From Tubulanus polymorphus (taxonomy: Eukaryota; Animalia; Nemertea): DNA of 64,000 nt. A program made the translations under genes and the position numbers. Of the stretch, positions 1 through 64,000 are shown one piece after another. Within the stretch, counting starts at the first letter, position 1. Each line of letters opens with the position of its first letter. The stretch covers positions 1 through 64,000 of the forward strand of contig NW_027437449.1 of NCBI RefSeq assembly GCF_964204645.1, written 5' to 3'. The notes beneath the pieces were generated by a model, which worked only from the letters and a program-made list of their open reading frames with translations, made no database searches and had not been told where the DNA came from.

Positions 1-669
1 GAAACTGTCAAATTGATTCTGCTGCCATCATCTCTTTTAGAGACATTTGTCAAACATTACATTTCCATCCACTCTCATCCTATTCTATCCACTCCCCTCC
101 ACTCCATCCACTCCCATCCACTCTTATCCACTCCATCCACACCCATACAACTCCCATCAACTCTTATTGATAAAAAGAGATTTATTCATCTATTAAAGGT
201 TTCTTTATTCTAAATTTTCTAATAAGTTAATAACTAAACTGAAGGCAATAATTTCAAACTATTGGAGTTTGAAGAATATGTTTAAGATATCAGAATCAAG
301 GGGAAATATAAACCCTTAATTTTTTAAGCAGGGGTTTCAGTGTAATCGTTACTATGTCACTGCTATCCACTGGTTTTTACTTGAGAAACAGCGGCCCCAG
401 AAAAATATGAAAGAGTCGAGATTTTAAATGGGTCAAATATCATCATCAAACAGTAAAATAGTTTCATATAGTTTAACACGGAATTATTAAAATGTAACTA
501 AAATAATCATTTCGCTGCTCATTCATGATATTCGCGCAGACGGCTAAGATGTCGACTATATCGGGTATAATAAAGTTTTATCATCAGCTGCGATCAGCGT
601 AAACACGACAAAAATAAATAAATCAAACCCGAACAAAAACTATTTGTTATAAAACGCCGGCGATGGACT

Positions 670-708
670 GAGAGAGAGAGAGAGAGGGAGAGAGAGAGAG
701 AGAGGGGA
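670..708. repeat. (GA)n microsatellite in the engrailed intron
   Basis: Direct reading of the sequence. Confidence 0.9.
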
Positions 709-1252
709 GGTAACCCGGAGATGTCGCTTGTCAATAGGACAACTTTATCAACAACATCAGAAAGTTCTGCTCCGCTGAACAGACTATAGTCTATTAATCA
801 TGTTTGAGGTTTTTGAGGGTTTTATATTGAAGTAAAGTTTGTTTAGGTTGAGACGTGGAGTTGAATAGTTTTACCGCTGACATCCGTCCTCACATCCGCT
901 ATTGTAAAACGGGTTCAACAGAATGTTTTCAAACCCAATATAAACACGATAGAATAAAATACATTATTGAAACATCACTGGTTTAGACTGGTTTTTCTTA
1001 AAGATAGATTCAGTGTCTCTCTCCATAAATCGTGAAGTGACGAGTTGATTCGGGTTTGACACAACCGGGTTATAATATATAGAATATATCAGTCTCCAGA
1101 AACACATCTAAATCATACATTTTATACAAATAGTTTTACACAAATCATCTAGCCCCTGCCGAAATTTTGACGGACCAAATATAGTGAATATTATGTAACC
1201 ATTATTAAAACATTCCGAATCAGTATATAGATAATCGGCGCACTAGAAAAAT

Positions 1253-1396
1253 GAGAAAGATGAAATCCGTAATGTTTCCTTCAAGCTGATATTTATCGAT
1301 TGGACACATTCCTGAAGATGACTATTAGGTTATAGTCGAAACATCGAATCGATCAATTATCAGCTTTGAGGAAACTTTTCAGATTTCATCTTTCTC
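1253..1396. repeat. Imperfect inverted repeat (~50-bp arms) enclosing a hammerhead motif
   Basis: GAGAAAGATGAAATC..GTTTCCT..AAGCTGATA..ATCGAT (1253-1300) pairs with ATCGAT..TATCAGCTT..AGGAAAC..GATTTCATCTTTCTC (1348-1396). Confidence 0.85.
1308..1349 (+). ncRNA. Minimal type I hammerhead ribozyme motif (Penelope-like-element class), probably weakened
   Basis: Stem I ATTC/GAAT; core CTGAAGA (1312-1318); stem II GACTAT-taggtt-ATAGTC; GAAA; cleavage triplet AUC. Stem III reads GAAACATC rather than GAAACGTC. Confidence 0.7.
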
Positions 1397-1650
1397 CTTA
1401 TAATCAGTGAGGCGATTCTCTATATGACGAAAGGTTAGGTTTTCTGTATTAGGCCTATCTCGCCCTATAGCCGTCTTTATCGAGCTTAAATATATCATCA
1501 TTATTATAATCTGATATCATTATATCTATCTCTTTGCCACAACAAATTTGCACGATTATATATTTTCACAATGAACAGGAAAATGATAATCAAATGATGA
1601 CATAAAAATGATAAATTGTAACTCAGTGAAATATGTGTGGTATATTTTAC

Positions 1651-2323
1651 CTGATGAAGGTCGATCTGAATATCTGGTACAATAAACCCAAGCGGGCCAT
1701 AAAACACCAGCGCCTGAACCTTTCTGAGCTGGATCATCAGCTGCTCCTGCTGCTCCTGCTGCGCCTGTCCTAGGGCTTCCAGACGATCCTACACCTCCCC
1801 GGGACGAGCCGCTAATAGGTGGCGCTCGCTGCGTCGGTTCTGTACGCGTTTTTTGTAAATTTAACGGTTTTTCTTGTTGCTGTTGCTGTGGCGACAATAA
1901 CGATGATCTGTGTTGATGTTGATGATGATAATGAAGAGGAAATTGTGTATTCGGTGAAGACGATGAAAACGACCTCTTTTGCGGTTTTTTAACCGAACAT
2001 CCGAATTCCGGTTTGAGAATATTTTCGATTAGAAAATTCGTCAATTTCGGCGATTGTTCTGCGGCGGGTTCGAGCTCGGGACCTCCGTGTCCCGGTACGC
2101 GTAATAATACAACACGTGACTGTGATTTAACGTTATTGTTATGAGGGGAATGTGGATTCGAACCCGGGACTGTCTGTTCGTCCGATACTGTCGAATTGCC
2201 GTCGCTCATGTTGAAACTATCATCGTCAGTTTCTTCGCTCTTCGGGCAGATTTCATCGTTCGTTTCCTCGTCATCGCCGTCAAAACCCTGAACATCGATA
2301 TCCACATCGGTATCCGTATCCAT
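1651..2323 (-). CDS. en: Engrailed homeobox protein, coding exon 1 (homeodomain exon lies beyond position 1)
   Basis: EH1 repressor motif [15 protein letters not shown] and EH2 motif [17 protein letters not shown], followed by a phase-1 donor (G|GTAAAA at 1651/1650), the usual engrailed intron position. First ATG (MDTDTD) at 2323. Confidence 0.95.
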
Positions 2324-2390
2324 AACAACAATACCGCAGTATCCTTTAAACACAGTTTAGATTAAACCCAGCTCGCAGATAAAATAGTTT

Positions 2391-2550
2391 AAACTCCTTG
2401 GCGCAAAAACTCAGTTTTCAAAAACTCCTTGGCGCAAAAACTCAGTTTTCAAAAACTCCTTGGCGCAAAAACTCAGTTTTCAAAACTCCTTGGCGCAAAA
2501 ACTCAGTTTTCAAAAACTCCTTGACGCAAAAACTCAGTTTTCAAAAACTC
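2391..2550. repeat. 31-bp tandem repeat (~5 copies) in the probable engrailed 5' UTR
   Basis: Unit AAAACTCCTTGGCGCAAAAACTCAGTTTTCA. Confidence 0.9.
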
Positions 2551-2689
2551 GTTTGGAAAGTTTTGTAAACACTGTTTTCGATGGTCTGATATTTGACGCG
2601 CAATTTGTTAAACTAAGAAAGGACGAGATTAAACACTTTGAGCAAACACATCAACGAGAGATGAGTGGAGAATCAGTCAACAATTAACA

Positions 2690-2782
2690 ACAAGCCAATC
2701 GGCGTTAAACAGCGTTATGCGCTGACGTTATAACGTCTCGATCAACGTCAAACTAGGCGGAGTTAACGTATGACGTCACTGA
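2690..2782 (-). promoter_or_regulatory. Probable engrailed proximal promoter
   Basis: CCAAT box (GCCAATC), full CRE TGACGTCA at 2771-2778 and several ACGT half-sites, 370-460 bp upstream of the ATG. Confidence 0.45.
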
Positions 2783-2821
2783 GTAGTGGACGAATGGTAG
2801 GAGTATGTGGGTGGAGGGAGG

Positions 2822-2853
<32 letters not shown>

Positions 2854-2941
2854 AGTGATGGAGAGACAGAGAGAATGGAGGGGATATATTAAAAATCATC
2901 ATCAGTCGAGTTCAGCAGGCCGGAGCAGACCACTTAACTAT

Positions 2942-3636
<695 letters not shown>

Positions 3637-6600
3637 TTAGGTTTAGATTTTCACTGCAAGTGATGCATATTCTAGTTCATTTTAGATGTGACGCGCAGGT
3701 TTTGATATGTTTTCGAGATGAACTAAAGAACCACAGAACCAACCACTGTAGATCATAACGATCACTGTCAGTCAGAATGAGAGACTCGGGGAACCTCATA
3801 ATGATCAGCGTCAGTCAGTAGACTCCGAGAACCGTCCGATGGATGTTATTATTGTTCTGCTGCGGCTGCTATTGTGTTTTGTAACAGCAGTAAAACTTCT
3901 CTTCTCTCTCTTTCTCATTTTTGTGGTAAGAAGCAATAAACCTTGTTTTATATTGACTGACAGTTGATATTAGATTCTGAAGACACGTTTCCACGGAGAG
4001 GTCGACGTCACCAGCGTTCAGAGGCCGCGTTAAAACGCTCAATTTATAAACGTTTACGTTTAATAATACGCGTAATTGAAAGACAGTTGGCAACAATCGC
4101 GGAAGCGACGTTAGCGGAAATTGCGTATTACATTGAACGTGTCATTTGACGCCTGCGATCATAAAAATCAACTAACCGGCTGTATTGTTGCGGATGAGAG
4201 AAAGAGGATCCGGAACCGCCTGGTTTTAACTTTAACCCACGAGTTAACCCTCGACCCCCCGTCTTCGTGATTCTGGCCAATAAATAAACAAAAGTGAAAT
4301 TTAAAAAATGAATTAGTTGAAATAAAATCAAAAGTTATAATAAATAAATTATTTTAGATGCTTCAGAAAATGAAGGAACCAGCACCGAGTTTCACTGAGT
4401 TGAATTCATGATGTCGTTAGGCTTCAAGCCAGTTGTGGATACAATTCCACAGTTGTACACGTTCCACAGTTCCACACAGTTGTGGAGTCTACGCGTAAGG
4501 GTCTGATTCCTGAACATTTGTGACTAATGTATTTCTAATGAGGTTTTTATGACTGTATCTAAGACTGCCACTGACGACAGGCGGCGAAGTCGTTACATTT
4601 ATACTGAAGTCATCTCATCTTCGAGTCTCGATTTGTATTTACTGAATGTTACGTAATATTCCTAACTCAATTCAATACGAATACATCATCAACAGAGAAT
4701 GATTATCTCAAGAAATCGAGACCGTAGATCACTTCAGTAATGTAACCGTAACCCTGGCCTCGAATAATGTCCTTATAGTGTGAACGCTTAGTAACGTACT
4801 GAAATCCTAGTGTGATCGTTTCATTACACTTTCCTGGATAAATAAATAAATGAATAAAATATTGTCACTAGTGCTCCTTGAAAGTTCAATTGCTCTTCTA
4901 GAATCTACGTGTAGCCAACGCGGAATAGAACTGTTTTAAATGTGTGCTTGAACCAATCACAAGACAATGGAATTGTTATTGCTGACCTATAAATAATCTT
5001 TGAGGCAATAATGTGTGAATGTGACATCAACCCCCCCCCCTTTGCTCCCTGTCGCCCTCCTTCTTCTCTCATTACCGATAATCCAGGAAATGAAGTTCAA
5101 ACAGAAAATCGTGATCGGTAAACATTCAAATTAATCGCTAATTTTTTTGACAAATATCGCTATGAATTGAGACCTGTCACGTGTCAATCAATGTCCACAG
5201 CAGAATCAAAGTCTTAATCCTTACAAACAAGAATAACTAGTAACCGCAGGATACACACCGTGGATACACACCGTGGATACCGTGGATACCATGGATAAGA
5301 TCGTACCTTTTAACTTGTGATTTCTGCAGAATCAACAAACAGGGGCTGCATTTGCTCAAAAGTTGGTTAGGAGTTACCAGTGGATAGTTGACATAGTGAA
5401 AATTAAAAGTTCATTATTACTTTATGATATTTATCCGTCGGTTTTCTTTAACCAACTTTTCACCAGCAAACAGATCGTCAAAATCTTAGAATCCAATGAT
5501 TTGTAGGCTATTTGAGACACGGGCAATTGATGAACTAGAAATGATTCGAGTATTAGATAAATCGCTGATTGAGCATTTCACATAATATAATCGTCACAAG
5601 CTTTTCACATTTCTCTCCGAGTCGGCTTCAAACAGTTGGTCACTGAAGCCCAGTTGCACAGTTACACTCATCGCACGGATTTAAAACACTGCAAAATGTT
5701 ACTAATTTAAGTATTGAAAAATGGGCCCAGGAAAATGGACTGGCCGTCGTTAAAGGGTCGCGTCGCGTCGCGCCGCGCGCCGTCTGGTCAATTCATCAAT
5801 AAACACAAACACTTCACTAAATGATAGTCTCTGCTTTCGGTTATGATAAACGATCACAACAACAGACAGCTCTCATTATAGGGCATGAGTTCATTATCAG
5901 AGCCGTTCTATCCTAGTCGTCATTATAGAACAGCCTGCGGCAATAGAGTAAACATCGTGTATGACCGCGGTCAAATTAGCCGCCGGTCTAAAACTGGTCA
6001 TAAACCGCGTGTGGACGCATCACGAAGATGATACGTCATTAGTCAAAATTTTGTGACACAGCGAGTTTAATGAGTATCAGAGGCGTGACGTCGGCCGCTG
6101 AGCCGTCAGTCCCAGTCCTCGCTAAACATCTGTGCTCTCTCAAAAATCCCGTTCGATCAGAGAGGTCTCTAGGTTTGAGTCAGAATATCTCTTTTTCTAA
6201 GTCCAGCTGGAAAATAATTATCTCGACAACCAAATCAGAGATGACATCCGTTCACATCAATTTCTCAATGTTCGGCCAATTTATCTCCTTAGAATTTATC
6301 CTCGCGGCAATTTTCGCGAAGCGGGCTTTTCTAAGATTGCTGGTCCAAGTCTTTTGAATGCAATTCCTGAGTCAAGTTAAATCTTGTCTCACATTCGAAT
6401 CTTTTAAATCAAATCTTAACATATCTTTCAAACGCACCTTTCCCATGATCTCATTATTATTGAATTGTGCCCGTTTTTACTGTTCGCTGTTGCGGGCGGG
6501 CTCGAGTCTTCGTCGCCAAGCGCCGACTGATATAGATTATGCTTTCAAAAATAGATTTGTCGTAATAATTTAGTAGAAACAAACTGAGAGATAGTCTGAC

Positions 6601-6953
6601 GATAAGTTTATCATTTATAAAAATTCTTTAAGAATGAATCACATCTATAATAAGCCGGAGATGGGCGGGAGGCGACCAGATCAGGGAGGCGGGGACGACT
6701 CCGAGTGGTCTACTAGGACTAAAGACTGCGCTCCGGACAGAAAATAAGGAGCTCGCGGTGCAAGCCGCGGTAGACTGTCAGACCGCTCCGAGTTTACAAT
6801 CTCTGCAGATTGCACTGTATTACCGCGGCGAGTTTTATCTCGCTCTCAGTCAGTATCTGTTGAGCGCGCGCTATGAGCGCAGCAGGTACAGGGTATCTAA
6901 CTCACGTGCCGCAGTAGTAGGATTCAATTAAAATTAAAATTGATTGAACGAAG

Positions 6954-8836
6954 ATGACAGAAGTGAAAACACTGATGAAATGCGTCGATTTCGCGGCTAA
7001 AAAACACAAATTTCAAAAACGCAAAGATCCAGAGAGGACACCGTATATAAATCATCCTATCGGTGTGTATCGCTTCACCCCCGGGGCCGGGCGGGGGTTA
7101 GTTAGTTACCTAATCGTTGGTGGTAAGCTTTTATAATCGGATGGGCTTATACCAAGGGCTTATATGTGGTTTGTGAAAATATCCGATCGTGAAACTAAAC
7201 CACAGACAGGTTACTGACTAGGCCGACCCTAGCCCGCGGGGCTGCTCTTTTTTAGGATCTAACCTCTTTCGCTCTTCAAAGACAAAATGTCAATCTATTT
7301 CTAGGCGTTGCTAATATTTTGACAGAGGAAGCTAAAATCGATGACATTGTTATAATACAGGTTAGTTCTAATACGAGGGGTAAACAATATGAAAAAGGTT
7401 TCGCTGGGGCCCCGAGAGAGGCTGCGGGGCACCCCCGCGGGCATGCTCTAGGTAGTGGGAAACCCGGACCACTGCTCCAACGAGGGTTGAGAGATATATA
7501 TTTAGTCTCCTGCTCATTTTAGGCTGCTTTATTACACGATACTGTCGAAGATACAGAGACAACATTTGAAGAACTTGAAGCAACATTTGGCAAAGAAGTG
7601 ACAGGTTAGTACCACCTTAGTTAGTTACCTAATCGTTGGTAGTAAGCTTTTTATAATCGGATGAGCTTATACCAAGGGCTTATATGTGGTTTGTGAAAAT
7701 ATCCAATCGTGAAACTAAACCACAGACAGGTTACTGACTAATGTCTATTTCAACCTGACTTGAGAGTATTCCTGTTGGCCTAGCTCAGTCAGTTTTGGTA
7801 GTACATACCTGATAGAAGTCTTATCAGGACCAGAAAGGACAGGCAGTCGACCTAAAATATCGTTTTTTAATCCACTTTTAACTGTATTGAAGGATATCCA
7901 AAAAGTCTTCATTGAATGGGGTTCCTGAGAGAAAAGAGACTCCATGATTTGAAAGTTTAACAATATGTCTCCATGCCTACCAACTGAAGTTTGGTACGAA
8001 GGCATGGAAACATATTGTTAAACTTTCAAATCATGGAGTCACATCTCTTCATTTAACCCCTTTCAGTGAAGACTTTTTGGATATCCTTCAATACAGTTTA
8101 AAATGGATTAAAAAATGATGATTTAGGTCGACTGCCCGTCCTTTCTGGCCCTATTAAGACCTTTATCAGGTATGTATTACCAAAACTGAGTGAGCTAGGC
8201 CACCTGGAATGCTCTCAAGTTAAGTTGAAATAGACATTAGTGTGACCAGTCACAATGATTTAGGTCGACTGCCAGTGCTTTCTGGTCCTATTTAGACTTC
8301 TATCAGGTATGTACTACTAAAACTGACCGAGCTAGGCCTGAGAGAGGAGGGGGGCGTCCAGAGAGGGCGTCCCCAGGGAGAGAGAGGGCGTCCAGAGAGG
8401 GGGTTTCCAGGGAGAGAGGGGGCATCCAGGGAGAGAGGGGGGCATCCATGGAGAGAGAGGGGCATCCAGGGAGAGGACAGAAGGAGGATGTATATTTTAG
8501 GGGTGTATAAGATGTTGATATTTAATGATGTATGAATTTATTTCAGATATTGTTCGTGAAGTAACTGATGATAAAAGTTTACCTTCTGTTCAACGAAAAC
8601 AGTTACAAATAGAACACGCGGTGAACGCGAGTCGAGCGGCTAAACTCGTTAAACTCGCTGATAAACTCTATAATCTACGAGATTTAAACCGGGTTTCCCC
8701 GAGAGGATGGACGCCTCAACGGATTCACGATTACTTTGTGTGGGCGTCGAAGGTGGTCAACGGTTGCCGTGGAACTAACTCTTATTTAGAAACATCACTC
8801 GATCAATTATTTAAACAGAGACAAATTATACTGTAA
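6954..8836 (+). CDS. HDDC3: HD-domain ppGpp/NADPH hydrolase MESH1; exons 6954-7062, 7305-7360, 7523-7604, 8547-8836
   Basis: Spliced product contains FAAKKHKFQKRKDPERTPYINHPIGVA, AALLHDTVEDT (HD motif), EVTDDKSL and KLADKLYNLRDL. All junctions are GT-AG and in frame. Confidence 0.95.
7097..7220 (+). repeat. ~124-bp intronic element, copy 1 (copy 2 at 7617-7740)
   Basis: Near-identical sequence TTAGTTAGTTACCTAATCG...CACAGACAGGTTACTGACTA in HDDC3 introns 1 and 3. Confidence 0.9.
7737..8241. mobile_element. Fold-back MITE with ~185-bp imperfect TIRs
   Basis: Ends ACTAATGTCTATTTCAAC / GTTGAAATAGACATTAGT. Partial arm at 8255-8338, internally deleted copy at 20723-20994, decayed piece at ~22555-22680. 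Confidence 0.85.
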
Positions 8837-10099
8837 ACTTGATAAATTACAGTGTAAACTTGATAAATTACACTGTATAATCTCAATGAATTATACTGGG
8901 TTACTGTGCAATAATCAGAATGAAATTACAATTTTTCTTTTAATTGTTAATCTGTTTTTTCCTGGTGGCAGGATCGGCTGTTTGTAAACTCCCTCAATCT
9001 AGTGAACTAACCCTCTCCACTTGACACAGTGAACTATCTGTGTAAAGTACCAGGGCCTATTGCAGTCAGGACTTAGATTCTAAAACCAATCAAACATCTA
9101 GACAACAAGGAGAGGAATCCCAAAAGTCTGGCAAAATATGGAGTCAGTCGTATGAGTTATGACAAATAAAAAGAAAAACTGTTGAAAAACAAGCCAGGAA
9201 CAGAAACAAAGTCTTTATCAAATCCTGAATCCAAAAACACAATAAAACAGTTTGTATATTTTTATATATGGTATTTATTTATACACAAGCAATGATTATC
9301 ACTGAAGTCCAATCCGGTTTCATCCGGTCTGGACCGGTTTCATCCGGTCTGGACCGGTTTCATCCGGTCTGTCACGTGTGAAATATCGATCTGTTTATAA
9401 TACAAGGAGAAAATACAAATAAAGTGTCGAATACCACGAGTGAAACGGACAATAATGGCCGCCTCCACTGTCATCACCCTATGACATCATCAAATACTTT
9501 AAAATAGCGATTACACATCGTTAACAAATAACTTATAAAACAAAAGCTTCTTAAAGATCACCGATAGTGATGTCATAAGAGGATCTAGTGCGAGCGGCCA
9601 TTTTGTTTCCCGAAAACGAACATTACTTTATCTTAGTTAAAAACATCGAGAGTCTGAACGCACACTTTTATTGATCAATATTATTAATTAATTAATTAAT
9701 AATTATCTACAAAAATTGTCTCATCATCATAATTATAATCATCATCGTAAAACCTTGTTTTTATAAATATTAATATTAATATCTATAAATCCTGATTTTT
9801 ATTACGTTGAAAATTAATATTTTCAAACATTATAAAATCAATAAACAGAATTCGTAGGTTTGCATTTTTTTTAAATTCGGAAAACTGTCAGAAATTGTTA
9901 GAAAATTGTTATATTTTTTCGGGATATTTTACTTTTCTTAGAAGAGTCACATTTTTAGGCAGTTTATCGTACACAGGGAAAGGAGGTAGGGGGCGCTGGG
10001 AGTAAATAATGAGTCGAGTTCACAATTTGTGGTTTATCTTTAAACCTGCATAAATTACTGGTTGTAAGAAAATAAATCTATAGCATAGAAACAAGAGTC

Positions 10100-10370
10100 C
10101 CGAGTGACCCCCTCAGAGAGGAGATCCCGTCGTTACAGAGAGGAGATCCCCTGCTAACAAAGAGGAGATTCCCCTCCTTACAGATAGGAGACCCCCTCCT
10201 TACAGATAGGAGACCCCCTGCTAACAGATAGGAGATCCCCTCCTTACAGATAGGAGACCCCCTTACAGAGAGGAGACCCCTCCTTACAGAGATCCCCACC
10301 TTACAGATAGGAGACCCCCTGCTAACAGAGAGGAGATCCCCCATCTTACAGAGGAGACCCCCTGCTAACA
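10100..10370. repeat. ~20-22-bp minisatellite (ACAGAGAGGAGAYCCCC..)
   Basis: Direct reading. Confidence 0.85.
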
Positions 10371-10499
10371 GAGTGTTACAATCACTGGTATCCAAGTTTA
10401 GCAAGGCCTGACGTCGCTAACTCATGACAATCTTCTCATTTTCAATCGTCGAATAATTCAGTTAAATTATGATTAACTTTTTCATTGTCAATGACTCGA

Positions 10500-10697
10500 A
10501 TAATTCAATAAGAATCCCGAACCCGGGGGTTTATATCGATCTCAGGACCTGTGTCTCATGTAAATAATTCAATAAGAATCCCGAACCCGGGGGTTTATAT
10601 CGATCTCAGGACCTGTGTCTCATGTAAATAATTCAATAAGAATCCCGAACCCGGGGGTTTATATCGATCTCAGGACCTGTGTCTCATGTAAATAATT
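10500..10697. repeat. 62-bp tandem repeat x3
   Basis: Unit ATAATTCAATAAGAATCCCGAACCCGGGGGTTTATATCGATCTCAGGACCTGTGTCTCATGTAA, read directly. Confidence 0.85.
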
Positions 10698-11111
10698 ATG
10701 AGTTTGACCTAACACCACAAATATTCTTCCCAAAAATCCAAATCTTATTCATATTTAAAAACGAAACGATGTTTTTCAACTGCTCAGCAGACGTGAGGTC
10801 ACTCGCGATCAGTGGAATATTTTAATCAGGTTTTCAGAAACCCAGTTCAAAACCAGCGAAACAATTCCACATCAAAAATAAAATGTTTTTTTTTTTTGTT
10901 GAAAATTCAGTCGCTTTTTTCTATAAATTATATCGATTTCGAATTCATTGAAAGTTTTTTACGCAAGTTTCCCGACTAGAAACGCCCCTCGCGCGCGAGC
11001 GGGGAATCCCCGGGAAATCCCTCGCGAGTGCGCGTAGAATCACCCGGGGAATCCCCATACATGTGCGGGGGAATCCCCAGGAACCCCGGCACGTGAGGAG
11101 GAACTCCGCGA

Positions 11112-12546
11112 TCAATCGCTGTCGCTACCGCAACTGTTTCCGTCTAAAAGCTGCGCAAATTTGTTTGAAACACTGAAATCCTAAAAAAAAAAAGATAATG
11201 ATTTGTTATGAATTTAAATGTTGATCTCAATTTCCACATTTTCATTTCATTAATTTTCACCTTTGCTTTAGTTCCCTCATATTTAGGCATTTCATCTATA
11301 GATTTAGGCAGAGGTCTTTCCTTCCTACAACAACACATATCATTCAATTAGTCCAACGACATCGAATAATTTGAAAAACTCATTACTAAACGAACCTTTG
11401 TTTTGGAGGTGGTGCGGTATTATTACTGGCCGATCCACCGCGGGCCCACGCCCCGCGCCCACGAGGTGCCCGACCACCATCTCTATGATACTCACGAGTA
11501 TCGTTATCAGAATCTGTATGAAATAAAGACTTTTTAGAGTCGATAAACTAGTGAGTTATTGACTATACAGAAGACTCTCGGGAGTCAATCTTACCTCGTT
11601 TATTCCACGCTGATTTATTTCTGTTATCAAGGTCACGTGATTTCGACCCCCAAGCGTTGTCGCGTTCACCGCGAGTCCACGCATTCTGTTGCCCTGTTTT
11701 AGTGTTTTCCGCAGTCCCCGCCGACGGCTGAAACATTTTGAAATCGAATTCCTAAAACATTATCTCAACAATAGAAATCGTTTTAAATCGAAATTCAAAT
11801 TTTACCGGTGTTTCTGATTTTGATTGTTGCGGCGTGTGTTGAGGTGGCGCCGCCTGTTGGGAATTGGGTGAAACGGTCTGCTGCTGGGAACTAGGCGACA
11901 CTGTTTTACGTTTGGTCCATGGATTCTCAGCAGGTGGCGGTGCTGGTACCAGAACGGTCTCTTCTTTCCGCGACGGAGCTTGTCGCGCCGATGATTTATT
12001 CGAGTCTTCTGATTGGTGGACACCGTCGACGTCCGAATGATTTGAATTTTCGCTGTCTTTCCGTCGACCAACTGTCAATACACAATACAATACACAATAC
12101 ATTTACAATACACTTTGTCAATACAATTATGAAAATCATGGAATAAGTTTGTTCGAATTTCTAAAACAAAATATAAATAATATTGAAGTAAGTGTGAATA
12201 TAGTGAAGAAAAAATAATAATAGTTCAACAGTCAGTTTACACTCGGTCTAGACTCTAGTCTAGATTTAAACCAGGTTTAGATAAGTTAATATCTGAACTA
12301 GAACCGGACTTAAGATTCTCAGTGTTCTCCTACGCTGGTATTTTAACGGGGCTGTTGTACAGTGTCGTAGCAAGGCTTTCAATCTCCCCAAAATACAGAA
12401 AATCAGCGCAATTTTGGTGTAGTCTTCTATCTCTGGTAGGGGCAGAAGATATTTTATAAGGAGTGGTTGATTTTCAGAGGGGTCGTGGTGGTGGCCGCCT
12501 CTACAGCCGAGAACACTGATTGTGAGTGTGATTGATCTGGTTTTTT

Positions 12547-12580
<34 letters not shown>

Positions 12581-12839
12581 GCAGCCGCAGCAGTAACAGG
12601 TGACTAGACACAATTAGCAACTAAAAATATGAACATTAAAAGTTGCTTTAGAGTGACCGATACCTGGACGCAATACGCCCTTCCCATAACCCATCTGTCT
12701 ACCTCCTCGGTCCGACACAGGAGAATTATCACGGTTACCACGACGACGTTCTTCATGGCGACGAATTTCCTCCTGATAGTCCTCGTCCAAACGGATATCT
12801 CGAGATGAAAAACTGAAAAATATCGAAATATATAAACAA

Positions 12840-12905
<66 letters not shown>

Positions 12906-15900
12906 CAACAACACGAGTAACAGCATAAAACACAGACATAAACTGTTCGATTATAAGAACATCATCGAACCATTTCAACACATACTCAACATAGACTTAT
13001 TTTTTAAGAAAAGAACACAGTTATGACCAGTACAAAAGGGGTCCAGATTAATCTTAAGTTGATAGATTGGCAGTTATAGAACTAAGTAATAAACCACAAC
13101 TGTGCAAGTGACCCAGTATTTCCTCACAGACCCCCCTCAATGATGGGGTGGGGGAGCGGGATGTCCCCTCAGATGGGTGAGTGGAAGGGGTGTTGGTCCC
13201 CCTCACTGTAGTCACAGATGGGTGAGGGGAGGGAGGATGTCACTGATGGGTGAGGGGAGGGGGATGTCACTGATGGGTGAGGGGGAGGAGGGGAGGAGGG
13301 GGTGAGGGGAGGAGGGGAGGAGGGTGTTCACATACCGTGGTTTTTCTCGTTCACTATTATCATTAGATGTCGATGATGAATCATTCTCTTTATTCTCTCC
13401 AGCTCCAGCTCCAGCTCCAGCTCCAACTCCAGCTCCAGCTCCAGCTCCAGGTCCAGTCTGTAAACGCATTCTCTCCAGTCTCTCCTCTATCTCTCTCTCT
13501 CGTGCCGCTGTATCAACCGGTCGCGCCGATCCAAATATCGAATCCGACGATTTCTTCGGTTCCGTCTGCTGAGGGGGCGCCACCGCCGGTGATTCTAGTT
13601 TTTTCTCGATCTCTCTCTCTCGTGAGGCGGTATCGATCGGTCGCGCCGACCCGAATATAGACGACGACGCCGTACGATTCTCTTCAGAGGGGGCGCCACC
13701 GTCGTCCGTCTGCTTGGAACGAGGAGCGAGGTTCAGTCTCGGACGTTCTTTCGGTCCCTCACCTCCTCCTTCTATAGAAAACAATTGAAACATCAATTAC
13801 TGAAATCATCCTCGCGAGTTTTATCACATAATTTCACTCAGAAACCAACAACAAATACATGACCTCGATTTGAGGAGTATCTGTCGTCACGGTTACCACC
13901 ACTTCCTCCGTACCGGTCGTCACGGCTAAAAAATATAAAATACATTAAATACATCACGAGATGATTCCGAGAACTTTATTTTCAAATACAAGAAACCACA
14001 AAATCTGTGTGACTATGAAAGTCATATCAGATTCTTCATAAATTTAAGCTCATCAGTGTTTATCCTTTCAGTGAGTCTACATCAAAGTGCGGCGTATCAA
14101 TCAGTGATACTTTGTTGTCGCATCATGGTGTATTGATGTAATTAGTTTTTATCTCTATTGAAAGATGGCAGTACATATCAAACAGTGGAATTATTACGTA
14201 CACCGCACTGGATACGCCGCGCCGCGGTGTAGACACACTGGATACGCCGCACCGCGGTGTAGATACACTGGATATGCCGCACCGCGGTGTAGACACACTG
14301 GATACGCCGCATCGCGGTGTAGATACACTGGATACGCCGTACCGCGGTGTAGATACACTGGATACGGCGCGCCGCGGTGTAGATACACTGGATACGCTGC
14401 ACCGCGGTGTAGATGCACTGGATACGCTGCACCGCGGTGTAGATATACTGGATACGCCACACCGCGGTGTAGATACACTGGATACGCTGCACCGCGGTGT
14501 AGATACACCGGATACGCTGCACCGCGGTGTAGATGCACTGGATACGCTGCACCGCGGTGTAGACACACTGGATACGTTGCACCGCGGTGTAGATACACTG
14601 GATACGCTGCACCGCGGTGTAGATACACTGGATACGCTGCACCGCGGTGTAGACACACTGGATACGCTGCACCGCGGTGTAGATACACTGGATACGCCGC
14701 ACCGCGGTGTAGATATACTGGATACGTCGCACCGCGGTGTAGATACACTGGATACGCTGCACCGCGGTGTAGATGCACTTTAGGTGTTATGCCAGTTATA
14801 CAACACAGTGCAGTGTTCTAAATTTCAATTTATCTCCAGGCCCAGGTTTCACGAAAAAAATTTAACTGAAATATTTGGTGTAATTGCTATTGGTTACTTC
14901 ATATTTTCAACGAGGACAACAATTCAAACTTAACCGTTTTGGGCTTAAACCTGTTTCGTGAAATTGGACCCAGCACTTTTGGTGAAGGTTAATCAAGTTT
15001 TCTGAGTTACACTTAAATGAGCTTCACTGTAAAATTCACTTTGAGATTATCAAATAATTAAAACATGCAACATGCAAATAATAACACATCTAAACCTGGT
15101 TCCTTATTTCAAATCCTAAATCGAATCATTTTGTAAAACTGACTCAATTTGAACCGGGTTTAATTCAATATTTTAGAGAAAACATGAAAAAAAGCATGAA
15201 AATCAAAATAATGACAAATAAAAGTAGGATCAAAAATAAGACATCTATTCCATTATAGAGTGAAACCATGGATACGACACGCCCGTCGTCCCGGGTTTTA
15301 CTGTATAACACAACACCCTCTACTGGCTCTAAGAGGTACTAATCAAGCAGAATCACAGTTCGTGAGAATTAAGCGAATTACAGAATACTCTATGAAATAA
15401 GCAGCTGTAGTTTGAGTGATGTGAGCCGTTTACAGATAGAGTCATTGTTAACTAGAAAACACTCTGGTCAATTCCGTTCATCGCAACAATAGATGGCACC
15501 ACTAGTCATCGCAAATATACTCAACCCTAGTGACTCCTAGCGGAATGTAGATTGCCACAGTAAGCTTTTCAATTTCTATACAACTACAACTAGTGACACC
15601 TAGTGAGACACCGGCGCACCAGTGTCTCCATCTAGTTCATGTATGACTGAGTTGACACTAGTGCCACCTAGTGACATTAGAGAGCGATATATTGAAAGTG
15701 ACCTCTGGTGTTTTTAAGCAGGAACGAAGAATCTTATCGAAACCCTACCTGTACCTATCATTATACCGGTCTCTATACCTGTCTCCACGGAAACCACCTC
15801 CAAAACCACGACCTACAATTACAACAATACAAGCCGTTAAAATCATCTACTAATTCAAATAACAAACAGCGAAATAAACCAAATATCACTTTAAAGTCTG

Positions 15901-18900
15901 ATCAAAAACCTACCATCTCTTCTGTCTCTACCATAACCACCATCGCGATCACCGCCATACCCACGGCTACCACCATACCCGCGATCACGATCACCGCCAT
16001 ATCCGCGATCACGATCACCGCCATATCCGCGATCACGATCACCGCCATATCCGCGATCCCGATCACCACCATATCCGCGATCACGATCACCTCCGTACCC
16101 GCGATCCCGATCACCGCCATATCCGCGATCACGATCACCGCCATAACCGCGATCACGATCGCCGCCATATCCGCGATCACGATCACCGCCATATCCGCGA
16201 TCACGGCCTCCAAAACCACCGCGATCATCATCCCTACCTCGACTCGAAAAGCGATCATCATTTCGCGAATCATCTAGAATTTCAAACAAAATCAAATAAT
16301 AAATTTCCTCGACAGAATCGAGCCCTGGCAAGTGAGTTATGCATACCGGTCATAGGTCGACTCCTCCAATCACTGGCCTCGTCAGAGCGATCAGTTTCAC
16401 CTCGTCCTCCGCCTCCAAAACCACCTCCTCCAGACTCTACAAATAATCATACACCTTCATTCATTACTGTGGCAAGTATGCATTGTTATCGGTGGCGCTC
16501 TCTCTAGCTGGATAAACCGGCGCACTCTATAGGGAGATAAAACTACAAACCTTGATTACTGGCTAAATCAACTCGAATTTTACGATTCAACAACATCTGA
16601 AAAATTAACAATAAATTCATTCAATACAATCATTTTTATCTTTTCTCTAAAATCAATGATTGTCCAGAAAATGATTCTTACCTCATCGTTGAGATCGATA
16701 GCTGCTATTAGAGATTGTCGATCAGCAAATTCCGCGTAACCAAAACCCTTTCTGCGTCCGCCATCAGCTGGTAACCGTACCGACAATACCTACAAATACA
16801 ACCATACCGTTACACTGAATTACAACTGTCATGGCAGGTTCCTTGCGTCATCAGCAAGACACCAAAAATTCAAATTCTCTGATTAAATTATAAGATATCC
16901 TCAGTGAGGGCTGTTTCTTATCAAGAAGTTCCTTGTGCCACTCGTCACCAGCAAGAACAACAAGACACCAAAAATACAAAATTCTCATACAAAATAAAGC
17001 AGAAATTCCTTGATTTAAAACTCACCTCAAATTTGCTGAAGAATTTATGAATGCTTTCCTCGTCGACATCGTACGGTAGGTTGCCTAGAAACGCTGTGAA
17101 TGGCGGCTTCGTGGGTACTTTAGCCATATCTACGGTTGGCCCGAGGGCTGACTTGGGAGCCGAGGGTAACAGTGCCCGGTTTACAGTCGGGCGACTGATA
17201 CCGTAATCCATATCCATCGATTCTATAAATAATATCGGTACCGGTATACACCACTAGATGGCGTAAATTATAGCACAGGTAAAATCAGTTCATTTTCAAA
17301 TTTCAAATCTTGTTATTTTAAAGAGTTTTCATTGATTATCACGAGAAGGTTGATTGAGAAACTACTAGTGACACCTGGTAGATGTATATCGTACTAGCGC
17401 CCCCTGTCCGGTAGATGTATATCGTACTAGCGCCCCCTGTCCGGTAGATGTATATCGTACTAGCGCCCCCTGTCTGGTAGATGTATATCGCACTAGCGCC
17501 CCCTGTCTGGTAGATGTATATCGTACTAGCGCCCCCTGTCTGGTAGATGTATATCGCACTAGCGCCCCCTGTCTGGTAGATGTATATCGCACTAGCGCCC
17601 CCTGTCTGGTAGATGTATATCGCACTAGCGCCCCCTGTCCCGTAGATGTATATCGCACTAGCGCCCCCTGTCCCGTAGATGTATATCGCACTAGCGCCCC
17701 CTGTCTGGTAGATGTATATCGTACTAGCGCCCCCTGTCCGGTAGATGTATATCGTACTAGCGCCCCCTGTCCGGTAGATGTATATCGTACTAGCGCCCCC
17801 TGTCTGGTAGATGTATATCGTACTAGCGCCCCCTGTCTGGTAGATGTATATCGTACTAGCGCCCCCTGTCTGGTAGATGTATATCGTACTAGCGCCCCCT
17901 GTCTGGTAGATGTATATCGTACTAGCGCCCCCTGTCCGGTAGATGTATATCGTACTAGCGCCCCCTGTCCGGTAGATGTATATCGTAATAGCGCCCCCTG
18001 TCCGGTAGATGTATATCGTACTAGCGCCCCCTGTCCCGTAGATGTATATCGTACTAGCGCCCCCTGTCCGGTAGATGTATATCGTACTAGCGCCCCCTGT
18101 CCGGTAGATGTATATCGTACTAGCGCCCCCTGTCCGGTAGATGAATATCGTACTAGCGCCCCCTGTCTGGTAGATGTATATCGTACTAGCGCCCCCTGTC
18201 TGGTAGATGTATATCGTACTAGCGCCCCCTGTCCGGTAGATGTATATCGTACTAGCGCCCCCTGTCTGGTAGATGTATATCGTACTAGCGCCCCCTGTCC
18301 GGTAGATGTATATCGTACTAGCGCCCCCTGTCCGGTAGATGTATATCGTACTAGCGCCCCCTGTCCGGTGGATGTATATCGTACTAGCGCCCCCTGTCCC
18401 GTAGATGTATATCGTACTAGCGCCCCCTGTCCGGTAGATGTATATCGTACTAGCGCCCCCCTGTCTGGTAGATGTATATCTTACTAGCGTCCCCTGTCTG
18501 GTAGATATATATCGTACTAGCGCCCCCTGTCCGGTAGATGTATATCTTACTAGCGCCCCCTGTCCGGTAGATGTATATCGTACTAGCGCCCCCTGTCTGG
18601 TGGATGTATATCGTACTAGCGCCCCCTGTCCGGTAGATGTATATCGTACTAGCGCCCCCTGTCTGGTGGATGTATATGGTACTAGCGCCCCCTGTCCGGT
18701 AGATGTATATCTTACTAGCGCCCCCTGTCTAGTAGATGTATATGGTACTAGCGCCCCCTGTCCGGTGTATACTAACCTCCACCTATATCCTCATTTTCCA
18801 TTTCGGTTGCCCAGTCGGTTTTATTCTGTAAAACCAGACTGATTCCCGGAGAATCAGACTCATCTCCGAGAAATTCATTTAAATGAAGCGTCTTTCCTTT

Positions 18901-19771
18901 AGACTTCTTCTTTTTACCTGCAAAAATAAAACAAGAGAGAATTTATTTATATAAACCACACTTTGTGATTGCAGGATGTTTTTGGTTTTCGGTAGGTAAA
19001 TTTCCTAGAAGCCTCGCAAACAAGTTGAGCAACAATAATACAAACGTTTTGAATGATATATCAAATTCGACTTTTACATAAAATATTTTTCAAGTAATTT
19101 GATGATTGACAAGTTATGAGGGTGAGAGGGAGTGGAAGGGAGTGAGAGGTAAGAGGGAGGGGAGGAGGGGGGTACGAGATGAGTGGCAGCTGATATTGAA
19201 ACCTGCACTGGCAGGATGTTGACACCTGCCAGTAGCAGGTGTCGTTTTTGGCTTTATTTCAAAGAATGAAATTAATGAAGTTACAAAAACGACTGAGTCT
19301 CCATCCTCTCTCTCTCTCTACCAGCAGACCTCAGTCAAATCAGTGAAGGGCCACCCGGGACTGAGTGAGGCCCGTGCATGGTCGTGAATCTCTGGGACAA
19401 TGTTTGGGCAGGATCCCTCAAGGAGAACTCGATATCCTTAACCCATGGATCTAACTTTCATCGGAATCAAATCGATTCTCACAAATCAATCAAAAAATAT
19501 CTGGTGTTTCTCGTAAATAACGGCCTCCTCTAATTGGTAAATCAATTACGTAAGCGTAGTTGACACAGACTAATCCCGGTAACATATTCTACGAGTTTTA
19601 AGCGTCTGAACACCGTTAACCGGCGCTAAATCGGTTCTAATCCAGAGATTATCGATGCCGATACGCGGATTAACGGTTAATCTCAGCGATTAACTCATTT
19701 TACAACTGATTTATTCGAGTTGAAATGTTTTTTGAGTGTTGGATCACGTTTTACTGACCACTAGCCGCCAT
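11112..19771 (-). CDS. EIF4B: Eukaryotic translation initiation factor 4B (~16 exons; e.g. 19759-19771, 18777-18917, 17026-17222, 16682-16789, 16551-16596, 16347-16436, 15914-16273, ~13336-13771, last exon 11112-11180)
   Basis: [21 protein letters not shown] start; RRM with [14 protein letters not shown] and KGFGYAEF; DRYG-rich repeats; [11 protein letters not shown] and two SIFGSARP(I/V)DTA motifs; [10 protein letters not shown]; C-terminal SNKFAQL. Some middle-exon boundaries are approximate. Confidence 0.93.
14203..14778. repeat. 30-bp minisatellite (~19 copies) in an eIF4B intron
   Basis: Unit GGATACGCTGCACCGCGGTGTAGATACACT with palindromic core ACCGCGGT; produces several spurious repetitive ORFs. 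Confidence 0.95.
17375..18770. repeat. 33-bp minisatellite (~42 copies) filling eIF4B intron 2
   Basis: Unit [33 protein letters not shown]. Confidence 0.95.
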
Positions 19772-20239
19772 CTTGAATTCAGAGACCCGGATGACGGGAT
19801 ATCCCAATTTTTAAAGTTCGTTCAATAGCAAATTAGTTTCCAAATTGATCTCAATGTTCGTTTTCTTTTAGTTCTAAAACCATTTCGTAGGATTTGATGT
19901 TTTTCAATTTTACCCATATGTGGATCAATAAAATATACATTGAATTGAATTTAATCTCAATCGATTCAATTCAATTTAATAAATTTATCAGTTGACATTT
20001 ATGTGATTATCTTGTTTATTCATGTTTTTTGCTATTCGGGAAATCTTCATATTTAAAAAGAAAGTTAATTTCTGAAATAAAAATTGATAAAAACCGGATA
20101 TAGACTTTCTACCGGAATCGGTCCACTATCCGGATTGTACGCTATACCGCGATTAATCTCTTCCGGGTTTCTTACATTTTTTTCAGAAAACTTTCGACAA
20201 TTCGATTCTAAATCGGCTCAAAGCAATCAAACCGATAAA
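19764..20239. promoter_or_regulatory. Bidirectional promoter EIF4B/LZTFL1, with a TISU/YY1 element around the eIF4B ATG
   Basis: Start codons are 468 bp apart and divergent; ETS-like CCGGA(A/T) motifs; minus-strand CAAGATGGCGGC (19775-19764) matches TISU SAASATGGCGGC. Confidence 0.7.
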
Positions 20240-23200
20240 ATGGTGTGTATTTTCTGTTAAAACTTTGTTACTTCTAATTGAAACTATACCTGTTTTGAGC
20301 GATGCGTTTTGAGTCGGGGGACAAATTAAAAAGAAAAGTTTGTAATGTCTGCATTTTCCATTTATTAGCTTACTACGGCACGCAAATCCGCCTATGACGT
20401 CATTAGATTGTGTGTATTATGTGTTTGTTTGTTTCAGACGACTGAACTGGGTGTAAATGAACATCACAGAAATGTAGTAATAAACTATCTGAGATTTGCT
20501 CGGTATCAAAGAGCTCAAAGACTGAAAGCAGTTGATGACAGTTTTAAGAATCTGGAGGAAAGCAGGTATGTTTGAATCCATTGACACTAGGGGGCAGCAT
20601 CGACAACCTTCATCAGAGCTCTTAGTACATGCAGCGCCCTGAACCGGCCGCGAACCGGCCGCGAACCGGCCGCTCTCAGGACTTGGTGAACGAGATTGCC
20701 ACAGTACGAAACCCTGCCTCATTAATGTCTATTTCAACCTGACTTGAGAGCATTCCTGTTGGCCTAGCTCGGTCAGTTTTGGTAGTACATACCTGATAAA
20801 AGTCTTAATAGGACCAGAATGCATTGGCAGTCGACCTAAATCATCATTTTTTAATCCATTTGAAACTGAATTGAAGGATATCCAAAAAGTATTCACTGAA
20901 AGGGGTTCCTGAGAGAAAAGAGACTCCATGATTTGAAAGTTTAACAATATGTTTCCATGCCTACCAACTATAGTTTGGTTTGAAATAGACATTAGACCAA
21001 GTGCGTAGGGAGAGAGGGGAGGAAGGGGAGGGGAGGGAGGAAGGGGCTTTAATGTTCAGGAGAAATGAATCAAGAGACAGAAGACTCTTATTTCAAATTT
21101 AATCGGAGTTCGTCTAAGGGCTCTCAGAACAACCTGTAAATTTGATAGATTTAGTTGTAAGTTGTAAGTTGTATGTCATATGTTGTAAGTTGTAAGTTGT
21201 AAGTTGTATATTGATAGATTGGAAGATGATGAAACGTTCACTAAAGATGAAGTAGTAGAAATCCTCGATGGATTATTAACAGTTGTAAGGAGTGAAGTCG
21301 AAGATGAATTAATAAACACATCTCACACAAACGTCCTCATGTTACGACAATTATTCATCGAGGCTGAAAAATGGCATTTAAAACTTTCCGCTGATATATC
21401 GGAACTTGAAAACAGGTATTTATCACCGGGGGCGACGACAGACGCTGACCGTATCACGGACTGTGTGAGGTCATTTTTTTGATTTTCTATTGTAGAGAAT
21501 TGTTGGAGAAAATAGCGGATTTTGAAGAGCAGGAATTCAGCGGAACGAAGAGAGACACCGAGTTTAATTTGGCTTCGATGAAATTGGAGCCATTAAACGA
21601 AACCGGACAAACGGCTCTATTACACTTAGTAAGTTACGATCAAAACCACCAGGTGGCGCTCCAATGTTTTACTGATACCTCATCCGGAAGGAGGATTTAT
21701 GATGATTTCTTTGGGGGTCAAAAATGAACTAAAATCTATTTATTTAAAAAAATCATATAATTTGCAAGAAAGATTAATTCAGATTTTGATATTTTAAGTT
21801 GTATATTGTAAATTGTAAAGTGTAAGTTGTATATTGTAAGTTGTAGATTGTAAGTTGTATATTGTAAGTTGTAGATTGTAAGTTGTATATTGAAAGTTGT
21901 AAGTTGTTGTATTTCTAGGAGATCAATCGATTGAAAGAAGAGAATCTGAAATTGCGCGATGTTTTACGAGATGTTGAAGAACGCGCTATGAGTTTGACGG
22001 GAGACAGAGGGAAACTAGCGGCCGATCTCGAGCGAATCAGAGCAGCCCAAGGCATTATACTTACAGAGGTCAGTCTTCCATAGAATAGTTTAATCCCGGT
22101 TTATCCTGGTTTATGCTAATCAACGTGATGTTTATATTTATTTGTAGGACGGAACAACGGATGACATCGCGAAATTACAACAACAAATTGAGAAATATAA
22201 ACTAGACATAAAACAGGTAAAACAGATCTCGAGACCTGTTTACTGAAGTCACCTGTTTACTGAAGTCACCTGTTTACTGAAGTCTGTTTACTGAAGTCTG
22301 TTTACTGAAGTCTGTTTACTGAAGTCTGTTTACTGAAGTCTGTTTACTGAAGTCTGTTTACTGAAGTCTGTTTACTAAAGTCTGTTTACTGAAGTCTGTT
22401 TACTAAAGTCTGTTTACTAAAGTCTGTTTACTGAAGTCTGTTTACTAAAGACTGTTTTTTTTCATGTGGAACCTATTTATTGGATAAATCACTTTATCTT
22501 TTAAACGCATTCCTCAATTTGATGGTTTTACATGGTTTGAAAAAGTAATTTGAAATGGTCGGCATGGAAACATATCGTTGAAATTGATTGAGTCTCTTTT
22601 CTCTGATTCAAATGAGTTTAAAAAGATTTTTTGGAAGTCACTTACAACAGTGTAATAATGGATATAAAAACAATGATTCATCTGTAGTTTCACTAGTCAT
22701 ATCGAGACCAATTTGAATTATGTGTTTAAAGAATTACGAGAAATTTCTCCCAAAAAACTCCTTTAAATTCACCATGTTTTTTTGTTTTTGATTCAGAGCG
22801 CAGGTCGTGAAGGTTTGGATCCGTTTGAATCTGAATTAATCAGTTTAAAACATGAATTCCTACGAATTAAACACATGTTGGATATGAAAGAAGAGGTAGG
22901 TATCTTTAAACCAATCAAATTCATTGTTTCACTTTTCTAAACCAATCAAATTCATTGTTACACTTTTCTAAACCAATCAAATTCATTGTTAAACTTTTCT
23001 AAACCAATCAAATTCATTGTTACACTTTTCTAAACCAATCAAATTCATTGTTACACTTTTCTAATCCAATCAAATTCATTGTTACACTTTTCTAAACCAA
23101 TCAAATTCATCGTTACACTTTTCTAATCCAATCAAATTCATCGTTACACTTTTCTAAACCAATCAAATTCATTGTTACACCTGTTGTTTTTGTGTAGGAA

Positions 23201-23416
23201 TTAGAGAAGAAAGTCAGTCAAACCGTCCAGTTTAAGAATGTTCAATCAATGCTTCGTAAAAAGAATGAACAGTTGAAAGATCTTAGAAAACGATTAATGA
23301 AGTCAGTATTTACACCTCAATGTTGATGCAGGTCTCAGGGTGAAGTTTCACAGTCAAATAAAGTCATTTCGTTTTTTTTATTTATTTTCAGATATGAAAG
23401 TTTAGATGATGATTAA
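20240..23416 (+). CDS. LZTFL1: Leucine zipper transcription factor-like 1 (BBS17); exons 20240-20242, 20438-20565, 21218-21415, 21496-21628, 21919-22068, 22148-22216, 22797-22895, 23198-23301, 23392-23416
   Basis: M|TTELGVNEHHRNVVINYLRFAR; EDELINTSHTNVLMLRQLFIEAEKWHLKLSADISELENRELLEKIADFE; ELEKKVSQT..MLRKKNEQLKDLRKRL. GT-AG junctions are in frame; ATG-only first coding exon. Confidence 0.93.
20723..20994. mobile_element. Internally deleted copy of the 7737-8241 MITE in LZTFL1 intron 2
   Basis: Same TAATGTCTATTTCAA termini and left arm. Confidence 0.85.
22235..22455. repeat. 14-bp tandem repeat CTGTTTACTGAAGT
   Basis: Direct reading. Confidence 0.9.
22908..23180. repeat. 31-bp tandem repeat (~9 copies) filling an LZTFL1 intron
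   Basis: Unit AAACCAATCAAATTCATTGTTACACTTTTCT. Confidence 0.9.
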
Positions 23417-23469
23417 AAACCTGAACAATGAAACCTGAATATAACAGACAGATAGAGTTAGATCAGATT

Positions 23470-24786
23470 TACTGAACCCGGTCCGGACTGACTGAACCGG
23501 TCCGGACTGGCTGAGCTTGGTCCGGACTGACTGAACCCTGTCCGGACTGACTGAACCCTGTCCGGACTGGCTGAGCCTGGTCCGGACTGACCAAAATCGG
23601 TCGAGACTGACCAAACCCGGTCTGGACTGACTGAGCTTGGTCCGGACTGGCTGAACCCTGTCCGGACTGGCTGAACCCTGTCCGGACTGACTGAGCCTTG
23701 TCCCGACTGACTGAACCCTGTTCGGACTGACTGAGCCTGGTCCGGGCTGGCTGAGCGTGGTCCAGACTGACTGAACCCTGTCCGGACTGGCTGAGCTTGG
23801 TCCAGACTGACTGAACCCTGTCCGGACTGACTGAACCCTGTCCGGACTGGCTGAGCCTGGTCCGGACTGACCAAAATCGGTCGAGACTGACCAAACCCGG
23901 TCTGGACTGACTGAGCTTGGTCCGGACTGGCTGAACCCTGTCCGGACTGACTGAGCCTTGTCCGGACTGACTGAACCCGCTCCGGACTGGCTGAGCCTGG
24001 TCCGGACTGACCAAAATCGGTCGAGACTGACCAAACCCGGTCTGGACTGACTGAGCTTGGTCCGGACTGGCTGAACCCTGTCCGGACTGACTGAGCCTTG
24101 TCCGGACTGACTGAACCCGCTCCGGACTGGCTGAGCCTGGTCCGGACTGACCAAAATCGGTCGAGACTGACCAAACCCGGTCTGGACTGACTGAGCTTGG
24201 TCCGGACTGGCTGAACCCTGTCCGGACTGGCTGAGCCTGGTCCGGACTGACCAAAATCGGTCGAGACTGACCAAACCCGGTCTGGACTGACTGAGCTTGG
24301 TCCGGACTGGCTGAACCCTGTCCGGACTGACTGAGCCTTGTCCCGACTGACTGAACCCTGTTCGGACTGACTGAGCCTGGTCCGGGCTGGCTGAGCGTGG
24401 TCCAGACTGACTGAACCCTGTCCGGACTGGCTGAGCTTGGTCCAGACTGACTGAACCCTGTCCGGACTGACTGAACCCTGTCCGGACTGGCTGAGCCTGG
24501 TCCGGACTGACCAAAATCGGTCGAGACTGACCAAACCCGGTCTGGACTGACTGAGCTTGGTCCGGACTGGCTGAACCCTGTCCGGACTGACTGAGCTTGG
24601 TCCAGACTGACTGAACCCGGTCCGGACTGGCTGAGCTTGGTCCAGACTGACTGAACCCGGTCCGGACTGGCTGAGCCTGGTCCGGACTGACCAAAATCGG
24701 TCCAGACTGACTGAACCCTGTCCGGACTGACTGAGCTTGGTCCGGACTGGCTGAACCCGGTCCGGACTGACCAAACCCGGTCCGGA
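23470..24786. repeat. 20-bp satellite with higher-order structure just after the LZTFL1 stop
   Basis: Unit TCCGGACTG(A/G)CTGA(AC/GC)YYTG with recurring variant blocks (CCAAAATCGG TCGAGACTGA CCAAACCCGG); ~65 units. Confidence 0.95.
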
Positions 24787-25320
24787 TCCTCTCACAGTCC
24801 AGTTTAAATTCAATAGTTAGTGACAAGATTGATTTTTACCAATAAGTTTTTTTTTACTAATAATGTATTTAATTGTAATTATCTATATATGAATGAACTA
24901 ACCTAAAAATGATTCCAGAATGAATTGTCTGCCTCCGTAAATCACCCTATGACATCATCAAATTACTAATCTAGTTTCAGTCAAAACTCGAGTAGACAAA
25001 TTGATGATGTCATAAGGGGATAAATGAAAGGGTTGGCAACTCCGGTCTCGAACCTGGTTAGATTATACCATCATTCAAAAGTTAAGTCCTGCCATATGTC
25101 CGACATTTAGGCATACTGTGTTGTATTGTGTGTAGCCGTCCAGTTTTTCTATAAAAAATAAAAAATTTCAAAAAAGGAAATTGTTAGTTAATTGATTAGT
25201 TAGCAGTGGAATTTGTGGGATTCGAACCTTAATAGATCCGAAAATGAATAAATGACGACGCAAATACGATTGACTCATTTATCTGATCAATAATTATGAA
25301 TTTGACGAAAAAAAATGATG

Positions 25321-25438
25321 TGTCAGAAGTGGGATTCGAACCCACGCCCACATTCGTGGACCAGAACGCTCGCTACCCGTATTCGGGCAAGGTAGGATAC
25401 CTTGAGTCTGGCGCCTTAGACCGCTCGGCCATCCTGAC
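25321..25438 (-). tRNA. tRNA-Leu(CAA) with a 34-nt intron (25367-25400)
   Basis: GTCAGGATGGCCGAGCGGTCTAAGGCGCCAGACTCAAG-[intron]-TTCTGGTCC..GTGGGTTCGAATCCCACTTCTGACA; A and B boxes; T-run Pol III terminator at ~25308-25315. Confidence 0.97.
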
Positions 25439-26985
25439 AACTGATTACTGATGAGCGTTCGGTTAATTATATTCATAAACACAGACAGATTTCCTAAACT
25501 GCACTTATTTATTCAATAAAGTTAGTGAGTAATGTTAAAAATTCGTGCTGTGATTGAACAGCAACTGTTTCTTAAAACTGAGCATTTAGAAAACAAATCG
25601 AAATCAAGCTATATTCAACACGATATGATTAGTTCCACAGTGTGTTGATAGATGGCAGCAACGATTGGTGCCGCGCGGGGATTTCAAATACTCTGGGAAT
25701 ATTTTGATAAGGCAGCTTGGAATGATTCGAAAAGGCAATAATCTTATAATAGAAATGCTTGAGTAACCATGTTTGATATCAAATCGATTGTGTGAAGTCA
25801 CTTCAACCTTCGATAGGTCGAGGAAACATTTCTACCGCAACAACGACGCCGATCCGGGTCTCTGGTGGCCTCCAGTCAGATCGCTGACCCCCAGCCCAAT
25901 AACAGAAGAGAGGGAACCAGCCCTAGATCAATTATTTAATTTTAGAACCGCCGCTCAGTCAGTTTTTTTCAGGCTGACGAACGACTACCCCGTCGAATCA
26001 CGAATGCACCATAATCTCCGCCAGGAATTTGACCCACATTCTATCGGACCCGAACTTGAAACACAGACCCGGTCGTCTCTGATCAGGGTCTATATTTGTT
26101 GTTCACCTAGAACCCTTATTGTCTGCCACGTCAGGCTTGACACGGCATCGGTATATGATCGATCGTTGTGGTTGGAATCGTCGAACGACGGATGGGGATC
26201 TGGTGACTATTTGACTGCCAGGACTGGGTGAAATTTTTGTTGATAACTTCAAAACTAGGTAAATACTAAATAAACATTATTTCATGGCACAGAAATAATG
26301 AGGTCAACAAGGTAATGAGATAATGATAGCGAAACCGCGAGCGAGCCGGTGGAACTCTGCGCGGCGCCGGCCTCCAGAGTCACTGTACTGAGACAGAGTC
26401 ACTGTTTACTGAAATTACGGAGGAATTAGTCACTCGTCGTGTCCTGTGACGTGAATAATAATTTATGTGGTGCGATTAAAAACGTTTTAATTCATTGACA
26501 AACGAGACGAGAACTGGTTTTTATAGGACACCAGACGATCAGTAAACACTGCACTGAGTCGTGTATTACACGGTATAGACAGTGACAGCACACAGCGCTA
26601 TTGCACAGCGCTATAGTACTGCCACTGTGTGCTGACTCATTATATCAGGTATTGTGTCATTTTAGCTACTGCTGCTGTATCGGGGAGCAATTTCACACTG
26701 ACTTATCTGTACACAGGTAATGTACACTGACTCCATGTTCACCCAATGACGTCATCAAATTACCTGCTGATATTTTCTTGAAACCACCACCGTTATGAAG
26801 TGTGATAGGGAGATAGTTAGGGGAGGGGACTGAGGTACGTGTGGCCCCGCCAACTGTTTTGATTCAGGTCTAATGTGATTTCAGTGATTGATTGGTCTGT
26901 GATGTGTTAGCAGGAGGAGGAGAGCGGACCAAGAGGGGACTGAGGAAAGAAGCGCGGGACCCGGTGGTCACAGTACTGCGCAGTT

Positions 26986-27774
26986 ATGGATATCGACGCG
27001 CGTGAAATAGAGACGTTATCTTGTCGACGTAAAACAATCTACGCCAGTCACGGATTAAGTATCGGATTCTCTGTGATTCTCATTATCGGTAACATTTTAC
27101 TGATTGTCGTGAAGACCTATCTGAATTTAGTTTACCTGGGTGTCGCGTGTGGCGCTGTAAGCATTCTATCTAGTTGTATTGATATATTAATCGCCTCGCG
27201 GAGACACGACGCTCAATGTCGCGTTTGTAGAATTCTCTATTACTGTTTAGAGATGTTCAGTATTTTAGGTTGCGCTGTTTTTACCGGATTCAGTTTCTCG
27301 TGGCACTATTTCGCTCGCGCGGACGGCACCGCGTCACGACTATCACTGGCGGATAAATCGTTTCGAGTCGGTGGTCGTCGCACGGAGAAACTAATCTTGC
27401 ACTATTTAATTCTCGGCTGTTGTTGTTTGCTGTTTGTGTTGATAATGATTAAACTGTGTTGTATCGGTTCAATGGCGAAGGTCGAACGGAAGAACGCGAT
27501 ACGCATGCGCAACGCTTACGAACGAAGTTCCGGCGCTGGATCACGTGTTTATGATGAGAGAGTGAGCGCTCAGAGTCGGTGGAGTTCACAACCTGCCGAT
27601 AGACTTATGCAGTATCATCAACCCCCCAGTACCGTGTCTTACCTACAGCCTACAGCGCCTCCTAGTGGAGGAGGGGAATATCCATCCTATAACCCGGTGT
27701 ATGATCCTCAGTTACAGCGACGTCAAACAGATGAACATCCGCCATCTTACGAGGAAGCGATGAGTGTCATATGA
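26986..27774 (+). CDS. Uncharacterised ~4-TM membrane protein with Cys-rich juxtamembrane segments and a C-terminal PPxY (PPSY) motif
   Basis: Single-exon 262-aa ORF; four hydrophobic segments (LSIGFSVILIIGNILLIVV, LVYLGVACGAVSILSSCIDILI, ILYYCLEMFSILGCAVFTGFSF, LILHYLILGCCCLLFVLIMIKLCC); tail PTAPP..HPPSYEEAM. Confidence 0.8.
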   Translation: MDIDAREIETLSCRRKTIYASHGLSIGFSVILIIGNILLIVVKTYLNLVYLGVACGAVSILSSCIDILIASRRHDAQCRVCRILYYCLEMFSILGCAVFTGFSFSWHYFARADGTASRLSLADKSFRVGGRRTEKLILHYLILGCCCLLFVLIMIKLCCIGSMAKVERKNAIRMRNAYERSSGAGSRVYDERVSAQSRWSSQPADRLMQYHQPPSTVSYLQPTAPPSGGGEYPSYNPVYDPQLQRRQTDEHPPSYEEAMSVI

Positions 27775-29282
27775 ACTCCTCACACCAAAATCTGTGAACG
27801 ATTTTTGAAGTGAATTAAACTCAAACTAGAAACTAGTGTGTTATTGAATATATAAGTAAGTTTAATTGGATAAATCGTCACATTACTGAAGTCATCTCTA
27901 TTTTTGAGACCCAATTTGTATTTCTAATTCGATTTCATGTATAAGTCATCTTTTAAATAAGTCGTCGACATCATCCCGACTCAATCGACTTCCATTTTCT
28001 AATCAAATCCTATCGATAACGAGAAGGTTGTGAAATCGGAGGAACTGGGACTCAGCAAAATAACAATATTATTCGCGCGCGCGAGTTTTAGTTTCTAGAA
28101 TCGTAAACAGATGACCTCAGAAATTGGAGATATCTTCAAAATAAAACAGCACGAAATGACTTCAAATTGATGATCTATAGAATAATGGTTATATACGGGA
28201 GCTTCCAGAGAACATGTCTATTAAAAGACATTTTTCGAGTTTAAGTCATAACTAGTTTTCTCAGTTAAATGTGATTTTCGAGGTTGGAGTTTATTCCGAG
28301 TCGGAATTAACCTCGAAATTTTTTTTAAAGTAGATATGTCCCCAAGAGGCTTCCGTTGTTATAAATTGTTGAATCGAATTCTGTTTTATGTAATAAATTT
28401 CTATGTTTTTGCAATAAAACTATTTTTCACTGTTACGAATTAAGAAAACCTGTAACTGTACTGTTTGTAGTTGATTTTCAATTAAAAATGTCTCAGGTGA
28501 AAACTGTATTTCGGAATGAAATATTGATAATGTTTTGCGCTTTTTACAAAGGATGAATCCCAGAATGAAACTCGCTGTAACCTAGAATACGGTTTGTACT
28601 GTAGGTTTCGAAACCAGTAGTTGACATATGAAATGCGTGTATAATTGAAGATCTATGAACTTTTCAACTTTTTTTCATTTGCTCGGGTTGTAAATTATAT
28701 GTTCAACTTTGCCGCTCGATAGTTCCTCGTTCCGATGCGTATATAGCCCTGAAGGCTTCGAAGTTAATTAGAGAGAACTTCAAACAACCACCATCTCATC
28801 TATCCTGATATCTAAAACCCGATCGATTCCTCTGAATCATCATTCCTCGTTTCAAAATACATATCTACCTGCATATTTAATTTCTGCATATTTGCATATT
28901 TTATTTCTCTTTTTCTGAAAGTTTCTAGATATTTCTCATTTTGACAGTTCAATGCCAACGCCTGTAACTGACATGTTGCGCAGAAACTTTAAACTGGGTT
29001 CAGTGACTCAAAGGTTCTTTCAAACATGCGCAATTTACAAATAGTGTGTAATTCCAAAAAGTGTCCTCAAATCTTAAAGACTGATTTTAAGTAGATTAAT
29101 TGGCTATATTAGTAAAGGATCTACACCGGCCCTAAATCTAGGGGTCAGTTGGTTGCACAGACATGGCTGAGATTTAAGACCAGTCTAACACCATCTTAGT
29201 TCCTTAAAAAATCGAACAACCTTAGACCAACTTAAAGCTTCAATTCGCGTTTGCAATTCGACTCTGGGGTTAAAGTTAAACG

Positions 29283-29600
29283 CGGTTATAACGAGGTTCC
29301 GCTGTATATAGAACTATCGGTTATAGCGAACAGATTTTCTGGTCTCCTGAAGTTCGTTGTAACGAGGTTCCGCTGTATATAGAACTACCGGTTATAACGA
29401 GGTTCCGCTGTATATAGAACTATCGGTTATAACGAGGTTCCGCTGTATATAGAACTATCGGTTATAACGAGGTTCCGCTGTATATAGAACTATCGGTTAT
29501 AACGAACAGATTTTCTGGTCTCCTGAAGTTCGTTGTAACGAGGTTCCGCTGTATATAGAACTATCGGTTATAACGAACAGATTTTCTGGAAGTTCGCTGT
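29283..29600. repeat. 35-bp tandem repeat, probably MITE-derived
   Basis: Unit ATAACGAGGTTCCGCTGTATATAGAACTATCGGTT, with interspersed longer variants. Confidence 0.8.
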
Positions 29601-29915
29601 TGTTTTTTCCAAAATGCAAAAGTAATCATGTAACTAAAATTTGAACTGCCTAAATTTACCAATTTGTCGGGTCGAATTCCAAGCCTATTCATTTCACCCA
29701 AAACTCAAATATTTCTGAAAATATATCAATAGTTGAGAATTCAAAATTCTGAACTGACTGAATGAAATCGATAATTAGATTATATATGACGTCATCACTG
29801 TAGTTCTAGTAAATATTTCTTGCACTGAATTCGTGTGTGAAAAATATCTTCGTTTTATTAAATGAATTTGACGATCTTTTACTTCTAGCAAGTAACATGG
29901 AATCTAGATATATAC

Positions 29916-30837
29916 TGTCATGATCGCAGTTCTGACATTTTGAACTTATTTTGATATTTGAAATTATTAACTTATAGTTGGAATTATTAACTTCATTTCA
30001 ATTGAATTATAATTATGATAAAGCATCTTTTGGAATTAATATCATTGATATCAACAGTAAGTAATAGTATTATGGATGCAACCCTTCTTACTATCCTCAC
30101 AGGCTTCTTACTATCCTCACACGGTTTTTTATACCTAGTTCCTGCATTGTGCCATCATCGCACAATGCAGGAACTAGGTATAAAAAACCGTGATCACGAA
30201 CAAAGTCTTAAGATGTTCACTTTCCGTGTTAGAAGTCATTTATTTCGTCGTATAGTGTAAAATCCTTTTCACAGTCATATCATATCAAGTTGAAGTTTAT
30301 TATTTAATTTTGCGTACAGTTACGGTAATAAAACTAACTGCAGATAGTGAAAATTTGTTTTAAATACAAGCGTTGGCTTTTCCAAAAATCCAAATGAAAC
30401 CAACCCCGCAAGTTAAGTGCGGGGGTATTTTATACCCAAATATCACATGACCAAGTGTCACGTGATTTTAACTAGTGATTTTAGTGGAGGAAAGCTTAGG
30501 AATGATATCATGATTTTGCAGCTCAGAAACTGGCATCCCTTCAAAACCCTGGAATCTTTAATTACTGGACCATGTCCGGTTGTTTGTTCAAACTGTACTG
30601 ATATCAACAGGTTAACAGTACTTGGACACAGCAGTTCATTTGAACTTTACCTGTGAGGATAGTAAGAAGGGTTGCATCCATAATACTATTACTTACTGTT
30701 GATATCAATGATATTAATTCCAAAAGATGCTTTATCATAATTATAATTCAATTGAAATGAAGTTAATAATTCCAACTATAAGTTAATAATTTCAAATATC
30801 AAAATAAGTTCAAAATGTCAGAACTGCGATCATGACA
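29916..30837. mobile_element. Non-autonomous DNA transposon, Ginger-like (TGT...ACA ends, 4-bp TSD ATAC, 188-bp TIRs)
   Basis: TIRs 29916-30103 and 30650-30837 appear perfectly complementary; ATAC at 29912-29915 and 30838-30841; no transposase ORF. Confidence 0.85.
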
Positions 30838-31073
30838 ATACATATCACTAATTGAGCAACTGATCTGTCGGCGAAAAATATTACAAATATACACAAAATT
30901 GGTATCGGTTTCAAAATAATTGCAGCAGCGACGAAAAATATCTATTTCAAAGAATTCTCAGCGAATTTTCTGATTGGACGAACTGTTATTTGTGATCGCT
31001 TGTTATTCGACGAAAAGATATGCGAACTATAGTGAATGATTCGGTTCATTCTGTCGTGTTGATGCTGTTCGGT

Positions 31074-34000
31074 ATGGATCGACTGAGAGCGCTGTTTATA
31101 GCGTCGCTGATCGTCTGGCGAGTTAACATCGCACACGCTGATCTGTCTGACTCTGTGACGGTCAGTTCGTCTTGTAGCAACACTTGGTACCCCGTCGATT
31201 CTACGTCCGGTTACATCGTTTCACCGAATTACTCGTCGTTAACGCACGGTGTTGAATGTCGTTGGTTCGTCAACAGCTCTTTACCGGGAACTTTCAACAT
31301 CAAACTATACTACGACATCGAGCCGTCGATATTCTGTAGTGATAACTACCTTATCGTCGGTGAGTCCGATAACAGATTCTGCGGCGAAGGAAAACATGAA
31401 ATCCGCCGTAACGATTCGATCTCGTTGATGTTTAGAAGTAACGTCGATGGTGCGCGGGGTAGTCGGGTTTATATCATATATCGTTTTGAACGAAACAATT
31501 TGAATTTGATTCACAACTGCAGATTCACAATGAACAGATTACAAACATCGACAGGATACAAATTTGCAATGTATTTATATCGTTGTAAATTATATTTGGA
31601 ATGGATCGGGATCCCAGATGGTTTTGGTTTTGGTATGAATTTGACGTTTACACAGATAGATTTCGGATTATTTCCTGGCGCTGATTCAGTGACAACTGTT
31701 CAAATTTACGACGGATGGAACACCAGTGAACCTATAGCTGTTATACCAGAACAAACCGGACATCCACCATCATCATTTTATACTAAAACCAACAAAGCCA
31801 TTATTTACTTAAATGATCGATCGTCTGTTAAATCACAACTATCAGTTCAGATGTATAGAATATCTGATTGGAACGTCTTTAATCCGTTAATTCAACTCTC
31901 TAATAACGAATCTGGAGTGCTCATTCCTGGTGTCAACAGTTTACACGTAATAACTCGATCAAAACACTTACACTGCTGGTCTATCAAAGTGCAGGTGTTA
32001 CAGTACGTCGTCTTCAACTGGACACGTGATCTCAGCACATCCGGTGACGTCATCGGTGTTTATAAACTAGAAGGGTTACGCGTTGTAGGAACTGGTATTT
32101 TACTCGGTTACAACTACCTGGAATCACTGAGTGTTAAATCTGACGGCTTTCTCGTCATACTGTGCGTTTTAATAAGACCAGATGTTTTACAATCGAATGT
32201 AAAAATTGATTATGAAGTGATATCTATTTCTATAAGAGACGTACAAGTTCACAAACCCTGGGTGAGTAAAAATAATTACTCAACTTCATCGGATAATGGA
32301 CATTTTGTGAACCTTTCGTGATTTTCAAAAACCTTTTTAAACATTAAATCTCTCATTCGAAAATGGTGAACACTTCGTTTTTACAAAAAAAAAATCATTT
32401 TTGAAAATAAGGAAAATAACATTCTGTTAATGGACAATTGTTCATATTTTGTAGATACTTGGCATTGATGGCGGTATTGGAAGTTTGACTCCTGGAAATC
32501 TGTTCCAGAAGACAACGATGGCAGCATTGATGTATCGTATAAACACATTAGAATTTAAACACAAAGTTGATATCTATAATCGTGGAATCAAACTAAAAGT
32601 CTTATCAGAGACGTGCGAGAGAGCTGGTTTTTATATATATGATGGTGGTAATTTTACAGCTAGACGCTATGGTCCGTATTGTCCTGGTGACGAATACGGT
32701 CGTGACGTCTTCGGTCTGGTTACATCAGGAGGACCGGTTACTGTAGTAGGATACGCTTATAACTGGGAGAATTGGGTCCCAGTGCGAAGAACGCCACTCG
32801 AATCATTGATAGAATATTCGGCAGCAGCTCTCAGATTCAATCCTACTGACTGTGACGGGTATGTTCTACAGGAAGGAGAAAATCAGATCAATATGACGTC
32901 AAACTGTCTGGTGATTACACCTGAAAACCGGCGCCTTCCTTTAGAAAACATTTATATATTATCAGAATATGAATATCAAATGGTGACATGTTTTTATGCA
33001 CAATTCGGGCAGTGTGGCAGCAAAATGAGTTTATCAAATCAGTTTCTCGGTGAGAGATCCGTATTAAACACATTGCAGCCCTTCAACAAATATGGATCCA
33101 GGGATAATGAATTCATAGTTACACTACGTCGTAAATGTCAAGTAGAAAAAAAACCTACACCATTTGCTCCTCATTTTTCTTCATTATACCCACAGAGGGA
33201 TGAATGTGGAATCTTATTACCAGCGAACAAGCTAACGGCTTTGTATGCTTCGGGATATTCTTATTACAGCTTTGAAAACCCGATAGAAAATAATCGAATT
33301 CAATATTACAGATTTATCATCAAATCTATCGATACTTTACCATGCAGTAAATTATCTAGGTTAGATAAAGATGAAGTTCTTTTCAAGGAACGAATACATG
33401 ACGTTAAGAGTATCGAGATCATTTCAGGAGGCTACAATATATTTCGTAGAGTTACTCGTGTTCCTAATAGCGAAACCGAACATCAAACTGAAATATGCGG
33501 AGCTAATGCTAAACGTGGAATTATATTTTATAGTTTAATGGACAACGAATTGTATTTTGAGATAAAAAGTGTTCACTTACATTACCGAATACAATACAAA
33601 TTAGTAGAAGAGTCGTTACAAATAAAAAAATTTGATAAAATCCATTGTAAATCAGGATTTCTAGATTCAGGAATTTCCTGCGTCAAATACATCAGAGATG
33701 AACGTCTGAATTGGGAGAACGCTGAAATGTACTGTCGACAGAAATACGGAGGACATCTTCTCAGTATCAACTCTGAACAGGAAATGATTTCTGTAAAAAG
33801 ATTATTCGCCACAAAACTGCTTAGAAAGGGATATACCCAGGAGGCGCTTATAATGATGATCGGGCTAAAATTCAAGGTAACTTCCAAAAGTAAGAAAAAA
33901 GGACAAATGGAGTAAAATTTAACGCGGATTTGAATCAAAATACTCCCAAAATTGATGCATTCCTAAACAGAATCAATGCAAACAATATTGAAAAGATAAT

Positions 34001-37000
34001 GGATGACAATGAACTGCATAATGATTCAGTTTTTCAGATTTTCAGTTTAATTCATAATTGAATTCATGTTATTGAATTAATGGTGATTTTTGTTAAAGAA
34101 TACAAAATGCTAAAATCGAATTTTATCTTTAAACAGAATAATGGTTATTACACGTGGACTGATGGGAAACCAATGAGCTACACGGAGTGGTTTAATCCAG
34201 CTATGGTAAACGACACGATACCAGAAGTTATTCAAGGATGGATATCTCCACTACGAAAACAGCCGATAAATGACGTCAATATGCCGTGTACGGCGATGAT
34301 TCTGAATAATCCACGAGGATCAGCGAACTGGGTTCGATTCCCGTGTCTCATCGAGGAGACTCGAACAACTTTCATTTGTGAATCGGATAGAATTGACGTC
34401 GATTCAGAACGCGTGGATAATTCGACAATTAGAAATCAAAATAAAACGACCATCCTAGAAATAACTGATACTAATAACGATATTGTATTTCTCACTGGAA
34501 ATAAAAGTGTTCTAAATTCCGATACAACCAATAACTCGACTTGTAAAAAAGGTTGGCAAAATGTGGGTGGAAAATGTTGTCAAATGCTCACAGATTGGAA
34601 CAACAATCGAGGTTTGGATATTCGAAGTGCTACGAAAATGTGTCGTGACCTTCACGCTGAAATAGGCATTGTAGCTAATCATGTGGAAAATGAAATAAAA
34701 GCATTAATTGACGAGTTTAGTTTTAAACACCAATATGGCGCTATACTGACTGTGGATTCTAGGAAAATGTTTCAAGTGATCGAACCAGTTTTGACAAGGG
34801 ACGAAATCACTTTTATCGAGTCGTTGAAATGGTCGATAAAACCGTGGAATAAACAGAAAAACAACGTTCATTCTGTGCTATGTTCCTATAATGAAACTGG
34901 TGAAGAGTTGGCTTCTATAAGCGGTTGTGAATCGTGGCAGTTTAAATGTAATGATCAAAGATGTATCAGCGACCATCGCGTATGTGATACCAGAAACGAC
35001 TGTCAACACGGTGAAGATGAACTCAATTGTTCGGGTTCAAACTTACAGAGTCAGTTCCACTGTTCAGATGGACGGGTTATATCAGTGAGTAATTTATGTG
35101 ATTTCATAAAGGATTGTGTCGATGGCTCGGATGAGAACTCGTGTTTTCATCCCCCGTGTTTGCCCCAACAATTCCGCTGTACCAGTGGTCAATGTGTCGA
35201 TAGATCGTACCGATGTGATGGAATCCTTAACTGTAAGGACGGCTCCGACGAGAGGACATGCGATCCAGAACTTTGCAACGGGTTTCTGTGTAAGAATGAT
35301 GAATGTATCAGTTCTCTATTGTATCGGGATGGTGTTGTAGATTGTAGCGGAAGCCTCGAAGAAGATGAACTTTTAACATCGAATGTTACAGTGAATACTA
35401 CAGTTCACTGTAATGATGAGAACTACTGTACGACTAACTTCACAAACTTATGTAAGAAATCTGATGAACAAAGATGTTCTTTCGATTCTCCTCATTGTTA
35501 TTCTAGACGTCATAGATGTATTTTAGAAAGGATGCCGATTGGTTACCCGGTATGTAGAAGGCTCGAACATATACAAGATTGTACCGATTTTAAATGTCCA
35601 GCTGGTACTGTAAAATGTCCAGCATCTTACTGTATACCGATAGGACAGGTGTGCGATGGTCGATCCGATTGTCCTAATTCAGAAGACGAGCGAAACTGCG
35701 AGACTTTGTCGTGTCCCGGCATGTTCAAATGTGGCCAGGAAAATCGATGTATTCCACAATCTGAAGTTTGTGATGGTGTTGTGGATTGTAAACATACTAC
35801 TGACGACGAGTCTTACTGTAACATCACGTGTCCTGAGTATTGTAAATGTCAAGGCTATTTAATTGATTGCGATGATGCTGGTTTAGTAGAAATAACTGAT
35901 CTTTTCTCGGCATCAACTCGAGTTCTTATTTTATCAGAAAACCGAGTAGTATTCAATGAGTCCACGTTTTCTTCTTACCTCTATCTACATTTCCTCAATA
36001 TTTCACGTAACAATTTGTCTTATATTGTTCCAAACTCGTTCTCAAACCTACATAATCTACATACATTAGATCTAGCTTATAACCGCATGACATCATTGAT
36101 CGCGAATACATTCGCCGGTTTGTTTAGTTTGAAAATGCTCTTGATTTTTGGAAATCCAATTAGATATTTAGAAGAAGGCAGTTTTCAAGGTTTAAAGTCT
36201 ATAATCGATCTCGATCTTCACGGACTTTTCTTGTTGTTGCTTGGTGGAAATGTGTTCAGTGGTTTATCCGTATTAGAGTCGTTGAATGTCAGCAATAACA
36301 GAATCAGTTATATTTCACCAAACGCATTTTCCGGGTTAACAAAACTGAGAAATCTGGATCTTACCAAAAATTCAAAAGTCATATCCGTAGTTAGAACCGT
36401 TTTTGAGAGTCTAACATTACTGAGTTCTTTGGCTTCTGACGCGTACAAATTTTGTTGCATGGTTCCGAGTGTTGACCAGTGTCTCCCGGAAGCCGACCAA
36501 TTTTCATCCTGTTCCGACCTGATGGGTAACACTGTTCTTAGAGCAATCATTTGGGTGATCGCTTCATTCAGCTTTTTTGCGAACAGCATTGTCATTTTAC
36601 TTCGCATTCAAGCGTTTCGAATTTCAACCTCTGAATCACGTAACACATCCTCTGATATCCTCATCATTAATATTGCAACCTGCGATTTTCTGATGTCGAT
36701 TTATCTGTTTCTGATCGCAGGAGCCGATTACGTCTATAAAGGGGTTTATTTCTTAAATTCTGAAAGTTGGACAGGTAGTTCTCTGTGTCGATTCGCAGGG
36801 ATTATAGTGACTCTTTCGTGCGAGGGATCTTTGACTTTTCTCCTCATTCTTACGCGTCAAAGATACTCGAATATCGTCAATCCATTTTCAGGAAGCCCAA
36901 TTTTATCTTCGAATTCTGTATCCGGTATTTGCTGTTTAAGTTGGATCATTTTGGGCACCATTTCGATGCTACCACTATCGTCATCTTCTTATTTCGGAAA

Positions 37001-37436
37001 TAACTTTTACGGCACAACCGGTGTTTGTTTACCTATGAACTTACTAACCATCAATGTCCACGCCTGGCAATATTCATTCGCTATATTTGCCGTGTTTAAC
37101 TCGGTCGTTCTTGCTACAATAATGATGACGTATGCACAGATGTATAGACTCGTATCTGGAAGCAGGTCCGGTTCGGGTAGAGCTGATCCTACCGAATTGG
37201 TTCTGGCGCGTAGGAGTTTAGTGATAAATCTGTGTAATTTATTTTGCTGGTTACCGATAATTATCGTTCAGTTTTGCGCTGTATTGCGAGTAGAAATACC
37301 GAACCAAGTGGCGGCTTGGTTGGCGGTACTTTTCCTACCGATCAACTCGTCACTGAATCCACTTCTTTACACCATCCTCACTATTGATGTTAAATCAATT
37401 CGGGCAAGAAATAAACGGGTTTGGAAAACTCGCTGA
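31074..37436 (+). CDS. GRL101-like leucine-rich-repeat GPCR with an extended CUB + C-type lectin + LDLa ectodomain; exons 31074-32261, 32455-33876, 34137-37436 (~1969 aa)
   Basis: Signal peptide; CUB motifs (GYIVSPNY..ECRW, CSDNYL..RFCG, IYDG..YGPYC); CTLD (LNWENAEMYC..GHLLSINS..IGL|..YTWTDG..YTEW); ~7 LDLa repeats; LRRNT and LRRs; hinge YKFCC..FSSCSDLM; 7TM ending PINSSLNPLLY. Both introns are phase 0, GT-AG. Confidence 0.9.
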
Positions 37437-39010
37437 AACATTTGAAACAACTTCAACTTTATCACAAATTATCCGATCTATTTCAATGAGGCACTGGTCA
37501 CCTGAACTATGTAGTGCTATAGATACACACTAGGGGCGCTGTATATCGCTGTATAATATAAGCATCTAATTTAAATATGTTGATTATAGTGAAATAATCG
37601 CTCAGTGAGTACTGTTGATTATTCACATAATTTAATCTCCTGATGCAAGTGAAAAATTGTTTGTAAACTTTTCTTGTAAGGGTAGGAAATTAGGTTAGAG
37701 TTCCGCCAACCTCTGTATCTGATTGTATCACGCTGACACCTAGTGTTAAGTGGAAGAACTAATTGATGTAATTCAATGCGGAGTTTAGTTTTAAATTTCA
37801 TTTTAATTGATTGTACATTGTCGTATGATTCACCAGTGTTGTTTTATTATATCAATAAAAATCAATTCCACATTAAACATTTCTCTGTTTTTATCTACCA
37901 AAGCAAAATAATTATTTTCCATTCATGAACGTTTCCCGGGGGGCAATCGTTTTCACCCAAATCTGATCAATTTATTGCAATAAGTTATCAAGTCCTATCA
38001 ACTTTCCCTAAGTAACTAAAGCTATGAAACATAATTTGTAGAGATTTATCGATTTCTGTATGAACAGTGATTCGAATTATCAATTGAGTCGCAATCGCAT
38101 TATCTAAAATGTTTGAAATGGTTTGAAGATATTATGTGTCGCTTCTCCTTTGAAAGAGAAGCTTCTAAATATCTTTAAGTGTAAATCCTCGATTGAATCA
38201 TCCACCATGTTGAATGAGCCATACTCAACTTGGGAGGGCTAGTTCTATTGTCTGTTCTGCTACGCCGGTACGCCGCACGGTAAGGATTGCAATATCAAAT
38301 CATTAATAATCAAAAACCGATTAAAATTGACGATTGACAAAACGCTATGGATCCGTGTTTTGTAGAGATAATCCCAGAATAATAACGATAATACGATTAA
38401 CTATATTCTAATAGTTTAGAAACGTCGAATAAACTCTACTTTAGCTCCAGTTACATTTTTGAACTGTTCTCGTTATTATTGTGTGATTCTCTACCGATGA
38501 AAATTATTATCTGCGGGATTTTTCTTCCAATTTGCAAATTAACCACTGTTTCCACGATTTTGAAGACAATTCTTTAGTCCGAAAACCACCAAAAAAAATT
38601 TATATCAGGAAAACACAGGAAAATATTCCAAAAAAGATATTGAGCTGAAAACGATATTTCAGTTTGTATGGAACGTATTTCGACAAATTGCGCTTCAATT
38701 AAACCGACCTCATAACGACCTAATTTTACAGTGAAAAGACGAAATGTCACACGGCGCTGAGAGGAAGCAAAATAACAAACAGCGAATCACGAATTCGGAG
38801 ATAATTTTGTAATTATCCATGGCAAACTATGACGAGCAGAATTGCGCTATTTGTCCTCGAAATGAGAAAAATGTTTCGTAATATTTTGTTCGTAGAAACT
38901 CAATACTAGTTACTGCGTCAGTAGTTCATGCGCTGTGTATTAATATCGGGTGTCGATTCTACTCATCGGTTACGGGTTTATTTTCATCAATTTTCATTTG
39001 CAGTTTTATC

Positions 39011-40213
39011 ATGGAATTAAGATCGAGTTTTCTACTTCGAATTTTTGTCATCGCACTGACAGCCATTTCGGTAAGAATCGATATAGAATTCGTTTCAAAA
39101 TCTCAATTTCAGATTGAGCTGAATAGCCCAGGTATCCTAGCGTCTGCAGGCCCACGTATCCTAGCGTCTGCAGGCCCACGTATCCTAGCGTCTGCAGGCC
39201 CAGGTATCCTAGCGTCTGCAGGCCCAGGTATCCTAGTGTCTGCAGGCCCAGGTATCCTAGCGTCTGCAGGCCCAGGTATCCTAGTGTCTGCAGGCCCAGG
39301 TATCCTAGTGTCTGCAGGCCCAGGTATTCTAGCTAACCGAGTCAAATTGTTTAAGTTCTTGTTTGTTTCAGTCTGTCTTTACTGCCACTTTCTCTCAAGC
39401 CTCCAAGAGTGACATTGACACGTCATCAACAGTACACAAACGTTACTATGACGAAAGCATTTGTAAAGTAGGTCATCACAGATATGAAATAATCTTAATA
39501 GAAAATCTCATCATATCTTTGAAACCTCTGAACTCGATAGATCAATATGCGTCCTATTGTAAGACACGCCATCTGGTGGGATAGCTAGTGAATTATTTTT
39601 CTATTTTGTAGCGAGTATTTTGTCCTGCTGGTTACAGCTGCCACACTATGAATGTCTTTGATCTATATCCGTGTCCACCAGGACAATACTGTAAACCAAT
39701 TCATATTGGAATATGCAAATCAGGTAATACCGTGGTTATAGAGGAATCTACCAGGACGGTCCACTAGGTGTCGCTTACAGTTACACCAACAACAGGTGTC
39801 GCTAGTAGTTACTCTTCTAGGTTTCAATTAAAATCAAATCAAATTTTCTTCTCCTTTGTAAATCGTTTATCATTGTTAACAGCGACAGTGAATGTTTTTC
39901 GAGGTTCTTTTGATTACAGCAAATAGTTTTGAAAGTCAGGAATTTGGAAATGAACTGACTTTTGTAAAACTGACTGTCTGGTGCCAGTTACGTGGATGAT
40001 TGACTTTTTTTCTCAATTATTTTGATAGGAATGAAAAAGGGCAAATGTCCGTCAGTCGATGTGAATACACACGTGATCTGTCACGCTGATTGGTGCACTT
40101 ACGACTCCGATTGCCGTGGGATCGAGAAATGTTGCTCTCGTGGTTGTGGCAGATCGTGCATGAAGCCCGTTAGTGCCGCAACAGGCATTCGACAATATTT
40201 TCACCTAAAATAA
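39011..40213 (+). CDS. Secreted WAP four-disulfide-core protein (~150 aa); exons 39011-39070, 39372-39467, 39612-39723, 40029-40213
   Basis: Signal peptide MELRSSFLLRIFVIALTAIS; 6-Cys region; WAP domain KKGKCP..CHADWCTYDSDCRGIEKCCSRGCGRSCMKP; AATAAA at 40242. Confidence 0.85.
39127..39332. repeat. 24-bp minisatellite in WAP-gene intron 1
   Basis: Unit GCCCAGGTATCCTAGCGTCTGCAG. Confidence 0.9.
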
Positions 40214-41416
40214 TTCATTCATATGATTTTTGACATCTGGAAATAAAAGCTAAATCGAGTTTAATTATTTCAATTCTGATCCTGATTCCTCTGTGGATAA
40301 AATCCTGATTTCAATGTGGATAAAATGCCGTTAAGGATAAACTGATTCCACATCATTTAACTTCTGCAAATTAATAAATTAACAAAATTCATTCAACGAT
40401 TAACAAAATTTGTTGTAATTCATTTCATGTCTTTATGGTGATAATTTTTTGGATTTTGTGCCCGCCGTTGAGTCACGATTGGACTGGTTTCCGTGATCTG
40501 TCCGAGAATTCGTATCATATATTGAATAATTGCCAAACACTTTGGTTTCAATTCCGCGTTAAACATTGGTATTCTAAAAATACATTCATTACAAAGTAAA
40601 ATTTGATGTATTTATTGTGTATGGTTTTATACGTCACATGATGTCATAGGGGGAATTCATAGAGACGCAGGAATCTTTTCGAATATATAGAAAGAGATGT
40701 CACGTGTCAATGTCATTTACCCCGTAATGTTGCGCAATAAGATTGAATTTGAATTTGCATTTGTATCTTACCGATACGATAAGCTTTCCATTTTTCTGCA
40801 AATTTTGCTCTCCAAAACTCAGAATACGTTCATTTGATGAATAAATTCTGGTTATGAACAAAATATAAGATGTTCTGCTTCATTGATGTATCGTTTGTTG
40901 GATTTAGACGCTGAAATCACCACGAGCTCTTCACTTGAAGTTGAAAGGTAGATGATTTTTGCTGCCATAGGAATTGCAGTACAGAATATTTTGGGGTCTC
41001 CGGCGCATTTAATCGCGATTTTGAGTGGTGAAACGTTATCAACTGGCCTCCAGAAAATATTAAAAATATAGGATGTTTTGAACAATTTAAAACAGATTTC
41101 ATCGAAATCCTTTAGATATTTTAGGAGTTACAGCAGTTTTAAATCGAAGTGTCTGTGTGGGAGTTTCCACCCTTTTCTTTTCATCCAGTCATCCAGTATC
41201 CCTGCTGTGATTCATTTAGACCACAAATGCATGACTTTTCACAAATAAGAAATGCAATATCCAGGATTTCCATAGACATTTCTATCAAAGGCTTGGATAG
41301 GTGATATTCAACTTTGCAAGTGGCCACATTCCACTGCAGATCGACTTTGGAAAACAAAATTCTGAAAATGTTTAATCCAATGAACCCGAAATGATAACAC
41401 AATTTTAAACGTAGTC

Positions 41417-41585
41417 AGATGGCGCTGTATAAAATACTATTATTTAAAAGTGAATAAAATCACGGGTTTTCTGATATTTTGAACTCCTCGTGATTTGAAC
41501 TGGAAATCAGAAGTGTTTTTAATTTTTCAGGGATTTGAACCTGTGTTCCATGTTTGAACTGTTTATCTTGTAAATTAAATAAACT
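41417..41585. repeat. Dispersed repeat, second copy at ~61985-62140
   Basis: Shared CAGATGGCGCTGTATAAAATACTA..AAAAGTGAATAAAATCACGGGTTTTCTG..TCTTGTAAAT. Confidence 0.75.
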
Positions 41586-42419
41586 CATCTCCTTCAAATT
41601 AAATACATAAAAACATCCAATAATAAATTTTCTTTGACAAAAAATGTGGAACTTTGGATTTTGTGTTTCACACTCAACGCTACAGAATAAATTCGATGAC
41701 TTCCGATACAGATTCAATGACCTTCAGTAGAAAATGAGAAACATCTCGTGAAATGTGTCAAAATGTCCACGTGACGCGTGGGTCCCATCGAAACCGGTTT
41801 CATCTAGTTTACATTACGCATATTTCGTACCAATTAGCCAATCATCGACGAGTATGACTAATTATGCGTCCAATCATTAATGAGGATGTTTTGGAAGGTG
41901 GACCTGGTTTTAGCGGCAAACTCAATTATTCAATTTTCAAATTAAATCATTTTGCTATTAGAGATGTGTGATTTATACCGATATATACTTCATGCAGTTC
42001 AGAATGGATTGATATCTTCACTAGAGTCACCGTGCAGTTTATAGAGCGAAGATGGATTATGACCAGTGACCCCAATAGTTAGATAATATGAAATATGAAG
42101 CTTCATTGTGTTCGACAATTCTTGTCGTTCGCGCAGATTACTACATCTGGGTGTCTTGTATATGTTCGCACCTGGAGGTTATCGCGATGGTGTATGGTTT
42201 ACCAGTCTGGACAGAGGTGCTCAAACTGTCTCCCGTAAACAATTAGACACCTCTTGTGAACATATTAGGATTTATTCTAAATGTTATCGCGCTGAAACGA
42301 AAGATAAACCGTTCTCAAAAACTGAGCCGTTACTGGAAATTCAATGGAATTTGAATTGTCTTCTTGTTCAGGATTTATTTGGAATGAAATCGCGCTCAAA
42401 CTAGTTCCGGATTGATATA

Positions 42420-43915
42420 AACTGTGCTCAATAAACTGAACTGTCATAAAAAACACAAGGATTCAAATTGACTCTAGGATTATCATTGGATTCATACATT
42501 ACACACACAGGATTGGATAAACTGTCAGTTAGAAAAAACATTAACAGCTGAAATTATGTTTTATAGGTTTAGTTAGTTATTAGGAACTTACTCGGTGAGT
42601 TAGTAAGTTAAAGAAATGCATGAAAATTAGTACAATTTCCAACGAAATGTGTAAGTTTAAGTAAAGGAATTTGGGTGCTATTTGCAACAGGGTCCTGTGG
42701 AGTCTCTGGGTCTCTGGTCTTGCAGATAGAGAAAGCTGTTTGTTTATTTCGATGCCTAATATCTTTATTTTCACTAACGGTTTCACTAATGTCTCTGTCG
42801 GTCAAATAGATAAATAACAGGTTAGCCTGGCTGTATTGCGCAATGTTGAATTCAGTTGTACATGTATCATCATCAGGGTGACCGAAACCGGTTCTGTCCA
42901 GTTCAGGTCATCATTAGCTATGCGCGCCACTTGACCAATCAGAATTACTTATTGCGCCCCGCATCAATTATGTGGCCTATCGCCGGCCGCGATGACCAGC
43001 CGCGCACGAACCGAGTGCAAAGCGAGCAAGAAACCCGCTCCATTAGAATCCGTCACAATCGCGGTTTTAATTTACATCATAAAACACGAAATTAAACGAT
43101 AAAAAAACAATTCAGAAACGATAAAACTGATACGGATAAGATGAACGCGATTGTTAGGTGAGTTTGTCGAGATTTCCGCATCGCAAATTTCTAGATATTT
43201 ACGTGAAAAAGTAAGTTGATTTTCACACGTGTGAAACCCAGCAATGTAAACGGCATATAAACTTCTACTCGTTACTTATAGACTATTCAGATACAAGGGT
43301 AGATGCAGGATTAATTTGCAGGGGGGGGGGGGCAACATACGTGGGGTGCCTTTTCGATTACAAGGGGCACCCCCCCCCCCGTAAAGCGAGTGCAGTGAGG
43401 CGCGAAGCTGTGAGGGGTTTTTGCCCGGGAAATGAATTTATCGGTATTTCGACTATGGTTGTTTGAATTTCTTCTTTGTTTTATTTTTCAGGCTTCACGG
43501 AACTTGGAATCGATTCAATCGGAGTTCAATTAAATCAGGATTATTGCGATATTACAACAAACTGCGCTCATAACAAACTGTGAACTATTATAAAAAACAC
43601 GAGGATAAAAACTGACTATAATTCTGAGGATCCCTGGATTCATACATTACACACAGGATTGGATAAACTGTGAGTTAGAAAAACATTAACAGCTGAAATT
43701 ATGTTTTATAGGTTAAGTTAGTTATTAGGAACTTACTCTGTGAGTTAGTAAGTTTTTAGAAAGGCATGAAAATTAGTACAATTTCCAACGAAATGTGTTA
43801 GTTAAAGTAAAGAAATTTGGGTGCTATTTGTATCAGGGTCCTGTGGGGTCTCTGGGTCTCTGGACTTGCAGATAGAGAAAGCAGTTTGTTTATTTCGATG
43901 CCTAATATATTTATT
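42420..43915. repeat. Local ~350-bp duplication (42420-42768 vs 43558-43915)
   Basis: Shared GGATTCATACATTACACA..AACAGCTGAAATTATGTTTTATAGG..GCAGATAGAGAAAGC..GATGCCTAATAT. Confidence 0.85.
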
Positions 43916-44460
43916 TCAGGATCCTGTATTTTACGCTTCTATTTCCAGGGTTTCTCTCTATTTTCAGGTGTTTTCCTTTTATTTCAGAATTTCCGTTTTT
44001 TCTAATCTTTTGTTTTATAAGAAAACGACTTTCATGTAAAAACGTTTAGTTGAAATAAAAATGACAATTTCAGGGTCATCGCTGAGACAAGACCCCAGAA
44101 GACTAGGCCACAGAGGACGTGTCTTCAACCCCAGCACACAACAGAGTGGCCCGATTCAGGTGCGGCCTGTATGTTCTATTTCAGTGTGAAGAACAAGACC
44201 CCCTAGTCACAGAAGATTGAACCTGAAGTTGAATGATGATGACAGAGTGACTGAAGAATTCCGGTGCGACCTGTATAACATGTCTCTATTTCAGTATCCC
44301 CCTCCCTAACCCCTAAACCCGAGCCCGAATAGGTAGGCCGAATATATATAGGTTAGGTTAGAATAGTTAGTTGATAAATCTGTGAATTAGAACATAATTT
44401 CAGCTGTTTATATAAAATACAGTTGTTATTTCAAGTGGAACTTTTTAACAATAAAAGTTG
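43020..44460 (+). ncRNA. Possible multi-exon non-coding or micropeptide transcript
   Basis: CCAAT/GC promoter-like region at 42920-43010; strong donors (AG|GTGAGT 43157, GTGAGT 43670); many TTTCAG acceptors; AATAAA at ~44450; no long ORF. Confidence 0.35.
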
Positions 44461-45264
44461 CATTTATTTACAATGAACTGGATTGAAAATGTTTGACAGT
44501 TTGTGAGTTAAGTGTGATTTGATTAAGATGAAGAGTTGAACTGTTGAACTCTACTTCTTATAAAATACAAATGACATTTACAACTGGTTTCAGGTTCAGA
44601 TAGCACCCACCCCACCCGGTCGGGTCCTATTCCTGAGGTACCTCGGTTTCTGGTTTATTTGGTTGAATTAATTTACTGATTTTGGTCGCGCTGTTTTTGA
44701 TGTCGATATTTCTCGCGTATATTTTTAGGAGACGCGGTTTTTTTAATTGATGATTCAAATCATTGAACGATTATTATATTTAAATCATTCACACCTTGTT
44801 ATTTTGAGGTCTCCTCTCAAATTAATCTCGTAATAGAAGCGGTTGTTTTTGTACCATTGAACATCAGTGTTTTATTGCAAACATAGAAATTCATTACATA
44901 AAACAGAATTAGATTCAACAATTTATTACAATTTTCTATATGTAGATTATAAATGTTGGATGTGGCTACGAACTTTTTAAGTCATCATTTTGAAGTCATT
45001 TCGTGTTGTTTTATTTTGCTCACGGCGATTCTAGGTAGGTCTCTGTGTATTGTAATTTCGCGAGGTCAGTTCCTCCAATTTCACAACCTTCTCGTTGTCG
45101 ATAAAATTAAATTTCAAAGTTTTAAAATTCACTGTTTGAATTCGTTATAGTTGTGACGATAAACTCAACCAAACGACCATTTCAAATTACGTAGCTGAAT
45201 TAGAAATAGGCCTGAAACAAACTAAGGCTCCGATGTAAATGTAACGACTTATCAAAATGAAATT

Positions 45265-45410
45265 TAATTTCACTTCTTTCAGGTTTTGGTGTCTGTGAAG
45301 AGTTCACACGCTACTCATTGCTTCCTCGTAAGATGGCCGATGTTTATAGGTTATAGGATGGATATTCTCCTCCTCCACTAGGAGGCGCTGTAGGTAAGAC
45401 GCGGTGCAAC
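45265..45410 (-). pseudogene. Decayed inverted fragment of the 3' end of the 26986-27774 PPxY gene
   Basis: Minus strand ACCGCGTCTTACCTACAGCGCCTCCTAGTGGAGGAGGAGAATATCCATCCTATAACC..CCATCTTACGAGGAAGCAATGAGT..TGAACTC matches 27631-27790, with deletions. Confidence 0.8.
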
Positions 45411-46336
45411 AATGTTGACAAAATAGAACAAATTCAGCTGATAATTCTTGATAGCGTCGATAGAAGAGAAAGTTTTTAATTTATTTCTGGCGGCGGCAAT
45501 TTAGATCAGGTCTGATTAGAAACTGTTGTAATCAGAGAATGATAGCGGGTAGTCAGTGAAGAGTCACCACATCTGACTGGTCACTGGTCACCGAACCTGA
45601 CTGGTCACCAGTCACCACACCTGACTGTGTTATTTCTGTTCTTCCCAGCATGTCGTTTTGGTGAAGAAGGCGTAATTTATTACCGGGGGCGATCGGGTCT
45701 GATTAGAAATTGTTGAAATCAGAAAGATCATAACTTTTTGATATTTCACAAGCAAGATAAACTTGTTCGACTTTTATAAAACAGAAGTAGACCGTATGAC
45801 GTAAACATCAAGCGATTGAAATATTCACTTAACTTTTATTTAGCAAAAAATCCTCGAGATGATTTTGTTTGCTAGATTTAAGTTGTTCAATTAAACAACT
45901 TAGTATTCAAAAATGATGGTAGTTTTGTTTTTATAATTTTCAATATAAATGGTAGGACTTACTTTTTAGAATATTTGATAACGCAATCGATGCTTCAAAA
46001 AATACCGATAGAAAAGGAGGAATTAGATATATTTATTACATAATTACATATAATTTTCTGACCGATTAGAGGGATTGAGATCGGCCCAAGTGGAATTCTA
46101 ATATGAGGAGCTAACTAAGGGCAATAGCAGCGGTAAATATCAGTAAAAATGGATGTCTAATAATAGTTTATCGCAGTTACCCGAATATTTTAAAATCTGT
46201 GTTTAATTCTATCGTTGCGAGGAAAAATGAAATTGGTTTTTTCAAAATGAAAATTGTGAATGATTTGAAATGCGTCGTTAAAAGTTGGTTAAAACGGTTT
46301 TTGGGAGAAGGCTATCAATACTCACAGTGATCAGCT

Positions 46337-46560
46337 TAGTCGCGACCCGGATCACAGTTGTGTCGTCTCTTAGTCGCGACCCGGATCACAGTTGTGTCGT
46401 CTCTTGGTCGCGACCCGGATCACAGTTGTGTCGTCTCTTAGACCGGGCCCAGTCCATATAGAAATGGAAACTTGTGTAAGATTAGACCGGGCCCAGTCCA
46501 TATAGAAATGGAAACTTGTGTAAGATTAGACCGGGCCCAGTCCATAGAAATGGAAACTTG
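46337..46560. repeat. Adjacent 37-bp and 49-bp short tandem repeats
   Basis: GTCGCGACCCGGATCACAGTTGTGTCGTCTCTT x3; TTAGACCGGGCCCAGTCCATATAGAAATGGAAACTTGTG x~2.5. Confidence 0.8.
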
Positions 46561-48032
46561 TGGTCCATTCTCCTCATAATGAAAAATGCCCAGCTCCAAA
46601 TAAACACCACACAACAATCTGTATAAACTAGATGACACAGTCTTTATTTTCAGCAGAATATATTGGGCTTGAGGGCACCATCTTTTCCAAGTAACAAATT
46701 TTCCGTACCCTTCTTTTCACAAAACAAACAACGCTCTTCACCATCAAACACCCTTTTCCTCTTAACTGACTCCATTCAGCTGCATTCATCCATGGCAAAG
46801 ATTTGAGACATGATTTCAAAACAACACCCATTATTGTCGTTTCCAAGGATATTTTGAGCAAACCTAAATTTGAATCATTAGCTGCAAATGAAGTCATGAT
46901 CATTTCATCAAAATACAATGGATTTATATGGGATATGATGATTCCAGAACTATTTATTAGTGGTCGGACTACTAGATTTTCATTTTATTTTAGTTGTAGC
47001 TTTTTTCTCTGCCCAAAAACGGGTAGAGCGACCCGGAAAACATAGCAATCGATACCAGTATCACTTTTCTGTGACAACTCAAGATCGGACTGTAACCAAA
47101 ATAATTTCATAGGCATTTTCCGCCTTGGTTACCATGGAGACAGTCAACAATGTTGGAGTACAACCTTTAACAATATGTGCTTCCATGGTAACGGAGTTTG
47201 TTTGATGTTGATGTCCCACAGCAACAGGAAAGTCGGTTATCCATTTATCCATTAATTAAATCTAAATCTATGGTGTCATAGCAACGACTTTTCAACAATG
47301 ATGGTCATTATGATTCGTCATATGGAACACGGGCAATAAATGAATTATGTTATTATTTAGTTAACTAAAACTGATTAATATAATTCCCGTGTCTTTGCAT
47401 TAACAGAAATTTTCAGCCCTGTGAACAGCGCCCAGATTAGGTTGCTAGGCAGCAGCCAACAATATATGATTTTAAACGTTGGATTCCTGGGTTTGACAAA
47501 ACATGTATAAGCGTATATATATATATGAAACCATACTCTGCTGACGCGCAAAAGGTTAACAACCTTTTAAGGTTAATTTGCAATATATTTGACGATTTTC
47601 CTTCCTAACGAATACCTCGTATTTAGCGCCCCCTATAGGCCGAAAGTGAAAAATCACATAGTGGCAGACAGGTGTTTCAGGGGGTGGGGGGAGTCTCACC
47701 TTTCATTTAAGCCCGGGTGCCAAGCTCTACCCAAAAATGCCCAAAGATTGGTCTTGGATAGCTGACTATATAGGTTGAGACCTTCTCTGTCCCGTACAGT
47801 GAATAAACATTGGTTAACAATAAAATAGACACGAAATACACAATTATATAAACAATTGACTACAGCGAGCAAGATAAAAATAGTGAAACGATTAAAATCA
47901 GTAAGAAGATAACAAAAATTGAAAAGATACATGAAGTAATAATTAGTCCATATCTCACACTTGACGATATCTTGTGTGAGATCGAATCCTCGGGTTTTTT
48001 TAACTTGATTGAATAAATTCTTGATTTATTTA

Positions 48033-51000
48033 CTATATATCTATTCCTACTCTCAGTCTTTTATTGAGTTTTTTAAGTTCTGATATGATGTAATCTCTCG
48101 TCGTATCGCGGTCGGTGCTGCAGCAGTAGATACACAGGTCAGAAAGATGCGGAAGATTATTGATTAATTCGACGATTGATTTGACGAATAAATCGATATC
48201 GTGCTGTGTATTAATCCGCGCGAGTGAACTGTGAAACTTTAAATAACGAATTGACGAGACGTGTTTTAGTTGTTTAAAGATGCGATTGTTCTGTTCCGGT
48301 CTATCGAGACAGCTATCAATACTGACTTTTATCAGCTGATTTACCGCATCTGTTGATAGATACCGAACAAGTGCGTCAACATCAGCTTCTGAATGCAACT
48401 GTATTTCTAATACAGTCAGCCGCGGCGGGTGATCTAGAACGCGGTGTATTGGTAAATTAAATCCGTAAATGAAAAGACGTTTTAGTTTCGGCATTGAACC
48501 GACACTATCACTGATTGCTGCACATTCATCTGTCGTTAGTTTGCTCAGTCCGCTCAGTCCGAGCAGTCCGAGCTGAATTGTTTCGATGTGTGAAGATTTT
48601 ATCGTGTTGTTTAAATCATTCAATTCCTCCGAACCGATCAAATCTTTATCGAATATTACTCCAAAAAGACATAAGGTTTTCAAACTCGGAATGATGTTTA
48701 TCAGCCCTCTGATTGTATTTCTATCGAGCTGATATTCCCACAGCGATCTGAGATATAGATGTTTTATGGATGGATACGATTTGTGAATATTGACTAAAAT
48801 ATTACCTAAACGTTCCGCACTAACAACAGTATTAATAATCAGACTCTCCACTGTATTGTGTGTGTTAGTATCAACACTGATCAACCGCGCGTCATCTTTA
48901 GTGTTAATCTCGTGACTTGTAATAATCCATTCATTATTGAGTTTCTTGTAACATTCACCATCTCGCCGCACAAACCAGTTTAAACTGTTGCTCTTCTGAC
49001 ACATAGTCAAGCACTGATCGGGTTTTGATGACCTGTATGTATCTAATATCATACCGTGAAGACTAGTGTTACTCGCTATGGCTGTTTCTAATACGCGGTA
49101 ATCGTCGGGTTCCAGTTCGTGAATACCCAGTATGTAAACTAGCTCGATCTGACATTGTTTGTGTTCGAGTATTTTTGCGAGCATGTTTATCTGCGATCTG
49201 CTATAAAATGCAGATACGAACAACATTTTCTGCATGTAGTGAACTATTTCACTAATGGCGTCGTCCGGCCAGTCGGCTTCATTCATGCAGATTGACAACT
49301 GATGAGATAAAACAGTTCTTTCGGATCGGAGTTCGATGTAGCGTTCGTAATCGGGGATGAGCGCCAAATCTGCCGATTCCCTAGTAACCGTAACAAAGGA
49401 CTCGACTCTATCCACTATTGTGACTGCTTTTAAATGTTCATCTATTAAAGTCTTGAAAAGTTCACCGAGGCCGCGGTTAAACTTGTAACGATACAGCAGC
49501 CCTGCCATGAATCTCGGGTATAATTCACCATATTTCACAAGTTCGTCCTGTAGTTGTTCAAACGCGCATTTATTCCAGGGTGTTTTCCAGGGTATTTCAT
49601 TACTGTTGTTGAATTGTACGACCGAGTGTACCGCCGCCAGAAATTCGTGCACAGATTTGTGTATGAACCGCAGCTGGACGGAGCGGTCTGATTTCCGTCG
49701 CGGCGACATCTCTTTGCACGTCAAAGCCGTCCTTTTCGATTCGTCGAGTTTGAGACGACTTTCGGTGAAGCTGTTTTGATGCTCGATGAGCGTCTCATAC
49801 GCGACTTGACAAATTTCTTTAAGCGCTTTAGAATTTTCGATATTGCGGAAAAAACATTCCTTCGACAACTCGAGGCCCTCGCGTTTACTGATCAGAAAAC
49901 ATGTCAAATCGATGTAGATATCGGTGAGTTTTGATGGTATCGTAATTTCTTCCTCGTCCATATACAGAAAACAAAACATATGTAGTATCAGCGGGTTGTA
50001 GTAGATACTTTTAAATAAAGGTGACGCTGCGGCTTCAATCTTGTCGAATAGCTGATATGGATCGCGCTCGGGGAATTTTCTCTTCATAATATCGATGACT
50101 TCTTCCTGTTCGAAGCCGGATATCGATACAACGGTGAATTTGGGATCAGTGACGATCATGCTGCCCCCGGACTCACGTGTTGTTATGACGATATGCGCTT
50201 TCGGTAATTTATTGGTCACGTGTACGATGTCTTTTTTCGCTTTATCGTTTTTCAACTCGTCGAAGCCGTCTAGAAAAAATATCGATTTTTCTGCATTTTC
50301 CTCTACGAATTCTTTAAAACTATCAATCGGCAGAACCTTTCTGATTTCTGGATTCAAAAGATTTTCGTAAATGTACTTATAAATACACGCGTTATCAGCG
50401 GGCAGTTCATTTAACGGTATATAGAATAACATAGGAAATGTTTTTAGAAACGGTGATCGCTCCCATGACAACACTTGATTAACTACCTGAGTAGTTTTAC
50501 CCATACCGGGTTCACCTACGAGGCACACGGGTTTCACATCACTCTCTTTATAAGTGAAAAGTTTCCCGAAATCATCGGGTAAAATCAATGACTGCTCCTC
50601 ACTTCCTTCATTTTTCTTCGGGTTTCGTTTTTGGGCTTGAATTTTCGCGTGTTCTTGGGTGAAGAAGTCATTGAAATTGGTGACTTCTTCGTTCCACCAA
50701 ACCTCTTTGAAATTTTCAACATCGATCATTCGTTGATACGTTTTTTTCAAACTCATCTGAACTTGATCAACATCTGTAAAAATAAAATCAGTTTGAGATT
50801 TTTTAGAATTTCTATGGCGGCTGATTTTGCCTCAAAATCATAGAATCATAGAAAATGTCATGAGCTAAAATTTTACAATATTGACTGCAGTTAAAAAATA
50901 TACCAAGGAACTACAGAGTTATTCTGCTATTCAACGCCCCCTGGTGCCCTTAAACAAAAACCAACGAACCTGAAACTCACCACAATCATATATCATGCCA

Positions 51001-54000
51001 TGAGCTAAAACTTTGTAATTGATTGCGGTGGCAAAATATGCACCAGAAAGAATCTTTCTGTGGGGTCGGGTTAGCAACAAGTTCGATCAGAGACATTCAA
51101 GGTCCCATCTACACGAGTGGAAAAATCCTTTATTTTCAATCTACACGAGGAAAACATTTCCAAAAAAAGTCACCTTTAAAAATTCAGCTTTTTCACCTTT
51201 TTATACAAAATTATACTTAATCTAAAGATAAACGGCTTCATTGATTTTGGTGAGCTTCACGTGTTACTAAAACGAGGGCGATATCATCACAGCTCCGCAG
51301 TAAATACTGCAAACTACGCCGCGCATCAACATGCAATTTTCAGCACAGGACAAAATGTTTATTAATCTTTCTCATCTTTCTCAGAATTTCAGTTTGAGTT
51401 AATCGGATGACAACAATTCATTTCATTTAGTTCTTAACTTTTGAAATGAGGATTGGAAAACTGTATTAGTCACGTGATACACGATGAACCGGTTTTCTGA
51501 ACACAAATCTTCGCTGCTTACGCGCATAAGAAGTGCCGGTTTTAAGTCTTTGCGCAGGTAAACCAAATATACTTTGTTAATTTAGATTTCATCAAGAAAT
51601 TGTTTCTTAATCTAAAGATAATTTAGCTGATTTTGGTGAGCTTCACGTGTTACAAAAACGAGGGCGCTATCATCACAGCTCCGCAGTAAATACTGCAAAC
51701 TACGCCGCGCATCAACATGCAATTTTCAGCACAGGACAAAATGTTTATTAATCTTTCTCATCTTTCTCAGAATTTCAGTTTGAGTTAATCGGATGACAAC
51801 AATTCATTTCATTTAGTTCTTTTTCATTGCCCCTAGTTTGCCTTGCTTACTTTAGCATTGTTTTCTAGTTGTTATGTCATTACTTTAATCTATTCCCCTT
51901 TCAATATTTTAATCACTCACTCTGCTTCTATTGTTTTGGTCTTGTATAAATATCTTGTAATATTCTCCTGTACTCAGTACGCCTGATGATGGCTAATAGT
52001 CTTTAGCCGAAACGTTGCGCAAATATATATAACTCTTCTATTCAAGTTTCTCGTTTTGGCTGAACTTATTGTGGGATTTCTCTTGTTATCTTCTTACACG
52101 GATATTGTGTATCTTCTCGTCTCAAAATGTTTCTAGGCCTGGGATATACAATACAATAAGTAGCGGCACACTTCAACGAGTATGAATTACTTTTTTAGAA
52201 AGGCCGATCAGCCATATCGGTGCTCAAAAGTAAAGGGATATCCCGATATGACATCAGGCGGGAAAATAATTATTATTTTACAGAATTCCTTCGATTTCTT
52301 CTTTCAGAAATAAATTCATTCCTTCTTTCAATAAACCCTGGAAAGTGCAACAAATTTTTTCTGAACTAATTACAAAGCTACGTATCTTGTGTCAAATAAC
52401 AGAAAAAATGGGAAAATGAAGTCGAACCACTAAAACATCGTGGTCGGCGTTGCTACGCGACCCGACCACAAAAATGAAATCAGTTTGAGATATTTTAAGC
52501 CGGGTGTAAGTCGGTTGCGACGCGATAAGTCTTTTTACAGTTGCCAGGCGCCATTTTTTGCTACCCACCGGGTCCGCATTGTTGAATTCTTGTCCCAATT
52601 TTTTCTCCGGTTTAATTTTTTTATTTCGTTCATATCTTTGGATTGGATTAAGATAGAAATAAGGTAAAAATATCGATGAACTCAGCTGATAATTAACTTT
52701 TCTATGATATCACTCATTCATAAATTTAAAGCAACAATGCGCGCTGGTGAAGTTATAAACATTCATATCCTCTTCCCGATAATTCAACTTGAATTATTGC
52801 TCATCTCATTCAAAAGTTCATAATTCTTACAAATCTTAATCTACATTTTCATTATTCAATTTTGAAGGCAGGGTCTGGACTACCGATCCCCAAACCTGAA
52901 GTCTGTCCCTATTTTACTAGAACTACCTATATATCTTTATTTGCCATTTTTTTCAAATGGCTAAGTAACCTTATTTCCATAGTTACTGAAAATTTTGATT
53001 TCAACAAAGCAGGGGCCGGTAAAATTGTGAGATTTCCTGGAATAAAGATGCGATCGTCGCCTTGCGACGCAATCCTGGTGGCGTTTAATAGGTTGCAACG
53101 CGATTAGCGGCGACTGTGTGCGACTAATTGCTGCCAGTCGCAAGAGCGCGTTGGTCTGCGATTCTGGTTGTCACGTGGTAACTAAAATTGGCACCAAATC
53201 ACGCAAAGGTTCGAAGTTTCGAATTTCTGGCAGGGAAAATTGGGTTTCAACTCCGAGAACGAACATAACAACTTCTACAACTTCTGCAATTTCTATCCCC
53301 ACAAACCAGTTCCATTCCATATTTGAAAGGCTATTTAGTAATAGTCCTTGACTTAGAGCTAAAATACTGGGCCCGGTTTAATAGACTGAGTATCTAAGTT
53401 ATCCCTAGGGGTAAATCCTCAATTTGGGTGACAACCACCATAGTAACAATGAGAAACCATGGTTATAACTGAAGAATTTCAAAATATCCCCTGGGACTAT
53501 CTTTTTTCCACATCTATGAAACCCAGCCCTGGTCTTTATGGTCAAAGCAGCTTGAAAACAAATGGAGGAGATTAAATTCGCGATAAGAAATTCTACGAAT
53601 CCTTCAAAAAAATTATTTCAAAACGCATCTCACAACTATTGTGGGTTCGAATCCCAGTATTACTGGATCAAATCGCGCATCTCCCAGTCACTAGAGCGCG
53701 TAGCCGTAGGTTTATTGCGACGATCGCGTCGCAGTAAGTAGAACATGTGCGACTTGCTGCGACTGGCGTCGTTAAAATTTCTATGCTCGCTGATTTGGTC
53801 TCAAAATTTCCGGTCAATTGAAAAAAATTAGCTAAAAGAAAATATTATTTCCAGCTTGTTCGAAAACAGCTTTTATTTGAGCGCTCACTGAAAAAAACTT
53901 ATAGGTCCTGATATCAACGAGTTGATTTAAGCAAATCAACTTTTAAATCAATTCATTGATCGCGTTTACAAAATATGCAGAGTTACCAATATAAATGGAA

Positions 54001-57000
54001 AATTGTATTCAATTCAATATTTAATTCTCCTGGTGGGTTGAACAAAAGACCGAAATTCCATGTCCTATGACAATGCTGATAACGACCAAATATCAAGACT
54101 AAGTTAAAATCACTAACCCACTATGTGAAAAACATCGTGGTCGGCGTTGCTACGCGACCCGACCACAAAAATGAAATCAGTTTGAGATATTTTAAGCCGG
54201 GTGTAAGTCGGTTGCGACGCGATAAGTCTTTTTACAGTTGCCAGGCGCCATTTTTTCCTACCCACCGGGTCCGCATTGTTGAATTCTTGTCCCAATTTTT
54301 TCCCCAGTTTAATTTTCTTATTTCGTTCATATCTCTGGATTGGATTAAGATGGAAATAAGGTAAAAATATCGATGAACTCAGCTGATAATTAACTTTTCT
54401 ATGATATCACTCATTCATAAATTTAAAGCAACAATGCGCGCTGGTGAAGTTATAAACATTCATATCCTCTTTCCGATAATTCAACTTGAATTATTGCTCA
54501 TCCCATAATGATATAATATTATTACATTCTATACTGTAATGAACAGAAAATGGTTCCTCCGAAATAATGTAATATTTTAAATTAATCTCAATAAGTGAAG
54601 AGTTTGTGTGATGGATTTGTATTTAGTAGGATGTCTAAGGATAATGAATCATTCAAAAGTTCGTAATTCTTACAAAATTTAATCTACATTTTCAGAGTTT
54701 TTAGGATCAATAAACATCTATATGTGATCTTATGTGCTTTTTACGGTTTTCCATTATATTTATTAGTTTTTAAGTAATTGCGAGTCAAACTTCCAAAACA
54801 CGTTTTCTAGAGTCCCCTGCGTGCATCTTTAGCCTATATCAGGAAATTTCACAATTTTACCGGTCCCTGCTTTGTTGAAATCAACAACAATAAATAAACA
54901 AAAACTCTATGGCGGCTGATTTTGCCTCAAAATCATAGAATCATAGAAAATGTCATGAGCTAAAATTTTACAATATTGACTGCAGTTACAAAATATACCA
55001 AGGAACTACAGAGTTATTCTGGTATTCAACGCCCCCTGGTGACCTTAAACAAAAACCAACGAACCTGAAACTCGCCACAATCATACATCATGTCATGAGC
55101 TAAAACTTTGTAATTGATTGTGGTGGCAAAATATGCACCAGAAAGAATCTTTCTGTGGGGTCGGGTTAGCAACAAGTTCGATCAGAGACATTCAAGGTCC
55201 CATCTACACGAGTGGAACAATCCTTTATTTTCAATCTACACGAGGAAAACATTTCCAAAAAGTCACCTTTAAAAAAGTCGGCTTTTCACCTTTTTATACA
55301 AATTTATACTTAATCTAAAGATAAACGGCTTCGTTGATTTTGGTGAGCTTCACGTGTTACTAAAACGAGGGCGATATCATCACAGCTCCGCAGTAAATAC
55401 TGCAAACTACGCCGCGCATCAACATGCAATTTTCAGCACAGGACAAAATGTTTATTAATCTTTCTCATCTTCTGTGAATTTCAGTTTGAGTAAATCGGAT
55501 GACAACAAATAATTTCATTTAGTTCTTAACTTTTGAAGTGAGGATTGGAAAACTGTATTAGTCACGTGATACACGATGAACTGGTTTTCTGAACACAAAT
55601 CTTAGCTGCTTACGCGCATAAGAAGTGCTGGTTTTATGTCCTTGCGCAGGGAAACCAAATATACTTTGTTAATTTAGATTTCATCAAGAAAATGTTTCTA
55701 GGCCTCGGATATACAACATAATAAGTAGCGGCACACTTCAACGAGTATGAATTACTTTTTTAGAAAGGCCGATCAGCCATATCGGTGCGCAAAAGTAAAG
55801 GGATATCCCGATATGACATCAGGCGGGAAAATAATTATTATTTTACAGAATTCCTTCGATTTCTTCTTTCAGAAATAAATTCATTCGTTCTTTCAATAAA
55901 CCCAGGAGAGTGCAACAAATTTCCCTGAACTAATTACAAAGCTACGTATCTTGTGTCAAAAAACAGAGAAAATGGGAAAATGAAGTCGAACCACTAAAAC
56001 ATCGTGGTCGGCGTTGCTACGCGACCCGACCACAAAAATGAAATCAGTTTGAGATATCTTAAGCCGGGTGTAAGTCGATTGTGACGCGATAAGTCTTTTT
56101 ACAGTTGCCAGGCGCCATTTTTACGGTACTCACCTCCCTAATTTTACAGTCGAGATAAGATGAACCTTTGTCTAGAATTATGAATTTGTTGTCACTTAAT
56201 TCCTGATCACAAGTGTGACAAATTGCGAGCTCTGAACTCTCACCCGGCGGTCTTTAGGGACTCAAGTGTTTTTCTGCTATTAATACACAGGGTCCAGTTC
56301 CACAGTTTGGAGTTAAAATTTAACCCTGAGTTAACTCATTGAAAATGAACTAATTTTAACTCAGAGTTAACTCTAACTCACAACTGTAGAACTGGGTCCT
56401 GTTCTTTTTTATCATAATTCAAAATACCGTAGACCCTGACTGTTTTAGTCAAATGTTGGTGGGTCCATTTTAGTCCTCAGAATCTTTAAAGACAATGTAT
56501 TACTTTCGCCTCAAAACTTTATACCGGTTTTATATGCGAGATCACATTTAGACTCAAGTCACATCATTCTGTACTGAACTGAACTCCGATGGTTAAAATC
56601 TATAATTACCGAGATTCTCAGCAGGTCTGGTGCTGGCTTGTGTAACTGCGTGGATATTTTGATTCACTGTATTATTGTCACCGATTATACTTAAATTAGA
56701 ATTGTCTGCATTTATTCCTGGATTACTCGCCGCCATAGTAACGTTTACTGAAAAACAGAATTTAGAATTCAGTCATTTTATCTCAACAAGTGCAGCACAG
56801 TTTTCCTGAAAAAAAATATGCTGGTTGGCCAAATTGTAAATTAGTACATATCACATGCAGAAGACCAGATAACAATGATAAAAGCTTACTATAATACAAG
56901 TGTAGCAACCCAAGAGATCTCAATAATAACAATAATAAAATGTATGAATTTGTGAGCAGTTTTCGCCTGTAAATAATAAGACATAAACTACATGTAACAC

Positions 57001-57392
57001 ATTCTAGCCACAAATATTACCAGCCTCGCTAGCCATATACTTAGCACAAGCCATTAACCCTTTAGCTCATTAACCTCACTAGTTGGCGCAAAATCTTCAC
57101 TGCCCGAAAAGTGAAAGCAACAATCAACTGGGACTTAAATCCCAACTGGGCTTGACAATCTTACGCCACCTGGCGGATAGAATATATTGAAATAAGATTT
57201 AAGAACAATCGGGTGGGTGCGTTCATTTCTGGATTCATAATTACCGAGATTCTCAGCAGGTCTGTTTAAGGCTTGTGTATCTTCATGGTAGCGATATTCA
57301 TGTGTGGTTTTAATACACTTTTTTTTATTTGTTGAACTGATTTGATCAATTTCAGAATTTTCTGCATCTATTTCTGGATTACACTCCGTCAT
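48033..57392 (-). CDS. NLR (NACHT + degenerate LRR) with a short RHIM-like N-terminus; model exons 57392-57245, 56747-56610, 56171-56134, 54334-54262, 50773-48033 (1045 aa)
   Basis: Walker A GEPGMGKTT, Walker B IFFLDGFDEL, sensor VITTR, NPLIL, winged-helix FIHKSVHEFLAA and LRR-like C-terminus are all in the large exon (high confidence). Upstream exon phases (1,1,0,1) splice in frame through GT-AG sites (moderate confidence). Confidence 0.8.
51821..52123 (+). mobile_element. Solo Penelope-like pseudo-LTR fragment
   Basis: Absent from the paralogous block at ~55690; T-rich, with TATAAAT at ~51945 followed by a hammerhead core. Confidence 0.7.
51978..52022 (+). ncRNA. Minimal type I hammerhead ribozyme
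   Basis: Stem I CGC/GCG; CTGATGA 51983-51989; stem II GGCTAA-tagtct-TTAGCC; GAAA; palindromic stem III AACGTT; predicted cleavage after GUU (52016). Confidence 0.8.
56290..56399. mobile_element. Short palindromic MITE (similar short elements at ~14840-14972, ~53368-53530, ~5343-5463)
   Basis: GGGTCCAGTTCCACAGTT..GAGTTA / TAACTC..AACTGTAGAACTGGGTCC inverted ends. Confidence 0.65.
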
Positions 57393-57456
57393 GGTACCGG
57401 GTACTGAAAAATAAAAGTTTAAAATTCAGTCATTCTATCGCGGTAAGTGCAGCGCA

Positions 57457-58042
57457 TTAGCTGTCGGACAGCACACTGGCTAGCTGTCGGACAGCACACT
57501 GGCTAGCTGTCGGACAGAACACTGGCTAGCTGTGAGACAGCACACTGGCTAGCTGTCGGACAGCACACTGGCTAGCTGTCGGACAGCATACTGGCTAGCT
57601 GTCGGACAGCACACTGGCTAGCTGTCGGACAGCACACTGGCTAGCTGTCGGACAGCACACTGGCTAGCTGTCGGACAGCACACTGGCTAGCTGTCGAACA
57701 GCACACTGGCTAGCTGTCGGACAGCACACTGGCTAGCTGTCGGACAATTCACCAGCTATCAGCCAGTTCCCTAGCTGTCAGCCAGTTCCCAAGCTGTCAG
57801 CCAGTTCCCTAGCTATCAGACAGTTCACCAGCTATCACACAGTTCACTAGCTATCACACAGTTCACTAGCTGTCAGACAGTTCACTAGCTGTCAGACAGC
57901 ACTATGGCTAGCTGTCGGACAGTTCACTAGCTGTCAGACAGTTCACTAGCTATCAGACAGTTCCCTAGCTATCACACAGTTCACTAGCTGTCACACAGTT
58001 CACTACCTGTCACACAGTTCACTACCTGTCACACAGTTCACA
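57457..58042. repeat. 23-bp minisatellite grading into a related 20-bp minisatellite
   Basis: TAGCTGTCGGACAGCACACTGGC, then TAGCTRTCAGACAGTTCAC variants. Confidence 0.9.
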
Positions 58043-58415
58043 ACTGTGTCAGCAAAAGACAGACTTATGTTAGATGTTGCAACGAGAAAACTTGTATCTT
58101 CTAAATCACTGAATACTGTTTTAACCTGCCGGAGGAAGGGGTGCATACTCGACAGTCTTACATTGGAATGAATGTAATTAGGATCAGTTTTTTCTTTCAT
58201 GGATTTTAATGTAAAAAATAAATGATTCTAAAAGTTGATTTCATTAACATTCATTACGCAGGAAGGGAAGCTGCTTTGTTAAAGTCAGGCATAAACGTGT
58301 GACTCAGTCGCACGTCTCACAACTTTACACCAGTTTTATATACGAGATTACATTTTAACTCGAGTCACATCATTCTGTACTGAACTGAACTCCGATGATT
58401 AAAATCTATAATTAC

Positions 58416-58468
58416 CGAGATTCTCAGCAGGTCTATCGACGGTTTGCTCCTCGTCATAGTAACGTTTA
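58416..58468 (-). other. Internally deleted (53-nt) third copy of the NLR N-terminal exon with intact splice sites
   Basis: TTTTTCAG|TAAACGTTACTATG...AGACCTGCTGAGAATCTCG|GTAATT; flanks match those of the 56610-56747 exon. Confidence 0.75.
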
Positions 58469-58684
58469 CTGAAAAACAGAATTTAGAATTCAGTCATTTT
58501 ATCTCAATAAGTGCAGCACATTTTTTCTGACCTAATTGTTGTGTCCAGTATTTACACAATATTACACAATTTAGGGTTAGACTTTTTTGTTACATAATAT
58601 GAATTTGTATAGCAATATAAAGTTCCATCAAAAACGATAAAAGTCTGAAATCTGTATATTGTGAATTTTGTATTAGTTTCAGCC

Positions 58685-61263
58685 CAAACTGTCGTTAGTT
58701 GTGTTCTAGTTGTGTCTGTCACGCGATTTCTAGTGGTAAATAGCGAATATCAAACTGTCGTTAGTTGTGTTCTAGTTGTGTCTACCACGCGATTTCTAGT
58801 GGTAAATAGCGGATATCAAACTGTCGTTAGTTGTGTTCTAGTTGTGTCTACCACGCGATTTCTAGTGGTAAATAGCGGATATCAAACTGTCGTTAGTTGT
58901 GTTCTAGTTGTGTCTGCCACGCGATTTCTAGTGGTAAATAGCGGATATCAAACTGTCGTTAGTTGTGTTCTAGTTGTGTCTACCACGCGATTTCTAGTGG
59001 TAAATAGCGGATATCAAACTGTCGTTAGTTGTGTTCTAGTTGTGTCTGACACGCGATTTCTAGTGGTAAATAGCGGATATCAAACTGTCGTTAGTTGTGT
59101 TCTAGTTGTGTCTACCACGCGATTTCTAGTGGTAAATAGCGGATATCAAACTGTCGTTAGTTGTGTTCTAGTTGTGTCTACCACGCGATTTCTAGTGGTA
59201 AATAGCGGATATCAAACTGTCGTTAGTTGTGTTCTAGTTGTGTCTGACACGCGATTTCTAGTGGTAAATAGCGGATATCAAACTGTCGTTAGTTGTGTTC
59301 TAGTTGTGTCTGACACGCGATTTCTAGTGGTAAATAGCGGATATCAAACAGTCGTTAGTTGTGTTCTAGTTGTGTCTACCACGCGATTTCTAGTGGTAAA
59401 TAGCGGATATCAAACTGTCGTTAGTTGTGTTCTAGTTGTGTCTGCCACGCGATTTCTAGTGGTAAATAGCGGATATCAAACTGTCGTTAGTTGTGTTCTA
59501 GTTGTGTCTGCCACGCGATTTCTAGTGGTAAATAGCGGATATCAAACTGTCGTTAGTTGTGTTCTAGTTGTGTCTACCACGCGATTTCTAGTGGTAAATA
59601 GCGGATATCAAACTGTCGTTAGTTGTGTTCTAGTTGTGTCTGCAACGCGATTTCTAGTGGTAAATAGCGGATATCAAACTGTCGTTAGTTGTGTTCTAGT
59701 TGTGTCTGACACGCGATTTCTAGTGGTAAATAGCGGATATCAAACTGTCGTTAGTTGTGTTCTAGTTGTGTCTACCACGCGATTTCTAGTGGTAAATAGC
59801 GGATATCAAACTGTCGTTAGTTGTGTTCTAGTTGTGTCTACCACGCGATTTCTAGTGGTAAATAGCGGATATCAAACTGTCGTTAGTTGTGTTCTAGTTG
59901 TGTCTACCACGCGATTTCTAGTGGTAAATAGCGGATATCAAACTGTCGTTAATTGTGTTCTAGTTGTGTCTGACACGCGATTTCTAGTGGTAAATAGCGG
60001 ATATCAAACTGTCGTTAGTTGTGTTCTAGTTGTGTCTACCACGCGATTTCTAGTGGTAAATAGCGGATATCAAACTGTCGTTAGTTGTGTTCTAGTTGTG
60101 TCTGCCACGCGATTTCTAGTGGTAAATAGCGGATATCAAACTGTCGTTAGTTGTGTTCTAGTTGTGTCTGCCACGCGATTTCTAGTGGTAAATAGCGGAT
60201 ATCAAACTGTCGTTAGTTGTGTTCTAGTTGTGTCTGCCACGCGATTTCTAGTGGTAAATAGCGGATATCAAACTGTCGTTAGTTGTGTTCTAGTTGTGTC
60301 TGCCACGCGATTTCTAGTGGTAAATAGCGGATATCAAACTGTCGTTAGTTGTGTTCTAGTTGTGTCTGCCACGCGATTTCTAGTGGTAAATAGCGGATAT
60401 CAAACTGTCGTTAGTTGTGTTCTAGTTGTGTCTACCACGCGATTTCTAGTGGTAAATAGCGGATATCAAACTGTCGTTAGTTGTGTTCTAGTTGTGTCTG
60501 CCACGCGATTTCTAGTGGTAAATAGCGGATATCAAACTGTCGTTAGTTGTGTTCTAGTTGTGTCTACCACGCGATTTCTAGTGGTAAATAGCGGATATCA
60601 AACTGTCGTTAATTGTGTTCTAGTTGTGTCTGACACGCGATTTCTAGTGGTAAATAGCGGATATCAAACTGTCGTTAGTTGTGTTCTAGTTGTGTCTGCC
60701 ACGCGATTTCTAGTGGTAAATAGCGGATATCAAACTGTCGTTAGTTGTGTTCTAGTTGTGTCTACCACGCGATTTCTAGTGGTAAATAGCGGATATCAAA
60801 CAGTCGTTAGTTGTGTTCTAGTTGTGTCTACCACGCGATTTCTAGTGGTAAATAGCGGATATCAAACTGTCGTTAGTTGTGTTCTAGTTGTGTCTGACAC
60901 GCGATTTCTAGTGGTAAATAGCGGATATCAAACTGTCGTTAGTTGTGTTCTAGTTGTGTCTACCACGCGATTTCTAGTGGTAAATAGCGGATATCAAACT
61001 GTCGTTAGTTGTGTTCTAGTTTTTTCTACCACGCGATTTCTAGTAGTAAATAGCGGATATCAAACTGTCGTTAGTTGTGTTCTAGTTGTGTCTGACACGC
61101 GATTTCTAGTGGTAAATAGCGGATATCAAACTGTCGTTAGTTGTGTTCTAGTTGTGTCTACCACGCGATTTCTAGTGGTAAATAGCGGATATCAAACTGT
61201 CGTTAGTTGTGTTCTAGTTGTGTCTACCACGCGATTTCTAGTGGTAAATAGCGGATATCAAAC
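58685..61263. repeat. 66-bp satellite, ~39 near-identical copies
   Basis: Unit CAAACTGTCGTTAGTTGTGTTCTAGTTGTGTCT(AC/GC/GA)CACGCGATTTCTAGTGGTAAATAGCGGATAT; explains the 879-aa repetitive ORF. Confidence 0.97.
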
Positions 61264-61410
61264 AAGACGCAGGTCTTTGTTTTTACCTGATTCTCCCTGA
61301 TGTCTCATTCTGTGTGTATTTTTATAAAAACTACTCCCTTCCCCTAATCAGAATCACGTTCTGTTCAAACACAATTCCCGAAAATGACTACAATATTTAA
61401 AACAACGTAC

Positions 61411-61700
61411 CTCTTGGTTTGTGACAAAACTGTATGAAAAATGTCCGTAGAAACTACTGCGCATTGGGTAAAACACTGAACTGCGATCAAATTGAGATTT
61501 CACCGACCAATATTTCACCGCACTCCCGTCACGTGATATATCGTATTTTTAGATATGAGGTAATAATCGTCACGTGTCCTGTGAACCCCGTACATTACCT
61601 GACATTACGTCGTTCGATTAGAATAAGACACTGATTATTTTTAGACCCCGTAGAAAACCGCTGTCGTTTCGGGCCACACGATTGGTCGTAACATTAAGAA
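61411..61700 (-). promoter_or_regulatory. Candidate first (5' UTR) exon and promoter of the NLR gene
   Basis: Donor AG|GTACGT at 61411/61410; TCAGT Inr-like sequence near 61478; upstream CCAAT boxes and CACGTG E-boxes. Confidence 0.35.
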
Positions 61701-64000
61701 ATATTTGTGTAATCAACTAGATTTCAGCGTCCAATGAAATCAATTTTTAGGTCCTGAAAACAACAATCTCAAAGAAATTGTTCCGAGTAAGAGTTCAATT
61801 TCAAGTCACGGCCGAGGGTATATAGTTTGAGAGTCTTGTGACAAAGGCATCATGTGTTATTTGAGTATATTTTAAGTGACCACATTTCACTCAGACTCCA
61901 GATCGACTTTGATAAACAAAGCTTTGAAGATGTCCGATCAAATAAACCTAAAATAATATCGTAAGTTATCAATGTATCTAGATTCAGATGGCGCTGTATA
62001 AAATACTAGTAATTAAAAGTGAATAAAATCACGGGTTTTCTGTTTATTCGAACTCCTTGTGATTTGAGGCAGTATTTTCATTGGTTGAGATTTGAACCTG
62101 TGTTTGATGTTTGCGCGGTTGGTCTTGTAAATAAATAAACTGATATTATTGAAAAGTTCTCATGTTCTTGTTCAGGATTGAGATTCTATGGAGATATTAC
62201 TGTTTCACTAAACAGTCACATATGAATTTTAAGAACCGTGGAATTCGGTCCAGATTAGATATAAACTTTGTATAAAGGTTTTTTTAAATTTTAAAGTTCA
62301 ATCTGTGATCAATGCAAAGCTTATATCACCTCTTTAAAATCGAGACGTTGCTTGTGACATAAAAATGATAAAGTTCTATGCATTCTGATAAGAGTATTTG
62401 ACTCATTGAGCTGAACGACAGATTTCAGTAAACAATTGAATTGACCTGATTGTACTTTTTAATGGTTTCATATATAATTTTGTCGCTCATTCTAAGGAAT
62501 ATATATGTTAAACAATAAATTCAGCTAATGACCATCTGTACTATACATAATCAGGACTCAAACAGGACCTAGCGCCTGATGTAGGTTCAGACATACACAT
62601 TTTTGGTTAAGTTAACATTTTTAGAATTTTGATTTCAATCCATAAACATGCTGAACAGATTTAAGAGTCTTTAAATCAGCTGGTATATACTGGTCTATTA
62701 TAACTGCTTTTTATTGTGTTAAATATCATCCTCGCTTGCCAGGGTTTGATTGCGAGGACGGTTAAATATATGATATTGAAATGATGCGCATACGACCAAG
62801 AGAATTCGAATGTTGAGACCTCTGTTGCCCGGTACAGATGCAGCAACTATTGATGTCTCGGTTATAGTTTGCACGTAATTTAGGCCCTAGATTTTCTTGT
62901 TGTATTAAGTCTAACATGTCTCACTTAAACCAATAAGTTTTTATGTGGAACCTGGGCCATTTTAACCTAACCAACGTTTGATTCTGATGGTTCGGTTAGA
63001 TACGTGTTCATTGATGACAGGTGCGTCAACATATATCACATGTACATGTCACATGATAAAAACCACTCGCAGTGAAAAGACTGATATTTTTGCTAATTTT
63101 AAGAATTGTATAAAATGCGTCTCATTAATCGATGTTTTCGATTTAGGGCCAAACTATTGTCGGAAGATTTAAAGCCTAGCTAAAGATGAATTAAACTTCT
63201 TTCAGCTGTTTTAATAGCAGCTTTGCGAAATTCCGCCGGTAGCATTTTATTTTAGTGCAAAGCCATTGCAACAGACGGGCTGAAATAAACACCATCAGAA
63301 ATTGTCACCTTTCTGCCTTCAACCAGCCCTGGCAGTGGTTGTCTCCACAGGATCATCCTAGTGTACCCAACTGCCCAGACACCTCAAATTCGCGTGACTT
63401 TGACACCGACCACATTTCAAGCGGCTTTTTTATCTGTGTTTAAACTGCGATATCTCAGCTCATAAACAACTCATTTTGATAACTTTCTACACTGACCTTA
63501 AGACGTTTTACGTTTATATCTTTTTGACGATTGAATTTAATTACGGTCACCAGTCACCAGTTTGAACCGGTTGTTTTCACAGTACGTGATATTTTCCATG
63601 AATTCCTTTCATCAATTTATAACCATTTTTATATCTTTATTTCTTGAAGAAAAGCTGTTACTATTGGTCAAACAATATCAGTCACATGATTGACCTATTT
63701 CTGTACGTTATAGCATTGTTTATCGGTGTCCCGGAAAAAAATGTCCCATTTTTGTAAGGTAGGAAAACATGTCCCGGTCTATCATTACTAACTTTTTAAT
63801 TTAGTCAATTTCACATCAAAATAACACCAGAGAACAAACTTGGCAATACATTTTGATTACATTTTTAACATCTAACAAAGAATGGCTCTACTTTGATTTG
63901 ATTAATTTGTATGTAAAATCCTCTTAAGTTTGACGTATTTATTTAAGTAACAGTGCTTTTACTTAATAACTTTTCATAATGTTCTCCATTAATAATATAT

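Follow-up and report, generated by a model that had tools for sequence, protein, structure and literature searches.

For NLRs, signalling through amyloids has been proven in fungi and bacteria but is only predicted in animals. In Drosophila, PGRP-LC and PGRP-LE use a non-canonical cRHIM to engage an adaptor with a RHIM and a death domain, which acts upstream of FADD and Dredd. The RHIM-NACHT layout is already known in animals from amphioxus, in which Branchiostoma BF82280 is a RHIM-NACHT-repeat protein whose RHIM replaces the death fold (Kajava et al. 2014, PMC4262963). The core tetrad of RHIMs is defined as (V/I)Q(V/I/L/C)G (PMC9444067). Nucleation by RIPK1 and RIPK3 needs an aliphatic tetrad with the spacing 0, 2, 8, 10, and loop deletions in RIPK3 can reportedly raise nucleation (preprint 10.64898/2026.02.19.706818). 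In nemerteans, RHIMs were not detected in Lineus and Notospermus (PMC9835746).

Here we analyse LOC141914559, a RefSeq NACHT-LRR gene of the palaeonemertean Tubulanus polymorphus, which lies in a 64,000-nt stretch of contig NW_027437449.1 (the window). According to the original prediction, this gene may encode an NLR that signals through an RHIM-like amyloid motif, carried by a 138-nt exon, in place of a death-fold domain. Like BF82280, the predicted protein has an N-terminal RHIM-type motif where a death fold would stand, then a NACHT domain, then repeats; both come from invertebrates, and the evidence is computational in both. LOC141914559 differs from BF82280 in its spiralian host, in the arrangement of the Tubulanus motif as tandem phase-1 cassettes (canonical, variant and null), and in the non-canonical core of its own copy.

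Exon structure of LOC141914559

The RefSeq protein of LOC141914559 (1008 aa, with the 138-nt exon included) matches the exons of the window letter for letter. In the RefSeq model, the predicted protein consists of the 159-nt cassette, the 138-nt cassette and the NACHT-LRR exon (Table 1). The 138-nt phase-1/phase-1 exon and its peptide, from which the original prediction started, are real: the sequence, the splice sites (a pyrimidine-rich AG acceptor and a GTAATT donor for 56747-56610 on the minus strand) and the RefSeq model agree. Two paralogous cassettes upstream of this exon (57403-57245 and 58468-58416) were absent from the earlier gene model. The ATG of the 58468-58416 copy is out of frame with the downstream cassettes, and this copy, when included in a transcript, would create a short upstream ORF. 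The 66-nt unit of the large minisatellite has one plus-strand frame without a stop, and a second, short-unit minisatellite array between the cassettes (57480-58040) is common to the paralogs.

Table 1. Features of LOC141914559 in the window and loci elsewhere in the genome with Pfam RHIM matches; positions without a prefix are those of the window.
Feature	Position	Strand	Remarks
One large NACHT-HD2-LRR exon, phase-1 acceptor	48033..50773	(-)	Pfam NACHT about 50531-50070
138-nt phase-1/phase-1 cassette exon, RHIM-derived, shifted-register SIIG core	56610..56747	(-)	In RefSeq model P0006 at residue 51
SIIG core codons	about 56691-56680	(-)	Within the 138-nt exon; internal ATG 56736
159-nt paralogous cassette, decayed core QISS	57245..57403	(-)	RefSeq start codon at 57392
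53-nt internally deleted copy of RHIM-less cassette	58416..58468	(-)	
66-nt minisatellite, most of presumed first intron	58685..61263	(.)	Also upstream of a C8 paralog's cassettes
Possible non-coding first exon	61411..61479	(-)	Initiator-like TCAGT, AG/GTACGT donor; read from sequence
RHIM match, 17.9 bits (sub-threshold), and Death match, 48.8 bits	G000 C7:3976836-3977797	(-)	Pfam, coordinates only
RHIM match, 26.2 bits	G000 C3:26755824-26755889	(-)	Best Pfam RHIM match; best non-paralog match of the family profile
RHIM match, 22.2 bits	G000 C8:4552388-4552432	(-)	Outside the NLR family

The NACHT-LRR frame is unbroken across 907 codons. A NACHT domain (PF05729) is found in the large exon with E=1.1e-15 and 58 bits, against a cut-off of 26.7, while a Pfam search of the same exon did not detect LRRs. 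The evidence for the LRR fold comes from P0007, a close paralog that is 88% identical over the NACHT region. The C-terminal half of P0007 is predicted to form an alpha/beta LRR solenoid, which matches NLRC4, NLRP3 and ribonuclease inhibitor with E about 1e-7 to 1e-5. Taking this model of the close paralog together with the NACHT match, we class the product of LOC141914559 as an NLR.

A path from the 138-nt exon to the NACHT exon through two micro-exons had been proposed. These exons do join in frame as stated, but both the RefSeq model and all the paralog isoforms that were seen connect the cassette directly with the NACHT exon, a join that is also in frame. For micro-exon 1 (56134..56171, minus strand, 38 nt), no copy was found in the paralog DNA fetched, and its donor falls at a duplication breakpoint. 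In the paralogs, copies of micro-exon 2 (54262..54334, minus strand, 73 nt) either vary in length between 73, 74 and 75 nt or no longer have the AG; in this gene, micro-exon 2 belongs to a repeated intronic block, whose second copy (52637-52565) is without an AG. Both micro-exons lie in duplicated intron DNA and are unsupported as exons.

The absence of a death-fold exon from the gene, also part of the original prediction, was borne out, since no Death, CARD or DED match was found on the contig of the window (C32) or near any family member. As a positive control, the same searches recover a conventional CARD-NACHT gene on C5 (C5:23598918-23600451, minus strand), and the Tubulanus genome therefore has a death-fold NLR too. 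The other upstream open frames of at least 70 codons that were tested gave no Pfam match, death folds included. The compact paralogs have about 280-500 nt between the cassette and the NACHT acceptor, a spacing that leaves no room for a death fold. The RefSeq N-terminus of LOC141914559 is made up of two cassettes, and the protein does not class as a death-fold NLR.

The window holds several other features. On the minus strand, an exon at 1556-2353 has EH1-like and WPAWVY-type motifs, which are typical of engrailed, and no Pfam match. The large exons of a GRL101-like receptor lie at 31020-37436 on the plus strand, with six LDLa repeats, LRRs, a rhodopsin-type 7TM region and a weak C-type lectin match upstream. 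A 262-codon ORF at 26986-27774 (plus strand) has about four hydrophobic segments, a PPxY-like tail and no significant Pfam match, and a minisatellite array with long open frames occupies 23402-24826.

RHIM ancestry and variation of the cassettes

Three sister exons with a VQIG core exceed the Pfam RHIM cut-off of 20, at 22.3, 22.3 and 21.9 bits, and a canonical sister exon scored separately against Pfam RHIM (PF12721) reached 22.6 bits (E=7.5e-5). The 138-nt exon is 80% identical to the canonical sisters at the DNA level, with E about 1e-48 to 1e-50, and the SIIG and VQIG codons align without gaps through the core, where V is changed to S and Q to I. The Pfam scores of the sisters, the DNA identity of 80% and the gapless core show that the 138-nt exon is RHIM by descent. 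The claim of an RHIM-like motif therefore stands as regards its origin, but this copy has neither the Pfam match nor the standard core. Scoring its peptide with the Pfam RHIM HMM, one of the checks originally suggested, gave no match at E<=10, and SIIG fails the (V/I)Q(V/I/L/C)G tetrad, in line with the caveat of a divergent core that accompanied the claim. At positions 0/2/8/10 the 138-nt exon has I, A, S and I, compared with I, V, V and I in the canonical sister. Two of the four key aliphatic positions are thus lost (A and S), which counts against amyloid function. An ESM Atlas search with the peptide of the 138-nt exon returned no look-alike.

LOC141914559 belongs to a family of about 18 intact paralogous NACHT-LRR exons in the genome, besides many broken copies, with 72-88% identity among paralogs in the NACHT region. 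More than 30 copies of the cassette exon occur genome-wide, mostly upstream of NACHT exons and often in tandem, and tandem phase-1 cassettes derived from one RHIM exon form the N-terminus in most intact genes with a readable 5′ region. The cassettes fall into canonical (VQIG, VQMG), shifted-register (SIIG, SISG, SVRG, SVSG, RIGG), decayed (QISS) and RHIM-less (96-nt) classes. LOC141914559 holds non-canonical cassettes only, with SIIG and QISS cores; its closest paralogs have, after SIIG, a VQMG cassette that is absent here. In LOC141909593, a C8 paralog with an identical SIIG exon, the predicted RefSeq isoforms X1-X4 include SIIG, VQMG, both or neither.

Evidence on whether the variant cassettes are maintained points in more than one direction. 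In nearly all cassette copies, indels downstream of the ATG preserve the frame, which counts for function, and the shifted class retains the alternating hydrophobic pair, one residue earlier. A distant copy on C12 preserves the SIIG core, with 92% identity over 48 nt compared with 63-81% in the flanks. Purifying selection in the core is not visible: nonsynonymous exceed synonymous changes about 3-8 fold in most pairs, with small counts, and the exons are often more diverged than the upstream intron.

Other arrangements were seen within the family and around it. In one C9 gene, a single exon before NACHT (L012:486-1193; G000 C9:3605399-3606117) is built of eleven tandem RHIM-derived units of 21 residues, the majority of them with QIG as their core, and RefSeq starts this gene at a later ATG. 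An AlphaFold2 model of this 11-repeat C9 sister is a beta-solenoid (pLDDT 79.5) that matched generic beta-helices and curli CsgA, and not a RHIM structure. AlphaFold2 gives such beta-solenoids for arbitrary, meaningless repeats too (PMC11795689), and the model consequently carries little weight. Three identical cassette copies with a spacing of 2079 nt lie at G000 C1:19744860-19749155, with no NACHT match nearby, and cassette clusters at about 2.386, 3.590 and 3.807 Mb of G000 C8 include two-motif exons; after them come fragments of the first part of the NACHT exon. For P0025 and P0026 (LOC141906641 and LOC141906642; C6), RefSeq joins the same type of NACHT-LRR exon to sequence for a signal peptide, Ig domains and what looks like a transmembrane helix; provided that these models are correct, the products would be membrane-anchored Ig-NLRs. 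P0005 (LOC141914492; probably C19) combines a family NACHT-LRR with an apparently helical N-terminus of ~300 residues that has no significant Pfam match.

A profile built solely from the Tubulanus shifted-register exons was run on ~210 foreign NLR relatives. Its three best matches, in Glandiceps talaboti, probably Ptychodera flava and one further assembly, all fall in short N-termini without a death fold, with 0.06 expected in shuffles; the matches are individually weak (E 0.03-0.6), and the extent of the profile was chosen after seeing them. With these modest statistics, sequence comparison suggests a link between the SIIG register and the N-termini of death-fold-less hemichordate NLRs. A canonical-core profile run on the first set of foreign NLRs found nothing beyond chance, lancelet motifs in a second set did not outscore false positives, and an ESM Atlas search with a lancelet N-terminus gave no usable match. 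In three subfamilies of the Branchiostoma NLRs P0261-P0290, Gly/Asn/Thr-rich motifs are conserved ~110 residues ahead of the P-loop; their cores include INIG, YNIG and TTGD, and Pfam does not call them as RHIM. We also considered a broader reading, in which SIIG would represent an unrecognised, Pfam-invisible class of amyloid motif (hydrophobic-x-hydrophobic-x-G-D-x-N-T) at the N-termini of death-fold-less NLRs across Bilateria (nemertean, hemichordates, perhaps lancelets), with Tubulanus switching amyloid specificity by splicing of canonical, variant and null cassettes. This reading is speculative, and we think it doubtful.

Candidate partners, proposed mechanism and alternatives

Outside the cassette family, Pfam RHIM matches occur at three loci, on C7, C3 and C8 (Table 1). 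On C7, the RHIM match lies ~720 nt upstream of the Death match on the same strand. A RHIM followed by a death domain is the order found in RIPK1 and Imd, and by the coordinates of its matches the C7 locus is a candidate RHIM-death-domain adaptor of the Imd/RIPK1-like type. At C3:26.756 Mb, C8:4.552 Mb and C10:10.633 Mb, searches found no adjoining TIR, kinase, CARD or DED match; of 482 candidates, 136 were scored in the kinase search. The genome also has, on C4, a FADD-like gene with DED and Death and, on C1, a gene with tandem DEDs. A search with the MLKL_N profile gave no match and was uninformative.

In the mechanism that we propose, ligand sensing by the LRRs would lead to oligomerisation of NACHT, which would cluster the disordered N-termini so that the cassettes stack as a beta-arch amyloid seed. 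The seed would template its own fold in an adaptor, for which a RHIM-death-domain (Imd/RIPK1-like) protein is plausible, and the adaptor could in turn feed a FADD plus tandem-DED caspase axis or an NF-kB response. SIIG would be a variant motif in which the two hydrophobic residues that face inward lie one position off (L-S-I-x-G-D-N-N-T), and the shifted pair may confer weaker or different partner specificity than that of VQIG cassettes. Through exon skipping, the motif would be tuned or lost. For family members with canonical cassettes, we consider amyloid signalling probable. LOC141914559 has only non-canonical cassettes, so amyloid templating by its SIIG copy is something that we infer, and we put it forward tentatively, as a possibility of somewhat lesser standing.

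The missing aliphatic residues at two of the four key positions would fit with a SIIG cassette that is an inert, decayed spacer, in a sensor-only NLR that signals by NACHT co-oligomerisation with a VQIG paralog; NAIP and NLRC4 form such a co-oligomerising pair of sensor and signaller. The lack of a visible purifying-selection signal in the core, the existence of RHIM-less cassettes and RHIM-less isoforms, and the degree of identity among paralogs in the NACHT region (72-88%) would all agree with this. We nonetheless regard an inert spacer as rather unlikely, given the better conservation of the SIIG core than of its flanks in the distant C12 copy and the recurrence of a similar register in hemichordate NLR N-termini. 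The cassette might alternatively serve as a decoy or damper that caps VQIG fibrils, with splicing setting the ratio of activating to damping forms. Canonical, variant and null cassettes do stand in one array and are variously combined in RefSeq isoforms, the exons often diverge more than the upstream intron, and inhibitory RHIM-like proteins provide a precedent (PMC4262963), as do Pirk/Rudra in the fly Imd pathway and viral RHIMs. LOC141914559, however, itself lacks an activating cassette on which damping could act, and damping by this copy appears unlikely.

Other features of the locus bear on the state of the whole 5′ end. Of the cassettes, one has an internal deletion and is out of frame, another is decayed and the VQMG cassette is absent; the intron contains triplicated blocks, the contig is small and unplaced, and many family copies are broken. 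These observations could mean that LOC141914559 is a recent duplicate with a rearranged and decaying 5′ end and functionless N-terminal cassettes, a reading that the intact 907-codon NACHT-LRR frame and the inclusion of the 138-nt exon in the 1008-aa RefSeq protein make still less likely than damping. Splicing of the NACHT exon to an effector exon elsewhere, death-fold or other, with the cassette incidental, seems to us very improbable. RefSeq does give the same type of NACHT-LRR exon other N-termini (P0025, P0026 and P0005), but Death, CARD and DED matches are absent from the contig, the RefSeq model of LOC141914559 starts in the cassette array, and there is a plausible first exon near 61.4 kb. 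Amyloid templating by the SIIG cassette remains the reading that we prefer for this gene.

Comparison with known amyloid-signalling systems

New in this analysis are the rejection of the micro-exons, the finding that LOC141914559 contains no canonical cassette, and a link, with modest support, of the SIIG register to the N-termini of NLRs in deuterostome invertebrates. The Tubulanus family extends RHIMs to nemerteans, in which the earlier survey of two other species found none. A young, expanded NLR family with canonical, variant and null RHIM cassettes, together with a candidate adaptor, makes the question of NLR amyloid signalling testable in an animal. If the shifted-register motif works, some invertebrate NLRs that are listed without an effector domain would have one.

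With the fungal NWD2/HET-S and PP systems and bacterial BASS3/Bell, the Tubulanus gene shares a short N-terminal amyloid-type motif before the NOD as the sole effector module (10.1101/2020.01.06.895854). Those fungal and bacterial NLRs adjoin their effector gene, mostly have WD40, TPR or ANK sensors and activate HeLo or Bell domains, whereas LOC141914559 has no adjacent effector. The sister exons resemble RIPK1, RIPK3, ZBP1 and TRIF, which are not NLRs, in their VQIG core, G-D-N-N turn and 0/2/8/10 aliphatic spacing; the 138-nt exon differs from these proteins at the first two core positions, which are S and I. Compared with Drosophila PGRP-LC and PGRP-LE, the Tubulanus receptor is an NLR and its link to the C7 adaptor is putative. 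Like the fly receptors, it has a non-canonical RHIM-like motif, and candidates for the adaptor, FADD and Dredd are present in the Tubulanus genome.
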